64,000 nt of DNA from Eubacteriales bacterium (GCA_045580085.1 JAZNND010000059.1:2782-66781), one strand, 5' to 3'. Numbered from the stretch's first letter, positions 1 to 64,000 are shown. The notes: a model not told the origin generated them from the letters alone. Numbers and translations: made by a program.

Positions 1-1598
1 CAGTTCATCATGACTTCGTAAGCAGTCTTGAAGGGGGAGCCTTCCTTGCCGTCGCAGCGAGGAGCGAACCAAGTGCAAGGCCAAGTGTAGTCGGTTCTCT
101 TCCAAAGAGCGTCGGAAACGTCAGCGGGAAGTGCAACCGTCCAACCTTCTGCGATCTGAAGCACGGGACCGAGACCTTTTACAAGGTTCAAACGGATCAT
201 GGTAACGGGCATCTCATACTTGGTTTCGAAACGGGAAGAATAACCGCCGCCTCTGAAGTAGCCGACGTCGGCATAGTTCCAAGTGGAGTTTGCCATGATC
301 TTCTTCTGATCCTCTTCGGTGATGTCGTACCAAGGCTTCATAACGTGGTTGCCGTTTTCATCTACAGCTTCGCCGTTCGCGTCAAGGCAAGCGGCACCGG
401 AGTTGATGAGGTGGATAAAGCCGTTTGCGTCCTTTGCCTTGCCTTCAAGCTTGTAGCCGGTTACGCGCTCTACGCTCTCGCCCGACCAGTAGGTACGAAC
501 GTCAGCGAAGATCTGAGCACGGTTGGTAAGCAGCTTCATGAAGAGCATGCCGAGACCGTTGAGAACGTCATTCTCGGTAGCGAGGATGTAGGGCTCACGT
601 GCGCCTTCCCAGTCAAAGGAAGTGTTGAGCATAGCCTCGGGGAAGTCGCAGTTGGGATAGAAGTCGGTCCACTGTCTCTGACCTTGGAAGCCTGCGGCGA
701 TGGCGTTGTGACCAACCATCTCCTCCTCGCAACCCTTGGGCAGATTCTTGTTGCCGTTCATGAGGTCCTTAATGATGACCATCATCTTAACAACGAACTC
801 GAGGTCCTTTTCCTTCTGCTTTTCGGTTTTCTGAAGCTCGGGAGGATTCTTGTCAAAGCCGATGTTGCAGTTTGCCTTCGCCCACTCGAGAGCTTTCTTA
901 TAAGTAGCCTTGTTGTAAACGCCTTCAGTCATTCGGCGGATGATTTCAACCTCGTCAACCGACTCAACGCGCATGCCGAGATAGTCCTCGATAAAGTTGG
1001 TATCGATGATAGAACCGCCGATACCCATGCACATCGAACCGATCTGCAAGTAGGACTTGCCGCGCATGGAAGCGGCAGCAACAGCCGCACGGCCGAAGCG
1101 GAGAAGCTTCTCTTCTACGTCAGCAGGGATGGAGGTGTCGTCCATATCCTGAACGTCGTGACCGTAGATACCGAATGCGGGAAGACCTTTCTGAGAATGG
1201 GTAGCGAGAACGGATGCGAGATAAACCGCACCGGGACGCTCGGTACCGTTGAAGCCCCAAACACCCTTGATGGTGGTGGGATTCATATCCATAGTCTCCG
1301 CGCCATAGCACCAGCAGGGAGTAACGGTCAGGGTGATTTCAACGCCTGCCTTCTTAAACTTTTCTTCGCAAGCGGCACTTTCGCCTACACGGCCGATGGT
1401 GGTGTCCGCAATGATGACCTTTACGGGTTCACCGTTCGAATACTTCAAGTTTTCCTCGAAGAGCTTTGCGGCAGCCTTTGCCATGTTCATGGTTTGATCC
1501 TCAAGGGATTCGCGAACCTTGAGCGCACCGCGACGACCGTCGATGGTCGGGCGAATGCCGATGACGGGATAACCGCCGATAAGTCTGCTTTTTGCCAT
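1..1598 (-). CDS. fucI: L-fucose isomerase, C-terminus cut by the window start (absent from the supplied ORF track because it runs off the edge)
   Basis: Manual minus-strand translation from ATG 1598-1596 gives [124 protein letters not shown]. It is collinear with E. coli FucI. GAGAGG lies 9 nt upstream of the ATG. Confidence 0.9.
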
Positions 1599-1628
1599 TT
1601 GTTTGTACCTCTCTAAAAATATAGTAAA

Positions 1629-1654
1629 AATGGATTTTACTTCCGTAATCCATT
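1629..1654. promoter_or_regulatory. Operator-like inverted repeat AATGGATT-N10-AATCCATT overlapping the fucI -10
   Basis: Perfect 8-bp arms at 1629-1636 and 1647-1654. The right arm overlaps the minus-strand TACAAT. Confidence 0.35.
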
Positions 1655-1680
1655 GTAGCACAAAAAAACCAAAAAAACAA
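1652..1680 (-). promoter_or_regulatory. Putative sigma-A promoter of fucI
   Basis: On the minus strand: TTGTTT (1680-1675), 17-nt spacer, TGcTACAAT (-10 at 1657-1652). Confidence 0.4.
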
Positions 1681-1790
1681 TGGTTTTATGAAAAAAGTTT
1701 GGTCTTTTTTGCCTAAAATTTTAAGAAAAAAAGGCGTTTTTTCGTTTTTTGATTTTTTCTTCGTTCAAAAATAAACTTTTGGAAAAACGG

Positions 1791-1819
1791 TAGACAAATT
1801 TCTTTTTTTATGCTACAAT
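1791..1819 (+). promoter_or_regulatory. Putative sigma-A promoter of the rhaB-rhaA-PMI operon
   Basis: TAGACA (1791-1796), 17-nt spacer, TGcTACAAT (-10 at 1814-1819). Confidence 0.45.
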
Positions 1820-1834
1820 ATATTTTAGTGTATC

Positions 1835-1860
1835 ATGGGATATTTGTAAGATATCCCCAT
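1835..1860. promoter_or_regulatory. Inverted repeat ATGGGATAT-N7-ATATCCCCAT just downstream of the rha promoter
   Basis: Perfect 7-bp core GGGATAT/ATATCCC at 1837-1843 and 1851-1857, about 16 nt after the -10. It could be an operator or a leader hairpin. Confidence 0.35.
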
Positions 1861-1905
1861 ACATAAAGAAAAAAGATTCCGCGTTTGCGGGAAAAGGAGC
1901 TTTTT

Positions 1906-3384
1906 ATGGCAAAGAAAGTATTGGCATTTGACTTTGGTGCATCCAGTGGCAGAGCTATGATCGGTGAATATGACGGCAAGCTCGTCAACGTAACCGAAAT
2001 TCATCGTTTTTCAAATGACACCGTTTGTACGGGCGGCAGAATGTATTGGGACGTTTTGCGTCTTCTTTTTGAAGTAAAGACTGCCATCAATAAGGCTGTA
2101 AAAGAACATCAGATCGATGCAATCGGTATCGATACTTGGGGTGTTGACTTCGGCATGCTGAATGCGCATGGCGAGCTGATTTCCAATCCCAATCACTATC
2201 GCGACGAGCGCACCGTCGGCATGCCCGAGGAGGTGTTTGAAACCGTTTCCTCTAAAGAGCTTTATTCTTTGACGGGTACGCAGACCATGCGTATCAATAC
2301 GCTTTATCAGCTCTACTATATGGCAAAATACCGCCCCGAGATTATGGCGATGACCGATAAAATCCTCTTTATGCCCGACCTTATGGCATATTTCCTCACG
2401 GGTGCCAAGCGCGCGGAGGCAACCATCGCGTCTACCTCCAACTTCCTTGATCCCGTACATAAAACTTGGAACACCGAGCTTCTTACCCGTCTCGGTATCC
2501 CCACTTCCATTCTCCCTGAAATCATCGCTCCCGGCGAAAGCTACGGCATGCTCTCTAAGGAGCTGTGCGATGAGTTCGATTGCAAGCCCATTCCCGTCAT
2601 CGCCGTTTGCACGCACGATACCGCTTCCGCCGTTGCCGCGGCACCCACGGAGGGCGATTTCGTATACATCTCTTGCGGCACATGGTCGCTCTTCGGCACC
2701 GAGCTTTCGGCTCCCGTTATCAATGAAAAATCCGAAGCGATTCAGTATACCAACGAGGGCGGCTACATGGGAACCACCCGTTTCCTTAAAAACATCATGG
2801 GACTTTGGCTCATTCAAGAATCCCGCCGTCAGTGGATCCGTGAGGGCTTCGATGTTTCTTATGCTGATCTTGAGAGGGAAGCACTCGCATGCGAACCCTT
2901 CCGTTGCTTCATCGACTGTGATGCGCCCGAGTTTGAGCTTGCGGGCAATCTTCCGAAACGCGTGCAGGAATTCTGCCGTGCCACCGGTCAGTATGTTCCC
3001 GAAACGCGCGGTGAAATCATGCGTTGTATCTACGAGAGCCTTGCTATGAAGTATAAGCTTAATTATGAGGCTTTGCGCGAGGTGTCGGGTAAGAACTTTA
3101 CTCAAATCAACATGCTCGGCGGCGGTATCAAGGATACGCTTCTTTGCCGTCTGACCGCAAATGCTACGGGTGTGCGCGTTGTAGCAGGCCCTGTAGAAGC
3201 CACCGTTATGGGCAATATTGCCGTTCAGTTGATCGCGCTGGGCGAGATCGCGGATTGGAAAGCCGCACGCGCCATCATCAAGGATTCCACGCCTTTGAAG
3301 ATCTATGAGCCCGACAATGCCGCCGCTTGGGATAGCGCTTACAACGAGTACAAAAAATACCTCGGCAAAAGCGGCAAGGCGTAA
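1906..3384 (+). CDS. rhaB: Rhamnulokinase (FGGY carbohydrate kinase)
   Basis: ORF 1885..3384, with the start moved to ATG 1906 (AAGGAG 6 nt upstream). The N-terminus KVLAFDFGASSGRAMIG..EIHRFSN..YWDV is collinear with E. coli RhaB. The gene sits directly upstream of rhaA. Confidence 0.85.
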   Translation: MAKKVLAFDFGASSGRAMIGEYDGKLVNVTEIHRFSNDTVCTGGRMYWDVLRLLFEVKTAINKAVKEHQIDAIGIDTWGVDFGMLNAHGELISNPNHYRDERTVGMPEEVFETVSSKELYSLTGTQTMRINTLYQLYYMAKYRPEIMAMTDKILFMPDLMAYFLTGAKRAEATIASTSNFLDPVHKTWNTELLTRLGIPTSILPEIIAPGESYGMLSKELCDEFDCKPIPVIAVCTHDTASAVAAAPTEGDFVYISCGTWSLFGTELSAPVINEKSEAIQYTNEGGYMGTTRFLKNIMGLWLIQESRRQWIREGFDVSYADLEREALACEPFRCFIDCDAPEFELAGNLPKRVQEFCRATGQYVPETRGEIMRCIYESLAMKYKLNYEALREVSGKNFTQINMLGGGIKDTLLCRLTANATGVRVVAGPVEATVMGNIAVQLIALGEIADWKAARAIIKDSTPLKIYEPDNAAAWDSAYNEYKKYLGKSGKA

Positions 3385-3401
3385 AAAGAAAGGATATAGA
3401 A

Positions 3402-4658
3402 ATGAACGATAAAATTCTTGCCGCTTACCGTATGGCGAAAGAGGTGTATGCCGAGATCGGTGTTGATACCGATGCCGCCATCGAAGCCCTTAAAAAGATT
3501 CCTGTTTCCATCCATTGTTGGCAAGGCGATGACGTTCTCGGCTTTTTGTTTCAGGATACTGCGCTTTCCGGCGGTATTCAGACAACCGGTAACTATCCCG
3601 GCAGAGCCAAGACAGCAGAAGAACTCCGCGCCGATCTTGATGTCGCACTTTCGCTCATTCCCGGTAAAAACCGTCTCAATCTTCATGCCATCTATGCCGA
3701 TACCGAGGAAAAGGTCGATCTCGTTGACCTTGCCCCCCGCCATTTCTCCTCTTGGATCGATTATGCGCGCGAACGCGGTATAGGGCTTGATTATAACCCC
3801 ACCTGCTTCTCGCATCCCATGGCGGCAAGCGGATATACCATTTCCTCCGCTGACAAAGCCGTGCGCGACTATTGGGTAGCGCATTGCGCAGGTTCTCGCA
3901 AGATCGCCGAGGCAATGGGTAAAGCACTGAACACCAAATGCATGGTTAACCACTGGTTCCCGGACGGTTCCAAGGATGTTCCCGTCGATAAAGAAGGCCC
4001 CCGTATGCGTATGATGGAGGCTTTGGACGAAATGCGCCGCGAAAAGGTAGACGAAAGATACGAAATGGATTCTCTTGAGTCTAAGGTGTTCGGTATTGGC
4101 GCGGAGAGCTATACCGTTTCCTCGAATGAGTTTGCGCTCGGCTATGCTGTCAGCCGCGGCATTTCCTATACGCTTGACTCCGGTCATTTCCATCCCACCG
4201 AAATGATCTCCGATAAGATTTCCTCCGTTCTTCTCTATACGAAGGAGATGCTTCTCCACGTCTCCCGTCCCGTCCGTTGGGACTCTGACCATGTTGTTAC
4301 CTTTGACGATGAGCTTGCCGCCATCGCGCAAAGTCTTATACGCACAGGCCTTATCGAACGCACCCATATCGGGCTCGACTATTTTGATGCTTCGATCAAC
4401 CGCGTAGCGGCATGGGTAATCGGTACTCGCAATATGCAAAAAGCTTTGCTCAAAGCACTTTTGGAGCCTGTCGAAATGTGGAAAAAGCTTGAGCTCGAAG
4501 GGGACTATACCGCACGCCTTGCCTTGACGGAAGAGCATAAGTGCTATCCTCTCGGTGCCGTTTGGGATTATTATTGCGAAATGATGGGTGTTCCCGTCAG
4601 AGACGCATGGCTTTCTGCGGTGCGTGACTATGAAAAGAAGGTATTGGTAAACCGTTGA
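3402..4658 (+). CDS. rhaA: L-rhamnose isomerase
   Basis: 418 aa. SIHCWQGDDV and DSGHFHPTE motifs and the length are typical of RhaA. It starts 18 nt after rhaB. Confidence 0.9.
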   Translation: MNDKILAAYRMAKEVYAEIGVDTDAAIEALKKIPVSIHCWQGDDVLGFLFQDTALSGGIQTTGNYPGRAKTAEELRADLDVALSLIPGKNRLNLHAIYADTEEKVDLVDLAPRHFSSWIDYARERGIGLDYNPTCFSHPMAASGYTISSADKAVRDYWVAHCAGSRKIAEAMGKALNTKCMVNHWFPDGSKDVPVDKEGPRMRMMEALDEMRREKVDERYEMDSLESKVFGIGAESYTVSSNEFALGYAVSRGISYTLDSGHFHPTEMISDKISSVLLYTKEMLLHVSRPVRWDSDHVVTFDDELAAIAQSLIRTGLIERTHIGLDYFDASINRVAAWVIGTRNMQKALLKALLEPVEMWKKLELEGDYTARLALTEEHKCYPLGAVWDYYCEMMGVPVRDAWLSAVRDYEKKVLVNR

Positions 4659-5623
4659 TGGATGAAAGTACGTATCTTTACCCCCTGAAGCTCAGTTATA
4701 TCGCCAAAACGGCGCTTTGGGGCGGACATAAACTCAAAGACAGCTACGGAAAGTATTATGACGGCGATAAGCTCTCGGAAACCTGGGAGCTTACCTGCCG
4801 CACGCCCGATGAATGCTCCATGATCGAAAACGGAGACAAAGCCGGTATGCTTCTTCTCGATTACTTTGCCGATTACGGTAAAGATCTCATCGGGAAAGGC
4901 TATCGGGAAGAGCGTTTCCCCCTTTTGATCAAATGGATCGATGCCGCCGATTCTCTTTCCGTACAAGTGCATCCCGATGATGCTTATGCGCTCGCCAACG
5001 AAAACGATCCCGGCAAAACCGAAATGTGGTACATCGCCGAGGCGGAAGAGGGCGCAAAGCTGATCTACGGTCTTAAAGACGGGCTCGGCAGGGAAGACTT
5101 TCGCACCGCCGTCCGTACGGGCGATTACCGTTCGGTGATGCGTGAAGTACCTGTAAAAAAAGGCGAATGCTATTTCATTCCCTCCGGCATGCTCCATGCC
5201 ATCGGAGCCGGCATTGTTATTGCCGAGATTCAGCAGAACTCCGATCTTACCTACCGCGTTTACGATTTTGACCGCAAAGGTCCCGACGGTAAGCCGCGCG
5301 AGCTGCATGTTGCGAAAGCACTCGACGTGGTACGCCCTTTTACCGAGGAAGAGATCAATGCCGTTCGCTACGCGCGCGGCGAAAGCGAAGAATACCTCGC
5401 TGTCTGCCCTTATTTCCGTGTAAAACGCACAAAGGCTGAAAATGGAGAAATTGAGGTAACGGAAGAGAGCTTTGTTCATCTTCTTTGCACGGAAGGCGAA
5501 GGCACTCTCATATATAAAAAGGAAAGATTTCCTTTCAAAAAAGGCGAAAGCTATCTTTTGCCCGCGTCTCTCGGCATGTGCAAAACAGAGGGTGATGCCG
5601 AAATTTTGCTCTCCTCGCTCTAA
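4658..5623 (+). CDS. manA: Class I mannose-6-phosphate isomerase (cupin)
   Basis: ATG 4658 overlaps the rhaA stop (TGATG). Motifs LSVQVHPDD, KTEMWYI and MLHAIGAG match type I PMI. Confidence 0.7.
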   Translation: MDESTYLYPLKLSYIAKTALWGGHKLKDSYGKYYDGDKLSETWELTCRTPDECSMIENGDKAGMLLLDYFADYGKDLIGKGYREERFPLLIKWIDAADSLSVQVHPDDAYALANENDPGKTEMWYIAEAEEGAKLIYGLKDGLGREDFRTAVRTGDYRSVMREVPVKKGECYFIPSGMLHAIGAGIVIAEIQQNSDLTYRVYDFDRKGPDGKPRELHVAKALDVVRPFTEEEINAVRYARGESEEYLAVCPYFRVKRTKAENGEIEVTEESFVHLLCTEGEGTLIYKKERFPFKKGESYLLPASLGMCKTEGDAEILLSSL

Positions 5624-5651
5624 ATCGTGAAGGAAGTGTGAAGACGTGTTT

Positions 5652-5683
5652 GGCATTTTCCACAAAAACAAAAATGCCGTTTT
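5652..5683 (+). terminator. Weak intrinsic terminator after the PMI gene
   Basis: GGCATTTT (5652-5659) pairs with AAAATGCC (5671-5678), followed by GTTTT. Confidence 0.35.
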
Positions 5684-5745
5684 GGGAATTCGCACAAAAA
5701 TGCATTTTTGGCTTCGTCATTTTTAACTAAAATGAATGAAACGTC

Positions 5746-5774
5746 TTGACATTTGAGGAAAAATATCGTAGAAT
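5746..5774 (+). promoter_or_regulatory. Putative sigma-A promoter of the 2343-aa gene
   Basis: TTGACA (5746-5751), 17-nt spacer, TAGAAT (5769-5774). Confidence 0.5.
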
Positions 5775-5840
5775 ATGATTAGGTATCTGTGTGCTTTTAT
5801 GAAAAAGCACTAAAATACGAAGCAAAAAGGAGAAAAACGT

Positions 5841-8800
5841 ATGAAGAAGAGAATCCTCAGTTTCTTGTTGGTTCTTTGCATGCTTCTTACCGCAATGCCG
5901 ATCTTTACCTTCGGCTCCGGTGCATCGGAAACAGCGGTGGAAGACGAAAACAATGAGCTCACCAAGAATGAAGACTCTAAAGCCGTGTCGAGCTTTTACG
6001 ATTATTACGTAACCGACGGGCTTGTGGCATTTTTCGATGCCTATGACACCAAGAGCACCACTCTTGATCTCGAGAATGGTAAGTGGTATGCAAAGGTTTA
6101 TAATGCATCCACCAAAGGTTTTGAAAAATCTACCGATGAGGGGCTTGTCGCTACCATTGGCGGCGGCGTCTTGGGTTCGACCACCGAGCCCGCTGAAGAA
6201 GGCGCAGAGCCCATCGTGAATACTACCGGTTGGGTAAAGGGCGATAAGGGCTTCTCTTATTTCACCAATCAATCCGTTGGTGCGAATAAGATCAGCTTGC
6301 CTCTTGCTCTCATTGCCTCCGATAGCTACACGGTTGAATTTGTCGGTTCCGTGAAGCTTCGTGAAATCCACGATGCAGAGCAAGAGACCGGTACGGTTGA
6401 AAAAACCGTTGCCGACGGTAAGGCTACCTATACTATCTCGGGCCTCACCCTCTTGACTCGTAACAACGGCACAACCGATTACACCAACCTCTGCTATTAT
6501 ACCGTAACCCTCAAGGGCGAAGCCAATGCAACGGTTGATCTTACGATCAACGGTTCCGCTGTCAGCGTAAAGCTTGACGGTGAGGGCAACGGCTCTTACA
6601 TGGCAAAGTGCACAGCAAAGCTTGACACTTATGTCATCGTAGCTCCCGAAAACGTTGAGTTGACCTTTACCAAGGATAAGACTCTCAACGGTCAGTACAT
6701 GTCTACCTCTGCGTTTGTATTCGGTACTTTGCACTGCACGCATTGGACCAATCTCATCGGCGACAACGCTTGGGGTAATGGCGCAGGTAAAACCCGTTGG
6801 TACACCGGTTCTTCCGACTGGGGAGTACATAACGGTACCGCAGGCAGCACTCAATACGGCGGTGCACTTAAGGACACTTCCTTCTTTGTGAACTATAATG
6901 ATCAGGCTGCTGTTTTGCGCGTTCAAAAGTCTAAACTTGATGCGGGTGAAAGCTATACCGTTTCTTATGGCACGAGCTCTACGTCCGTTTCCGGCGATAA
7001 GCCTTTTGCCAATTATAAGTTTGACCTTCTTTCCAACACCTGCGGTACGGCTTATGCGGTTCGTGTTTACAACCGCCATTTGACCGCAGATGAAAAGAAA
7101 CTCAATGACTTTGCCGACAAGATGATCCTCAACGACGTTGACTTTGGCGCCTTCAATGCACTTGAAGACAGATTGAAGGAAATGTACATCAAGTCCACCG
7201 AGGCTCTCACGCTTGATGCAGGCAACGAGGAGTTTACCAAAGCTCTTGACGGCGTACTTGATTATGCCGAAAAAGAAGCTGCCATGCGTGCTATGACCGA
7301 CTATGATAAGCTCTATGCCGGTGCTGACGGCAATCCTACCGCGAATGGCGGTAGCCTTGTGGCTCTCTTCTCTGCATACGGTGACAACAGTGCTTCGCTC
7401 GACCTTGTCAACAAGTCTTGGCGCGATAAGGTCGGTATGAATGATATCGTTTTCCAAGGTGCAATGTACGATGAGGCTACCGGTAAGGGTTATTGGAAGC
7501 TTCGCCAAGACGGCGGTGTCGGTTACGATATGAACTTTGACACTACCGGTAAAAACGGTACCTACAACTCCGGATCGGGCGTATATATGCAGCTTGAGCC
7601 TTCGCTCATCGCTTCTCCCGATTTTACCGTAGAGTATGTTGTAGCGTATGAGTACTTCACCTATCTTGACGGTTCTGTTTGCCCCGTCAATTTGAAGCTT
7701 ACCTATAACGAGTCTCCTGCCGAGACAATCGGTCTTTTGAAAAACTTCGTTTCCCGTACCGGTCCTATCGACGCTACCGGTGCAAGCCGCGGTACCCGTT
7801 GGTATGTTGCTAAACCCTCTACCGGTTGGCAGCAGTCCGGCTTTAACCATCAGCTCTGGGGCGATGTCCGTCCTGATGATGATATCTATTTGCAGTCCAT
7901 CACCCGTGACGAATCCGATATCACCGGTGGCAAGCAGGCTGTTTATGAAATCAATAAAAACGGAAGTATGGTATTGAAGGGCACCTACAAGTCCAACGCT
8001 GCCCAAGCCGGTGAGATCTATTACATCGGTTCCGATGCGGCAGGTCAGTCCTTCCAGCTCTTCCGCCAGATTCCTGTTTCCGCATATTCGATCCGTGTAT
8101 ATGATGCAGTTCTTACTTCTACGGAAATGCAACACAACCGCTTTGTCGACCTTGCCGCATACTGCGGTGCCGATATGACGGCGTACATGGCTCTTAGCAA
8201 AGAAGCACAGACGATTGTTGATAGCATGCTTGCCGGCAACGGCTTTGACCTCGATACCGAAGCATTTGAGGCAGCTCTTAAGACGGTTACCGATATCCTC
8301 GGTAATGACAGCGGTCTTGCTGACAGTCTCTATGTTACCGACGGTCTTACCATGCTTCTTGCCGCATACAGCGGCTTCAATACCGGCGCGATCGGCGGCA
8401 ACGGTGCTCCTATCAGCTGGTTCAACGGCGTACAGCAGGGCTCTTTTGCAACCCTCCGCGGCTCCGGATGGACGCTCAATGAGGATGGTGGTTTTACCAT
8501 CGTTAAGACTTGGGAAGAGTTCCAAAAGGATATCACCTTCGGTCTCTATCTCGATCAAAGCCTCCTTCCCACCGGCGGTTACACCGTAGAGCTTGTAGCG
8601 AACCCCGTTGGTGTTACCAACCCTGACGGCACTCGTTTTATCGATGACTTCTCTACCTACGGTCAGAACTATAACAACGGTTTTGCCATCGGTCCGATGC
8701 GTTGCTTGCAGTTCGTCTGCATGCGTCCTACCGGTAAAGACGGTCAGCTTGAAAAACGTTGGGTTTACCAAAAAGAAACCAATGCTTGGCATGCTTCCGG

Positions 8801-11800
8801 TTATAAGGCAAGATGGACCGATACCACTTGGAAAACCATCGGTCTTGACCAGATCCTTACTTACACGATCTCCATGACGCTTGAGGAAGATCTCACTTCC
8901 AACTATATCTTTAGTCAGGACTCTGTCAGAAAGGGATCTATCCAGATTCCCGCCGCACAGTATATTAATCCTATGGATACCGACCGTCAGTTCCAACTTA
9001 TGGTTGGTGTTGCGGGTACCATCTATGCGTGCCGTGTATACAACAGACCCTTGACCGATTCTGAAGTAAAGCAGAATCACATGGCCGACCTCGTATACTT
9101 CTACGAGATTGATACTACCTTCCTTGATTCCACCCTTTCCAGCATGTCCGACGCTTCCGCGCTTTATGACGCGTTTGCCGATATGGACTTCACCCTCTCC
9201 AAGGAGGATGCTCAGGAATACTTCGAATCCAAGACCGCGGCTATCTGGCTTACCTACAGCGGCTTCGGCGTTCGTAAGGACCTCACCGACGGTGTGCGTT
9301 TCTACTTCGACCTCAACCAAGACGGTATCGACGCTATGCTTACTGCCGGCTTTGGTCTTGAGATCGGTACGATCGTAAACGTTGGCAAGGATGCACTCCC
9401 TGTTCTCGATGATTACGGCTACGACTATAAGGTTCTTGCCTTTGATTCCATTGCAGGTAAGTACACTTCCTTCTTTACCGATGACACCACCTATGCGGTT
9501 ACCGTCCGTTATGAAAATGCGGATAAGCAAGCACTGCTTGCATCGCTCGGTGTGCGCGGATACGTTAAATTGATCAGCCCCGACGGCTCGGAGATGGTCT
9601 TCTATGCCGAGGTGGCAACAGACGCACCTACGAACCACTTCGAAGCGTTCTACTCAGTGAAAGAGAACGACAACCCCGCATTGGCAGACGATATGGAACT
9701 GGAGTCTTACGTAACGGACCGTATCGAATACTGCTATGACGATGTTTACGTTCATGTAGACGCCAACGCGCAAGGCGAGGGCGACGGCACTGCCGAAGCA
9801 CCCTTCGCGTCCTTTAATGACGGTTGGGAAAAGGCAAAAGAGCTGATGCTCTCCCTGACAAAGCCCACATATCTCTACCTGCAGACGGCAGACGGTGTAT
9901 ACGGTCTTTACGGTACACTCTCGCTCTCCGCAGAAGAGAAACCTTACGCATATTGTAACTTTATCATCATTTCCGAAAACGGCAACTCCATTTTGACTAC
10001 GAACATTGATATCAATTCCGGCGACTTTGTATACGAAGGCGACAACATTTATACCTATCAGTTCGAGCCGAATGCGGACGGTGAATATCCTGAGTTCCGT
10101 TATCTCTATGTAAACGACAGAATGGCGAACCTCTCCGTTTCCAGTGCTACCCGCGCGGTTGACGTTGACGGTATCTACAGAACCGCTGTAGAGCGTGAAT
10201 TCGATGCTGTTTACTACAATGCACAAATGCTGAGCGAATATGATGGCTTGCTTACGGTCGACTTTATGCCCGAGTCCTATGTAGGCCGTAGCGACCTTGA
10301 AACTTCCTTCGCTTATTATGCGGCTTATTTCGTCGCATTGAAGGATGTGGAAAAATTATTCAATGAGAAGCAACTGACCGAAATGACCATTCCCGATCAG
10401 AGCAAGGTGGCTCTCAATGGCGTTTACAGTGCTGCTTTTGAATATTACAAGCAGGCATATTTGGCATACGGTGTGTTGCAGCCTGTGGCTGTGATAGAAG
10501 GTCCTACTTCCGATGCATTCGCAGCGATGAAAGCACCTACCGATGCTAACGCTACCTATCGCACTTGGTTTGCAAAGATACAGACCTTCATGATCGATAA
10601 TAAGACCTATAACTATACGTTTACCGTTGATCAAACAACGGATATGAAGACCATCGGTAAGGTATATCTCGATATGGAGATGGTCGGCGATCTTTCTCAC
10701 ATGGTCGAAGAGGGCAGAGAGAGAATGCTCGCGTATGCGGAGCAGTTGCAGCTTGAGATCGATGCAGCACTTGAAGAAGCAAAGGCACTTTCGGAATATG
10801 CTAATGCCGAGGTTTCTTACGCAATTGAGCTTTGCAACTACTTCGCGAGCATCACCCAGAAATATCTGGATGAAAAGATGGAAGGTGTTTATAAGGCGGC
10901 TAAGGAAGCTTATATGAGTGCAGAGGCTGACCTGAATGCAGCACTTAAAGCTTACTTGGCAGCGGAAGAAGCTTATGCTATCGCTGAAGCTGCATATGAA
11001 GCAGCACTTGCCGCATTCGAAGCAGCTGAAGAATCCGAGAAGGAAGCTTTGGCAGCCGATCTTGCCGAAAAGCTTGCCGCTTATGAAAATGCCGCTATCG
11101 CGCTTGAGGAAACAAACGCAACCGGTGAGGCAGCCGCAGAAACGTATTCTACTGCATTTGCTAACTATGTCAAAGTAGGCATGGCTTATGAAGCTGCTAC
11201 CGCGCTTGACGAAGAAGACAATCCTCTCGGTATGGACGGTATCAAGGCTTTGCTGGAAGCAACCAACGAGGTGAGAGCCGAGGCAGAAACTGCCGCACTC
11301 CAAGCAACCAGCAATCTCGCCAGCGTACAGAAGGATTATGATGAAAAGAGCAAGTATATCTCTGAGATCAAGGACGAAGATCTTTGGGTACGCCATGCGC
11401 TCACGCAGTACATGATCGAGATGCACGTTGCTGCTCAGTGGGACTACAATATCATCCACATAACCGGTATTGACTACAACGATATCTTTGATTATGAGTA
11501 CTTGGGTGAGCAGACAACACAGGTAGCCGTTTACCTCGAAATGTCTGAGTATTCGAGGTTCAACATTCCTGCTAACTACACCTTTGTCGGTAGATACGTA
11601 TTCCTTAAGAATATTCTTGAATATGTAGATGCTGAGAACGAGTACTTCTACGATGAGGAAATCGGTAAGCTTTACTACTACACCGAAGAGGATATCAACG
11701 ACCTTAAGTTTGCATATCCTACCTCCGATTACATGTTTAAGTTCTATGACCTTAAGAATGTAACCATCGAGGGCATGCAGTTCACCGGTGTTGACGATAA

Positions 11801-12872
11801 CTTCCTTTCGGATAACGGTCACTGCGGCGGTCAGTCTGCTAGCGACTCTCGCTTCGGCGGATTCCCCGAAAGAAGTGCGATCTACATCAAGGGCTGCTAT
11901 GGCATGGAAATCGTTTACAACCAGTTCTATGACCTCGGCGTTGAGGGTATCACCTGCCGTGGTTGGATCCAAGATCTCACCATCGAAGGCAATACCTTTG
12001 AAAACATCGGTGCGGCTGCGATCCGTGTCGGCGATAACACTGCTGACTGGACGCCCGGCGTGGCCGGTAACTTGCGTGTTTCCATCATCGACAACTATGT
12101 AAACAACGCAGCTACCGAGTATCACCAGTCCTCCACCATTCAGATCCAATCCAACAAGGATTGCGTGATCCAGAACAACACCGTTATGAACACCTCCTAC
12201 ACGGCATTCTCGCTCGGTTGGAGATGGAGCACGGTTTCTTGGCAGAGAGGCGACGCTATCAACCAGGATAATATGGATATCTCCGGTAACTATATTACCC
12301 ACTTTATGACAGAGCTTGCCGACGGCGGTGCTATCTACATGCTTGGCGGTAACGCTGATATTTCGGATACCTCTTACTTCAACTTTATCTATGAGAACTA
12401 CATCCTGTTCTCCAACATTTCGGGTAACGGTCTTGGCGGTATGATCTGCGGTATCTACTTTGACGGATCTTGCACCAACTGGCATTGCTACTCCAATGTT
12501 GTTGTTGAGCAGTCTTACGGTGCTCACACGAGCGAGAACGATCACGATTACAGCGATGTATACGTGGAACAGCTCCGCAAACGCCGTAACGGTTCTACCT
12601 TCATTTACATCCAGCACATTTCTTCTCAGCTGACGTATAATATTTTGGTTGAAAACAACATCATTATTAACGTCAGAAGCAAGGATGACGATCAGGCATT
12701 GAAAGAAGTTTACAAGACCTACGTTGTTGCATCCCGTAATATCAAGGAAAGCGGCACTCGCTATATCCGCGATATTGACAGAATTCCTTCGATGGCTGAA
12801 AACATCATGTATGCCGCGGGTGCATTTGATTATCCCGGAGATCCTTCCGAACTTTACGGTAACGATTATTAA
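5841..12872 (+). CDS. Giant secreted protein: signal peptide, 3 LamG (Laminin_G_3-like) modules, beta-sandwich region, pectin-lyase-fold beta-helix interrupted by an Ala/Glu-rich helical insert
   Basis: AAAGGAG RBS before ATG 5841. The Sec-type N-terminus is MKKRILSFLLVLCMLLTAMPIFTFGSGA. There are three modules, each ending in an RVY(N/D)-(T/S)xxExxxN motif: AVRVYNRHLTADEKKLN at 7050-7120, SIRVYDAVLTSTEMQHN at 8082-8160, ACRVYNRPLTDSEVKQN at 9021-9105. A beta-helix cap-like VYVHVDANAQGEGDGTAEAPFASF lies near 9741. PbH1-like repeats (NVTIEGMQFTG, LTIEGNTFENIG, VSIIDNYV, CVIQNNTVMN) span 11760-12600. Confidence 0.8.
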   Translation: MKKRILSFLLVLCMLLTAMPIFTFGSGASETAVEDENNELTKNEDSKAVSSFYDYYVTDGLVAFFDAYDTKSTTLDLENGKWYAKVYNASTKGFEKSTDEGLVATIGGGVLGSTTEPAEEGAEPIVNTTGWVKGDKGFSYFTNQSVGANKISLPLALIASDSYTVEFVGSVKLREIHDAEQETGTVEKTVADGKATYTISGLTLLTRNNGTTDYTNLCYYTVTLKGEANATVDLTINGSAVSVKLDGEGNGSYMAKCTAKLDTYVIVAPENVELTFTKDKTLNGQYMSTSAFVFGTLHCTHWTNLIGDNAWGNGAGKTRWYTGSSDWGVHNGTAGSTQYGGALKDTSFFVNYNDQAAVLRVQKSKLDAGESYTVSYGTSSTSVSGDKPFANYKFDLLSNTCGTAYAVRVYNRHLTADEKKLNDFADKMILNDVDFGAFNALEDRLKEMYIKSTEALTLDAGNEEFTKALDGVLDYAEKEAAMRAMTDYDKLYAGADGNPTANGGSLVALFSAYGDNSASLDLVNKSWRDKVGMNDIVFQGAMYDEATGKGYWKLRQDGGVGYDMNFDTTGKNGTYNSGSGVYMQLEPSLIASPDFTVEYVVAYEYFTYLDGSVCPVNLKLTYNESPAETIGLLKNFVSRTGPIDATGASRGTRWYVAKPSTGWQQSGFNHQLWGDVRPDDDIYLQSITRDESDITGGKQAVYEINKNGSMVLKGTYKSNAAQAGEIYYIGSDAAGQSFQLFRQIPVSAYSIRVYDAVLTSTEMQHNRFVDLAAYCGADMTAYMALSKEAQTIVDSMLAGNGFDLDTEAFEAALKTVTDILGNDSGLADSLYVTDGLTMLLAAYSGFNTGAIGGNGAPISWFNGVQQGSFATLRGSGWTLNEDGGFTIVKTWEEFQKDITFGLYLDQSLLPTGGYTVELVANPVGVTNPDGTRFIDDFSTYGQNYNNGFAIGPMRCLQFVCMRPTGKDGQLEKRWVYQKETNAWHASGYKARWTDTTWKTIGLDQILTYTISMTLEEDLTSNYIFSQDSVRKGSIQIPAAQYINPMDTDRQFQLMVGVAGTIYACRVYNRPLTDSEVKQNHMADLVYFYEIDTTFLDSTLSSMSDASALYDAFADMDFTLSKEDAQEYFESKTAAIWLTYSGFGVRKDLTDGVRFYFDLNQDGIDAMLTAGFGLEIGTIVNVGKDALPVLDDYGYDYKVLAFDSIAGKYTSFFTDDTTYAVTVRYENADKQALLASLGVRGYVKLISPDGSEMVFYAEVATDAPTNHFEAFYSVKENDNPALADDMELESYVTDRIEYCYDDVYVHVDANAQGEGDGTAEAPFASFNDGWEKAKELMLSLTKPTYLYLQTADGVYGLYGTLSLSAEEKPYAYCNFIIISENGNSILTTNIDINSGDFVYEGDNIYTYQFEPNADGEYPEFRYLYVNDRMANLSVSSATRAVDVDGIYRTAVEREFDAVYYNAQMLSEYDGLLTVDFMPESYVGRSDLETSFAYYAAYFVALKDVEKLFNEKQLTEMTIPDQSKVALNGVYSAAFEYYKQAYLAYGVLQPVAVIEGPTSDAFAAMKAPTDANATYRTWFAKIQTFMIDNKTYNYTFTVDQTTDMKTIGKVYLDMEMVGDLSHMVEEGRERMLAYAEQLQLEIDAALEEAKALSEYANAEVSYAIELCNYFASITQKYLDEKMEGVYKAAKEAYMSAEADLNAALKAYLAAEEAYAIAEAAYEAALAAFEAAEESEKEALAADLAEKLAAYENAAIALEETNATGEAAAETYSTAFANYVKVGMAYEAATALDEEDNPLGMDGIKALLEATNEVRAEAETAALQATSNLASVQKDYDEKSKYISEIKDEDLWVRHALTQYMIEMHVAAQWDYNIIHITGIDYNDIFDYEYLGEQTTQVAVYLEMSEYSRFNIPANYTFVGRYVFLKNILEYVDAENEYFYDEEIGKLYYYTEEDINDLKFAYPTSDYMFKFYDLKNVTIEGMQFTGVDDNFLSDNGHCGGQSASDSRFGGFPERSAIYIKGCYGMEIVYNQFYDLGVEGITCRGWIQDLTIEGNTFENIGAAAIRVGDNTADWTPGVAGNLRVSIIDNYVNNAATEYHQSSTIQIQSNKDCVIQNNTVMNTSYTAFSLGWRWSTVSWQRGDAINQDNMDISGNYITHFMTELADGGAIYMLGGNADISDTSYFNFIYENYILFSNISGNGLGGMICGIYFDGSCTNWHCYSNVVVEQSYGAHTSENDHDYSDVYVEQLRKRRNGSTFIYIQHISSQLTYNILVENNIIINVRSKDDDQALKEVYKTYVVASRNIKESGTRYIRDIDRIPSMAENIMYAAGAFDYPGDPSELYGNDY

Positions 12873-12896
12873 TCGAAACCAAACGCAAATTCTCAC

Positions 12897-12929
12897 GGGG
12901 CTGTCGCATAAGCGACAGCCCCTCTTTTT
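12897..12929 (+). terminator. Intrinsic terminator of the giant gene
   Basis: GGGGCTGTCGC-ATAA-GCGACAGCCCC (11-bp stem) followed by TCTTTTT. Confidence 0.75.
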
Positions 12930-12960
12930 ACGCAAATTTGCATTTATTTTTGAAAAAGCC

Positions 12961-12989
12961 TTGCTTTTTTCAAAAGAGTGTGATATAAT
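12961..12989 (+). promoter_or_regulatory. Putative sigma-A promoter of the rimP-nusA-infB operon
   Basis: TTGCTT (12961-12966), 17-nt spacer, TGaTATAAT (-10 at 12984-12989). Confidence 0.5.
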
Positions 12990-13013
12990 AAGTAAAAATG
13001 ATGATAGGATGAT

Positions 13014-13047
13014 GGAAGAGTGAAGCAAAGCACTCTTCCTTTTCTTT
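13014..13047 (+). terminator. Leader terminator/attenuator between the promoter and rimP
   Basis: GGAAGAGTG (13014-13022) pairs with CACTCTTCC (13031-13039) across an 8-nt loop, followed by TTTTCTTT. It lies inside the 5' leader. Confidence 0.5.
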
Positions 13048-13090
13048 GGCAAACGTAAAACATTTGGCGCAGAAAGGTATGGTTGAATCA

Positions 13091-13558
13091 ATGAGCAAAA
13101 AAAGTGTTGCCGAAATCGTGGAAGAACTTCTTCGCCCCACGGTGGAGGAGCTTGGCTATTTTCTTTGGGATGTTGAATATTCCAAGATCGGAACGGAATA
13201 TCATCTCGAACTGACGATTGATTCGGATGAAGGCATCAATATCGAAGATTGCGAGAAGGTGCACCGTGCCATTGATCCCATTTTGGATGAGGCTGATCCG
13301 ATTGAAAATGCGTATCGCCTCTCGGTTTCCTCTCCCGGCGTGGAACGTGAGCTTCGCACCGATAAGCATTTGGAGCTTTCCATCGGGGAGGTCGTGGAGC
13401 TTCGTTTTTTCAAACCGCAAAACGGTGTGAAAAGTCTTGTGGGCGCACTTTCCTCTTATGAAGGCGGCGTGCTCACCGTGGTGACTCCCGCGGATGAAAC
13501 CTTGCGCTTTGAACGTCGCGATATCTCCCGTATCCGTACGGTATTTTTTCAGGAATAA
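13091..13558 (+). CDS. rimP: Ribosome maturation factor RimP
   Basis: ORF 13046..13558. MSKKSVAEIVEELL..LGYFLWDVEY..YRLSVSSPGVEREL is RimP-like. The start is uncertain (ATG 13079 or 13091). Confidence 0.85.
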   Translation: MSKKSVAEIVEELLRPTVEELGYFLWDVEYSKIGTEYHLELTIDSDEGINIEDCEKVHRAIDPILDEADPIENAYRLSVSSPGVERELRTDKHLELSIGEVVELRFFKPQNGVKSLVGALSSYEGGVLTVVTPADETLRFERRDISRIRTVFFQE

Positions 13559-13577
13559 TTTCGAAAGGATAATATAA

Positions 13578-14603
13578 ATGAATACTGAACTTTTTAATGC
13601 ACTCGATCTGTTGGAAAAAGAAAAAGGCATTTCCAAGGAGTACATGCTCGAAAAACTCGAAGCGGCACTCACCAATGCTTATAAGCGTGAGCACGGCGGT
13701 GCAACAAATGTGCGCGTGCTTCTCAATCCCGATAAAAAGGATATGAAGCTTTATCAGCAGAAAACCGTTGTAGAAGAGGTGGTAGACGCTGAAACCGAAA
13801 TCACCTTGGAAGATGCTCGTGCCATCAGCAAGAGACATAAGTTGGGCGGTATTGTTGAATTTGAAATCAAAACCGCATCTTTCAGCCGCCTTGCCGCACA
13901 AGCAGGCAAACAGGTTTTGATCCAAGCTATCCGCGAGGCAGAGCGCATGCTCGTCACCAAGGAATACGAGAATAAGAAGGAAGAAATCATCACCGCTGTG
14001 GTCTATAAAGTGGACGATACCGACGGAAGCCTTGTGTTGGATACCGGCACTTCCAAAGCGGTGCTCACCAAGGCAGAGCAGATTCCCGGTGATCACTTCA
14101 ATGTCGGCGATCGCCTTAAGGTTTTTGTAACCGAGGTTCGTAGCGGAGAAAGCCGCGGTCCCATCGTTCAGCTCTCCCGTGTTCATCCCGGTTTGGTTAG
14201 ACGTCTTTTTGAGCTCCAGATTCCCGAGATTGCGGACGGAACGGTTGTCATTAAAAATATCTCCCGTGACGCAGGCTCCCGCACCAAGATTTCCGTTGCC
14301 TCCACCAAGGAGGATGTGGATGCTGTCGGTGCTTGTATCGGTAATCACGGTATGCGTATTTCCGCAATCCTCTCCGAGCTTGGCAACGAAAAGATTGATA
14401 TTATCCGCTACAGTGAGGATGTGCCCACCTATGTGAAGGAGGCACTCTCTCCCGCTACCGTACTTTCTGTGGACTTTGACGGTGAGCGTTGCTGCAACGT
14501 CAAGGTAGCCCCCGATCAGCTTTCTCTTGCCATCGGTAAGGAAGGTCAGAACGCTAAGCTCGCCGCAAAGCTTACCGGTTGTAAGATCGATATCAAGGCT
14601 TAA
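13578..14603 (+). CDS. nusA: Transcription termination/antitermination factor NusA
   Basis: 341 aa. The N-terminus ELFNALDLLEKEKGISKEYMLEKLEAAL, S1 and KH regions (GACIGNHGMRI, AIGKEGQNAKLA), and the position after rimP all fit NusA. Confidence 0.95.
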   Translation: MNTELFNALDLLEKEKGISKEYMLEKLEAALTNAYKREHGGATNVRVLLNPDKKDMKLYQQKTVVEEVVDAETEITLEDARAISKRHKLGGIVEFEIKTASFSRLAAQAGKQVLIQAIREAERMLVTKEYENKKEEIITAVVYKVDDTDGSLVLDTGTSKAVLTKAEQIPGDHFNVGDRLKVFVTEVRSGESRGPIVQLSRVHPGLVRRLFELQIPEIADGTVVIKNISRDAGSRTKISVASTKEDVDAVGACIGNHGMRISAILSELGNEKIDIIRYSEDVPTYVKEALSPATVLSVDFDGERCCNVKVAPDQLSLAIGKEGQNAKLAAKLTGCKIDIKA

Positions 14604-14634
14604 AAGGCAATTTTAGCAGAAAGGACCGATAACC

Positions 14635-14919
14635 ATGGCAAACCAATCAAAAGCGCAAAAAAAACTTCCCACGCGCCGTTGTGTCGGTTGCGGTGAGCAT
14701 TTCCCCAAAAATACGCTTATTCGCGTTGTCCGTTCTCCCGAGGGTGTTGTATCGCTCGATTTTGTGGGAAAGGCATCGGGCAGAGGCGCATATATTTGTA
14801 AAAGTGTGGAGTGCTTAGCCAAAGCACACAAAGCACACCGATTGGAAGCCGCATTCTCAATGCGTATTGAGGATGATGTATACAGCGCATTGGAGGAAAG
14901 ACTCTCGCGTGAAACATGA
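14635..14919 (+). CDS. ylxR: YlxR/RnpM family (DUF448) RNA-binding protein
   Basis: RRCVGCGEHFPKNTLIRVV..GRGAYIC signature. Canonical position after nusA. Confidence 0.85.
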   Translation: MANQSKAQKKLPTRRCVGCGEHFPKNTLIRVVRSPEGVVSLDFVGKASGRGAYICKSVECLAKAHKAHRLEAAFSMRIEDDVYSALEERLSRET

Positions 14920-14956
14920 AAAAAATCAAGTTCCCACGGACGCTGTTTCTGTGGAA

Positions 14957-15286
14957 ATGCGTTTTCTGCGATTTTTAGGGCTTTGTCGCCGAGCCGCAAA
15001 GACGGTCCACGGCACACCGCTTGTCTGCACGGCACTCGCTAAGAAAAAGCCGCCGTGCTTGGTTGTGATGTCAAGCCATGCATCCGCCGCCACGCAGAAA
15101 AAACTCATCAATAAATGCAATTTTTACAAGGTTCCTCTTCTTTCCGTCTCTGTCGAAACCGAAGCGCTCGCCCGCGCCGTCGGCAAGACTTGTGAGCTTG
15201 CCGCCATCGGCATTACGGACGAAAGCTTTGCGAAGGAACTAAGCAAAATATATGCTGAAAGAAAGGAATCTCCTTCGGGAGATTAA
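14957..15286 (+). CDS. ylxQ: L7Ae/L30e-family protein YlxQ
   Basis: ORF 14867..15286, trimmed to ATG 14957 to avoid overlapping ylxR. Contains [23 protein letters not shown]. Canonical position before infB. Confidence 0.75.
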
Positions 15287-15297
15287 GGGTAAGCAAT

Positions 15298-17895
15298 ATG
15301 CCGAATATTAAACGCGCCGCACTTATGAAATCTCTTTCTATGAAGAAAAAAGATTTTGAAACGATGCTTGCCGAGCTGGATATCAAAAAAACGGGTACCG
15401 ATCTTGAAGTGGAGGAGTTTGAGGTCATCATGCAGACCTTGACGCTCCAAAACCAGATCGAAAACCTTGCCGATTATTTGAGTGGAAAGGCAACTTTAAT
15501 TCCCGAACGTGAGGAAGCTCTCCAAAAGGAAAGTGCGCCCAAGGCGGAGGAAAAGCCTGCCGAGCCTGCCAAAACGGAAGCAAAGGCACCCGAAGCTCCT
15601 ACCGAGACACCCAAGAAGGCACCCGAAAAGCCCGAAGAGCCTGTAGTTCTTGAGAAAAAGGCACCGGAAGCTCCCAAGCCCATGCCTCCCAAGGCGGAAG
15701 AAAAGGCAGCACCGGCTCCCATCCCCCAAAAGAAAGAAGAGCCCAAAAAGCAGCCTGAAAAGAAGGCGCAAAAGCAAACGCTCCGCACCATTGAACTGAA
15801 GCCTACCAATATCGGTGAAGGCGGCGGCGAGACGGTTGTCGTTAAAAATAAAAATCGTGTGGTCGATACCCGCACCACCTATGTTGACGACCTTTCCAAA
15901 TATGACGATACCACAACCGACCGCTATGCTCCCTATGCGCAAGGCAAGGGTGCCAAGGGCGGAGACGGCGGAAAGCAAAAATTAAAAAAGCAAAACAATA
16001 ATCAGCAAAATAACCAAAACATGCCCCAAGGCAAAAACGCCATCCGTAATCAAAAGGATAAGGCGCGCATGGAAAAAGAGCGTCAACGCCGTCTTGAGGC
16101 AGAGGCTGCTCGCAAAAAGCAGCTTGAGATCACCATTCCCGATGAAATTTCCGTCGGAGAGCTCGCAAGCCGTATGAAGAAAACTTCGGCTGAGGTAATC
16201 AAAAAGCTCTTCATGATGGGCGTTATGGCGAATGTCAACCAAACGGTAGACTACGATACGGCATATCTCATTTGCGATGAGATGGGGATTAAGGTCACGC
16301 GTGAGGTTGTGGTGACCATTGAAGAAAAGCTGTTTGACGACAGTGAGGACAAAACCGAAGATCTCGTGGAACGCGCTCCCGTCGTTTGTGTGATGGGCCA
16401 TGTTGACCATGGTAAAACTTCGCTTCTCGACTATATTCGTCACGCACATGTCACTTCCGGCGAGGCAGGCGGTATCACCCAGCACATCGGTGCGTACCGT
16501 GCCAGCGTCAACGGCAAAGACATTACCTTCCTTGATACCCCCGGACATGAAGCGTTTACCGCTATGCGTGCCAGAGGTGCTATGGCAACCGATATTGCCA
16601 TCCTCGTTGTTGCCGCAGATGACGGTATCATGCCCCAGACCGTGGAGGCAATCAACCACGCCAAGGCAGCAGGGATTGATATCATTGTTGCTAACAATAA
16701 GATGGATAAACCCGAGGCAAACCCCGAGCAGATCAAGCAGGAGCTCACCAAGTATGAGCTCGTTCCCGAGGAATGGGGCGGTGATGTCATCTGCGTTCCC
16801 GTATCGGCGCATACAGGTTTCGGTATTGAAGACTTGCTCGAAAATGTTCTTCTCGTTGCCGAGGTCAAGGAGCTTCGCGCCAATCCCGACCGCCGCGCCA
16901 AAGGTCTTATCATTGAGTCCCGTTTGGATAAGGGGCGCGGTCCTGTGGCTACCGTTCTTGTACAAAACGGTACGCTGAATGTCGGAGACATCGTGATCGC
17001 GGGCACTTCCGTCGGCAGAGTCCGTGCCATGGTTGCCGATAACGGTAAAAACTTGAAAAAGGCAGGTCCCGGCGTTCCTGTTGAGATCATCGGTCTTGCC
17101 GAAGTTCCCTCTGCGGGCGATGAATTTAACGCCGTTGAGGATGAAAAAATGGCTCGTACCCTTGCTGAGCAACGCCGTGAAAAGGCAAAAGCGGAAGCCA
17201 ACAGCATGAAGGCAAGTGCTAATCTCGATGACTTGTTCGCACAAATGAATGAGGGCGTCAAGAAGCTCGATATCATCGTGAAGGCTGACGTTGCCGGCTC
17301 TGCGGAAGCGGTAAAAGCCAACCTTTTGAAGCTCTCCAATGAAGAGGTTCGCGTCAGCGTAATCCATGCCGGTGTCGGCGGTATCACTGAAGGTGACGTC
17401 ATGCTCGCGCATGCGTCTAACGCGATCATCGTCGGCTTCAACGTCCGTCCCGATAAGGGCGCTACCGATTCCGCTGAAAGAAGCGGTGTCGAGATCCGCA
17501 CCTATCGCGTTATTTATGAATGCATCGATGAGATCACCGCTGCCATGAAAGGTATGCTCGCTCCCACATATAAAGAGACAGCACAAGGCAGAGTGGAAGT
17601 CCGTCAGGTCATCCATGTTCCCGGTGTCGGCAATGTTGCCGGATGCTATGTGCTTGACGGCAAGGTGACACGTCAGTCCCTTGTCCGTGTGGTTCGTGAC
17701 GGTATCGTCGTTCTTGACAGACGTCCCGAAGAAACCGAAAACTATTCCAATAAGATCGGCTCGCTGCAACGCTTCAAGGATGCGGTCCGTGAGGTTGCCG
17801 CAGGCTATGAGTGCGGTATCGTGCTCGAACGCTTCAACGATTTGAAGGTCGGAGATATCCTCGAGGTTTACACCATGGAAGAGGTTGCTCGCTGA
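15298..17895 (+). CDS. infB: Translation initiation factor IF-2
   Basis: 865 aa with a Pro/Glu/Ala/Lys-rich N-terminal linker. GTPase motifs [22 protein letters not shown] and NKMD are present, and the C-terminal domains are typical. Confidence 0.97.
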
Positions 17896-17900
17896 TCAAA

Positions 17901-17960
17901 ATTTTTCACCGTACGGTGCGTGTTTTTCATATTTTTCGCTCGTACGGTGATTGTTTTAAT
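17901..17960 (+). repeat. Two tandem imperfect 30-nt direct repeats after infB, each with a CGTACGGTG core
   Basis: ATTTTTCACCGTACGGTGCGTGTTTTTCAT followed by ATTTTTCGCTCGTACGGTGATTGTTTTAAT. The first copy contains the palindrome CACCGTACGGTG followed by a T-run. Confidence 0.6.
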
Positions 17961-18003
17961 AAATTAGTTTTAGTTCCGAACTAATTCGGAGAAAGGACAA
18001 CCT

Positions 18004-20463
18004 ATGCGTGAAATTCATTTGATCTGTAATGCCCATTTGGATCCTATGTGGCTTTGGGAATGGGAAGAGGGAGCAGCCGAAACGCTGTCTACCTATCGCA
18101 CTGCCGCGCGGCTTTGCGAAGAGTTTGACGGATTCGTGTTCTGCCACAATGAAGCACTGTTATATGAGTGGATCGAGGAATATGAACCCTCGCTTTTTGA
18201 AAAAATTCGAACGCTCGTTGCCGCGGGTAAATGGAATATCATGGGCGGCTGGTATTTGCAACCCGATTGCAATATGCCTTCCGGAGAAGGATTTCTCCGT
18301 CAAATCGGAAAGGGCAATGAGTATTTCAAGGAAAAATTCGGTGTTTCTTTTGACACAGCTGTTAATTTTGATTCTTTCGGTCACAACCGCGGTTTGGTTC
18401 AGATCATGGCGAAGTGCGGTTATAAAAACTATATCCTCCACCGTCCCAATCGCGGTTTCCGTGATTATCCCCAAGAATATATTTGGGAAGGCTTTGATGG
18501 TTCCGAGGTCATGGTGAATCACCACTACAGAGGCTATAACTCTCCCCTTGGCAAGTCCGCCGAGTTGATCTCTCAACTGGTGGAAACCAGAAGCGAAGCC
18601 CCCCTTTGCATTCTTTGGGGTGTCGGCAATCACGGCGGCGGTCCCAGCCGTAAGGACCTTACGGATATTCGCGCGCTGAAAGAAGAGCTTGCCGCAAAGG
18701 ACATCAAGCTCATTCATTCTACGCCCGAGCAGTACTTTGCCGCCGCAAGAAAGGCGCGTCCGGTGCAGACGCTTCCGCGTATGTTGACCTCCTTGAACCC
18801 CTCGCAACCCGGTTGCTATACCTCACAAAGCGAGATCAAGCGGCTTTATCGCAAGTTGGAGAAAGAGCTTTTCTTAACAGAAAAAGTGGCATCCGCCGCT
18901 TGCGCCAAAGGGCTCATGAAATGGCCCGAGGAAATCAGTCAGGCGGAACGCGATCTTTGCTTTATGCAATTCCATGATATTCTCCCAGGCTCTTCCATCA
19001 AACGGGTAGAGGAAGCGGGGATTCGTGTGGCGTATCACGGCTTGGAAATTCTTTCACGTCTGCGCACGCGCGCTTATTTTGCGTTATCCTCCGAAGTGGG
19101 CTACACTCCCGACGGTTCTTATCCCATTTTGGTATACAATCCTCTGCCTTATGACGTTGAGCGTATCGTTGAGGTGGAATTCAATCTTGCTGACCAAAAC
19201 TGGGGCGATGACGTAACATTTATGACGATTGAGGACAAAGAAGGTAATTCCTATCCCATCCAGATTGAGCATGAATACAGCAATATTCCTCTCGATTGGC
19301 GTAAGCATCTTACCTTCCGCGTACCGTTGAAGGCATCGTCGATGAATGTGTTCTGCGCGAAGCCCTATCGTGTGCCGCAAAAACTTGTGCCTCTGCCGAT
19401 GAACGGTGTGATGCGTTTTGCCTGCGGCGAGCTTAAGGTGGATGTGGATTCTTCCAAAGGGCTCATCACCCGTATTGAGAAAAACGGCAAAGTTTATCTG
19501 GATGGCGAAGGTATGAAGATCACCCTCTTTACGGATACCGAGGACGCTTGGGCGCAACGCATGTTCCAACATGAAAAGATCGGAGATAAGATGGGGGAGT
19601 TCAAGCTCCTGTCTGCCGAAGAGGGAAGCGTTCTTTCGGGCGTTCATACCACATTGCCCTCCTGCCGTATCATTGAAGACGGAGACGTTCGTACTGTGGT
19701 AGAGGCGGTATTTGGGTACGGTCTTTCCCGTGCCGTTGTGCGCTACACCTTCCCCAAGACGGAAAGCAGATTCTCGGTTTCTTACACCGTGATGTGTGCC
19801 GAAAAGGATAAATGTCTGAAAATCGAGCTCCCTACGGGTGACGGTGATTTTATCGGACAAAAGGCATTCGGCAGAGAAGCTCTCTCCAAAGAAGGTTGTG
19901 AGGATGTTTTCAACGACTGGTGCGGCATTTTTCATGGCAAAGAAGGTCTCTTTGCCGTCACGGGCGGAACCTATGCCGCGTCCTTCACCAACAACTGCCT
20001 TTATTTGAATCTCTTGCGTACCGCCGCTTATACGGGGCATCCGATCTATGATCGCCCCTTGGTGCCGCAAGATCGCTATACCGATCGCTTTGATCTTGGC
20101 GAACGCTCTTTCACCTTTACCTTTGCGGTGGATACGTGTGAAGAGGCGGATAAGATCGCTATGATGGAAAGAGATGTTCCCATTTCTTTCTCCTTCTTCC
20201 CGAAAAACACGGCGGATATTCCCCTCGAAAGTAAACCTTTCATTACAATTTCAGATGATAAAGTTCAGCTTTCCGCCATGTTCCGTCGTAAGGAAGGCAA
20301 ATATTTGGTTCGCCTTTATAATGCAAGCGAGAACGAAACGGAGGCTACTCTTGAAATTCCTGCGTTCGGCATCCGCCAAACGCTCACCTTCACGCCTTTT
20401 GTATTCCGCACCTTTGAAGCGGAACAAGGGGAATGGCGTGAAATCGAGGCATCCGCAAGATAA
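18004..20463 (+). CDS. Glycoside hydrolase family 38 (alpha-mannosidase-like), cytoplasmic
   Basis: 819 aa with no signal peptide. The N-terminus IHLICNAHLDPMWLWEWEEG..GGWYLQPDCNMPSGE..FDSFGH matches the GH38 N-domain pattern. Confidence 0.8.
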   Translation: MREIHLICNAHLDPMWLWEWEEGAAETLSTYRTAARLCEEFDGFVFCHNEALLYEWIEEYEPSLFEKIRTLVAAGKWNIMGGWYLQPDCNMPSGEGFLRQIGKGNEYFKEKFGVSFDTAVNFDSFGHNRGLVQIMAKCGYKNYILHRPNRGFRDYPQEYIWEGFDGSEVMVNHHYRGYNSPLGKSAELISQLVETRSEAPLCILWGVGNHGGGPSRKDLTDIRALKEELAAKDIKLIHSTPEQYFAAARKARPVQTLPRMLTSLNPSQPGCYTSQSEIKRLYRKLEKELFLTEKVASAACAKGLMKWPEEISQAERDLCFMQFHDILPGSSIKRVEEAGIRVAYHGLEILSRLRTRAYFALSSEVGYTPDGSYPILVYNPLPYDVERIVEVEFNLADQNWGDDVTFMTIEDKEGNSYPIQIEHEYSNIPLDWRKHLTFRVPLKASSMNVFCAKPYRVPQKLVPLPMNGVMRFACGELKVDVDSSKGLITRIEKNGKVYLDGEGMKITLFTDTEDAWAQRMFQHEKIGDKMGEFKLLSAEEGSVLSGVHTTLPSCRIIEDGDVRTVVEAVFGYGLSRAVVRYTFPKTESRFSVSYTVMCAEKDKCLKIELPTGDGDFIGQKAFGREALSKEGCEDVFNDWCGIFHGKEGLFAVTGGTYAASFTNNCLYLNLLRTAAYTGHPIYDRPLVPQDRYTDRFDLGERSFTFTFAVDTCEEADKIAMMERDVPISFSFFPKNTADIPLESKPFITISDDKVQLSAMFRRKEGKYLVRLYNASENETEATLEIPAFGIRQTLTFTPFVFRTFEAEQGEWREIEASAR

Positions 20464-20470
20464 AAAACAG

Positions 20471-20508
20471 GTGGGGCTGAGTCGTTCACTCAGCCCCACG
20501 CTCTTTTT
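20471..20508 (+). terminator. Intrinsic terminator after GH38
   Basis: GTGGGGCTGAGT-CGTTC-ACTCAGCCCCAC (12-bp stem) followed by GCTCTTTTT. Confidence 0.75.
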
Positions 20509-20531
20509 GAGACATTCGCCTCTTTTTTGTG

Positions 20532-20560
20532 TTGACAATCGGGCACTTTTGCGGTAAAAT
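20532..20560 (+). promoter_or_regulatory. Putative sigma-A promoter of the 1004-aa gene
   Basis: TTGACA (20532-20537), 17-nt spacer, TAAAAT (20555-20560). Confidence 0.5.
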
Positions 20561-20590
20561 AAAAGTAGTATTGATAGAAGGAGTGAGATC

Positions 20591-23500
20591 ATGAAAAGAC
20601 TGCTTACCTTTTGCATGGCATGGATCTTATTGCTCGGCGCGTTGCCGTTCGCTGTCGGTGCAAAGGAGGATACCGGAACCCTTTTGACCGATGCCCGTTC
20701 GCTTTATGTTACGGACGGCTTGACGGTGCAATGCCAAGCTTATGACAACACCGCGCTCTCTGTGTCCTCTACCTGGCAGGGCGACACGGGGCATGTTGAC
20801 TTGATTGGCAACTGGGAGAAAAACGAGAACGGAAAAGGTCTTTCTTACGTTAAGAAAAACGTGAATTTTTGCGGTATTGGAATTCCCGCCGATTTGATCG
20901 GCGGCGGTGATTATACCATAGAAACGGTCATCACGCCTTTGGGTGTTATAGATAGCGAAACGGGGGATAGAAAGCAAGGTGCCTCCTCGCGCGATCTTGC
21001 GCTTCAAGTCGGACCTTTCAAGGCGTACGGCTATCCGAGCATGGATGGCGTAGATACCTCTCTCGCTTTGCGCTATTATTATGCCGCAAACGGCGGTTTT
21101 GCCGCAAACGGAAGCCACTATAGCACATGGAACAGCTTTTTGGCATACGGAACATCGGATGCGCTGACCTATACGATCCGTCACACCACGGACGGCAAAA
21201 GCTCTTGTTATCAAGTCCTTCATGACGGAACGGTAGCCAATGTTTTGAACATAGGGGAAGAGGAATACGTTCCCTTTGAACTGTCGGACGGAAGAGCACA
21301 GCTTTTCTGCTATTTTCCCATCAATGTGTATGCGGTGCGTGTTTATAATCGCGCTTTGAGCGCGGAAGAACGTGCGCAAAACCATTTCGCGGACCTGTTG
21401 CTTTATCACGGCATTGATCTGTCTTTGTTCTGGAATGATTTGACGGAAGAGGAAAAAACGTCTTTGATGCTTTCCGCCGCCGATATTTCCTTTAACGATG
21501 GTGCACAAGTGCTTGGCGCACATATTTCTGCTTATCTTTACGATAAAGAGGTGATCGGAGAAGAAAGCTTCCGTGCGATCGTAAAGCAGTATTCCTTGGA
21601 TCTTATGCCCTATCTTGCCGCACCGAACCGCGCATATGTGCGTGAGGCTCTTGCCTTTGTACCCTTGCGGGGGCATGCCGCAGGTGCGGTGCAAACTTTG
21701 CTTAACACGCTTTGCGCGGGTGAAGATGTAAAGCAAAAATTGCTGGCTTTTTCGCATTTTGATGCCATCTCGAGGGAAGAGCCGGAGATCAATGCTATCT
21801 TTACGGTCGATGCGGATTTGTTGGCTCTGCTCTCGGAGCTCTATACCGTTTCCTATGGAGCTCTTGTCGGTTCTGCCGATGTATATGGGAGTTTTGATGC
21901 ACTCACTCTGACCGAAGAGGGGAGAGCACCGCAAAGCGCCGCTGTTTACTATGCAAAGGAAGGCGATGAAGAGGGTTTTTCATATACCGTATATTGGAAT
22001 GAGGATCACCAAAACAAGAAAGATTACAAACAAAAGGTTCGCTTCCGCGGATTTTTGATCTTGACGGATTCCGAAGGCATGAAAGAGATCATTTATGTGA
22101 ATGCGGAAGAAAAATATGACTATTACGGTAACGAAAAGTTGCTTTCCGATCCTTCAATCTATACCGCCGCGCGTTACTTTGTCAGCGATTATACGGGTGA
22201 ATATATGCAGGCATACCGCTTTTACCATCATCCCGTTTTGCGTGAGGTACTCTTTTCATGCGGTGCTACTATTCCCACGCGAGATGAGGAATTTGCCGAT
22301 GCCGACCGCTTGACCGAGCTTCGCGATGCCCTCAAATCAGGGCTCGAAGAAGCAAAAACGGTGGAAAACGTGCTTTATACCGCATCCTCCTCCGCTATCT
22401 TGGGCGAAAAGAGTATTTGGGTGGAATATCTTGCCGATTCCGTGGCTTCGGATAAGCGCATTCGCCCCGCTTACATCTATTTTCCCACCGAGTATAATCC
22501 TACAAGAAAAACGCAGACCGAGCTAAAAAATGCCGGTGTTTATCGCGTGTTCTGCTATATCGGCATGCCGACAGGCACAGAGACCGTTCCGGGCTTAATG
22601 TGCGTACACGGCGGCGGTGGGCAAGCTTATATCCGCTATGTACAAGAGGCGGTCAACCACGGTTATGCGGCGATTGCCATTGATTGCGACGGCGAAACCA
22701 GACCGGATCCTACCGCAGCCGACGGAGGCAGTTACACCTTGGATTATCTCGGCAAAGCCAAAGACAGTCTTGCAGATTCTCAGCGCGATATCGACGAACA
22801 ATGGATGTATTATGTCCAAAGAGCGTTGATCTACGCCAATACCGTCTTGCGTTCTTTTGATCGGGTAGACGAGGATGCTGTCGGCATTACAGGCATTTCT
22901 TGGGGTGGGTTGACAACCACCATCGCCATCGGCTACGATGACAGATACGCGTTTGCCGTTCCCGTTTATCTTTCGGGCAATATGGATGAGAGTGTGGGCT
23001 CTTGGAGTGGCGATTTCTATCAAAAAGGGCTTTGGTATAACGATGCGCTTCTTTACGAAGTGGACACTCCCGTGCTGATCATCAACAGCGACGGCGACAA
23101 ATATGCCTCGCTCAATACCAATGCGCTCACCTATTTTGATCTTCCTAACGCCGAGATGTGCATCATTCACGGCTATGCTCACTCGCAACAGCGTGGCGCA
23201 TCTTTGTCGGAAATCTATATGTTTGGCAACAGTGTGACCGGTTATGGGGTGGATGCTATGCCCATGTTGAACCAAACACCCACCGAAGAGGACGGCAGAG
23301 ACTATATCCTCTCCTTTCTCTCAAACAGCTTGCTCTCGGATCATACTGCAACGCTTTACTATTTGACCGAGCCGATTTCGTACTTAGACGGCAAAATGCG
23401 TGTGGAGTGGAAATCGCAAGAGCTTACGGTTTCGGACGGCGATATCCATGTGACCGTTCCCGATGAGGCTTGCGTTTACTATATTTCTTTCACGGCGTAT

Positions 23501-23605
23501 AACAAGACCGAGGATAGAATGCCCACCGTTTATTTTGAATATGACGGCATCATCTACGGTTCAACGCCTTTGGTTACGATAGGTTCTAAAGGACTTTATT
23601 CTTAA
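20591..23605 (+). CDS. Secreted LamG-module protein with a C-terminal alpha/beta-hydrolase (acetyl-xylan-esterase/dienelactone-hydrolase-like) domain
   Basis: Signal peptide MKRLLTFCMAWILLLGALPFAVGA. The LamG module runs from LYVTDGLTVQCQAYD to VYAVRVYNRALSAEERAQNHFADL (21326-21412). The esterase part has CVHGGGGQAY, a nucleophile elbow GISWGG, plus SDGDKY and HGYAHS. Confidence 0.8.
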   Translation: MKRLLTFCMAWILLLGALPFAVGAKEDTGTLLTDARSLYVTDGLTVQCQAYDNTALSVSSTWQGDTGHVDLIGNWEKNENGKGLSYVKKNVNFCGIGIPADLIGGGDYTIETVITPLGVIDSETGDRKQGASSRDLALQVGPFKAYGYPSMDGVDTSLALRYYYAANGGFAANGSHYSTWNSFLAYGTSDALTYTIRHTTDGKSSCYQVLHDGTVANVLNIGEEEYVPFELSDGRAQLFCYFPINVYAVRVYNRALSAEERAQNHFADLLLYHGIDLSLFWNDLTEEEKTSLMLSAADISFNDGAQVLGAHISAYLYDKEVIGEESFRAIVKQYSLDLMPYLAAPNRAYVREALAFVPLRGHAAGAVQTLLNTLCAGEDVKQKLLAFSHFDAISREEPEINAIFTVDADLLALLSELYTVSYGALVGSADVYGSFDALTLTEEGRAPQSAAVYYAKEGDEEGFSYTVYWNEDHQNKKDYKQKVRFRGFLILTDSEGMKEIIYVNAEEKYDYYGNEKLLSDPSIYTAARYFVSDYTGEYMQAYRFYHHPVLREVLFSCGATIPTRDEEFADADRLTELRDALKSGLEEAKTVENVLYTASSSAILGEKSIWVEYLADSVASDKRIRPAYIYFPTEYNPTRKTQTELKNAGVYRVFCYIGMPTGTETVPGLMCVHGGGGQAYIRYVQEAVNHGYAAIAIDCDGETRPDPTAADGGSYTLDYLGKAKDSLADSQRDIDEQWMYYVQRALIYANTVLRSFDRVDEDAVGITGISWGGLTTTIAIGYDDRYAFAVPVYLSGNMDESVGSWSGDFYQKGLWYNDALLYEVDTPVLIINSDGDKYASLNTNALTYFDLPNAEMCIIHGYAHSQQRGASLSEIYMFGNSVTGYGVDAMPMLNQTPTEEDGRDYILSFLSNSLLSDHTATLYYLTEPISYLDGKMRVEWKSQELTVSDGDIHVTVPDEACVYYISFTAYNKTEDRMPTVYFEYDGIIYGSTPLVTIGSKGLYS

Positions 23606-23757
23606 AGGGGCTGCTTCACTTGTTGCGAAGCACCGAAAAACAACCTAAAGCAGTTGTTTTTCTGCCCCCGTTGGTTGCATTTTGCAAATACAGCACAACC
23701 TACAAATTTTCTGCGAAAATTTCGGCAATTTGCGCCGCCCATGGCACAAATTGCAGC

Positions 23758-23782
23758 GGGGCTGAGTCAAAGACTCAGCCCC
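23758..23782. terminator. Hairpin between convergent genes (1004-aa gene and MATE)
   Basis: GGGGCTGAGTC-AAA-GACTCAGCCCC (11-bp stem). The T-tract is poor on both strands. Confidence 0.45.
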
Positions 23783-23789
23783 TTGATTA

Positions 23790-25151
23790 TTATACTTCTT
23801 TCTTTTTCCAAAGTCCTGTGAAATAGAAAACAATACCGATAAAGAAGGGCGTGAAGCCGGCAAGCGCGTCTCCGAGCCAAAAACCATAGTGCGCCATGCC
23901 GAGTGCCAGACCAAAGAGCAGAGAAAGCCCAATTCGTAACACGATACCGTCTAAAATAGCAGTGACAAAATTGATCTTGTAATTGCCGCTTCCGTTGATG
24001 AGAGCGTTCATGATGGCACGCAATGCGCTGGCGAGGAAGAGCAAAATAGCAATCGGAACAAAGCCCGGTGCCAATGCCAAAACATCTGCGTCCTCTTCGT
24101 CTGTAAAAAGACCGAAGATTTCGGTGGGGAAGAGCGTAATCAAAAGGGAAAAGATCAGTGCGGTGGTTAAGGTGATAAGGGCAAGCCAAAGCAAGATCTT
24201 TTTCACACGGTCGTATTTTTTTGCCGCAATGTTTTGGCTGACCATGGTAGAACCTGCCGTGTTCATGGCGTTGGAAATCAAGATCGCGAAGCTGGCAAGT
24301 TTGTTGGCAATGCCGGAGAATGCCGAAATGGCAACGCCGTAGCCGTTGATCCATGCGTTCACGAACAGCTTGGAAAATTGAATAGCCGCCATTTTGATCG
24401 CCATCGGTGTGCCAAGCTTGACAAGATCGAGAAGCATCTCTTTGTTGGGGCGGATAAAATCACTTTTGCACGCTTGCAAAGAAAATGCCGCGCGTCGTTT
24501 GATCAAAAACGCGGTGCACAAAAGAAAACTGACCGCTTGGCTGAATACCGTAGCAATCGCCGCACCGGCACAGCCTAATTCAAGCCCCATAACGAGAACG
24601 ATGTCTAAGATAAGGTTCAAAATTGCCGCGATTCCGATGAAAAGAAACGGATGCTTGGAATCGCCCATGCCGCGCAAAATGGCACTGACGGTGTTGTAGC
24701 CGTAAATAAATACGAGCCCTATCATAGAGATCATGGAATAAGCCAACGCACCGTCGTATGCTTCGCCGGGGGTGTTCATTAAGGTCAGCAACTGATGCCT
24801 GAAAAGAATCCCCAAAACACTCATGACAACAGAGCTGACAAACAAAAAGAAGGTCATCGTTCCAACAAATTTGCCGAGCTTGTCACGCCTGCCTTCACCT
24901 ATGTACTTGGCAATCAAAACCTGTCCCGCGCTTGAAAATCCCATTGCGATAAAGGTCAAAAGATGGCTGACGTCTCCGCCCACCGAAACGGCAGAGATCC
25001 CCGCCTTTCCAAGCACCTGCCCCACGATAACCATGTCTACCATGCTGTAGAGCACTTGCAAAAGATTGGCTAAGAAAAGTGGGGAAGCGAACACAACCAA
25101 CTGCTTGGCTACGTTTCCCTCGGTAAAATCTTTGATTTGGGTTCTGTTCAT
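23790..25151 (-). CDS. MATE family efflux transporter
   Basis: 453 aa, 12-TM-like. The N-terminus FTEGNVAKQLVVFASPLFLANLLQVLYSMVDMVIVGQ is typical of MATE/NorM. Confidence 0.85.
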   Translation of the reverse strand: MNRTQIKDFTEGNVAKQLVVFASPLFLANLLQVLYSMVDMVIVGQVLGKAGISAVSVGGDVSHLLTFIAMGFSSAGQVLIAKYIGEGRRDKLGKFVGTMTFFLFVSSVVMSVLGILFRHQLLTLMNTPGEAYDGALAYSMISMIGLVFIYGYNTVSAILRGMGDSKHPFLFIGIAAILNLILDIVLVMGLELGCAGAAIATVFSQAVSFLLCTAFLIKRRAAFSLQACKSDFIRPNKEMLLDLVKLGTPMAIKMAAIQFSKLFVNAWINGYGVAISAFSGIANKLASFAILISNAMNTAGSTMVSQNIAAKKYDRVKKILLWLALITLTTALIFSLLITLFPTEIFGLFTDEEDADVLALAPGFVPIAILLFLASALRAIMNALINGSGNYKINFVTAILDGIVLRIGLSLLFGLALGMAHYGFWLGDALAGFTPFFIGIVFYFTGLWKKKEV

Positions 25152-25185
25152 GTTAAGCCTCTGTGTGGTACATCATTTTCATCTT

Positions 25186-25214
25186 ATTTTAACACACTTT
25201 TAAGCTAAAATCAA
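25186..25214 (-). promoter_or_regulatory. Putative promoter of the MATE gene
   Basis: On the minus strand: TTGATT (25214-25209), 17-nt spacer, TGtTAAAAT (-10 at 25191-25186). Confidence 0.35.
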
Positions 25215-25245
25215 GTGAAAATTTTGATTCAAAAATTCTAAACTC

Positions 25246-25275
25246 TTGACAATCCCATGGAAAATAGTGTATAAT
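25246..25275 (+). promoter_or_regulatory. Putative promoter of ruvC
   Basis: TTGACA (25246-25251), 18-nt spacer, TGtATAAT region (-10 TATAAT at 25270-25275). Confidence 0.45.
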
Positions 25276-25311
25276 AAAATGTAAAACTATTGCATACGAA
25301 AGGAAAGTACC

Positions 25312-25824
25312 ATGCGAATACTCGGTATCGATCCCGGCCTTGCCATTGTCGGCTGGGGAGTTGTGGAAGCGGTGGGCGGCCGTTTTTTTCCGGTTGCCTG
25401 CGGCTCGGTTACCACGCCGGCGCATACCGACGTTGATTTGCGCCTTTCCATGATATATGACGATATCGGTGCTTTGATGGATAAATATAAGCCGGACGCT
25501 TTGGCGATCGAAGAGCTGTTTTTCAACACCAACCGTACAACGGGCATCACGGTTGCCGAGGCGCGCGGCGTGGTTTTGCTTGCCGCAAGGCAACACCGTA
25601 TTCCCATCAGCGAGTATACGCCTTTGCAAGTAAAGCAGGCGGTCGTGGGATACGGCAAGGCGGAGAAAAGGCAGGTCATAGCGATGGTCACATCGCTTTT
25701 GAAACTTCCTGCGCCTCCCAAGCCCGACGATACCGCCGATGCGCTTGCCATCGCTCTTTGCCACGGGCAGAATGCGGCATCTGCGCTTAATCGCTATTCC
25801 TTATTGAAACAGAAGAGAGGATAA
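25312..25824 (+). CDS. ruvC: Crossover junction endodeoxyribonuclease RuvC
   Basis: MRILGIDPGLAIVGWGV..AIEELFFN..VKQAVVGYGKAEKRQV..DDTADALAIALCH matches RuvC. Confidence 0.93.
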   Translation: MRILGIDPGLAIVGWGVVEAVGGRFFPVACGSVTTPAHTDVDLRLSMIYDDIGALMDKYKPDALAIEELFFNTNRTTGITVAEARGVVLLAARQHRIPISEYTPLQVKQAVVGYGKAEKRQVIAMVTSLLKLPAPPKPDDTADALAIALCHGQNAASALNRYSLLKQKRG

Positions 25825-25828
25825 CTCC

Positions 25829-26719
25829 ATGTGGTTCAGTGAAAACTGGAAAGACTATCAACTTTTAGACGCTTCCGACGGGGAGAGACTGGAAATGTGG
25901 GGGAAATATTCCCTGATCCGTCCCGATCCGCAGGTTATTTGGAAAAACGAGAGAAAGCATCCGCTTTGGAAAAAAGCAGATGCCGGCTATCACCGTTCGC
26001 GCGGCGGAGGCGGCGCATGGGGAGAAAACAAGCTCCCTGAAAAATGGACTGTTTCGTACGGTTCTCTCCGTTTTGCCATCAAACCGATGGGCTTTAAGCA
26101 CACCGGTCTTTTTCCCGAGCAGGCAACCAACTGGGATTGGTTTTCCGAGCTGATTCGCGAAGCAAACAGACCGATAAAGGTTTTGAATCTGTTTGCCTAT
26201 ACCGGCGGCGCAACCATGGCTGCCGCCGCCGCGGGAGCCTCTGTTTGCCATGTGGATGCGGCTAAGGGAATGGTGGCTACCGCAAAAGAGAACGCTTCGC
26301 TTTCGGGGCTTTCCGAGGCACCCATCCGCTATATTGTGGATGATTGCCGTAAATTTATGGAAAGAGAGCTTCGCCGCGGTAACCGCTATGACGGTATCAT
26401 TATGGATCCGCCCTCCTATGGCAGAGGTCCCACGGGGGAAGTTTGGAAGATTGAGGAGAGCATTGATTCTTTTGTAGCACTTGCTTCCGAGCTTTTATCG
26501 GATGAACCTCTTTTCTTTCTTCTCAATTCTTATACGACCGGACTCTCGGCATCCGCTATGCGTTATATCACCGATTTGCGCGTTGCGCGCGGCAGAGGCG
26601 GTGTATGCGAAGCCGATGAGATCGGCTTATATGTGCATCAAACCGGGCTCACGCTCCCTGCGGGCAGCAGTGTCAGATGCACTTTTGCGCAAAAGCCTGC
26701 TTTGCGCGGAAAGGAATAA
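25829..26719 (+). CDS. Class I SAM-dependent methyltransferase (RlmI/RlmK-like RNA methyltransferase family)
   Basis: VLNLFAYTGGATMAAA (SAM motif I-like), DGIIMDPPSYGRG (motif IV, DPP), and an FKHTGLFPEQ region. Confidence 0.7.
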   Translation: MWFSENWKDYQLLDASDGERLEMWGKYSLIRPDPQVIWKNERKHPLWKKADAGYHRSRGGGGAWGENKLPEKWTVSYGSLRFAIKPMGFKHTGLFPEQATNWDWFSELIREANRPIKVLNLFAYTGGATMAAAAAGASVCHVDAAKGMVATAKENASLSGLSEAPIRYIVDDCRKFMERELRRGNRYDGIIMDPPSYGRGPTGEVWKIEESIDSFVALASELLSDEPLFFLLNSYTTGLSASAMRYITDLRVARGRGGVCEADEIGLYVHQTGLTLPAGSSVRCTFAQKPALRGKE

Positions 26720-26727
26720 TCTCATCG

Positions 26728-27594
26728 ATGAACGAATTTATTCGTGCTGAAAATGTCACCTTCAGCTATGAAAACGACGATAAAAAGATCCCTGCGCTCA
26801 AGGGTATCACTTTGTCTGTTGCCAAGGGCGAATACGTGGCGATTCTTGGGCATAACGGATCGGGTAAATCTACCTTTGCCAAGCTTTTAAATATGATATT
26901 GACACCTTCCTCGGGAAGACTTTTTGTGGCAGATGAGGAACTGACTTCTCCCGATTTTGATGAAGAAGCACTTTTTCGCTTGCGCCGCAAGATCGGTATG
27001 GTTTTTCAAAATCCCGACAACCAGCTTGTTGCAAGCGTAGTAGAGGAGGACGTGGCATTTGGTCCTGAAAACCTCGGTGTGCCTTATGAAGAAATGCATC
27101 AAAGAGTCAAAGAGGTGCTTGCAAAGGTCGGTATGAGCGAATACGCCAAGCATTCTCCCGCCCGTCTTTCGGGAGGACAAAAGCAGAGAGTTGCCATCGC
27201 TGGTGTGCTTGCCATGCAACCCGAATGCATGGTGCTTGACGAATCCACCGCTATGCTCGATCCCATCGGCAGACGTGAGGTTCTCGATACTGTTGAAAAG
27301 CTTCACCGCGAAGAGGGATTGACGCTTTTGCATATCACGCATTATATGGAAGAGGCGGCAAGAGCCGACCGTATTGTGGTGATTCACGACGGTGCCATCC
27401 TTTTGGACGGCACCCCAAAGGAAGTTTTTGCCAAGGTGCACCTGCTTCACAGCATTGGACTTGAAGCACCGCAAACAGGCGAGCTGATTCATAAGCTTTC
27501 AAAGGAAGGGATCGCGCTTCCCGCCGATGCGATCGGTATCGACGAATGTGCCGAGGCGATCCTCGCTTGGTATCACGCAAAGAAGGAAAATTAA
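26728..27594 (+). CDS. ecfA1: ECF transporter ATPase EcfA1
   Basis: ORF 26677..27594 trimmed to ATG 26728 (MNEFIRAENVTFSY). Walker A GHNGSGKST, signature LSGGQKQR, Walker B MVLDEST. Confidence 0.9.
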   Translation: MNEFIRAENVTFSYENDDKKIPALKGITLSVAKGEYVAILGHNGSGKSTFAKLLNMILTPSSGRLFVADEELTSPDFDEEALFRLRRKIGMVFQNPDNQLVASVVEEDVAFGPENLGVPYEEMHQRVKEVLAKVGMSEYAKHSPARLSGGQKQRVAIAGVLAMQPECMVLDESTAMLDPIGRREVLDTVEKLHREEGLTLLHITHYMEEAARADRIVVIHDGAILLDGTPKEVFAKVHLLHSIGLEAPQTGELIHKLSKEGIALPADAIGIDECAEAILAWYHAKKEN

Positions 27595-27595
27595 A

Positions 27596-28453
27596 ATGGA
27601 AATACTGAAACTTGAACATGTTTCTTGTATATACGGTGCCAAAACGCCCTTTGAGATCAAAGCTTTGGACGATGTTTCCGTCGGCTTTGAAAAGGGAAAG
27701 GTTACGGGTGTGATCGGTCATACGGGTTCGGGAAAGTCTACTCTTGTGCAAATGCTCAACGGGCTTTTGAAACCCACCGAAGGAACCGTATTGCTCGATG
27801 GCAAAGATATATGGGAAAAGCCCAAGGAAATCGGCAAGGTGCGCCACCGTGTCGGCCTTGTGATGCAATACCCCGAATATCAGCTTTTCGATGAAACCGT
27901 TCGCGCTGATATCGGCTATGCCCCGCGCAACATGAAGCTTTCCGAGGATGTGATCGCGGAACGCGTCAAAGAAGCGGCGGCGTTTGTCGGTCTTGAGGAA
28001 TCGTTGTTAGATAAATCTCCGCTTGAGCTCTCGGGCGGTCAAAAACGCCGCGCGGCACTTGCCGGCATCATTGCCATGCGCCCCGAGGTTCTCGTTTTGG
28101 ATGAGCCTGCCGCAGGGTTGGACCCGCGCGGAAAGGCAGAAATCTTTGACGGACTTTTGAAGTACCGCGATGCTTATGACGCAACCGTTATTTTGGTCAG
28201 CCACAGCATGGAGGATATGGCGAAATACGCCGAAAACATCGTCATGATGCGCGGTGCCCGTGTGTTAAAGCAAGGGAGCGTCGAAGAAATTTTCTCCGAG
28301 CCTTCTTTGTTGCTTGAAGCAGGGCTTGGCGTGCCTGCCGTCTTTCGCTTGGCAGAAAAGCTTGTAGAGGGCGGCATACCGCTTTCGGGCAATCTTTATA
28401 CGGTAGATGGGTTAAAAGAAGCTCTTTTGCCCCTTTTGAAAAAAACGAACTAA
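27596..28453 (+). CDS. ecfA2: ECF transporter ATPase EcfA2
   Basis: ORF trimmed to ATG 27596 (MEILKLEHVS), 1 nt after the ecfA1 stop. GHTGSGKST, LSGGQKRR and LVLDEPAAGLD are present. Confidence 0.9.
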   Translation: MEILKLEHVSCIYGAKTPFEIKALDDVSVGFEKGKVTGVIGHTGSGKSTLVQMLNGLLKPTEGTVLLDGKDIWEKPKEIGKVRHRVGLVMQYPEYQLFDETVRADIGYAPRNMKLSEDVIAERVKEAAAFVGLEESLLDKSPLELSGGQKRRAALAGIIAMRPEVLVLDEPAAGLDPRGKAEIFDGLLKYRDAYDATVILVSHSMEDMAKYAENIVMMRGARVLKQGSVEEIFSEPSLLLEAGLGVPAVFRLAEKLVEGGIPLSGNLYTVDGLKEALLPLLKKTN

Positions 28454-28471
28454 AGGAAAGGAAGGTCTCGT

Positions 28472-29296
28472 ATGCTCAAAGATATGACGCTCGGACAGTT
28501 CTTTCCGGGGAATTCCGTCATTCATAAATTGGATCCGCGCGTGAAGCTTTTGCTCACGATTCTCTATATCGTTACCATCTTTTTGGCGAAAAACGAATGG
28601 TGCTATTTGGCGTTGGTGCTTTCCTCCGTTTTGCTCATCGCGTTTTCGCGCCTCTCGCTTCGCGTTGTTTTAAAGGGGTTGAAGCCCGTGATCTTCGTGC
28701 TTGTGTTTACGGCACTTATCAATATTTTTGTCACCAAGGGTACGGTTCAGCTCGTTGATTTTTATTTCATTGATATCTATTACGAAGGGATTGTGCGCGC
28801 TGTCAAAATGGCAATCCGTGTTGTGGTGTTGGTGATTGGCACCAGTGTGTTGCTTTCCTATACCACCTCTCCCATCGTGCTGACAGACGCCATTGAATCT
28901 TTGCTGTCGCCTTTGAAGGTCATCCGTGTCCCGGTGCACGATTTTGCCATGATGATGACCATCGCTTTGCGCTTTATTCCCACTTTGGTGGAGGAAACCG
29001 AAAAAATCATGAATGCGCAAAAGGCGCGCGGTGCCGATTTTGAATCGGGAGGACTTTTACACCGTGCCAAAGCGTTGATCCCCGTTTTGATCCCACTCTT
29101 TGTTTCCTCCTTTAATCGCGCGGATGAGCTTGCCGTCGCTATGGAGTGCCGCTGTTATCGCGGTGACAAAGGCAGAACGCGTTTTGTGCGCATGCATTTG
29201 CATGTTTCCGATTTCTTGATTTTTGCTCTTTTTGCGCTGTTTTGCGCGGCTATTGTATGTGGCAATATTTATTTGCCCTATCACATTCCCGTATAA
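28472..29296 (+). CDS. ecfT: ECF transporter transmembrane component EcfT
   Basis: 274-aa multi-TM protein with the ARGADFESG motif region. It follows ecfA1-ecfA2. Confidence 0.88.
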   Translation: MLKDMTLGQFFPGNSVIHKLDPRVKLLLTILYIVTIFLAKNEWCYLALVLSSVLLIAFSRLSLRVVLKGLKPVIFVLVFTALINIFVTKGTVQLVDFYFIDIYYEGIVRAVKMAIRVVVLVIGTSVLLSYTTSPIVLTDAIESLLSPLKVIRVPVHDFAMMMTIALRFIPTLVEETEKIMNAQKARGADFESGGLLHRAKALIPVLIPLFVSSFNRADELAVAMECRCYRGDKGRTRFVRMHLHVSDFLIFALFALFCAAIVCGNIYLPYHIPV

Positions 29297-29306
29297 AAGG
29301 AACGGT

Positions 29307-30086
29307 ATGAAATATTTATGTAAAATTCGATATGTCGGTACCCATTTTTGCGGTTTTCAAGTGCAACCCGGCAAGCGTACGGTGCAAGGCGTGTTGACAG
29401 ATGCGGTGCGAACCGTTTTTGAAACGGATGTCCGTGTAACGGGGTGCAGCCGTACCGACAGCGGTGTACATGCCGACGGCTTTTGTCTGACACTGGAACC
29501 TGCCGACGGTGTTCTTCGTATTCCTTGCGAAAAATTGGGCGTTGCTTTGCAACCGCACCTGCCGCCCGATTTGTCGCTCTATGAGGCGCGCCTTGTGGGA
29601 GACGGATTCCACCCGCGATATGATGCAATCAGCAAGGAATATAAGTATCTCATTTTTCATGAAAAGGTGATGAATCCTTTTTTGAAAAACCGTGTTTGGC
29701 AAGCACCTCATTCCTTTGTTCCCGATGCGCTTTCCCGCATGAACGAAGGGCTTTCTCACCTGATCGGTACCCATGATTTTTCCGCTTTCCGATCGGAAGG
29801 CTCCCCCACGCTCTCCCCTGTAAGAACGGTGCATTCTTGCGCCGTGAAGCAAGAGGGAAGCCTTTATACCCTCTCGGTTTCTGCCGACGGATTTCTTTAT
29901 AACATGGTGCGTATTATCACGGGAACGGCGGTTGCCATTGCCGCAGGGCGAATCATGCCCGATGACGTTTCGCGTATTCTCGCACGCGGTGTGCGTTCCT
30001 CCGCCGGGGCAACCGCACCTGCCGACGGGCTTTATCTTTCGCGCGTGATTTATCGGGAAGAAGATTTTAACAAAGAAACACGCTAA
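29307..30086 (+). CDS. truA: tRNA pseudouridine(38-40) synthase TruA
   Basis: ORF trimmed to ATG 29307 (MKYLCKIRYVGTHFCGFQVQPG). Contains GCSRTDSGVHA with the catalytic Asp. Classical position after ecfT. Confidence 0.92.
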   Translation: MKYLCKIRYVGTHFCGFQVQPGKRTVQGVLTDAVRTVFETDVRVTGCSRTDSGVHADGFCLTLEPADGVLRIPCEKLGVALQPHLPPDLSLYEARLVGDGFHPRYDAISKEYKYLIFHEKVMNPFLKNRVWQAPHSFVPDALSRMNEGLSHLIGTHDFSAFRSEGSPTLSPVRTVHSCAVKQEGSLYTLSVSADGFLYNMVRIITGTAVAIAAGRIMPDDVSRILARGVRSSAGATAPADGLYLSRVIYREEDFNKETR

Positions 30087-30171
30087 TTTTTTGGAATCTT
30101 GGAAATAAAATAGCAGTTTGCTCCTTTTTGTTTGTCGCACACTAAATGTGATAACAAAAAGGAGTTTTTTT

Positions 30172-32697
30172 ATGAAAAAACAAAGGCGCGAGAAAAAAAG
30201 ATCACCTATTTTGAAAGGTATTTTTCTATCTGCCGCGGTGCTTTTTTTGCTCGGTGTTGTGACGCTTTCCATTCTCTCGGCGCGTGTGGTCGACGAGGAA
30301 TACGACGAAGCACTTTTTTCTGCCGTGGGAGAAGAGCACGATACGCGTTTTTATTATCACGCCGAAGGCGGAACTCCTATAGAAGGGATAGAGGATTACC
30401 GTGCTTTGGAATGGGAGAGTGAGCGCATCGCGGACGGTGCCGAGTGCATATATACCCCTTTGGATGAAATACCGCAAGCACTGAAAAATGCCTTCGTTGC
30501 CATTGAAGATATCCGCTTTTACCGCCACCACGGTGTGGATGTTTTGCGAACGGGCAAGGCAGTTCTCAATTCCGTTTTTCATTTTTCGCCGCGCTTTGGC
30601 GGATCGACCATAACACAGCAGTTGATTAAAAATATCGGCGGCGAAAAGGATGTTACCGCCGTGCGGAAAGGCAAAGAAATGCTGCGCGCGCTCTCGCTCG
30701 AAAGACGGCACAGTAAAAACGAGATTTTGGAGGCTTATCTCAACATCGTTCCCATGTCGCAAAATCGCATCGGTGTCGGCGCGGGTGCCGCGCTCTATTT
30801 CGGTAAGACACCCATGGAGCTGACGCTTGCCGAATGTGCGGGCATTGCGGCGGTCACGCGTGCTCCCTCTTTGTATGCGCCTGAGCGCAATATGGAAAAC
30901 TATTTGGCAAGGCGCAACACCGTGCTTGCCGTGATGCGGCAGGAGGGAATGATCACGGAGGCGGAATACCGCCAAGCCGTGAAGGAAGAGGTCTCTCTTG
31001 CCGAACAAAAAACAACCTCCTCGCGGACGCGTTCGTGGTATACGGAAACCGTCTTGAAAGACTTAAAAAACGCGCTTTTGGAAAAAGGATATACGGAAAG
31101 CGCGGCGAAGGCACTCATGTATCGCGGAGGATTACGCATATATACCGCCGTGAATATCGAAGCGCAACGCCTTGCCGAGGAATATTTTGAAAAAGAAGGT
31201 CGTTTTTCGGAATACGGTGACGGCTTTGCCGCCTCTTTTGTGTTGCTTTCGCCCCAAAGCGGCAATCTTGCCGCCGTCATAGGCAATGCGGGGAAAAAAC
31301 AAGGAAATCTTCTTTTGAACCATGCCACCGAGTCCTTGCATGCACCGGGTTCAGCCCTCAAGCCGATCGCGCTTTATGCCCCAGCCGTGGAAGAGGGAAG
31401 GATCACCGAAGCAACGGTTTTTGATGACGTGCCTTGCGAGTTTCATGCCGACGGCAGTTTTTGGCCGCACAATGCCGACGGCACCTTTTCGGGGCTTATC
31501 GGGTGCGCGGATGCGTTGGCGCACTCTAAAAACACCGTTGCCGTTTCTCTTTACCGCATGCTGGGGGCGGAGCATATTTATGCGCATTTAAATAAGCTTG
31601 GTATCCGCACGCTTGTGAGAGGGAAGAGTATGTCCGACGGCAGGCGTCTTAGTGACTTATCTGCCGCGCCGCTTGCGCTCGGTGAGTTGACCGACGGCGT
31701 TTCCTTGCTCGCTCTTGCTCGCGCTTATTTACCTTTTGCCGATCACGGAAAAATGCATGGAGTGCGCTCGTTTTTATTGGTTACGGATGCAAAAGGAAAT
31801 GTGATCTTGTCGCCGAAGAAAGAGAGCGAACAGGTCTATAGCGATACCACAGCATCGGTTATGACACACATGCTGAGGCAGGTGGTGGAAGAGGGGAGTG
31901 CCTCCGCGCTCACCATCGCGGAAACCCTCGACACCGCAGGCAAAACCGGAACATCAAGCGGTGCGCGCAACCGTTTTTTTATAGGCTATACTCCGTATTA
32001 TCTTGCCGGGGTATGGTGCGGATATGAAAACGGTACAAAAGCACTTGGCGGCAATGCGCATCTTATGGCTTTCGATCATATCATGCGAGAGATTCACAGT
32101 GCCATACCCGCCAACGAAAACGCTCCCACTTTTACCATGGCAAAAGGCTTACGCGCTGTCCGCGTTTGCGCGGATTCGGGACTGTGCGCCTCTGCACTGT
32201 GTGCACTTGATCCGCGCGGCGCACGGACAAGAACGGTTTGGCTGAAGGAAGAAGAAATCCCTCATGCCCTTTGCACCGTGCATACCCTTTACCGCCGATC
32301 CCAAAAAGCGGGAGGTATTCTTCTTGAAAGCGATGCACCCGTGTCCGATGAGAAAAAGGTTGCTCTCATTCGCGTGGAAAACCGAGATTTTCCCGTCAAT
32401 ATCCCCATCGCGGATGCCGAGTATACCTGCAGGGATTTGCATGGCACGATGCCTTCGGAAAAGAATGAAGCTTTTTATGCTACTTTGCTTGAAAAAGACC
32501 GTTACGCCGGCAAACCACCACATGGAGAAAGACCGTATAATGCTTGGGGCGGAAAAATAAGCGAAAAAAAAGAAGAGGTGCCCTCGTCACCGCCTTCTCC
32601 TTCCGCGCCTGTTCCGAAAACGGAAAAAAAGAAGCAAAATAAAAAAGCACCTCGCCGCTTTTGGGATGGATGGAAAAATTTTTGGTCAAAAAAATAA
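30172..32697 (+). CDS. Class A penicillin-binding protein (GT51 transglycosylase + transpeptidase)
   Basis: ATG 30172 follows AAAGGAG. Has an N-terminal TM anchor. GT51 motifs AFVAIEDIRFYRHHGVD and GGSTITQQL. Transpeptidase motifs GSALKP (SxxK), HSKN and KTGTS. The tail is Lys/Pro-rich. Confidence 0.9.
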   Translation: MKKQRREKKRSPILKGIFLSAAVLFLLGVVTLSILSARVVDEEYDEALFSAVGEEHDTRFYYHAEGGTPIEGIEDYRALEWESERIADGAECIYTPLDEIPQALKNAFVAIEDIRFYRHHGVDVLRTGKAVLNSVFHFSPRFGGSTITQQLIKNIGGEKDVTAVRKGKEMLRALSLERRHSKNEILEAYLNIVPMSQNRIGVGAGAALYFGKTPMELTLAECAGIAAVTRAPSLYAPERNMENYLARRNTVLAVMRQEGMITEAEYRQAVKEEVSLAEQKTTSSRTRSWYTETVLKDLKNALLEKGYTESAAKALMYRGGLRIYTAVNIEAQRLAEEYFEKEGRFSEYGDGFAASFVLLSPQSGNLAAVIGNAGKKQGNLLLNHATESLHAPGSALKPIALYAPAVEEGRITEATVFDDVPCEFHADGSFWPHNADGTFSGLIGCADALAHSKNTVAVSLYRMLGAEHIYAHLNKLGIRTLVRGKSMSDGRRLSDLSAAPLALGELTDGVSLLALARAYLPFADHGKMHGVRSFLLVTDAKGNVILSPKKESEQVYSDTTASVMTHMLRQVVEEGSASALTIAETLDTAGKTGTSSGARNRFFIGYTPYYLAGVWCGYENGTKALGGNAHLMAFDHIMREIHSAIPANENAPTFTMAKGLRAVRVCADSGLCASALCALDPRGARTRTVWLKEEEIPHALCTVHTLYRRSQKAGGILLESDAPVSDEKKVALIRVENRDFPVNIPIADAEYTCRDLHGTMPSEKNEAFYATLLEKDRYAGKPPHGERPYNAWGGKISEKKEEVPSSPPSPSAPVPKTEKKKQNKKAPRRFWDGWKNFWSKK

Positions 32698-32727
32698 AAA
32701 TCGGGGGCTGCCGTTTGCGACAGCCCC
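32688..32727 (-). terminator. Terminator of the O-antigen-ligase-like gene (minus strand)
   Basis: GGGGCTG/CAGCCCC stem at 32704-32727. On the minus strand it is followed by GATTTTTATTTTTT. Confidence 0.5.
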
Positions 32728-32739
32728 ACCGTATGAAGG

Positions 32740-34095
32740 TCAAGACTCATAATCGCCCTCTGCCAAATGCAAGGCGATGACATACCAGAAAGCAGGATAT
32801 ACATGGAAAAGATGCTCGTCCGTCAAGCTGACAAGCACGAGTGCCGCCGCCGAGAGAAGCAGGAAAAGGCAGATGGGAGAACGGCGTTTTTGAATTGCCA
32901 GACGAACCGTTCCCACGCGGTGAAGAAGATAAAAGATAAAACCGTATATACCGCAAGAGCCTAACATTTGCAAAAGTGTGTTGTGATACAAATAAGGCAT
33001 AATCGGAGGAAAACCGCCGAGCACAATACCCGAATTGAAAAATCCTACGCCGAAAAGCGGTGCGGCTTTGAATGCCGCGATTGCGCTTTTCCAAATTTCG
33101 AAACGGCCGTTATCACTAAAGCCGACCTGCATGAAAGCAGATAGCGCGGTTAAAAGCTTGTCGAGCAAAAGGAGCGAGCAAAGAAGCACCAGCCCCAACA
33201 GCACAAAGCAGAGAATACGTGTTTTTTTCTTGTTTTCCCCTTTGAAGCAGAGATAAATCAGCGCGATAAGCAAGATGGTACCGCCATAAAGCCATGCGCC
33301 GCGGCTTATGGTTAAAATAATGCCGAGAAAGATCGCGCCGCCGCTTAGCATCGAGAAAAGCCATCTCTTCGGCTTCAGCGCGAAATAGAGTGCGCAAGGC
33401 AACGTTACGGTCAAAAGCGCACCGATTTGTGTCCATGTGCCCCAGCCGATCATAATGGTGTTTTTGATGGGAATAAAACCGTCAAAGCTCACGTGCGTAA
33501 AATAGAGAACCAAAAGCTCAGCTGTTACGGTAATCCCCAAGGCGGCAAGCGTAAACAAAAAATGCTCGGCGTTTTCTTTGGTGCGCGGATGAAACAGCGC
33601 GAAAAGAAGATAGATCGCAACAAAAACAGCCGCCATGCCAATGCCGTATCCAAAGTTTTTCCATCCGTTTTGAGGATAAAAAAGACCGTTTAACATCAGC
33701 GCGAGCGCAAAAGCGCACAATCCGCCGAAGATGAAACTGCGCGGCAAACGGAGTTTTTCCTTCTTGCGCAGAACAAAGATCACAATGGAGGCGGCGAGAA
33801 AGACAGAGCCTATCGCAATAATCACGGGGATAGCCCCAGTTGTATAGAAATCGCTTTCGGTCGGAAGATAGGGCGTGTGCGAAATAGGGATGATGGCAAT
33901 AAAACCGCAAAGGGGCGGAATCAAAAAACGCAAATCATCGCAAAAGAGAAATCCCAAAACGGCGAGCACGGCAAGGAGAATCGCGCATGGAACGTCAAGC
34001 GTAAGCGTGTTGGCTGAAAAAATAAGCAGCATGACAGTCAAAACATACATTTTTCCGCCTAAAAATGCTTTTATTGCGTTTTGAAATGTTTTCAT
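32740..34095 (-). CDS. O-antigen ligase/polymerase-like (Wzy_C family) membrane protein
   Basis: 451 aa, polytopic. LTISRGAWLYGG and a later NTLLQMLGSCGIYGF region are typical of the O-antigen ligase family. Confidence 0.65.
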   Translation of the reverse strand: MKTFQNAIKAFLGGKMYVLTVMLLIFSANTLTLDVPCAILLAVLAVLGFLFCDDLRFLIPPLCGFIAIIPISHTPYLPTESDFYTTGAIPVIIAIGSVFLAASIVIFVLRKKEKLRLPRSFIFGGLCAFALALMLNGLFYPQNGWKNFGYGIGMAAVFVAIYLLFALFHPRTKENAEHFLFTLAALGITVTAELLVLYFTHVSFDGFIPIKNTIMIGWGTWTQIGALLTVTLPCALYFALKPKRWLFSMLSGGAIFLGIILTISRGAWLYGGTILLIALIYLCFKGENKKKTRILCFVLLGLVLLCSLLLLDKLLTALSAFMQVGFSDNGRFEIWKSAIAAFKAAPLFGVGFFNSGIVLGGFPPIMPYLYHNTLLQMLGSCGIYGFIFYLLHRVGTVRLAIQKRRSPICLFLLLSAAALVLVSLTDEHLFHVYPAFWYVIALHLAEGDYES

Positions 34096-34160
34096 AAATC
34101 CCGATTCCTTTCGGCAGTGGTGTAAAAAGGAGCCATCGTTGATCGACAGCCCCTTTGGGA

Positions 34161-35609
34161 TTATTTTTCGCTGTCCTTACGGTAAGCGTCTCGCGGTTCC
34201 TCACCCGAGTGCACATGCCGCTTTTTGGCGATGGGAGCCTTCTCTTGCTTGTTGATGGCTTTGAAGGGGGTAAGGAAAATAATTTTGATATCTTCAAACC
34301 AAGTCCAGTGTTCGATGTAGTAAATATCCTCTTCGATACGGCGTTCGATTGAGGTGTCGCCTCTCAAGCCATGGATCTGCGCAAGGCCCGTGATGCCCGG
34401 GCGCACCGAGTGCTTGAGCATGTAAAGCGGAACCGTTTTGCGGAATTCTTCCACAAACTTTGTCATTTCGGGACGGGGCCCTACAATGCTCATGTCGCCC
34501 TTTAGGACATTGAAAAACTGGGGCAGTTCATCGAGGGAATACTTGCGGATAAAGTTGCCGAATTTTGTTTTTCTGGCGTCATGCGGTGTTGTCCAACCGG
34601 CGGCTTCGTCTTTGTTGACCACCATAGAACGGAATTTATAAATGGTGAAAACACGGTTGTTCTTTCCTACACGCTCTTGTTTAAAGAGAATGGGACCGGG
34701 GGAAGAAAGACGGACACCTATGGCGGTGAAGAGCATGAGGGGGGATGTGAGGATGATCAAAAGAAGCGAAATGACGATATCTGTCACGCGCTTGGTGAAA
34801 CGGTTCAGCGAACTGTCTAAGGGTGTGGAACGGATATCCACCATGGGGAGCATGCCGAGCATTTTGACCTGCCTTTGCGATTTGAAAATGCCGCATGTGG
34901 CAGGAACAACCCAAACTTTGATGCAGTTGTCGTCACAAATGGAAACATATTTTACGATCGTTGCGCGGCGCACAGTGGCAAACGCCATGACTACCTCATC
35001 GGGGTGATGAGTGCGTAAAACGATATCAAGGTCAGGCGTTGAACCCAAATGCTTAAGACCGTCAATGGCGCAGTTGCCGACATATCCGATCACGTCATAT
35101 CCGTAGTCGGGGTGCAGATGTAGCTCGCGCATGTATTCGTCAGCCATTTCCTGGTCGTCTGTCAAAAGGAGAATGTGCTTGATGTTGTGCTTGTTGCCGC
35201 GAATGATGTGCAAAATAGCCATCACGGAGGATTTCTTGATGATCAAGAGAACCGTGCTGCTGAGGAATGTGGTCAGTGCCCAGTAAAGATAAAAATCATA
35301 TTCTACAAAGAAAATGGCGGCATAGAGCAAGTAAATGCAGAACATGAAGAAGTTGGTGGTGATAATCCTACCAATATAATATCCCTCTTTTTCCGAACGC
35401 ATCGGGCGGTAGATATTGGCATAGCTGTAGCAAAGAATCGAGAATAGTGCGATAAGAAGAGCAGCCAAAAGCTGTTTGAATCCGTCCATCGGGGAACGGT
35501 CCGCCCAGTGAATGGAGGCGGCAAGATAGCCGACATAGCAAGAGAGAAGATTGATAAAAAAATCAAGACCTTTTTCCGCCAAGCGGAAAAAAGAAGAACG
35601 TTCTTTCAT
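34161..35609 (-). CDS. Polyprenyl-phosphate hexose-1-phosphate transferase (WbaP/WcaJ-type priming sugar transferase)
   Basis: 482 aa. N-terminal TM segments are followed by SPGPILFKQERVGKNNRVFTIYKFRSM..DELPQFFNVLKGDMSIVGPRP. Confidence 0.9.
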   Translation of the reverse strand: MKERSSFFRLAEKGLDFFINLLSCYVGYLAASIHWADRSPMDGFKQLLAALLIALFSILCYSYANIYRPMRSEKEGYYIGRIITTNFFMFCIYLLYAAIFFVEYDFYLYWALTTFLSSTVLLIIKKSSVMAILHIIRGNKHNIKHILLLTDDQEMADEYMRELHLHPDYGYDVIGYVGNCAIDGLKHLGSTPDLDIVLRTHHPDEVVMAFATVRRATIVKYVSICDDNCIKVWVVPATCGIFKSQRQVKMLGMLPMVDIRSTPLDSSLNRFTKRVTDIVISLLLIILTSPLMLFTAIGVRLSSPGPILFKQERVGKNNRVFTIYKFRSMVVNKDEAAGWTTPHDARKTKFGNFIRKYSLDELPQFFNVLKGDMSIVGPRPEMTKFVEEFRKTVPLYMLKHSVRPGITGLAQIHGLRGDTSIERRIEEDIYYIEHWTWFEDIKIIFLTPFKAINKQEKAPIAKKRHVHSGEEPRDAYRKDSEK

Positions 35610-35851
35610 AATACGGATCCCTTCCCCTTGCGCAAGGCAAGGTTTAAGAATTTGGTATAAGGTGTAGAGTATGGGGAAAAATATATATCACTTTACAAGG
35701 AAAGATAAAAGTCACCGAATGATTTTGGGTAGGTTCGCCGACATGCGGCTCCTCGGGTATTATAACACAAAAAAAGAAAAATGTCAATTCTTTTATGCTT
35801 TTCGGTGAAATTTGGGAAAATGTAAATAAAACAATTCAAAAAAGGATAAAA

Positions 35852-36628
35852 ATGAAAGAGAAAAACAGCACTGAAAAAGAGACATCATTTTGTCAAATAG
35901 GCTCCTTGGTCTATCGGGATATCGGTGTTCATGAGGCGGCGGAATATATCCGAAAAGCGGCGAAAGAACAACGTTTTCTTGCCGTGTTTACCCCCGGTGC
36001 CGTTGCCGCCGCAAAAGCAGAGCGCGAAAAAGAAACACACCACATTCTTTCTCGAGGGGATCTCATTTTGCCGGACGGTGTGGGATGCCGCATCGCGGCA
36101 AGACTTTCGGGAAAAAAACTTCGCCATGTAACGCCCGGTATTGAAGTCGGCGAGGCACTTATGCGTTTGGGCAATCGGGATGGGATGCGCGTTTTTCTTT
36201 ACGGAGGCAGAGAAGGGGTGGCTCGTGATGCGGCAAAACGTCTTTCCGAACGGTTCCCCCGTCTTGTATTGGCAACGGCAAACGGATACGGATCTTCCCC
36301 TTTGGAAGAGATATTGCGTTTTCGTCCGCATTTTCTTTTGGTTTGCTTGGGCTTTCCGAAGCAGGAAAACTGGATTTTGGCACACAAAGAACGTCTGTCC
36401 TTCCCCTGTTTGGCACTCGGAGGCAGTCTTGATGTCTATGCGGGGCGATTGCGCCGCGCCCCCCTTTTTTTCAGACGCATGGGATTGGAGTGGGTTTGGC
36501 GGACGGCACGAGAGCCCAAGCGTATCGGTCGGCTTTTACCGCTTCCGCGCTATTTCTTGGGTTGCGCGCGGGATGGTATCAGACATCTTTTACAAAATTT
36601 CCAAAAAAGCATGAAAAAAAGAGTTTGA
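35852..36628 (+). CDS. WecB/TagA/CpsF family glycosyltransferase
   Basis: ORF trimmed to ATG 35852. Contains PDGVGCRIAA, FLYGGREGV and LVCLGFPKQENW motifs. Confidence 0.8.
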   Translation: MKEKNSTEKETSFCQIGSLVYRDIGVHEAAEYIRKAAKEQRFLAVFTPGAVAAAKAEREKETHHILSRGDLILPDGVGCRIAARLSGKKLRHVTPGIEVGEALMRLGNRDGMRVFLYGGREGVARDAAKRLSERFPRLVLATANGYGSSPLEEILRFRPHFLLVCLGFPKQENWILAHKERLSFPCLALGGSLDVYAGRLRRAPLFFRRMGLEWVWRTAREPKRIGRLLPLPRYFLGCARDGIRHLLQNFQKSMKKRV

Positions 36629-36671
36629 AGCATAAAAATGTGACAAATTTGATAAAATTTTCTCAATCCTA

Positions 36672-36700
36672 TTGCAAAACAGAAATAATTGTGATACAAT
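36672..36700 (+). promoter_or_regulatory. Putative promoter of gap
   Basis: TTGCAA (36672-36677), 17-nt spacer, TGaTACAAT (-10 at 36695-36700). Confidence 0.5.
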
Positions 36701-36773
36701 ACTATCTTGGTAAGGAATGTTTCTTTGCCATAAAGATGTTCTCAAAAAATATTATATATCGGAGGAATTTATC

Positions 36774-37802
36774 ATGTCTGTTAAAGTTGCCATTAACGGC
36801 TTCGGCCGTATCGGTCGTCTGGCTTTCCGTCAGATGTTCGGTGCTGAGGGCTATGATGTTGTTGCTATCAACGACCTCACCGAGCCCGCTATGCTCGCTC
36901 ACCTTCTGAAGTATGACACTGCTCAGCGTCCCTACTGCGGAATGCTTGGTGAGAATCTCCACACTGTTTCCTCTACCGAGGATTCCATCATCGTTGACGG
37001 TAAGGAAATCAAGATCTACAAAGAGAAGGACGCTAACAACTGCCCTTGGGGTGCTCTTGGTGTAGACGTTGTTCTTGAGTGCACCGGTTTCTACTGCTCC
37101 AAGGAGAAGTCCATGGCTCACATCAACGCAGGTGCTAAGAAGGTTGTTATCTCTGCTCCCGCTGATAAAGAGACCAAGACCATCGTATTCTCTGTTAACG
37201 AGAACACCTTGACTAAGGATGACCAGATCATTTCCGCTGCATCCTGCACCACCAACTGCCTCGCTCCCATGGCTAAGGCTCTCAACGACTATGCTCCCAT
37301 CCAGTCCGGTATCATGACCACCGTTCATGCATACACCGGTGACCAGATGATTCTTGACGGTCCTCACAGAAAGGGTGACCTCCGCCGCGCTCGCGCAGGT
37401 GCTCAGAACATCGTTCCTAACTCCACCGGCGCCGCTAAGGCTATCGGTCTCGTTATCCCCGAGCTCAACGGCAAGCTCATCGGTTCCGCACAGCGTGTTC
37501 CTACCTGCACCGGTTCCACCACCATCCTTGTCGCTGTTGTTAAGGGCACCGACGTTACCAAGGAAGGCATCAACGCTGCAATGAAGGCTGCTGCTTCCGC
37601 ATCTTACGGCTACAACGAGCATGCAATCGTTTCCTCCGATGTTATCGGTATGCGTTACGGTTCTCTCTTCGATGCTACCCAGACCATGGTTGCAAAGATC
37701 GATGACGATACCTATCAGGTACAGGTTGTTTCTTGGTATGATAACGAGAACTCCTACACCTCTCAGATGGTTCGTACCATTAAGTACTTCGCAGAGCTTT
37801 AA
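36774..37802 (+). CDS. gap: Type I glyceraldehyde-3-phosphate dehydrogenase
   Basis: GGAGG RBS before ATG 36774. [15 protein letters not shown] and the active site [12 protein letters not shown] are present. Codon bias is strong (no TTA/CTA/TCA, which gives a full-length antisense shadow ORF). Confidence 0.97.
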
Positions 37803-37824
37803 TTCTTAAAATTAAATTTCTCGC

Positions 37825-37871
37825 CGTCCTCGGCGCGGGCACGCTTGCGCCCGGCGCCGAGGACGCTTTTT
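37825..37871 (+). terminator. Intrinsic terminator of gap
   Basis: CGTCCTCGGCGC (37825-37836) pairs with GCGCCGAGGACG (37854-37865), followed by CTTTTTG. Confidence 0.75.
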
Positions 37872-37950
37872 GTAAAGGCGGAAGAATTCCGCCATAAAAC
37901 GAAAGATGTCTTTTAAAGGCAACCTTGCACAGAAAGGAATGGTTATAATA

Positions 37951-38805
37951 ATGAAACGAATTTACGGTTTTTCCACTTGCGGCGCAAAGCCCCTCAACCC
38001 CAGTGCTCTTGAAGAGTATAAAGCCGCGGGCATTGAGGCACTTGAATATGTGATAAACGGTTGCAGAATGGATCCGTTTTACTTTGAAATAGACTATAAG
38101 AGGCTTGTGCTGGAAGCTATTTCCGCGGGCATTGTTCCTTGGTCTGTTCATTTGCCTTTCCTTCCTTTCGAAACGCTCAACATCGCAACGGTTGACAGTG
38201 ATGTTTTAAAGAGTTCCGTTCATGATTTCAGCGAGATTTTGCGCCGTATCGGCGATGCGGGAATTCCCACCGCTGTTATCCATCCTTCGGGCGAACCCAA
38301 TGCACCGGAAATTCGCGCCGAGATCATGAAAAATGCCAAGGAAGGGCTTGCTGCACTTGCCTCTGTTGCCGCGGAAAGCGGTGTTATACTTGCGGTAGAG
38401 GATCTGCCGCGCACTTGTCTCGGTAATTCTTCCGCTGAGATTTTGGATCTCATTTCCGCGGACGACAGGCTCCGCGTTTGCTTCGACACCAACCACCTGC
38501 TTGGCGAGGATATTCCTACCTTCATGCGCGCCGTAGGTGATAAAATACATACTGTACATATTTCGGATTATGACTTTATCGATGAACGCCATTGGCTTCC
38601 CGGAGAAGGAAAGATCGATTGGGCGACTGTCATGAAAGTCTTTGACGAGATCGGCTATGAAAATCCTTTTATTTACGAGGTTTCTTTTCAAGCCCCCAAA
38701 ACCATCGAGCGTCCTCGGATTCTTACCGCTGCCGATTTTGGACGCAATGCGAGAGAATTGCATAACGGTGAGCCTTTGACTGTAATCGGAAAGCCTTTGC
38801 TTTGA
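37951..38805 (+). CDS. Sugar phosphate isomerase/epimerase (xylose-isomerase-like TIM barrel)
   Basis: ORF trimmed to MKRIYGFS. Contains HLPF, VIHPSGEP, LAVEDLPR, CFDTNH and HISDYD, the pattern of the AP_endonuc_2 fold. Confidence 0.7.
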   Translation: MKRIYGFSTCGAKPLNPSALEEYKAAGIEALEYVINGCRMDPFYFEIDYKRLVLEAISAGIVPWSVHLPFLPFETLNIATVDSDVLKSSVHDFSEILRRIGDAGIPTAVIHPSGEPNAPEIRAEIMKNAKEGLAALASVAAESGVILAVEDLPRTCLGNSSAEILDLISADDRLRVCFDTNHLLGEDIPTFMRAVGDKIHTVHISDYDFIDERHWLPGEGKIDWATVMKVFDEIGYENPFIYEVSFQAPKTIERPRILTAADFGRNARELHNGEPLTVIGKPLL

Positions 38806-38817
38806 GATGCGTGAGGA

Positions 38818-39846
38818 ATGATATTGATGGAACATTTGGAAAGAGGAACTCTCTATAATTTACCCGAACGGAACGAATATGTAGAGAGTACCAAAAAGTT
38901 TATTGAGAAATCGCTGAAAGCAGCGAAAACGCGCAGACGGGAATATACGCTTACACATACAGAAGACGAACGCCGTGCCGATTTTCGCCGCATGCTCGGG
39001 TTTCCTTTGGATCCTTCTCCCGAAAAAAATGAAATTCGGGTGAAGAAAAAGCTTCTTATGAAAAACGAACGCTTTTCCGCTTTTTCTATGCAGTTTGAGA
39101 TCATAGAGGACGTTTGGTTTTACGGCGTGCTTTTGGAACCCACTGTGAAATACGATAAAAATGCGTTGGTTATTTTTCAGCATGGCGGCCTTGGAATTTC
39201 CGAGATGATCAGCGGTTTGATCCCTCCCACCAATTATCATGATTTTGCGCAAAATGTACTTGATGACGGTGTTTATATCTTTTGTCCTCAGCTGTTCCAT
39301 TGGAGTGTTGCCGATTGGGGCAGTGCTTACGAAGGCGGACATTTGGACGGCATATTCCGTGCTCTCGGCGGCTCCAAAACAGCGTTCGGTGTATACGGTA
39401 TAGAACGCGTGCTCGATTACTTTTCGGCGTGCCCCGAAATCGATTCTTCCCGTATCGGCATGGCGGGCTTGTCCTATGGCGGTATGTATACGCTTGTGAC
39501 AGCAGCCTTAGACACCCGCATTCGCTTTGCCGTCTCTTCTTGCTTTATCAATGAAAGAGAACGCTATCCTTGGAGCGACTGGTGCTATTTTTCACAAGCG
39601 GATCGATTTTTTGATGCCGAGCTTTTGACGCTTATCGCCCCCCGTCCCTTTATGGGCGAGGTTGCTACGCGAGATAATCTCTTTCATCCGGACGGCTTTC
39701 GCGCGGTGGAAAAGGATTATGCCTTTTACCGCGAAAAGCTTGCTTTGCCCGACAGTGCGGTCTTTCACATCTTTGAGGGCACCCACGAATTTGGTACGGA
39801 CGGAGAAAATTTGAATTTTTTAAAAAAACAGTTAAGTGAGGATTGA
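38818..39846 (+). CDS. Alpha/beta hydrolase (esterase-like)
   Basis: VIFQHGG, a nucleophile elbow GLSYGG, and a C-terminal EGTHEF (His). The start could instead be ATG 38827. Confidence 0.65.
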   Translation: MILMEHLERGTLYNLPERNEYVESTKKFIEKSLKAAKTRRREYTLTHTEDERRADFRRMLGFPLDPSPEKNEIRVKKKLLMKNERFSAFSMQFEIIEDVWFYGVLLEPTVKYDKNALVIFQHGGLGISEMISGLIPPTNYHDFAQNVLDDGVYIFCPQLFHWSVADWGSAYEGGHLDGIFRALGGSKTAFGVYGIERVLDYFSACPEIDSSRIGMAGLSYGGMYTLVTAALDTRIRFAVSSCFINERERYPWSDWCYFSQADRFFDAELLTLIAPRPFMGEVATRDNLFHPDGFRAVEKDYAFYREKLALPDSAVFHIFEGTHEFGTDGENLNFLKKQLSED

Positions 39847-39848
39847 GT

Positions 39849-40316
39849 ATGTTTAAAAAAGCATTATGGGTATTTTTGATCTCCATGATTCCGATCATCG
39901 AGCTTCGCGGTGCCATTCCGGTCGGTGCTGTGATGGGGGTGCCCTTTTGGTTGAATTATATCCTTTGCGTTGTCGGCAACTTTTTGCCCGTTCCTTTTAT
40001 TCTTCTGTTCATTCGAAAAATTCTCGCTTGGATGAAAACCGTTAAGAGATTGGATAAGATCGCGCTTTGGCTGGAAGCAAAAGCGCAAAAGCATTCCAAT
40101 AAAGTTATGAAGGGCGTTGCCGCAGGTCTTTTTTTGTTTGTTGCCATCCCGCTTCCCGGCACGGGCGCATGGACGGGTTCGCTCGTAGCGGCTCTCTTTG
40201 ATATGCGTATGCGCTATGCTTTGCCTGCCATTTTCCTCGGTGTCTGTGTTGCAGGTCTTATTATGACGCTCGGCAGTTACGGTTTGGTCGGACTTTTCCA
40301 GATTTTCGCGAAATAA
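39849..40316 (+). CDS. Small multidrug export protein family (COG2426/Sm_multidrug_ex) membrane protein
   Basis: MFKKALWVFLISMIPIIELRGAIPVG..AIPLPGTGAWTGSLVAALF. The ATG lies 3 nt past the stop of the upstream gene. Confidence 0.7.
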   Translation: MFKKALWVFLISMIPIIELRGAIPVGAVMGVPFWLNYILCVVGNFLPVPFILLFIRKILAWMKTVKRLDKIALWLEAKAQKHSNKVMKGVAAGLFLFVAIPLPGTGAWTGSLVAALFDMRMRYALPAIFLGVCVAGLIMTLGSYGLVGLFQIFAK

Positions 40317-40334
40317 TTTGCAAGGAGCTCGTTT

Positions 40335-41435
40335 ATGCACGACGTATTTATATCTTACTCGCATAAGGACAGTCAAACGGCGACTATGGTTTTAAATATT
40401 TTGGAGCAAAACGGCATTAAATGTTGGATCGACTACCGAGATGCTATGCCGGGGGAGAGCTTCGCCGCCTCCATTGTACGCGCTATCAAGCAAAGCAAGT
40501 TTTTCGTATTGCTTTTATCGGGTGCCAGCGGCAGTTCACAGCACGTTTTGAACGAGATCAACTCTGCCGTAAATGCTTGCGTCACCATCATCCCTTTTAA
40601 GATCGACGGTGCCGAAATATCGGAGGGCATGGAGTATTATTTGGGAAAAACGCATTGGTTGGATGCGCTGACACCGCCCATTGAGGCGCACATCAAGTCT
40701 TTGCTCGAGGTGATTCAGCGTTATTCTGTGCCGCATGCGGTGGGAAAAGAAGAAAAAAGCCCTGTTTTTTCTCCCGTGCATCCGCAAGCCCCTGTTGTGC
40801 ATAAGCAAGAATGCCGCATGGTTAAATACGAAGAGCTGATCGAGCTTGGCTATACCGCGTCATCCATTGCTTTGCAATTGGTAGAAAACGATTATATCAA
40901 TTGCAACGGCATCGGCCAGGAAAATGAGGGAACGGCAGAGCAGTGGGAAATGTATTTGCAGGATAACAGCGATACCTTCCAATATTTGATCAACGGTAAA
41001 AATGAGATCGTCGGAGACTGGTCCATCGTTGCTTTGAATGATGAGATTTACGAACAAGCCGAAAAAGGCGAGCTTTTAGAAGCCGATATCGATGTGGATA
41101 AAACCGAAATGATTTGTTTCCCCGGTATTTATAACGGATATGTGCTCACCATTTCTGCCTTGCCCAATTACAGAAACACCAAGAACTATAATTTGCTCGT
41201 GGATTCCTTCGTGCGTCAGATTGAAGAGTTTTCGAACAACGGTATTTTCTTTCGCTCTTGGTGCATGAATGTGTTCAGCAAAGAGGTGGAGATGCTCGTT
41301 CGCGGCATGGGCTTCCGCTATGTCTGCGACAATAGGGTGTTTGGCAAAATATATACCTGCCCCTTCATCCCTTTGCCCAAGGTTCCGCTTTTGAAAAAAT
41401 ATCCCGATTTGGTGAAAAATTATGATGACATTTGA
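40335..41435 (+). CDS. TIR-domain protein with a C-terminal degenerate GNAT-like domain
   Basis: AAGGAG lies 7 nt before the ATG. TIR motifs: DVFISYSHKD, WIDYRDAMPGES (BB-loop-like), FFVLLLS, SQHVLNEI (matches plant/bacterial SxWCLxEL, with Glu74 at 40554-40556), IIPFKIDG. The C-terminal ~200 aa resemble a GNAT fold but lack the RxxGxG motif. Confidence 0.85.
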   Translation: MHDVFISYSHKDSQTATMVLNILEQNGIKCWIDYRDAMPGESFAASIVRAIKQSKFFVLLLSGASGSSQHVLNEINSAVNACVTIIPFKIDGAEISEGMEYYLGKTHWLDALTPPIEAHIKSLLEVIQRYSVPHAVGKEEKSPVFSPVHPQAPVVHKQECRMVKYEELIELGYTASSIALQLVENDYINCNGIGQENEGTAEQWEMYLQDNSDTFQYLINGKNEIVGDWSIVALNDEIYEQAEKGELLEADIDVDKTEMICFPGIYNGYVLTISALPNYRNTKNYNLLVDSFVRQIEEFSNNGIFFRSWCMNVFSKEVEMLVRGMGFRYVCDNRVFGKIYTCPFIPLPKVPLLKKYPDLVKNYDDI

Positions 41436-42036
41436 TACCGTTACCGTTCGTCCCGCACAAGCAGGGGACGATATCACAAAAATTGCCCGTTACATTCATC
41501 TGACGGATCCTTATATTTATCCTACCGTGACGGAGTCTGCGGAGGATCCCTCTTGGATCTCTCTTGTCGCCGCATGTTTTTCGGATGAAAAAAACATCTA
41601 TTTCCGAGACAGAATCTGGGTTGCTGAGAAAAATAACGCAGAGATCGTCGGTGTTCTGTGCGCCATTGAGTGCGGTGACGGCGATTTGACCTTTTCGGCA
41701 AACAAACCGATCCCGCCCACCTTGCGTGAGGGGGTTTTGCGCGTGGAGGAGGGATACTATCGGCCCTTAATAGCAGAGAGCCGCGATTTCGAGGGCTATA
41801 ACATCGTCAATCTTTGCACAGAACCCGAAACGCGCGGAAGCGGTGTCGGAACCAAGCTTTTAACGGCTTTTCTCAATCGCGTAGCGGGAGAAACGGTTCA
41901 TTTAGACGTTATTCAAAACAACGTTCACGCTATTCATCTTTACGAAAAACTTGGCTTTCGCATTACCTCTTCTTATAACGGTTTTGGCAAGGACGGCGTG
42001 GATGTCCCTTGCTTTCATATGGTTCGCTCGGTATGA
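41422..42036 (+). CDS. GNAT family N-acetyltransferase
   Basis: Overlaps the TIR gene by 14 nt. Motif A is NLCTEPETRGSGVGTKLL and motif B is HAIHLYEKLGFRI. Confidence 0.85.
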   Translation: MMTFDTVTVRPAQAGDDITKIARYIHLTDPYIYPTVTESAEDPSWISLVAACFSDEKNIYFRDRIWVAEKNNAEIVGVLCAIECGDGDLTFSANKPIPPTLREGVLRVEEGYYRPLIAESRDFEGYNIVNLCTEPETRGSGVGTKLLTAFLNRVAGETVHLDVIQNNVHAIHLYEKLGFRITSSYNGFGKDGVDVPCFHMVRSV

Positions 42037-42079
42037 AAAGCCTTCCTTTTGGTTAAGATAGCCAAGAGGAGAAGCCGGA

Positions 42080-42772
42080 ATGCGAGAATTAAAATCATGT
42101 AAAAATGCTCCGGACGTTTTTATGTCGGGGCATTCTTTTTTTGCGTGCTTGTTTCACAGTCACGCCTTTCGTACGTTGGTAAGTCTTTATATCGGAACTT
42201 TTTTTCAAGCGGGATATGCTATATTCAATTTAATCGGTACTCTTTTTTACGGTTCGCCTTGGTTGTATGCGGCAACTTTTTACTCTGTTGTGCTGGTTTT
42301 TGCCCGCATTTATCTGATCTATACCTATCGTCACACCGATAAGAGAAATTGCAGTGAGGCGAAGCGGTTTAAACGTTCCGCAGGGCTTTTTATGATATTG
42401 CTTGCTTTTGGACTCTTGTTTATGATATCCTTGCCGTTTTACCGTAGCAAAAGAGAGGGATACAATGTTCTTTTTACGCTCGTATATGCCATCTATGCCG
42501 TATTGAGTGTGCTGTTTTCTGCGATAGGTATTATTCGCTTGCGCCATGTGGGTACACCGGTTCTTTCTGCTGCCAAAGTCATCAGCTTTGCCGGTGCATC
42601 GGCATCGGTTCTCAATCTGCAAAACTCATTGCTTCCTGTTTTTCAAAAAAACGGTCAATTTTATCGCTTTTGTCATGTCGCGCTCGGTAGCAGTGCTGTG
42701 TTGCTTCTCGGGGTATTTGGGATTTTCTTTCTTCGAAAAAAGCATGTGTATAAAAACTATTTTTCAGAATAA
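42080..42772 (+). CDS. Uncharacterised 6-TM membrane protein
   Basis: AGGAGA lies 8 nt before the ATG. Six hydrophobic segments are visible by eye. I recognise no family signature. Confidence 0.6.
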   Translation: MRELKSCKNAPDVFMSGHSFFACLFHSHAFRTLVSLYIGTFFQAGYAIFNLIGTLFYGSPWLYAATFYSVVLVFARIYLIYTYRHTDKRNCSEAKRFKRSAGLFMILLAFGLLFMISLPFYRSKREGYNVLFTLVYAIYAVLSVLFSAIGIIRLRHVGTPVLSAAKVISFAGASASVLNLQNSLLPVFQKNGQFYRFCHVALGSSAVLLLGVFGIFFLRKKHVYKNYFSE

Positions 42773-42812
42773 TGTAAATATCTATTTGCATTTTGTTGGC
42801 AATATCTTTTGC

Positions 42813-42840
42813 TTGACATTTTGGAAAAAAATGCTATAAT
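42813..42840 (+). promoter_or_regulatory. Putative promoter of the CpsB-type phosphatase gene
   Basis: TTGACA (42813-42818), 16-nt spacer, TGcTATAAT (-10 at 42835-42840). Confidence 0.5.
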
Positions 42841-42873
42841 AAAGATGAAAGATTATGACAAAGGAGAGGCGTT

Positions 42874-43593
42874 ATGTACTATACCGACATTCATTCTCAT
42901 ATGCTTTGCGCCACAGATGACGGCGCATCATCTGAAGAAGAAATGTTTGCTATGTTAGACGAGGCGTATCGAACCGGAACACGTCGTATTTGCGTAACCC
43001 CACATGCGAACCCTTCGATGTTCGGGCATAATGCTGAGCGAGCAAATGCGGCTTTTGCGGCATTTTCTTCGTATGCGGCGGAAAAATATCCCGATCTTTC
43101 CTGCACACTTGGAAGTGAGCTTGGATATCATTCGGAATGGATGAAGCTTTTGAAATCGGGAGAATGCCGTCTTTTGGGCGATAAGTATCTTTTGGTAGAT
43201 TTTTTGGCGGGCGTGACGCTTTTTGAAATCCGTTATGCCTTAGACGATCTGCTTTCTTCCGGTATCACTCCCATTTTGGCGCACACCGAGCGATATGACT
43301 CTTTGCTTGGCGAATATGATATGTTGAGAGATTTTTGCCGCCGAGGTCTTGCTTTGCAACTCAATGCCTCTGCCTTTGTAGAAAAGCATTCGCTTAAACA
43401 GCGTTCTCATATTAAAAAGCTGATGGCGAGATGCCCGATTGCCGCTGTGGCAAGTGATGGGCATAATTTAACCACCCGTCCGCCCGTATTAAGGGAAGCG
43501 GAGAGTGTTTTGTCGGCTCGTTACGGGGAGGATATGGCGAAATTTTGGCTTTCTTATGCGCCGAGCCGCATTTTAGACGGTAAAAATTTGTGA
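42874..43593 (+). CDS. cpsB: PHP-family protein-tyrosine phosphatase (CpsB/YwqE type)
   Basis: The N-terminus MYYTDIHSHMLCATDDGASSEEE..RICVTPHAN is diagnostic of CpsB-like Mn-dependent phosphatases. Confidence 0.8.
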   Translation: MYYTDIHSHMLCATDDGASSEEEMFAMLDEAYRTGTRRICVTPHANPSMFGHNAERANAAFAAFSSYAAEKYPDLSCTLGSELGYHSEWMKLLKSGECRLLGDKYLLVDFLAGVTLFEIRYALDDLLSSGITPILAHTERYDSLLGEYDMLRDFCRRGLALQLNASAFVEKHSLKQRSHIKKLMARCPIAAVASDGHNLTTRPPVLREAESVLSARYGEDMAKFWLSYAPSRILDGKNL

Positions 43594-43672
43594 TCAAGAT
43601 TCAGATAAACTGTACCGTTTTTGCTAAAAATAGAGATTTTGCGCTTTATTTTATATATTACTAACAAAAAGG

Positions 43673-43701
43673 TTGACAAAATAGGATAATTGTGCTATAA
43701 T
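43673..43701 (+). promoter_or_regulatory. Consensus sigma-A promoter of yloV
   Basis: TTGACA (43673-43678), 17-nt spacer, TGcTATAAT (-10 at 43696-43701). Confidence 0.6.
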
Positions 43702-43707
43702 TGCTTT

Positions 43708-43721
43708 GTTGACGCGTCAAC
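43708..43721. promoter_or_regulatory. 14-bp perfect palindrome GTTGACGCGTCAAC at the predicted transcription start
   Basis: The sequence is its own reverse complement and begins 7 nt after the -10. Confidence 0.35.
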
Positions 43722-43833
43722 ATCTTTGCTTTGATTCATTGGTATCTTAAAGCTGTATGATGATAGCGTGTGTTTTTGCATATAATTGAGATTCGTTTAG
43801 CAGAGTTTCTGTCTGCTTTAAAGGAGAATGATA

Positions 43834-45492
43834 ATGAAGTTAACCGGACAACTTTATAGGGAACTGGCTGTTTCAGCCAACCATATGCTGACCAACAAGA
43901 AAACAGAAGCAAATAATATGAATGTTTTCCCGGTGCCCGACGGTGATACAGGTATCAATATGAGCCTCACCATGAGTACTGTGAAGAATGTGGAAACAGA
44001 TCTTCCCTTGGGCGAAACTGCCGCGAGGGTTGCAGATCAGATGCTTCGATCCGCCAGAGGCAACTCCGGTGCGATCCTGTCGCTTTTCTTCCGCGGCATT
44101 GCCAAAGCGTTTGCCGGTATGGATGAGGCAGACAGCGAAGGCGTTGTAGCAGCCTTTGAGCGCGGCACCAAGGAAGCGTATCGCGCTGTTATGAAGCCTG
44201 CCGAAGGCACCATCCTTACGGTTATGCGCGTGGCATCCGAAAAGGCGCGCCAGGCCATTGATGCGAACAAAGACCTTTCTTTGGCGGAAATTCTTTCCGT
44301 GATTTTGGCGGGGGCGAAGGAAACTTTGGATAAAACCCCCGAAATGCTCCCCGTTTTGAAGGAAGCAGGTGTGGTAGACGCGGGTGGCTTTGGTTTTGTC
44401 TGCTGTCTCGAAGGTATGATGGCGGCCGTGGAAGGGCATCCCGTTGCCTTGGAAGAAGCCGAAGAAGAAGGGCCTGCTGCCGCTAATTTCTCGGATTTTG
44501 ATACCGAGGATATCCATTTTGCTTATTGCACCGAGTGTATCGTAGAAAAGAACGAGGAATTTTTGGGCGAAGATACCGCAAGCGATTTTTGCGCCTTCAT
44601 CAAGAGCATTGGTGACAGTGCCGTCTTTATTGATGATGAAAGCTTGATCAAGCTTCATGTGCATACCAATGATCCGGGTGCTGTGCTTAGCCATGCCGTT
44701 ACCTATGGCAGTTTGCTTTCGGTTAAAATTGAGAACATGCGTAACCAGCATACCGCTTTGACCTCGGGTGCGGAAGAAGAGGCTCCCAAGGCGCAGGACT
44801 CTGCTGTAGAGGCTGTTCCGGTAGAAAAGAAATATGGTTTTGTGAGCGTTTGCATGGGTGAAGGCATTAAGAATGCTTTCCTTGATGTGGGTGTAGACCA
44901 GATCATTACGGGCGGTCAAACCATGAACCCCAGTACGCAAAATATCATTGACGCAGTTTTGAAAACGCCTGCTGAGTGCGTGTTTATTCTTCCCAATAAT
45001 AAAAATATTTGCATGGTAGCGCGCCAAGCGGCAGAGATCGTTAAAGAGCGTCGCGTTATCGTAATCCCCACCGAGTCGGTGCCGCAGGGTATTTCGGCTA
45101 TGCTTGCGTTTGATTGCGAAGCTGACTGTGAGCCGGAAGCGATAGCCAATTCTTTGAAGGAAGCTTATTACGGTGTAACCACCATGTCCGTTACTTATGC
45201 GGTGCGCGATACCAATGTCGGCAGATTCCGCATCGAAAAGGGGCAGTACCTCGGGCTTGTTGAAAATACCATCGCATGCGTTGCCAGAAGCAATCGCGAT
45301 TGTATGGAACAACTGATGCGCGGTATGACGGGTGCTTCCGTTGTTACTGTGTTCTACGGCGAAAACATCACCGAAGAAGAAGCGGAGTATATCGGTGCTC
45401 AAATTTCCGAACGTATCGGCACGATGTGCGACGTTACAGTGCTTCCCGGCGGTCAGCCGATCTATGATTATATCGTTTCTGTCGAGCAATAA
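43834..45492 (+). CDS. yloV: DAK2 domain fusion protein YloV
   Basis: ATG 43834 lies 7 nt after AAGGAG. NVFPVPDGDTGINM and GNSG motifs are followed by the DegV-like C-terminal half typical of YloV. Confidence 0.88.
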   Translation: MKLTGQLYRELAVSANHMLTNKKTEANNMNVFPVPDGDTGINMSLTMSTVKNVETDLPLGETAARVADQMLRSARGNSGAILSLFFRGIAKAFAGMDEADSEGVVAAFERGTKEAYRAVMKPAEGTILTVMRVASEKARQAIDANKDLSLAEILSVILAGAKETLDKTPEMLPVLKEAGVVDAGGFGFVCCLEGMMAAVEGHPVALEEAEEEGPAAANFSDFDTEDIHFAYCTECIVEKNEEFLGEDTASDFCAFIKSIGDSAVFIDDESLIKLHVHTNDPGAVLSHAVTYGSLLSVKIENMRNQHTALTSGAEEEAPKAQDSAVEAVPVEKKYGFVSVCMGEGIKNAFLDVGVDQIITGGQTMNPSTQNIIDAVLKTPAECVFILPNNKNICMVARQAAEIVKERRVIVIPTESVPQGISAMLAFDCEADCEPEAIANSLKEAYYGVTTMSVTYAVRDTNVGRFRIEKGQYLGLVENTIACVARSNRDCMEQLMRGMTGASVVTVFYGENITEEEAEYIGAQISERIGTMCDVTVLPGGQPIYDYIVSVEQ

Positions 45493-45561
45493 TTTAAAGA
45501 GACCGGCAGGGAAGAGGCGTATTCAATCGCTCTTTGCAACGATGTCATTTTTAAATCCTAT

Positions 45562-45617
45562 AAAAACAGCACTTATGGCTTGCGCAGAATAGCGTTCACC
45601 ATAAGTGCTGTTTTTTG
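45562..45617. terminator. Strong bidirectional terminator between yloV and the PHP gene
   Basis: The 17-bp stem AAAAACAGCACTTATGG/CCATAAGTGCTGTTTTT has a 20-nt loop. A- and T-runs flank it on either side. Confidence 0.75.
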
Positions 45618-45632
45618 CTTTATGACGTAGGA

Positions 45633-46472
45633 TCAAAACCGATCTAAAATCGACAGCATTTCTGCCGCAACGGCAGTACCGTCTGCCGAAAGTGTTGCTA
45701 AGGGAATGTCCTTGTTTTTGCCGTGATAATCGCTCCCTCCGCTGATCAGAAGACCGTTTTCTTTCGCCGCACGCAAAAGAAGCGAGCTTTCCTCTGCCGT
45801 ATAGCGCGAGTAGAAGCATTCAAGCCCCTGAATGCCTGCGGCTTTTAGATCGGACAGACGGGCGAGAAATTCATTTTCGTCTATATGCTTTTCTCCCTCA
45901 CCCCCCAAAGGGTGTGCCCATACGGCAATGCCGCCCGACTCTCGGATTGCCTTGATGGCATAAGCGGCAGCAAGTCGGTCTTCCGCATATACTTTCCCTT
46001 TGCTCATGTATTTTTCAATGGCATCTCTCACATTGTCCGCCATGCCTCTTTTTACCAAAATAGCAGCGATGTGAGGTTTACCCACCGTTTTAAGCGCATA
46101 AAGAGAGGAAAGCTCCTCTTCTGTGAAGGTGATGCCGAAAGTATCTTTTAGATAGATCAATCGGCGGTCGAGCTTTTGCCGTCTGCGCCTTTTTCCTTCT
46201 TCGATTGCCTCGCGGAAAAGAGGATGGTTTCCGTCAAACCCATAGCCTAAAATATGGCAACGCCCTCGCGGCATGATGCAAGTAAACTCAATGCCCGGGA
46301 TAAAACGGATGTGGGAGGGCAAAATGTTTTTTAAAAGCGCATTTCCCTCGTCGGTATCGTGATCGGTGAGCGCGGCGGCAGAAAGCCCTTCTGCGAGAAT
46401 GGCGGAAGCCAGTTGTTCAACACTGTCCGAACCGTCGGAAAAACGGCTGTGTATATGCAGATCGGCTCTCAT
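45633..46472 (-). CDS. PHP domain phosphoesterase (TrpH/YciV-like)
   Basis: MRADLHIHSRFSDGS..AALTDHDT..WAHP..GGSDYHG is the PHP metal-binding pattern. Confidence 0.8.
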   Translation of the reverse strand: MRADLHIHSRFSDGSDSVEQLASAILAEGLSAAALTDHDTDEGNALLKNILPSHIRFIPGIEFTCIMPRGRCHILGYGFDGNHPLFREAIEEGKRRRRQKLDRRLIYLKDTFGITFTEEELSSLYALKTVGKPHIAAILVKRGMADNVRDAIEKYMSKGKVYAEDRLAAAYAIKAIRESGGIAVWAHPLGGEGEKHIDENEFLARLSDLKAAGIQGLECFYSRYTAEESSLLLRAAKENGLLISGGSDYHGKNKDIPLATLSADGTAVAAEMLSILDRF

Positions 46473-47080
46473 GCGTCCAAAGAACGGTTGGCGCGCTCTT
46501 CAATCAAGAAGGTCGCTTCCATGTCCGCAACATAGTTTGCCATGGCGAGAGGATACATCTCAAAAGCGGCAGAGACATTTCTCGCTTCCTCATCCTTCGA
46601 GAAGCCCATGTGGTAACGGATGGCAAATGCCTCTTCGCGGCTCAGTCTCATATAGCCGTTGATGATGTATACCGATTTTTCCCCGTGTCCGTAGGGCATT
46701 TTATCCTCAAATTCATAATAAGGGACCGTTTGCCATACGCCGTCTTTTTTAACGTTGCGCGAGGAAACTTTATATACGTTCACCTTGCAAAGATCGTGCA
46801 AAAGAGAAACAATGGCAACTGTTTCCTCGGAATAGGAAAGTCCGTATTCGTTTTTAAAACGTGGGCTGTTGACATAGGCGTGAAGGGCTTCATACACATT
46901 GACGCTGTGCTCACACAAACCGCCTTCGTAAGCACCGTGAAATTTGGTAGACGCGGGGGCGGTAAAAAAGTCCGAATGTTCCGAACAAATGTAATCAAGC
47001 AGTTCCTTGGCACCGGGACGTGTGATGTGTGTCGTATAATAGTTCAAAAATTTTTCTTTTGCGGTCATTGTAATCACCAT
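46469..47080 (-). CDS. HD-domain phosphohydrolase
   Basis: FHGAYEGGLCEHS and LLHDLCK supply the H..HD motif. The gene overlaps the downstream PHP gene by 4 nt. Confidence 0.7.
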   Translation of the reverse strand: MVITMTAKEKFLNYYTTHITRPGAKELLDYICSEHSDFFTAPASTKFHGAYEGGLCEHSVNVYEALHAYVNSPRFKNEYGLSYSEETVAIVSLLHDLCKVNVYKVSSRNVKKDGVWQTVPYYEFEDKMPYGHGEKSVYIINGYMRLSREEAFAIRYHMGFSKDEEARNVSAAFEMYPLAMANYVADMEATFLIEERANRSLDA

Positions 47081-47220
47081 GCCTAAAAAGGCTTCCTTAT
47101 TTTATTGCATCATTTATATTGTTATTGTAACACAAAAGCAGCCTTTCGTCAATGGCAAAATATAAAAACGGAAACCGTAAAGCGATACGGAGGAAAGAGA
47201 AAAAATTCATAAAAAAGATA

Positions 47221-47249
47221 TTGACTTTAAAAATATAATCTGCTATAAT
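47221..47249 (+). promoter_or_regulatory. Putative promoter of pflB
   Basis: TTGACT (47221-47226), 17-nt spacer, TGcTATAAT (-10 at 47244-47249). Confidence 0.55.
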
Positions 47250-47260
47250 GAACACAGAAA

Positions 47261-47336
47261 GATTCGGTTACTGACGGATAAATAGGGTTCACCTATAGGA
47301 AGCCGAGTTGTTAAATGCCGACCGTCTGGGCAGTTT
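47261..47336 (+). ncRNA. Probable ZTP (pfl-motif) riboswitch aptamer
   Basis: P1 is UUCGGU/GCCGAG. ACUGACGG resembles the conserved GACUGGCG. P2 is AUAGG-GUUCA-CCUAU. The 3' element CCGUCUGGGCA resembles the conserved CCGCCUGGGCA. The pseudoknot GACGG/CCGUC carries a compensatory G-C to A-U change. Confidence 0.6.
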
Positions 47337-47366
47337 TGTGGTGAGCAAGACTGCCTTTTTGTTTTG
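47328..47366 (+). terminator. Expression-platform terminator of the pflB leader
   Basis: GGCAGT pairs with ACTGCC and is followed by TTTTTGTTTT. The 5' arm overlaps the conserved CUGGGCA of the aptamer. Confidence 0.55.
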
Positions 47367-47400
47367 CCCCCCGCGAGATCAATGACAGGAGGATTTTAAA

Positions 47401-49635
47401 ATGAAAATGTTCAAAGAATGGGAAGGATTTATCGCAGGCGATTGGTGCGAAGGCATCAATGTGCGTGAATTTATCCAGAAAAACTATACGCCTTACCTCG
47501 GAGATGAAAGCTTTCTTTCGCCTGCCAGCGACAGAACCAACCGTCTCATGGGAAAACTGAATGAAAAATTAACCGAGGAAAAAGAAAAAGGCGGTGTAAT
47601 CGGAATTGATACCGAAACCGTTACCTCGCTTCTCAACTATCCCGCCGCCTATCTTTCGAAGGAAGACGAGCTCATCGTCGGCTTGCAAACGGGTGCGCCC
47701 CTCGTGCGCGCCGTCAATCCCTTCGGCGGTATTCGTATGGCAAGAAGTGCTTGCAAGGCTTACGGATATGAGCTTTCCGATCAGATTGAGCGCGAATTTC
47801 ATTACCGCACTACTCATAACGACGGTGTGTTCCGCGTTTACACCGAAAGCATGCGTGCCATGCGCCATACCGGTATTCTGACCGGGCTTCCCGATGCTTA
47901 CGGCAGAGGGCGTATCATCGGCGACTATCGCCGTATCGCGCTTTACGGTATTGATTATTTGATTGAGGAAAAGAAAAAGGATAAAGAGCGTCTCGGTGCG
48001 CGCCGTATGACAGAGGATGTTATTCGTCTTTCCGAGGAACTCTATAAGCAGATCTCTTTCCTCGAAAAGCTTCGCGATATGGGCAAGCTTTACGGATGCG
48101 ATATCTCGCGCCCTGCCGCCGATGCGCGTGAGGCGGTGCAATGGACCTACTTTGGTTATCTTGCTGCCAACAAGGAGCAAAACGGCGCCGCTATGTCGCT
48201 TGGCAGAGTGGGAACCTTCTTTGATATCTATTTTGAAAGAGATATCCGCTGCGGCATGCTCGATGAGACGGGTGCCCAAGAGCTGATCGATCAGTTCGTG
48301 ATGAAGCTTCGCATGATCCGTCATTTGCGCACTCCCGAATATAACGAGCTTTTCGGCGGCGATCCCATGTGGATCACCGAAGCGGTCGGCGGTATGGGTG
48401 AAGACGGAAGAACCCTGGTTACCAAGACTGCCTTCCGTTTCTTGCATACGCTTTATAATTTGTGCACGGCTCCCGAACCCAACCTGACGGTGCTTTGGTC
48501 GGAAGCACTTCCCGAAAACTTCAAACGCTATTGCGCACGTGTCTCCATTGAAACGGATTCCATCCAGTATGAGAACGATGATATTATGCGCCCGGCGTAC
48601 GGTGACGATTATGCCATCGCGTGTTGCGTCAGTGCCATGAAGGTCGGCAAACAAATGCAGTTCTTCGGTGCCAGATGCAATCTGCCCAAGCTTCTTTTGC
48701 TCGCGCTTAACGGCGGCAGAGAAGAAAAATATGATATTAAGATCGGCCCCTCCATGGAACCCGTCGGCAATGGCGTTTTGGACTATGATGAGGTGCGCCG
48801 TCGCTTGGACTACTATATCTCTTGGCTCGCCGGGGAATATGTAGATACCATGAACGTGATTCACTTTATGCACGACAAGTATGCCTATGAAAAGGTTCAG
48901 CTTGCTCTCCACGATACCGATGTGGAGCGTTTGATGGCATTCGGCGTGGCAGGCCTTTCGGTCATTGCCGACAGCCTTTCCGCTATCAAATACGCCAAGG
49001 TGACTCCTATCTTTAGCGAAAACGGGCTTATTGAGGACTTCAAGACCGAAGGCGACTTCCCCAAGTTCGGCAATGATGATGACAGAGTTGACAGCATTGC
49101 CAAAGAACTTTTGGAACGCTTTATCACCGAGCTCCGCAAGAATCCCACCTATCGCGGTGCGAAGCATACCCTTTCTGTCTTGACTATCACCAGTAATGTC
49201 GTGTATGGTAAAAAGACAGGCTCTACGCCCGATGGCAGACAAGCGGGTGAACCTTTTGCACCCGGTGCCAACCCCATGCACAACCGTGAAAAGAACGGCG
49301 CGTTGGCATCTCTTAATTCGGTTGCCAAGTTGTCGTATGAGGATTGCCGCGACGGTATTTCCAACACCTTCTCTATTGTTCCTGCCGCACTCGGCAAGGA
49401 TATGGAGGAAAGAAAAAACAATCTCGTTTCCATCCTCGGCGGATACTTCGCGCAAAACGCGCATCACATCAATGTCAATGTTCTTGATCGCCAAAAGCTG
49501 GTGGATGCTATGGAAAATCCTTCGCTTTACCCCAATTTGACCATCCGTGTTTCGGGTTACGCCGTCAACTTCCATAAGCTTTCCCCTGCACAGCAGAAGG
49601 AAGTCATCAGCCGTACCTTCCACGAAAACATCTGA
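47401..49635 (+). CDS. pflB: Formate C-acetyltransferase (pyruvate formate-lyase)
   Basis: 744 aa. The active-site Cys pair is in [10 protein letters not shown] and the glycyl-radical motif is [11 protein letters not shown]. Confidence 0.97.
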
Positions 49636-50330
49636 TGAAAGGCTTCGTTCACAGCATTCAGTCATTGGGAACGGTAGACGGACCGGGTGTGCGCACCGTT
49701 GTATTCACGGAAGGATGTCCTCTTCGCTGTGCCTATTGCCATAATCCCGATACTTGGGAAAGAAGAGAAGAGGATTTGACCGAGGCGAAGGATCTCGCAG
49801 AAAAGATCCTTCGGTTTTACCCTTACATTAAGGATGGCGGTGTTACCTTCTCGGGCGGAGAGCCCTGTCTTGAGGCTCCGTTTCTTTGCGAACTTGCGCG
49901 CTATCTGAAAGAGAAGGGGTTGCACATCGCTCTTGACACCTCAGGCTCCGTTTCGGGGCAGTCGGTCGATGAGTTGTTATCTCTTTGCGATCTTGTGTTA
50001 CTTGATCTCAAAATGACACGGGAAGAGGATCATCTTAAGTATATCGGTGCCCCTCTTTCTCCCGTTTTAAAATTCCTTGATAGATTGCAAACTTTCGGTA
50101 AGCCTGTGTGGATTCGGCATGTGGTCGTGCCCGGGATCAATGATACGGAAGAGGATATCCTTCGGCTGAAAAATATGCTCAATCCTTACACTTGCGTTCG
50201 GAAAATTGAGCTTTTGCCTTTCAAAACGCTTTGTCTTGAAAAATATAAAAATCTCGGTATCCCGTTCCCTTTGGAAGGCACACCTCCTCTTTCCGCACAA
50301 AAGCTTGAGATGCTCAAAGCACTTCTTTAA
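49635..50330 (+). CDS. pflA: Pyruvate formate-lyase activating enzyme (radical SAM)
   Basis: The ATG overlaps the pflB stop (TGATG). GCPLRCAYCHNPDTW supplies the CxxxCxxC motif. Confidence 0.95.
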   Translation: MKGFVHSIQSLGTVDGPGVRTVVFTEGCPLRCAYCHNPDTWERREEDLTEAKDLAEKILRFYPYIKDGGVTFSGGEPCLEAPFLCELARYLKEKGLHIALDTSGSVSGQSVDELLSLCDLVLLDLKMTREEDHLKYIGAPLSPVLKFLDRLQTFGKPVWIRHVVVPGINDTEEDILRLKNMLNPYTCVRKIELLPFKTLCLEKYKNLGIPFPLEGTPPLSAQKLEMLKALL

Positions 50331-50344
50331 AAACTCAAAAACGT

Positions 50345-50397
50345 ATCCCCCTTAGTGAGCCTTGAACAAGCGTCAAGACTGTGCTGAGGGGGATTTT
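50345..50397 (+). terminator. Terminator after pflA
   Basis: ATCCCCCT pairs with AGGGGGAT around an inner hairpin CTTGA..TCAAG, followed by TTTTG. Confidence 0.5.
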
Positions 50398-50425
50398 GTA
50401 AACTTTGATTTTATTTTAGACGGTA

Positions 50426-51262
50426 TTATACACCGCTGAGCGTCAAGAAGCCGCCATCAACAGGAACGGTGATGCCTGTTACAAAGGAAGATGCCTCCTC
50501 ATTCAAAAGCCATTTGACACAGCCGACAAGATCGCTCGCTTCTCCGAAACGCCCCATCGGGGTGTGAGAGATGACCTGCTCGCCGCGACGCGTCAAACCG
50601 TCCTCTACCGTGCCGAGATACGATTTACTTCTTTCATTGACCATAAAGCCGGGTGCAATGGCGTTGATGCGAATGTGTGCGGGCGCAAAATAAGCAGCCA
50701 AAGATTGGGTAAGATTGCTTACCGCAGCCTTGCTCATCGCATAGGCAAAGCAACGTGTTAAAGGACAGTAGGTGTTCATCGAAGCAAAGTTGATGATGCT
50801 GCCGCATCCTTTTTTAGCCATCTGCTTGGCAAATGCCATCGTGGGAATAACGGTGCCCATGGTGTTGATCAAAAGTACGCTTTCAAACGCATTCATATCA
50901 ATATCGTAGAGTCCCTTTTCGCCTTCGGGCATTTCGTGCGACAGTTCGCGGGGATCAAATTTGGTTACGGTAGGCATTGCCGCCTTGTTGTTGCCGCCGG
51001 CACCGTTGATGAGATAATCACAACCGCCTGCTTTTTCAACGGCTTCGGCAAGTGCCTCGACTTCTTCGCGATTGGTTACGTCTGCCGCGTATATGGAACA
51101 AACGCCGCCTGCCGCGGTGATCTTTTCGGCAGTCTTTTCCAACTTCTCTTTGGTTCTTCCAACGAGGAAGACATGTACGCCTTCCTCTGCCAAACGAATG
51201 GCAATTTCCGAGCAGAGCGTGCCGCCTGCTCCCGTTACAACAGCAATCTTGTTCTTAAACAT
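50426..51262 (-). CDS. SDR family oxidoreductase (mannonate/fructuronate-reductase-like by context)
   Basis: Start taken at MFKNKIAVVTGAGGTL (TGxxGxxG). The catalytic YAMSK is present. It lies immediately downstream of uxaC. Confidence 0.75.
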   Translation of the reverse strand: MFKNKIAVVTGAGGTLCSEIAIRLAEEGVHVFLVGRTKEKLEKTAEKITAAGGVCSIYAADVTNREEVEALAEAVEKAGGCDYLINGAGGNNKAAMPTVTKFDPRELSHEMPEGEKGLYDIDMNAFESVLLINTMGTVIPTMAFAKQMAKKGCGSIINFASMNTYCPLTRCFAYAMSKAAVSNLTQSLAAYFAPAHIRINAIAPGFMVNERSKSYLGTVEDGLTRRGEQVISHTPMGRFGEASDLVGCVKWLLNEEASSFVTGITVPVDGGFLTLSGV

Positions 51263-52526
51263 GTGTAGCATCTCCTATTTTTCTTTTAGCATTTTGATAA
51301 GATATACGAACGGCGATATCCGCCAAGGCTGCATTCGAAAGTCCCCATTCTCCTTTTTCGTTCTCCTCGTCCAAGAAAGAACAGAGCAAACGGCGGAAAT
51401 AATCGTGGCGGACAAAAGAAAGAATACTGCGGGAATCGGTCGTCATACCGATGAATTCCGCCAAAACACCGAAGGAAGCGATGGAGGAAAGGGTATTCCT
51501 AATGCCGAGGGCGTGGTCGCACCACCACCATGCGGGGCCGAGCCCTACTTTAGACGGCACACCGTCCTCGGAAAAGGATCCTTGCATAACGGCAAGCGCG
51601 GGTACATCGGTCATGTTGAGAGGGAACAGCACTGTCTCGGGAAGTTTTCCTTCGCTCTCCATTCCCTTCAAAAGCGAAATAAGAGCGCATATATCAAGCT
51701 TGCCGCCCACCGCGGCATAACCGCCGGCAGGGCCTGCCAAAGCTCTGAGTCTGTCGCTTGTGTCGCGCTTGGCGTCCATGTGTAAAAGCAAAGTCATGCC
51801 GCGCTTGGCATATTCCATGCCGAGGCGTTTCAGCATCTCGCTTTTTTGAGCATCTTCGAAAAAACCCGCATCAAGCGCGTGATCGGCGAATCGACAGCCT
51901 TTTGCCTTGAAATCGTCCAGAACCTTTCCTACGGCGGAAACATAATCGCTTTCGCCCGTTTTTCTTGTCAGCTTTTCTTTCAGCTCTTGTGAAGGAGCCA
52001 AAAGATCGTCGCCTCTGAGGGAGGGAGCTGTCTCTTTGCCGTCAAAGCATGAGATATCCTCCAAAAGGCTACACACGGGGGATTGGTATTCCACACCGAA
52101 ACGCGCAAGCATGGCTTTGGCGCGGTATTCGGGAGAAGAAAGTTTTTCATTGGCGGCATCGTAAATGTAGCGCGCGTTCTCACGGCACAAAGGGGTGTCT
52201 ATTCCCAAAACACGCGAAAGCTCCATGCGCGACCAATCATAAACGGGATTTCCAACCAAGCGCGGAAAAATTTCACAGTATTTTTCAAAGCGTTCAAAGG
52301 GATCTTTGCTTTGTGTGATGTAATATTCCGGCACACCGCAAATACGCATCAGCCTATGCTTATAAGGATCGGGTGCTAACCATAGCTCCGTGAGATTTTC
52401 AAAGCTTCGGTTGGCGGCAATGTCTGCTACCGCGATATGGTTGTGATAGTCAATGATGGGGAGGGAAGCGACGTTTTCGTAAAGCGTTTGCGCCCCCTTG
52501 GTTTTCAATAAATAATTTTCTTTCAT
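51255..52526 (-). CDS. uxaC: Glucuronate isomerase
   Basis: LPIIDYHNHI, NPVYDWSRMEL, GPAWWW and MTTDSRSILSFVRHDYFRRLLC are collinear with E. coli UxaC. At 423 aa this is a short form. Confidence 0.9.
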   Translation of the reverse strand: MKENYLLKTKGAQTLYENVASLPIIDYHNHIAVADIAANRSFENLTELWLAPDPYKHRLMRICGVPEYYITQSKDPFERFEKYCEIFPRLVGNPVYDWSRMELSRVLGIDTPLCRENARYIYDAANEKLSSPEYRAKAMLARFGVEYQSPVCSLLEDISCFDGKETAPSLRGDDLLAPSQELKEKLTRKTGESDYVSAVGKVLDDFKAKGCRFADHALDAGFFEDAQKSEMLKRLGMEYAKRGMTLLLHMDAKRDTSDRLRALAGPAGGYAAVGGKLDICALISLLKGMESEGKLPETVLFPLNMTDVPALAVMQGSFSEDGVPSKVGLGPAWWWCDHALGIRNTLSSIASFGVLAEFIGMTTDSRSILSFVRHDYFRRLLCSFLDEENEKGEWGLSNAALADIAVRISYQNAKRKIGDATHV

Positions 52527-52824
52527 TTTGTTTCCTCTGTATATGCTTCTTCGGTACGCGCGATGATAGCAAGTATGCCATATTTTTCATTTTCTTGGTG
52601 CGGTGTGCAATAGCAATTCTCTCCAAAGATCTCTTTGAAGATCTTGTGTCGCCAAGTATACCGCCTCCGCCTCGGCGTTTTCAATAACGATGGAAATGTC
52701 GTTCTTCTGATCAAAAAGTTTCATGGCGAACATCCTATCGTGCTTTCACTTTTGAGTATAGCATCTTGTGTTGATTTTTGCAATAACCGATACGATCTTT
52801 TTTGACACGATTTGATCACGCCTC

Positions 52825-52852
52825 TTGACAAATTTTTGTTATGTGTTACAAT
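52825..52852 (+). promoter_or_regulatory. Putative promoter of the AraC-family gene
   Basis: TTGACA (52825-52830), 16-nt spacer, TGtTACAAT (-10 at 52847-52852). Confidence 0.45.
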
Positions 52853-52893
52853 GATACTATCAAAGAAAGGAGATCGCTAAAGCGAAAAATGTT

Positions 52894-53667
52894 ATGAGAT
52901 ATGCGTATAATCCCAATGAGCCTTTTTTTACGGTGGGAAATCTCGATATCCTCAATGTATCGCGAGGCAAGGGCTTCAAGCACTCCTATCGCAACGGCAG
53001 AAATAAGCATGGGTTGATCTTTACGGTAAAAGGGCAAATGAAATATACCTTTCTTTCGGATGAAAAAACTATGATCTTTGGGGTGGGAACATTGCTTTTC
53101 GTGCCCAAAGGGTGCGCTTATCATGCCGTTTACTTGGAAGAGGGAAGTGAGCTTAAGATCATTCAGTTTGATCTTGCAAGCGGCACACTGCCAGAGTATT
53201 TTACCGAACCGAGAGTAATCGATCTCCCTTCGGCGCGCGAATCAGTGGAAAGTTTTTTCTCTGAGCAAAAGAGCAGGGCATCAAGTCATCCTTTCTATTT
53301 TCTCTCGCGCCTTTATCATCTTCTTTGGCAGATCGATGATTTTTATACCCATCTGCCCGCGAAATATAAAAAGTTAAAAGCTGCTCTTGATGAGATTTCG
53401 GTCCGTTTTGATCAAAGCAAAAGCGTTGCGTTTTACGCCGATCTTTGCGATATGAGCGAGGTGAGCTTTCGCCGTCTTTTTCATGAATATACAGGGCTCT
53501 CTCCTATCGATTATCGCAATACTATTCGTCTCGCTTGTGCCCAAAAACGTTTGGCAACGGGGGAATACAATGTTACCGAAGCGGCGCAGAGTGTTGGTTT
53601 CTCGAATCTTTCCTTTTTCATTCGCCTTTATAAGAAAAAATACGGTTACACGCCTAAAAAGGAATAA
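52894..53667 (+). CDS. AraC family transcriptional regulator
   Basis: The C-terminal HTH pair includes FRRLFHEYTGLSPIDYRNTIRL and GFSNLSFFIRLYKKKYGYTP. Confidence 0.85.
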   Translation: MRYAYNPNEPFFTVGNLDILNVSRGKGFKHSYRNGRNKHGLIFTVKGQMKYTFLSDEKTMIFGVGTLLFVPKGCAYHAVYLEEGSELKIIQFDLASGTLPEYFTEPRVIDLPSARESVESFFSEQKSRASSHPFYFLSRLYHLLWQIDDFYTHLPAKYKKLKAALDEISVRFDQSKSVAFYADLCDMSEVSFRRLFHEYTGLSPIDYRNTIRLACAQKRLATGEYNVTEAAQSVGFSNLSFFIRLYKKKYGYTPKKE

Positions 53668-53692
53668 CGTGTCTTTTTCATGTACTTAAAAC

Positions 53693-53731
53693 AGCAAAAG
53701 AGCCATCCAAAATTGGATCGGCTCTTTTGCT
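53693..53731. terminator. Bidirectional terminator hairpin
   Basis: AGCAAAAGAGCC pairs with GGCTCTTTTGCT around an inner ATCCAA/TTGGAT pair. It lies between convergent genes. Confidence 0.65.
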
Positions 53732-53736
53732 TGCAA

Positions 53737-55218
53737 TTATCCGATTAAAACAAAGGAGATGTAAAGTGCCGTGTGCCTGCCGGGGGAAGTTACTTCCAAA
53801 ACCAATCGGTTCTCCGCTTGCACGCATTCGCCTGCCTTTACGGTGTATGAAAGATGTGCCTTGCCGCCGTTATGGCTGTCGTGGTGCGGAAGTAGGATGT
53901 TTTTCTTGCCTTCGGCGGAGAAACCGTCCGGCAAAATCCACCGCATGGTAAGAGGGTGGGGCATGTTATCGTATACGCGATCATTGCGGAACATGACATC
54001 AACCTTGATTTCTCCCAAAGGCGCAATCTCGGAGGCGGAAAGCACCACGTCCGCATCAAGAAAGGCAGCTTTGAAATGCATGGAATGCGGCACCAGAGCT
54101 TTGACAGACGGCTGTACTTTTGCTTCCGTGCGGGCTTTCATTTGGGTAAATACGTTCTCGGGAATATCCTCTTTTCCAAAGAGGACACAAACTTTTTCGT
54201 AGCGGCGGTGTAAAAAGTAATAGCTGTAATAGTGAAGCACAACGGAGGCTTCGGCGGCGATGCGATCGGCAAGCTCGGTGCAAGTAGAGGGGAAGCTTTT
54301 GCCCACGCCTCCCTGTGCCAAGGAGACCGTAACGATCTTGTCACCGATGTATTGCGCCCAATCTTCGGGAATGCCCGCCGTGCCGTAAAGAATACCCATC
54401 GTTGCACCTACGGTTGCCGCGGTGCAGTCGGTATCGTCACCGCAGTTGATGGCGGTCAGCATGCTTTTTTTAAAATCGCCTTCGCCGTAAACAAGGCCGA
54501 TGATGGCAAACGCTACGTTGGAGGGGGCTTCAAACCAACCGTTGCCAATGTCGGCGTTTTGGGAAAGCACGAGATTTCGGGTTTCTATCCAGCTTTTCCC
54601 TTGCTTGTAACTTTCAAGAACCAACCGCACGCTTTTTGCCGTGCGGGATTCTTCGGGAATGGCGGCAAGTCCGATTTCGATGCACTCCGAAAGAGCCGAG
54701 AGCGCGAACGCCGCGGATTGCATGGCGGCAACGAAGGCGGCGGCGACCGTTCCTTCTCCGCAACCGTGATCTACCTTAGCGTCCTCCATCGCAAATTTCG
54801 CAGCCACTTCCGGAATGGCAGGAGCTGTGGTTGCCCAAACCTCGGTGCGAATCCAAGCTCCGTTGGAGTGGCACCAATTGTTATCTAAATCTCCGCTGAC
54901 AGAGGGCAAAATACCGCGCATCATATTGGCTTTGCCAATGCCGTACTCGTTCCAACCGGGATGAATGTAGCTGAGCCAGAATTCGCCGAGTGCCGAAGCG
55001 GAAATGCCTTGCGGACCGAGATGCTCAAGCGCATGAAGCCATACAAGCTGAAGATCCAAATCGTCATTGGGAAGCGGTTCGCCGGGAGGCGTGATAAAGC
55101 CTTTTACGTCTAACAGTTCGCGTTTCCCTTCGTAAGGTGTACCCATCGTTCCGCCGATGTTCTTGCCGATGAAGCAAGCTTTTACTTTGTCCTTATAGGT
55201 GTTGAAATCCAAAAACAT
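53737..55218 (-). CDS. ADP-ribosylglycohydrolase family protein with an extra C-terminal ~170-aa domain
   Basis: Start trimmed to ATG 55218 (AAAGGAGGC upstream). ARH signatures are GKNIGGTMGTPYEG, NDDLDLQ and CGDDTDCTAATVGA. The C-terminal part is unassigned. Confidence 0.8.
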   Translation of the reverse strand: MFLDFNTYKDKVKACFIGKNIGGTMGTPYEGKRELLDVKGFITPPGEPLPNDDLDLQLVWLHALEHLGPQGISASALGEFWLSYIHPGWNEYGIGKANMMRGILPSVSGDLDNNWCHSNGAWIRTEVWATTAPAIPEVAAKFAMEDAKVDHGCGEGTVAAAFVAAMQSAAFALSALSECIEIGLAAIPEESRTAKSVRLVLESYKQGKSWIETRNLVLSQNADIGNGWFEAPSNVAFAIIGLVYGEGDFKKSMLTAINCGDDTDCTAATVGATMGILYGTAGIPEDWAQYIGDKIVTVSLAQGGVGKSFPSTCTELADRIAAEASVVLHYYSYYFLHRRYEKVCVLFGKEDIPENVFTQMKARTEAKVQPSVKALVPHSMHFKAAFLDADVVLSASEIAPLGEIKVDVMFRNDRVYDNMPHPLTMRWILPDGFSAEGKKNILLPHHDSHNGGKAHLSYTVKAGECVQAENRLVLEVTSPGRHTALYISFVLIG

Positions 55219-55246
55219 ACGAAAGCCTCCTTTTGTTGATACTTCT

Positions 55247-55275
55247 ATCGTAGCAAAAGAAGGCTTTTTTGGCAA
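55247..55275 (-). promoter_or_regulatory. Putative promoter of the ADP-ribosylglycohydrolase gene
   Basis: On the minus strand: TTGCCA (55275-55270), 17-nt spacer, TGcTACGAT (-10 at 55252-55247). Confidence 0.4.
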
Positions 55276-55307
55276 TGCGAATTTTTGACTTCGGTTGTAG
55301 GTGTATT

Positions 55308-56159
55308 TTACTTTTTCATTTTGGCGCGGTATTCGGATGGTGTCATGCCTGTTTCGGCGGAAAAAGCATGGTAAAAGGAGCCTCTGTCGGAAAAGCCGAC
55401 GCGATGCAAAATATTCTCCACGGACGTCTCCTCCTCGCGTAAAAGCGTCTTGGCATGCGCAATACGCCGCAGGCGGATGTATTCGGTGGGAGACAAGCCA
55501 AACTTCTTTTTGAACATGCGGCTGAAATAGGAGGGGTTATAAAAGCATTTGGATGCCAAAGCGGATAGCGTCAAGTCCTCCTCGGGGTGTTCATCGATAT
55601 ATGATTTGAGACTTTGCCAAATATCTTCAATGATGTTTTCTCCGCCCTCCTCTTCGCTCGCACGGCGCATTTTGGTCAGAAGAATATTAAGATAATGCTC
55701 TAAGACCGTGCCGGCGTCGCTCTTTTGGCTCTCGTATTCTTTTTGCATCGCCGCAAGAATAAATTCCACTTCTTTGCGTTCTTCGCCGTGAAAGGAAATT
55801 TTACCGCCGCCTTGCTCCTTGCGCATCTCGTTGAAGAGAGAAAGAGAAAGCAGAGATAACGCGTTTTGCTCGGTGATGACGCCTTCTTCGACCAGTATCG
55901 GTGAGAAAAAGATTTCCACATGGGTAAAACCCGATTCGGTTGTGAAGGCATGGGTGCTTCCGCAGTTGATAAAAACGGAGTCTCCGCGTTTTACGTGATA
56001 GCTCTGTCCGTCGATCGTCTCGATAGCTTCGCCTTCGGCGATATAGCAGATCTCAATAAAATCATGGTTGTGCAAAGCCTGATTGGGCTTGCCCACCATG
56101 CGATGCATGCCGATGGTTTTTCCTTTGCCGATGTAACAGTCCGAAGTGTATGTATGCAT
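55308..56159 (-). CDS. AraC family transcriptional regulator (cupin sensor + HTH)
   Basis: The N-terminal cupin has HNHDFIEICYI. The C-terminus has FSRMFKKKFGLSPTEYIR and GFSDRGSFYHAFSAETGMTPSEYR. Confidence 0.85.
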   Translation of the reverse strand: MHTYTSDCYIGKGKTIGMHRMVGKPNQALHNHDFIEICYIAEGEAIETIDGQSYHVKRGDSVFINCGSTHAFTTESGFTHVEIFFSPILVEEGVITEQNALSLLSLSLFNEMRKEQGGGKISFHGEERKEVEFILAAMQKEYESQKSDAGTVLEHYLNILLTKMRRASEEEGGENIIEDIWQSLKSYIDEHPEEDLTLSALASKCFYNPSYFSRMFKKKFGLSPTEYIRLRRIAHAKTLLREEETSVENILHRVGFSDRGSFYHAFSAETGMTPSEYRAKMKK

Positions 56160-56269
56160 GTTTTTTGTCTCCGTTCTTTTTCAAGAGGGCTTCTATCTCA
56201 TCATAGTTATATTATATCGTTTTTTCAGAGAAAATCAATCTTTTAATCATGAATTTTGTGTATGCTTAA

Positions 56270-56298
56270 TTGACTTTTTTTCCCTCGTGTGGTAGAAT
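56270..56298 (+). promoter_or_regulatory. Putative promoter of the PHP phosphatase-eutH pair
   Basis: TTGACT (56270-56275), 17-nt spacer, TGgTAGAAT (-10 at 56293-56298). Confidence 0.5.
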
Positions 56299-56327
56299 TG
56301 GATAAATAAGCAAGAGAGGACATCTTT

Positions 56328-57140
56328 ATGTATAAGCAGAATTTGCATATTCATACCACGTATGACGACGGCAAGGATACGCCCGAACAGATCATCGCCG
56401 CCGCTAGGGAGCAAGGCTTTGATTCCGTTGGCTTTTCCGTGCATTCATATATGCATTTCGCGCCCGAAAGATCGGTTTCGCTTGAAGGCTGTGAGCAATA
56501 TAAGGAGCATATTTTTCGGTTAAAAAAGGAGCACGCCTCTCATTTTCCCATCTTTTGCGGTATTGAGTTCGAGGTTTTGTCCGAAGTGGATCTTTCCGGA
56601 TATGACTATATTATTGCCTCCACGCATTATATGAAAATCGGGGATAAATTTGTGGGTTTTGACCGTTCCGCGGATGAGGTTGGACATGTGATTGATACCT
56701 ATTTCGGCGGAGACGGTATGGCGTACGCGCGCCGCTTTTACGAAGGTGTCGCCGACATTCCCAAGTATGGAAAATTCGATATTCTCGGGCATTTTGATAT
56801 CGTAACCAAGCATTCGGAAAAGAGAAACTTTTTCGATGCGGACAGCAAGGAGTATCGCCGCCTGGCAATCGAAGCGCTGGAATCTTTAAAAGGGAAGATC
56901 CCCTTTTTCGAGGTCAATACGGGTGCCATTGCGCGCACTTATCGAACCACTCCGTATCCCGCCCCCTTTTTAATCAAAGAAATGAAGCGCATGGGCTTTG
57001 GTGCGATGATCTCCTCTGATTGCCACGATCGCCGTTATCTCGATTGCGCTTACACGGACGCCGCAGAATTGCTTCGAGAGGGCGGATTCAAAGAGATCTA
57101 TATTTTGACAGAGAAAGGCTTTGTGCCCACGGCACTTTGA
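56328..57140 (+). CDS. Histidinol-phosphatase HisJ family (PHP) protein
   Basis: NLHIHTTYDDGKD, GFSVHS, STHY, LGHFD and SSDCH fit the HisJ-type PHP pattern. Confidence 0.75.
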   Translation: MYKQNLHIHTTYDDGKDTPEQIIAAAREQGFDSVGFSVHSYMHFAPERSVSLEGCEQYKEHIFRLKKEHASHFPIFCGIEFEVLSEVDLSGYDYIIASTHYMKIGDKFVGFDRSADEVGHVIDTYFGGDGMAYARRFYEGVADIPKYGKFDILGHFDIVTKHSEKRNFFDADSKEYRRLAIEALESLKGKIPFFEVNTGAIARTYRTTPYPAPFLIKEMKRMGFGAMISSDCHDRRYLDCAYTDAAELLREGGFKEIYILTEKGFVPTAL

Positions 57141-57148
57141 AAGAAATC

Positions 57149-58240
57149 ATGAATTTTGTTTCGCTCTTTATGCTTGTTTTCGCCATTCTCGGCGGCCTCG
57201 ACCGTATCTTTGGCAACCGTTTGGGGCTTGGCAAACAGTTCGAACGCGGTTTTATGCTGTTTGGCACCATGGCACTTTCCATGATCGGTATGATCATTCT
57301 TTCGCCTGCCATTGCCGATTTGCTCTCTCCCGCACTTTCTTTTTTCTCAAATACGCTTCATATTGAGCCATCTATCATTCCCGCCACTTTCTTTGCCAAT
57401 GATATGGGCGGAGCTCCGCTTGCCGAAAGCCTTTCGGTGAATAAAGAGCTTGGTATGTTCAACGCCCTTGTCGTTTCTTCCATGATGGGTGCTACCATAT
57501 CGTTTACATTGCCTTTCGCGCTTGGTGCCGTATCGTCCGATCGATATCGGCATGTTCTTCTCGGCTTTCTTTACGGTATCGTTACCATTCCGATCGGTTG
57601 CTTTGCGGCAGGCTTGGTGTGCGGATTGTCCGTTGGCGTTCTTTTGCTTGATCTTTTGCCCTTGATCCTCTTTTCTGCGGTGATCTCGGTCGGGCTCGTG
57701 TTCCGTCCAAATCTTTGCGTTAAAATTTTCAACATACTCGGCATCGGAATCAAAGTGCTTATTACACTGGGGCTTTTGCTTGGTATCGTTCGCTTTTTAA
57801 CCGGATTTTCACCGATCTCGGGGCTGGCACCCTTGGAAGAAGGTGCTGCTGTTTGCCTCAACGCGAGTGTGGTCATGTCGGGCGCATTTCCTTTTCTCTA
57901 CATCCTTTCCAAGCTTTTGTCCAAGCCAATGCGAAAGCTTGGGGAGAAGCTTTCGGTCAATGAGACTTCCGCGCTCGGTTTTGTTTCCACCCTTGCCACC
58001 AATGTCACTACCTTCGAGATGATGAATGAAATGGACGAAAAAGGAACGGTGCTCAACGCCGCTTTCGCAGTCTCTGCCGCCTTCACCTTTGCAGGGCATC
58101 TTGCTTTTACCCTCGCGTATGACGCTTCTTATATCTTTCCCATGATTCTCGGTAAGCTTGTCGCCGGTGTTTCGGCGCTCATTCTTGCTGTGTTTTTGGA
58201 AAAAAAGAAAAGCGTGAAAGCAGAAAAAACACCCTCTTAA
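57149..58240 (+). CDS. eutH: EutH family (ethanolamine utilisation protein H-like) permease
   Basis: ORF trimmed to ATG 57149. MNFVSLFMLVFAILGGLDRIFGNRLGLGKQFERGF resembles the EutH N-terminus. The protein is polytopic. Confidence 0.75.
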   Translation: MNFVSLFMLVFAILGGLDRIFGNRLGLGKQFERGFMLFGTMALSMIGMIILSPAIADLLSPALSFFSNTLHIEPSIIPATFFANDMGGAPLAESLSVNKELGMFNALVVSSMMGATISFTLPFALGAVSSDRYRHVLLGFLYGIVTIPIGCFAAGLVCGLSVGVLLLDLLPLILFSAVISVGLVFRPNLCVKIFNILGIGIKVLITLGLLLGIVRFLTGFSPISGLAPLEEGAAVCLNASVVMSGAFPFLYILSKLLSKPMRKLGEKLSVNETSALGFVSTLATNVTTFEMMNEMDEKGTVLNAAFAVSAAFTFAGHLAFTLAYDASYIFPMILGKLVAGVSALILAVFLEKKKSVKAEKTPS

Positions 58241-58292
58241 TGTTTGGAACGAATATTTTGAATATGCTACGTCTTTGGCGGCGTAAAAACAT

Positions 58293-58325
58293 CGGGGCCG
58301 GCTCATTAAGAGCTAGGCCCCGTTT
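58293..58325. terminator. Hairpin between convergent eutH and yfcC-like genes
   Basis: CGGGGCC pairs with GGCCCCG, with an inner GCTC/GAGC pair, followed by TTT. Confidence 0.45.
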
Positions 58326-58386
58326 AGTATTAAGATCTTCAATTACTGCCATAATGGCGTTTAAAGTCTTTTGTTTCTTCTCGTCC

Positions 58387-59793
58387 TCAATAACCCACTG
58401 CGAATCCAAACAAAAGAATCAAACAAGTAAGACACAGATTCAATGCTTGGAATTTCCAACTCCACTTAAACCAAGTGCTGTAGCCTGTGTCTGCCAGTCC
58501 CAAGCTGATCAAAAGCGCGGGATTGGTCGGGTAAAATACGTTGGAAAAACCGTCGCCAAAGGCAAATGCCACAATACAAAGCTGTGTGGAAATGCCGAAG
58601 ATCTGCGCGATGGGAACAATGAGGGGGATCAGCATAAATGCTTTTGCCGATCCGGAGGGAATGAAAAAATTGGCAATTAAAACGATCAAATAGAGAAACA
58701 AAATAACCGTGAATTTCGGCAAATGGGCAGTGAGACCAACCGCGCCGTGCAAAACGGTATCTAACGTGTGTGCCTCTTCCAGCGTGTATTTGATGGAGGA
58801 TGCCATCAAAATCATCAGCACCGCAGGCAAAACGCTCAGCATGCCGGAAAGGGAAGTGGAACCGAGATTCTTTAAAGACATGCCGGAAACTAGTGTCGAA
58901 ACGATGCCCGCAATCAGAAACATCACCGCAACGATGATCATGGTGTAATCCTGCAAAACGGGGAAAAAGGGAGAGGTAAGAATGGCAATGATCCCTGCGC
59001 CGACAATCACAGCAAAGCAAACAAGCGCACGGTTCATTTTTTCGTTTTGCACGAAACCGGATGCGTCCGAACTCTCTTCCACCGGTTTTTCAATCTTTTT
59101 GGCATATAAGAAAGTAAATAGCAGAAGTAATGCGTAGATCAAGAAAAAGGAAAGCAATCTTAACCAAATGCCCGAGAACATGGGAAGCCCCGCAAGTTGT
59201 TGTGCCACACCTACCGTAAAAGGATTACAAACCCCTGCCGCAAAGCCGCAACCAACCGCAAGAAGGCTCATGCCGATGCCGGTCAAAGCATCCCATCCAA
59301 GGCGGATTGCGAGTGCGACAACGATGGGAACCAAAGGCACGCATTCTTCAAAGGATCCGATCAGGGAACCGAGTGTCATGAAGAATAAGATCAAAAGCGC
59401 CATCAAGCGATAGCGCGTCGCACCGAAACGATGGGTGATCTTGTCTAACATATATTTGATCAGTCCGCATTTGTCAAGACTGTTGAAAACGCCGCCGATC
59501 ACAAGCAAAAAAGCAATGACAGCGATCAAAGCTCCGCTGCCCGAGGCACCGAGCACCAAAATCGGAGAGAGAAGCCATTTCCAAAACGGAATGCCGCCCT
59601 CGATATAGGAAAAGCCGCCTTCGGTGTCTACGATCATATTGCCGTCTGCGTCTTCGATGCGTTCATATGCGCCGCCGGGGATAAAAACGGTCATAAGATA
59701 TGTGGCAACCATCAATATGAAAATAACGATAATCGCTGTGATAAAGGATTTTATGCCGATATTAGAACTTGTTTTGGAAGAGCTGTTTTGCAT
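58387..59793 (-). CDS. YfcC family (DcuC-type anaerobic carrier superfamily) membrane transporter
   Basis: 468 aa, polytopic. The N-terminus with SFITAIIVIFILMVATYLMTVFIPGGAYER is typical of YfcC. Confidence 0.75.
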   Translation of the reverse strand: MQNSSSKTSSNIGIKSFITAIIVIFILMVATYLMTVFIPGGAYERIEDADGNMIVDTEGGFSYIEGGIPFWKWLLSPILVLGASGSGALIAVIAFLLVIGGVFNSLDKCGLIKYMLDKITHRFGATRYRLMALLILFFMTLGSLIGSFEECVPLVPIVVALAIRLGWDALTGIGMSLLAVGCGFAAGVCNPFTVGVAQQLAGLPMFSGIWLRLLSFFLIYALLLLFTFLYAKKIEKPVEESSDASGFVQNEKMNRALVCFAVIVGAGIIAILTSPFFPVLQDYTMIIVAVMFLIAGIVSTLVSGMSLKNLGSTSLSGMLSVLPAVLMILMASSIKYTLEEAHTLDTVLHGAVGLTAHLPKFTVILFLYLIVLIANFFIPSGSAKAFMLIPLIVPIAQIFGISTQLCIVAFAFGDGFSNVFYPTNPALLISLGLADTGYSTWFKWSWKFQALNLCLTCLILLFGFAVGY

Positions 59794-59925
59794 GGATGTC
59801 GATTCCTTTCCGAATGTCTTGTTCTTAATTTTTCGATATGCCTTATCAACAAAATAATTATACCGAAAAAAAGTGAAAAAGTCAATCTTTTTTTGATATA
59901 CCGCATCCTCAAACAGCTGTGGAGA

Positions 59926-60519
59926 TCATTCGTTTTTGATGTTGCCTTTTTTCACGTTTTCGCAGATGAGCTCTTGGGTGTATTCCCAAATTTCTTTGGA
60001 GCCGAGAGCCGTGTTTTTTTGCCTTTTGATAACCTTTGATTTCTCAACCTGATGTTCGCGCCAATCTGCGCCGCCGTTGGAGTGGTTGAGTAAAAGGGGT
60101 TGAAAATTGTCCATCGCTTTGGCAAAGCGAGCTTCCGGCGATTCGCAGGCCTCAAATTCTTCAAACAGTGCCCGAAGCTCGTCGCGTTGATCGTGAGGAA
60201 GAATGCCGAAGATGCGATCTGCGGCAAGCTTTTCCCGTTCTTTTTGGGTTTCCAGTCCCTTCGCGTCATACGCATAGGTATCGCCCGCGTCGATCTCAAC
60301 GATGTCATGAATGAGAGCCATCATCATAGCCTTGGCAATATCGATTTTTTCGTTGGCATACTCCTTTAAAAGATAGATCATCATTGCCATATGCCAAGCG
60401 TGCTCTGCGTCATTTTCACGCCTGCCGTGACCGCTTAAATGCGTTTGGCGAAGAATGTTTTTTTCCTTGTCCGATTCCAGAATAAAAGCCAGTTGCTTTT
60501 CAAATCTTTCTTTGTTCAC
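59926..60519 (-). CDS. HD-domain hydrolase (YfbR/COG1896-like)
   Basis: ENDAEHAWHMAMM and ALIHDIVEIDAGD supply the H..HD..D motifs. Confidence 0.75.
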   Translation of the reverse strand: MNKERFEKQLAFILESDKEKNILRQTHLSGHGRRENDAEHAWHMAMMIYLLKEYANEKIDIAKAMMMALIHDIVEIDAGDTYAYDAKGLETQKEREKLAADRIFGILPHDQRDELRALFEEFEACESPEARFAKAMDNFQPLLLNHSNGGADWREHQVEKSKVIKRQKNTALGSKEIWEYTQELICENVKKGNIKNE

Positions 60520-60534
60520 TTAAGATATCCTCTG

Positions 60535-61047
60535 TCATATTTCGGGAACGATATAGTCCTTGTCGCGCAGTGTTTCTTCGATCCGATTGAGAATTTCCTC
60601 GTTTTCGGCTCGAACGGTGTGATAGTGATAGCCACCGGTTATATGCATAAGCTCGGTGGACTGCCCGGTTCTTACCCCCTCCAAGAACTGCTTAATATGC
60701 ATTTGAGAAAAAATGTTAAGGGCGGCTTCTATTTTGCCGTACACCTTATGCCATACGAATACGTCAACCACCGTACCGCCGAGGTTTACAATGCAAGAGA
60801 GCTCATCTTCTGTCTGTTCGGTTGTATGACGCACTTTAAAAACTCTTTCCGAAAGAGGAGATTTCTGCATAACATAACCTTGGCTTGTGGAAAGTATTTC
60901 ATATCCCGAACCTTTCAAAACCGTAATATCTTGCACAATAATCTGACGTGAAATATCGAACATGCGAGCAAGCTCGCCACCTGCAATCGGTTCTTTGGCG
61001 GAAAGGAGAAGATTGACGATCGCTTTTCTTCTTTCGGCTACCTTCAT
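60535..61047 (-). CDS. niaR: NAD biosynthesis repressor NiaR (HTH + 3H domain)
   Basis: GGELARMFDISRQIIVQDITVLKGSGYEILSTSQGY is collinear with B. subtilis YrxA/NiaR. The gene follows nadC. Confidence 0.85.
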   Translation of the reverse strand: MKVAERRKAIVNLLLSAKEPIAGGELARMFDISRQIIVQDITVLKGSGYEILSTSQGYVMQKSPLSERVFKVRHTTEQTEDELSCIVNLGGTVVDVFVWHKVYGKIEAALNIFSQMHIKQFLEGVRTGQSTELMHITGGYHYHTVRAENEEILNRIEETLRDKDYIVPEI

Positions 61048-61056
61048 AATGCCTCC

Positions 61057-61908
61057 TTATACTGCGTGAAGATTTTTCAATGAGAGATCAAGAATAGGGG
61101 AAGAATGTGTCAAAGCACCGCTTGAAATGTAGTCCACGCCGATATCGATGAGTCTCGCTACGTTTTCCTTGGTGACATTGCCGCTGCATTCCGTTTCGGC
61201 TTTTCCGCGGCAAAGCGCAACGGCGGTTTTCATGTCCTCAACACTCATGTTGTCAAGCATGATGATATCTGCTCCCGCCTCAAGGGCTTCTTTCAGCATA
61301 TCAATGCTTTCCACCTCGATTTCGATTTTGCGGACAAAAGGAGCGTATTCTTTTGCCATTTTAACTGCTTCTTTGACACCGCCTGCGGCACCGATGTGGT
61401 TGTCTTTCAAAAGAATACCGTCGCTGAGGTTGTATCTGTGATTGTAGCCGCCGCCTACCTTGACGGCGTATTTTTCAAAAATACGCATATTGGGCGTGGT
61501 TTTTCTTGTGTCAAGAAGCTTTGTTTGGGTTCCTTTTAAGAGATCAGCGATCGCTTTTGTATAAGTTGCAATACCACTCATTCTTTGCAAATAATTGAGT
61601 GCCGTCCGTTCGCCGGAAAGCAGCACACGGATGTCGCCGCGTACATGACCGATCTTCTCGCCTTTTTTAACAATGTCACCGTCCTTGCAGTAAAAGACCG
61701 TTTCGGTCGTTTCGTCAAGAAGCTCAAATACTCTTTTGAAAACAGCCAACCCCGCAATGACACCGTCTTGCTTGCAAATAAGATCAACCTCTCCGGCTTG
61801 GTAGTGAGGCATAACGGAATTGGTGGTAATGTCTTCACTTGTGATGTCCTCTTTCAGTGCTTGCAAAATCAGATCGTCGGCGTTCATTTTCATGGTGATA
61901 TTATTCAT
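61057..61908 (-). CDS. nadC: Nicotinate-nucleotide pyrophosphorylase (carboxylating)
   Basis: GERTALNYLQRMSGIAT, TRKTTPNMR, KDNHI and IMLDNM motifs are present. Confidence 0.93.
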   Translation of the reverse strand: MNNITMKMNADDLILQALKEDITSEDITTNSVMPHYQAGEVDLICKQDGVIAGLAVFKRVFELLDETTETVFYCKDGDIVKKGEKIGHVRGDIRVLLSGERTALNYLQRMSGIATYTKAIADLLKGTQTKLLDTRKTTPNMRIFEKYAVKVGGGYNHRYNLSDGILLKDNHIGAAGGVKEAVKMAKEYAPFVRKIEIEVESIDMLKEALEAGADIIMLDNMSVEDMKTAVALCRGKAETECSGNVTKENVARLIDIGVDYISSGALTHSSPILDLSLKNLHAV

Positions 61909-63175
61909 GGCTTAATCTCTCCTTTTCAATGGCAGCAAGAACGGCTGCTTTATATTCTTCTTTGTAATTTTTGTATTTGGTTTCGTCTATTGTAATTCTC
62001 ACATCGCATGTCGGTGCATGGTATTCTTCAATTATGTGGCGTGCGGCTCTTTTGGCGAACACAAGACTTTCCAAAAGAGAATTGCTTGCCAGACGGTTTT
62101 TACCGTGAACGCCGTTGCAAGCGGTTTCCCCTGCCGCATACAGTCGCTCCATCGAGGTTTTGCTGTATCTGTCCACAGCAATGCCGCCCATAAAGTAATG
62201 CTGTGAAGGAACAACGGGGATCGGTTCCTTCGTTACGTCATATCCCTCATCCAAACAGTGCTGATAGATGTTGGGAAAGTGGGTTTTGATTTCTTCTTCG
62301 CGAATCGGTAACATGGAGAGCCAAACATGCTTGCTTCCTTCTTTTTTCATTTCCGCAAAGATGGCGTTTGCCACCACATCCCGAGGCAACAGCTCGTTGA
62401 TAAAACGCTCACCTTTCGCATTTAAAAGGATCGCGCCCTCTCCTCGAACCGATTCGGAGATCAAAAACTCTCTGCCCTCTTTTTCGGTGTAAAGTGTGGT
62501 AGGATGAATTTGAATATAATCGATATGCTGAAGTTTAATGCCGTATTTTAAGGCAAGAGCGATCGCATCTCCCGTGAGGTGCTTATAGTTTGTTGAGTGC
62601 TCAAAGATGCCTCCGATGCCTCCCGTTGCCAAAACGGTGTAGTCTGCACAGATCGCGGAATAGATGCCGTTTTCATCGTGACCGATGATGCCGCGGCATT
62701 CTTCGTTTTGGCAAATTAAGTCAACCATCGTATAGTTTTCAATGATGGTAATGTTTTCTCTGCTCCTTGCCGTTTCAAGAAGGTGGGAGGTGATTTCCTT
62801 TCCCGTTTCATCCTCGTGAAAAAGGATACGAGGATGGGAATGCGCCCCTTCTCTTGTGTATGTAAATTCTTCTCCGTTTTTCTCAAAACGAACACCAAAG
62901 GCGATAAGGTCGGAAATGACCTCTTGAGAAGAATGAATCATGATATGAACGGAATCGGGGTTGTTTTCGTAATGCCCCGCCTTCATCGTATCCTCATAAA
63001 AGGAATCGTAATCTTCCTCATCGCGTAAAACGCAAATGCCTCCTTGGGCAAGATAAGAGTCGCTTCTTCGCGCCTTGTTCTTGGATACAACAATGATACT
63101 TTTGTCTTTGGGGAGGTTCAAAGCACAGTAAAGACCGGCAACGCCGCTTCCCACAATTAAAATATCCGTTTTCAT
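61901..63175 (-). CDS. nadB: L-aspartate oxidase (short form)
   Basis: Start trimmed to ATG 63175 (GAGGTGA upstream). MKTDILIVGSGVAGL is the FAD fold; HPTT and ETACNGVHGKNRLASNSLLE are also present. Confidence 0.92.
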   Translation of the reverse strand: MKTDILIVGSGVAGLYCALNLPKDKSIIVVSKNKARRSDSYLAQGGICVLRDEEDYDSFYEDTMKAGHYENNPDSVHIMIHSSQEVISDLIAFGVRFEKNGEEFTYTREGAHSHPRILFHEDETGKEITSHLLETARSRENITIIENYTMVDLICQNEECRGIIGHDENGIYSAICADYTVLATGGIGGIFEHSTNYKHLTGDAIALALKYGIKLQHIDYIQIHPTTLYTEKEGREFLISESVRGEGAILLNAKGERFINELLPRDVVANAIFAEMKKEGSKHVWLSMLPIREEEIKTHFPNIYQHCLDEGYDVTKEPIPVVPSQHYFMGGIAVDRYSKTSMERLYAAGETACNGVHGKNRLASNSLLESLVFAKRAARHIIEEYHAPTCDVRITIDETKYKNYKEEYKAAVLAAIEKERLSHE

Positions 63176-63179
63176 TCTG

Positions 63180-64000
63180 TCACCTCGCAAGCTCCAACAT
63201 TTTTTCTAACGGAGCTAATGCCGCCTTTCTTTGCTCATCGCTTACCGAAAGCTCGTTTTCCTCTGTTTTTAAAACGTGAAGAAGCTTTTCGAGTGTATTG
63301 AGCTTCATATCCGTACAGCAAGGACGTGTTTTCGGAAAATAAAACTTTTTCTCGGGGTTGTCGACCATAAGTCGGTACGCAACACCGTCCTCGGTGCAAA
63401 CGATAAATTCTTCGCACCGGCTTTCTTTTGCATAGCGAATCATGTCCGCCGTGCTTCCGATATAATCGGAAAGTGTCAAGATTTCCGATTCGCATTCGGG
63501 ATGCGCAAGCACGAGAGCGTTCGGATGGTTTTGCTTTTCGCACATGACTTCCTTTGCGGTAATTGCCGCATGGATAGGGCAGTACCCATCGTTTAAAATA
63601 ATATTTTTCTCGGGAACGCTTTTTGCCACAAAGCTGCCGAGATTTTTGTCCGGAATGAAAAATATATTTTTGTTGGGCAAGGACTTGACAATGGAAATGG
63701 CGTTGGAGGATGTTACACAAACATCACTTTGGGCTTTGAGTTCAGCGGTAGAATTGATGTAACATACAACGGCAAGGTCTTCGTATTCGGCTCTCATTTT
63801 TGCGATCTTTCCCATAGCAACCATGTGTGCCATCGGGCAGTCAGCCGCAAGGTCGGGCATCAGCACCTTTTTGTCGGGGTTCAGAATCTTCGCACTTTCT
63901 CCCATAAAATAGACACCGCAAAAAACAATGATGTCGGCTTGGCTTTTCTTGGCAATCTTGGCGAGATAAAAGGAATCCCCTACATAATCGGCAATGCTTT
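63180..64000 (-). CDS. nadA: Quinolinate synthase, N-terminus beyond the window end
   Basis: The reading frame stays open upstream of the listed Met (..IADYVGDSFYLAKIAKKSQADIIVFCGVYFMGESAKILNP). CPMAHM, VCYINS and GYCPIH are the Fe-S/active-site motifs. Confidence 0.92.
   Translation of the reverse strand, partial: SIADYVGDSFYLAKIAKKSQADIIVFCGVYFMGESAKILNPDKKVLMPDLAADCPMAHMVAMGKIAKMRAEYEDLAVVCYINSTAELKAQSDVCVTSSNAISIVKSLPNKNIFFIPDKNLGSFVAKSVPEKNIILNDGYCPIHAAITAKEVMCEKQNHPNALVLAHPECESEILTLSDYIGSTADMIRYAKESRCEEFIVCTEDGVAYRLMVDNPEKKFYFPKTRPCCTDMKLNTLEKLLHVLKTEENELSVSDEQRKAALAPLEKMLELAR

Follow-up and report, generated by a model that had tools for sequence, protein, structure and literature searches.

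The locus described here raises the question of what a TIR domain does in front of an acetyltransferase fold. In the window, a 64,000-nt stretch of a gut Clostridia chromosome, a gene for a 366-aa protein with an N-terminal TIR domain is followed on the same strand by genes for a GNAT acetyltransferase and a membrane protein. The first-pass annotation had proposed that the three form an uncharacterised NAD-linked defence or signalling cassette. Two points had to be settled: which of these genes belong together, and what the resulting unit might do.

The features of the locus are listed in Table 1. The TIR gene lies 18 nt from the upstream small-export gene and, as had been stated, has no promoter of its own; a scan of the plus strand from 36.8 to 42.8 kb returned no site with at least 10 of 12 matches. 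Within the three-gene stretch there was neither a strong promoter nor a strong terminator, and the 12/12 promoter of the gene that follows delimits the transcription unit downstream, in agreement with the earlier view that these genes close it. The overlap of 14 nt between the stop of the TIR gene and the start of the GNAT gene was found where it had been reported and implies that the two genes are translationally coupled. The membrane-protein gene has the ribosome-binding site described for it, although the gap before it is 43 nt and not 44 nt, and it is probably co-transcribed with the pair. Its GC content is 41% vs 45-49% for the pair, whose GC and GC3 resemble those of the flanking genes. 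The public gene call for the TIR protein (P0001, 349 aa) begins 17 codons too late.

Table 1. Positions of the features in the window, counted from its first nucleotide.
Feature	Position	Strand	Basis or remark
AAGGAG Shine-Dalgarno of the TIR-X gene	40322..40327	+	7 nt upstream of ATG, read from the sequence
TIR-X gene, 366 aa: TIR, disordered linker and GNAT-fold domain without cofactor motif	40335..41435	+	
TIR domain, residues 1-132, predicted NAD+-cleaving output domain	40335..40730	+	profiles, Foldseek
Glu74 codon GAG, predicted catalytic glutamate	40554..40556	+	alignment to 6wt6, 9mud
Interdomain linker, residues 133-157	40731..40805	+	pLDDT, pairwise identity
X domain, residues 158-366, GNAT fold without acetyl-CoA P-loop or general-acid Tyr	40806..41432	+	
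Degenerate motif-A position of X, Y279-R-N-T-K-N-Y285	41169..41189	+	column statistics
TIR-X stop / GNAT start overlap, 14 nt	41422..41435	+	ORF calls
Partner GNAT acetyltransferase, 204 aa, predicted catalytically competent	41422..42036	+	Pfam, motif conservation
Acetyl-CoA pyrophosphate-binding loop of partner GNAT, canonical R138-G-S-G-V-G143	41833..41850	+	sequence
AGGAGA ribosome-binding site of the 6-TM gene	42067-42072	+	7 nt before ATG
Lineage-specific membrane protein, ~6 TM helices, 230 aa	42080..42772	+	outside the conserved module
Consensus sigma-70 promoter of the next gene (cpsB-like)	42813..42840	+	12/12 match, extended TG

All elements of the TIR signature noted in the first-pass annotation were found: DVFISYSHKD (residues 3-12), WIDYRDAMPGES (31-42), FFVLLLS (56-62), SQHVLNEI (68-75) and IIPFKIDG (84-91). 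The N-terminus scored 77.4 bits against Pfam TIR_2 (cutoff 28) and 45.9 bits against Pfam TIR (cutoff 21.3). In a Foldseek search with the AF2 model of the protein (pLDDT 82), in which the N-terminus takes up the flavodoxin-like TIR fold, the best match was the TIR of SARM1 (target-normalised TM 0.77-0.80, rmsd 2.5-2.7 Å, 28% identity); the TIR of SPARTA was also matched, a likeness confined to the TIR part. The nearest TIRs belong to signal- or ligand-activated NADase effectors, the closest sequences being TIR-STING, Cat1 and SAVED-TIR (PADLOC SAVED-TIR match, 6.9e-13). Glu74 aligned with the glutamate of S-x-W-x-x-x-E in TIR-STING and the NADase Cat1, which places an acidic residue at the catalytic position. 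It is the alpha-C helix glutamate equivalent to SARM1 E642 and was invariant in 38/38 homologues. The proposed match of SQHVLNEI to the SxWCLxEL helix of NAD-cleaving TIRs stood for this glutamate and failed for the tryptophan four residues before it, which is His70 here (His in 33/38 homologues, Gln in 5/38). Because of this replacement, NADase activity is not assured, and we regard the domain as a predicted NAD+-cleaving effector domain. The linker behind it had a pLDDT below 50 and was hypervariable in sequence and length, with a mean pairwise identity of 11% vs 65% for either flanking domain.

The C-terminal domain, called X here (and the whole protein TIR-X), was matched by no Pfam, NCBIfam or PADLOC model, GNAT Pfam models included. 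Its AF2 model (pLDDT 91, pTM 0.87) matched 215 PDB entries at E<=1e-3. The best 50 of these were without exception GNAT-family acetyltransferases; TM values against the PDB GNATs listed were 0.45-0.72 (target-normalised) at 9-16% identity. The toxin ItaT (7byy) was among the fold matches, and 36 viral GNATs were matched as well. The motif-A loop of X reads Y-R-N-M/T-K-N-Y where GNATs carry R/Q-x-x-G-x-G/A: R280 was kept in 38/38 homologues, and both glycine positions were without Gly. The general-acid tyrosine is lost, the GNAT 'LY' reading 'LV'. Across the X family, which comprises 891 representative clusters, the canonical acetyl-CoA loop occurred in 1 of 150 representatives. In a comparison of X with the partner GNAT, hhalign returned a probability of 0.6%, so X is not a recent duplicate of its partner. 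We predict that X is a regulatory or sensor pseudo-enzyme and a docking partner of the GNAT.

The partner GNAT scored 49 bits against Acetyltransf_7 and 44.7 bits against Acetyltransf_1 (Pfam). Among 23 partner GNATs, R138, G141 and G143 were conserved at >=90% and Y174, within an LY-x-K-x-GF motif, was invariant; the enzyme is predicted to be catalytically competent. Its nearest solved relatives were 4m85, RimI and the Naa/Ard1 N-terminal acetyltransferases Naa50 and Ard1, and the toxins TacT, AtaT, KacT and ItaT were absent from the best 60 of 149 solved matches. The Pfam, fold and motif checks bear out the architecture first suggested for the two proteins, a TIR-(pseudo)GNAT fusion and a canonical GNAT.

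We then compared the neighbourhoods of TIR-X homologues. More than 120 full-length homologues were found (53-87% identity). The GNAT gene was directly 3' of TIR-X in 23/23 loci (16/16 genome loci and 7 further), and every other neighbour family occurred in at most 3 of 21 non-redundant loci. The two genes overlapped by 14 to 20 nt in 8/16 genome loci, the remaining genome loci having either a longest-ORF start that over-extends or a gap of +2; overlaps were also seen in L017, L018, L021, L027, L028 and L030. In addition, TIR-X and GNAT occurred as a single polypeptide in P0129, P0136 and P0138, the first of these on 3 independent contigs, with X-to-GNAT linkers of ~1-40 residues. The pairwise identities of the two proteins co-varied (r=0.88), the GNAT evolving faster than its TIR-X partner. 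The functional unit is thus two genes, TIR-X and GNAT, and not three. The 6-TM gene is placed outside this unit because it stood beside the pair in only 2/21 non-redundant loci, the window and a syntenic close relative (L027). The expected co-occurrence of three genes in related genomes held for TIR-X with GNAT and not for the membrane protein, and the 6-TM, small-export and esterase genes are mere neighbours.

X is not confined to TIR proteins. In 95 X proteins that our own TIR profile had left unflagged, wHTH (Trans_reg_C) and divergent TIR_2 were the commonest Pfam-identified N-termini (8 each), beside DUF4145 (5), Pkinase (4), SIR2_2, Trypsin_2 and CHAT (2 each), HEPN_Swt1, SLFN_AlbA_2, HD_3 and Metallophos. 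X-fused N-terminal domains matched PADLOC effectors of ThsA, Dsr1, LmuA, RT-protease, PD-T4-6 and CBASS, and such swappable N-terminal effectors are a pattern typical of conflict systems. A kinase-X gene (L021) overlapped the gene after it, which encodes a homologue of the partner GNAT (2e-22), and single-chain kinase-X-GNAT and wHTH-X-GNAT fusions were found. Since the same X and GNAT core carries kinase and wHTH N-termini, the NAD-linked role that the first-pass annotation had extended to the GNAT is unlikely for that protein. SIR2-X was located in a prophage/RM island, trypsin-X after a Trypco1 gene and a stand-alone X between dnaN and rpsF. No GNAT adjoined any of these three at the loci examined, so docking between X and a GNAT is not general for the family.

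The reading that we tentatively favour, with a rough probability of 0.45, is that TIR-X and its cognate GNAT form a self-contained module whose TIR effector is under the control of an X/GNAT pseudo-dimer, with an immune or stress role. X and GNAT would dock as a GNAT/pseudo-GNAT pair, and the docked pair, as a single acetyltransferase or ligand-binding unit, would serve as sensor or regulator and be tied to the TIR by the flexible linker. The trigger would be a change of state in this unit, brought about by the arrival of a substrate or target, by loss of acetylation or by the binding of a foreign protein. The TIRs would then be released, self-associate and hydrolyse NAD+, and the cell would be arrested by abortive infection or stress suicide, as with TIR-SAVED, TIR-STING, Cat1 and SPARTA. 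The fusions of X in other proteins to SIR2, HEPN, CHAT, trypsin, Schlafen and kinase domains strengthen the view of the pair as a conflict or immune module. We consider the pair a good candidate for an undescribed immune or stress module.

No known type appears to fit, whether Thoeris, CBASS, SPARTA or the GNAT toxin-antitoxins, judging from domains and neighbours. TIR-X shares an N-terminal TIR, a linker, a C-terminal regulatory domain and the catalytic glutamate with TIR-SAVED (CBASS Cap12-type), TIR-STING, Cat1 (CARF-TIR, type III CRISPR) and SPARTA TIR-APAZ, and the same logic would be expected of it, activation by oligomerisation and then NAD+ depletion. However, its C-terminal domain has the GNAT fold, unlike SAVED, STING, CARF or APAZ; its obligate partner is an acetyltransferase and not a cyclase, Cas10 or Argonaute; and its locus, unlike theirs, is not a defence island. 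An effector of CBASS, Pycsar or type III CRISPR was rejected on the GNAT-fold C-terminus and the absence of a cyclase from the window and related loci, and SPARTA on the absence of a nearby Argonaute and a C-terminal domain that is not APAZ. For Thoeris (ThsB TIR with ThsA, types I-IV), the matches to ThsB models were weak: PF08937 scored 25.4 bits (cutoff 21.2) over the generic TIR core only, and the PADLOC ThsB match was 1e-9. The NCBIfam Thoeris and retron-TIR models left TIR-X far under their cutoffs (Thoeris type III, 24 bits vs 220), and no ThsA-type effector (SIR2-SLOG, Macro-TM or caspase-like) was present in the window or the 21 loci. The earlier observation that the known TIR partners are missing was upheld for SIR2, SLOG, Macro, STING, SAVED, cyclase, Argonaute and RT, PADLOC giving matches at the TIR level only. 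Neither PADLOC nor the literature open to search described a pairing of TIR-X with GNAT, which is consistent with the suggestion that the combination lies outside described system types.

Two further likenesses concern the X/GNAT core. Mycothiol synthase MshD and N-myristoyltransferase are tandem GNAT/pseudo-GNAT enzymes, to be seen beside enzyme/pseudo-enzyme heterodimers. They resemble the present case in pairing a cofactor-competent GNAT with a GNAT-fold module that lacks the acetyl-CoA loop, but here the modules are usually separate polypeptides and the pseudo-GNAT has an output domain in addition. Comparative genomics has catalogued modular conflict systems such as DndF, with variable N-terminal HEPN, NERD, kinase, GNAT and wHTH domains (PMC10853773). 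X shares such an interchangeable repertoire (HEPN, kinase, wHTH, SIR2, TIR, proteases), whereas its conserved core is X with or without GNAT and differs from both DndF and STAND NTPases. The DndF-associated GNAT is Pfam DUF4338, to which X had no match.

The alternative that survives best is a physiological regulator and not immunity. TIR-X/GNAT would serve herbivore-gut Clostridia as a chromosomal switch for metabolism or stress in which acetyl-CoA or acetylation status, read by X and GNAT, drives NAD+ turnover or an NAD-derived signal through the TIR, for instance in dormancy, sporulation entry or redox balance; the wHTH and kinase X proteins would be ordinary one-component-like transducers. 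Every TIR-X locus examined is in a housekeeping context, with spoIIIA, tRNA synthetases, rpsU, FakA and glycoside hydrolases as neighbours on the core chromosome, in line with the earlier caveat that the setting is not an obvious defence island. Proximity to known defence genes in relatives was not borne out: neither these nor mobile elements lay near TIR-X in the window and 9 annotated relatives, with two partial exceptions, Treponema with a TIR-NACHT-TPR gene at a distance of 4.4 kb and L016 with an adjoining TIR-TM-LRR gene. The ten flanking genes tested with PADLOC (30.1-47.1 kb) gave no matches, and plasmid, phage and IMG/VR collections contained no copy of the pair. In the close-relative comparison, TIR-X was conserved at 87% vs 89% for FakA and about as well as the small export protein. 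Similarity was largely clade-wise, that is vertical, with no compositional anomaly. The tie of wHTH with TIR_2 as commonest N-terminus and the stand-alone X between two housekeeping genes point the same way. Against this, TIR-X/GNAT is very sparse, occurring in 16 of 185,579 species representatives plus one homologue in a Treponema MAG from a different phylum, a sporadic distribution that we counted for the TIR-effector module. X is carried elsewhere by suicide-type SIR2, HEPN, CHAT, Schlafen and trypsin proteins, some in RM/prophage islands, and we know bacterial TIRs with a catalytic glutamate almost only from immunity or virulence. We consider a physiological role somewhat unlikely, but it stays a serious rival because of the core-chromosome setting, the housekeeping-like conservation and the absence from phages and plasmids.

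A signal-and-receptor system of the CBASS or type III CRISPR kind seems improbable. Upon infection the GNAT would make an acetylated small molecule, and X, a pseudo-enzyme with a retained binding pocket, would be the receptor that activates the fused effector, a TIR here and a kinase or wHTH elsewhere. Such a scheme would suit the kinship of the TIR with messenger-activated effectors (SAVED-TIR, TIR-STING, Cat1), the order of N-terminal effector, flexible linker and C-terminal ligand-type domain, and the constant X with swappable effectors. It would also suit the single fold of enzyme and pseudo-enzyme and the near-invariant G199, W204, G227, W229 and G245, which suggest a pocket in X. However, generator and receptor are joined in one chain by very short linkers in several lineages, which speaks more for a stable complex than for a diffusible signal. 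SIR2-X, trypsin-X and stand-alone X also lack a GNAT beside them, and we know of no description of an acetylated messenger in immunity.

We think it quite improbable that the pair is a toxin-antitoxin-like addiction module, in which a GNAT toxin acting on aminoacyl-tRNA or another essential target would be neutralised by the pseudo-GNAT heterodimerising as second protomer, the TIR, wHTH or kinase contributing regulation or another toxic function. In GNAT/RHH modules (TacAT, AtaRT, KacAT, ItaRT), dimerisation of the GNAT plays a central part, and the locus shares their two-gene operon, with overlapping genes, coupled translation, a would-be neutraliser upstream and the GNAT downstream. Moreover, wHTH-X resembles a DNA-binding plus neutralising protein, the GNAT outpaces its partner in evolution, and X resembles ItaT in fold. 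Yet the upstream protein is a 366-aa TIR and pseudo-GNAT with no RHH or DUF1778 domain, the partner GNAT is RimI/NAT-like by sequence with the toxins outside its best 60 matches, stable single-chain X-GNAT fusions are hard to square with a labile antitoxin, X is found without any GNAT, and no plasmid or prophage association appeared in the collections searched.

Finally, the 6-TM protein (4 strong and 2 weaker hydrophobic segments, fitting 6 TM helices) is very improbable as a membrane effector or anchor for TIR-X and GNAT, as a three-gene cassette would have it: it shares the strand, follows closely with no promoter or terminator between and keeps its order in L027, but it is an orphan of no Pfam, NCBIfam or PADLOC family, missing beside the pair in 19/21 non-redundant loci, including the next-closest relative (70% identity), with 3 homologues in 5.8 billion proteins as against hundreds of TIR-X clusters. 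It is also the fastest-diverging syntenic gene between the window and L027 (60%), and the synteny there extends over 10 flanking housekeeping genes and therefore reflects recent common ancestry.

A wider proposal, possible but doubtful, is that X, usually with a dedicated GNAT, stands for a widespread and so far overlooked class of modules in which an acetyltransferase-based sensor or regulator arms interchangeable effectors. The window pair would be the TIR-armed member, with NAD+ depletion gated by acetylation, or by acetyl-CoA or substrate occupying a GNAT/pseudo-GNAT dimer. If so, the effectors armed by X/GNAT would include TIR, SIR2, HEPN, caspase-like CHAT, trypsin-like, Schlafen, HD, kinase and wHTH domains, and the pair in the window would represent a kind of bacterial immunity that is itself new.

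The three open reading frames of the first-pass annotation were recovered at their positions, and every motif quoted for them was found. This includes the codon of Glu74, the 14-nt stop/start overlap between the gene for TIR-X (a TIR domain, a linker and a C-terminal GNAT-fold domain, X) and that of its partner GNAT, and the 18 nt that separate the TIR-X gene from the upstream small-export gene. The gene for the six-transmembrane (6-TM) protein does have its own ribosome-binding site, with AGGAGA 7 nt before the ATG, but its gap from the GNAT gene is 43 nt and not 44. The consensus promoter beyond the 6-TM gene is real (12/12 match), and the 8.5 kb around it contain three sigma-70 consensus promoters of this kind (12/12 plus extended TG). 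Since there is no promoter of comparable strength between about 36.8 and 42.8 kb of the window, weak promoters, or promoters lying upstream, may drive the stretch that runs from GAPDH to the 6-TM gene. In the public annotation, TIR-X (P0001, 349 aa) begins at Met18 and misses the conserved first strand MHDVFISYSHKD, which is part of the TIR domain according to the 38-sequence family alignment. The public calls for the 6-TM gene (216 vs. 230 aa) and the GNAT gene (203 vs. 204 aa) are also slightly short. Elsewhere in the window, three ORFs of 2343, 1004 and 423 aa gave no Pfam match at E ≤ 1e-5 and are possibly large surface or secreted proteins.

Positions of the features discussed, in the window or, where a handle precedes them, in related loci (L0xx)
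Feature	Position	Strand	Remark
AAGGAG before TIR-X gene	40322-40327		
Two-gene unit	40335-42036		
TIR-X gene	40335-41435		366 aa
Part cut off in P0001	40335-40385		
Glu74 codon	40554-40556		GAG
TIR domain	TIR-X residues 1-132		
Disordered linker	TIR-X residues 133-157		pLDDT below 50
X domain	TIR-X residues 158-366		compact, C-terminal
Partner GNAT gene	41422-42036		204 aa
6-TM gene	42080-42772		230 aa
Sigma-70 promoter	35759-35787	-	
Sigma-70 promoter	42813-42840	+	
Sigma-70 promoter	43673-43701	+	
ORF	345-1616		423 aa
Long ORF	5841-12872	+	2343 aa
Long ORF	20591-23605	+	1004 aa
TIR-TM-LRR gene	L016:8028-9896	+	622 aa
TIR_2 + NPHP3_N + TPR gene	L018:8928-11681	-	917 aa
SIR2-X	L022:5001-6506		
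Trypsin-X	L023:4557-6275		
Stand-alone X	L025:3817-4473		
Extra GNAT gene	L028:7474-7968		
Extra GNAT gene	L029:12329-12817		
Extra GNAT gene	L030:11771-12670		
TIR-X-GNAT fusion P0129	L051:2341-4017		558 aa

The TIR assignment was far above chance (TIR_2, 77.4 bits vs. a cutoff of 28). The AlphaFold model fitted the SARM1 TIR with a TM score of 0.77-0.80, normalised to the target, at 28% identity. The catalytic glutamate is kept, as first proposed: E74 aligns with the Glu of S-x-W-x-x-x-E in TIR-STING and in Cat1, a CRISPR-associated NADase, and is invariant in the 38 homologues aligned. The Trp of the SxWCLxEL-type motif, however, did not bear out; its position is His70 here, with His in 33/38 and Gln in 5/38 homologues. 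By sequence and structure comparison, the closest relatives of the domain are the TIRs of TIR-SAVED, TIR-STING, Cat1 and SPARTA.

Domain X had no match among the Pfam, NCBIfam and PADLOC models, and a PDB profile search with its sequence gave only a marginal hit (8p49_A, E = 0.36). Modelled alone, it reached a pLDDT of 91 and a pTM of 0.87. Compared with the PDB, X gave 215 matches at E ≤ 1e-3; those listed were all GNAT acetyltransferases, at 9-16% identity, among them Naa60, Naa30, Ard1, 3d8p and ItaT. X is a GNAT by fold only. Where GNATs have the acetyl-CoA pyrophosphate loop, R/Q-x-x-G-x-G/A, X reads Y279-R-N-M/T-K-N-Y285 and has glycine at neither position, and the general-acid 'LY' site is 'LV'. 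The second protein is a canonical GNAT by profile match, as had been stated, and retains the loop as R138-G-S-G-V-G143, conserved to at least 90%, together with Tyr174, which is invariant. The label '(pseudo)GNAT' given to the C-terminal half of TIR-X is therefore justified. TIR-X thus carries a GNAT fold devoid of the cofactor loop on a flexible tether to the TIR, and its partner is a GNAT that is cofactor-competent by sequence. A recent duplication as the origin of X and the partner GNAT was rejected; given the hhalign probability of 0.6%, the two are related by fold only. A search for viral structural mimics of X gave generic phage GNATs only.

Among the best 60 of 149 matches, the solved structure nearest to the partner GNAT is 4m85, an uncharacterised S. 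aureus acetyltransferase. An invariant N-terminal motif, T-D-P-Y-I-Y-P (residues 28-34), marks the subfamily, which also has two invariant cysteines, C132 in beta-4 and C197 (alignment A3). Extra, unrelated GNAT genes lie less than about 1 kb from the pair at three loci, and one of these GNATs carries a fused PNPOx-like domain. As GNATs are abundant in Clostridia, this may be a coincidence.

More than 120 full-length homologues of TIR-X were found at 53-87% identity, mainly in herbivore and gut Clostridia MAGs, plus Treponema. A GNAT gene was directly downstream at 16/16 loci from species-representative genomes, and the 6-TM, small-export, esterase and CpsB genes were at none of these 16; seven further annotated loci gave the same picture. 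Roughly half of the genome loci, and several of the annotated ones, also have the stop/start overlap (-14 to -20 nt). When all ORFs up to 5 kb from the pair were clustered across 21 non-redundant loci, no neighbour family besides GNAT was present in more than three. Furthermore, single-chain TIR-X-GNAT fusions exist in nature (P0129, P0136 and P0138), P0129 on three independent metagenome contigs (L051, L052 and L053). The pairwise identities of TIR-X and GNAT are correlated (r = 0.88, 22 loci), and the mean identity of 39% for GNAT vs. 62% for TIR-X indicates that the GNAT evolves faster. Constraint is the same on the TIR domain as on X (65% each), and the linker varies freely (11%). The fusions, the correlated identities and this pattern of rates and constraint further support a functional link between TIR-X and GNAT. 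The neighbours of the fusion in L051 are rpsU, a Ham1-like ITPase, an SNase-domain protein and HU.

The 6-TM protein, with four strong and two weaker hydrophobic segments, had been counted as the third member of the cassette. Outside the window, its gene stands beside the pair in L027 only, a locus syntenic with the window across ten genes and therefore a close relative; in the next relative (70% identity), the surroundings of the pair are different throughout. In addition, the protein has just three matches among 5.8 billion proteins. Co-occurrence and orphan status thus removed the three-gene cassette, and the 6-TM protein is a lineage-specific neighbour, not a component. A link to the upstream small-export or esterase genes was also rejected: among related loci, both occur only in the syntenic L027, and none of 20 metagenome loci with small-export homologues has TIR-X.

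An X-profile search of 1.84 billion representative proteins gave 891 clusters, including 509 with E ≤ 1e-10. The best 150 members comprise 22 TIR-X, 33 X alone and 95 with other N-terminal regions. In these 95, Pfam recognised further TIR_2 (8), Trans_reg_C wHTH (8), DUF4145 (5) and protein kinase (4) domains and, more rarely, SIR2_2 (2), Trypsin_2 (2), CHAT (2), HEPN_Swt1, Schlafen/AlbA_2, HD_3, metallophosphoesterase and Sel1; about 60% had no Pfam match for the N-terminal region. PADLOC matched X-fused N-termini to the effector domains of ThsA, Dsr1, LmuA, RT-protease, PD-T4-6 and a CBASS endonuclease, the X part itself never being covered. The canonical acetyl-CoA loop is present in only 1/150 X domains, but G199, W204, G227, W229 and G245 hardly vary throughout the family. 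Members of the partner-GNAT subfamily also go with X in non-TIR classes: in L021, the gene after kinase-X overlaps it and encodes a homologue of the window's GNAT (2e-22), and kinase-X-GNAT and wHTH-X-GNAT fusions exist. The partner GNAT is not universal in the X family. It is absent beside a SIR2-X, located between TerL-nuclease/portal phage remnants and a ResIII + N6_N4 methyltransferase RM system, a trypsin-X preceded by a Trypco1 gene, and a stand-alone X between dnaN and rpsF.

The pair is thus co-inherited, conserved and sometimes fused, its TIR bears the catalytic Glu, and effectors are swapped on X. From these observations, we tentatively propose, with a probability of about 45%, that X and the GNAT form a pseudo-dimer that senses for or regulates the TIR. 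The two would dock as a GNAT/pseudo-GNAT pair; the fusion linkers of 1-40 residues fit a tandem-GNAT arrangement such as that of MshD or NMT. Once docked, they would sense for or regulate the N-terminal output domain. In this case, TIR self-association would lead to NAD+ hydrolysis, as in TIR-SAVED, TIR-STING, Cat1 or SPARTA. In its working the pair is most like these sensor-fused TIR effectors, but it is a member of none, as it lacks SAVED, STING, CARF (Cat1), APAZ (SPARTA), a cyclase and an Argonaute. Unlike Thoeris, it has no ThsA. The first-pass annotation was right about the domains and about the lack of a fitting system type, and wrong in including the 6-TM gene. Full-text literature searches brought up no account of a TIR + GNAT pairing, although those by whole words were possibly too strict. 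The nearest concept is that of variable effector N-termini carried by other conflict-system cores, such as DndF (PMC10853773). We regard the pair as a candidate TIR-effector module whose putative regulatory core, pseudo-GNAT plus GNAT, is undescribed and belongs to a large unannotated family.

The pair could instead be a non-immune physiological switch, which we consider somewhat unlikely. Several observations speak against defence and deserve serious weight. The window has the gene content of a core chromosome (rhamnose catabolism, NusA/IF-2, an ECF transporter, PBP1, envelope glycosylation, GAPDH, FakA and PFL), the settings of the related loci are no less commonplace (spoIIIA, tRNA synthetases and rpsU), and PADLOC gave no match on ten flanking genes from 30.1 to 47.1 kb of the window. 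TIR-X is conserved like its housekeeping neighbours (87% vs. 89% for FakA), its similarities are clade-structured, and the composition of the pair matches the flanks with no compositional sign of recent transfer. A tblastn search with X gave nothing in 72,556 plasmids and 50,697 phages, and neither did a pattern scan in IMG/VR. On the other side, the carriers are only 16 of 185,579 species representatives, one homologue is in a Treponema MAG and hence in a different phylum, and defence-like neighbours are present at two TIR-X loci only. In the Treponema locus (L018), a TIR_2 + NPHP3_N (NACHT-like) + TPR protein, probably a STAND-type immune receptor, is encoded 4.4 kb from the pair. In L016, from an Acutalibacteraceae MAG, the product of the gene directly upstream of the pair combines a TIR at its N-terminus (SKWxxxE), a single TM helix and leucine-rich repeats at its C-terminus. 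This protein has a Toll-like-receptor-like architecture, in a bacterium. A metagenome scan for empty counterparts of the pair's chromosomal site in the window gave relatives of 62% at best, none close. A defence function of the pair is unproven.

That the GNAT makes a diffusible acetylated messenger that is read by X appears improbable. Slightly more doubtful is a toxin-antitoxin-like module with the GNAT as toxin; in contrast to GNAT/RHH toxin-antitoxin systems, the pair has no RHH or DUF1778 domain, and the best solved matches of its GNAT are RimI/NAT-like. A three-gene version with the 6-TM protein is very unlikely.

To our knowledge, the regulators of TIR NADases so far known in bacteria are nucleotide-messenger sensors (SAVED, STING and CARF), Argonautes and STAND NTPases. 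The two-gene unit is small, self-contained and testable, whether it is an immune or suicide system or a physiological switch. If it is the former, acetyltransferase chemistry or a GNAT/pseudo-GNAT receptor would join the known controls of TIR NADases, about 900 unannotated protein clusters would gain a function, and dozens of SIR2-, HEPN-, protease- and kinase-armed relatives would become candidates. If it is the latter, the unit would provide a rare example, from gut anaerobes, of housekeeping NAD+/acetyl-CoA signalling through a bacterial TIR that is catalytically competent.
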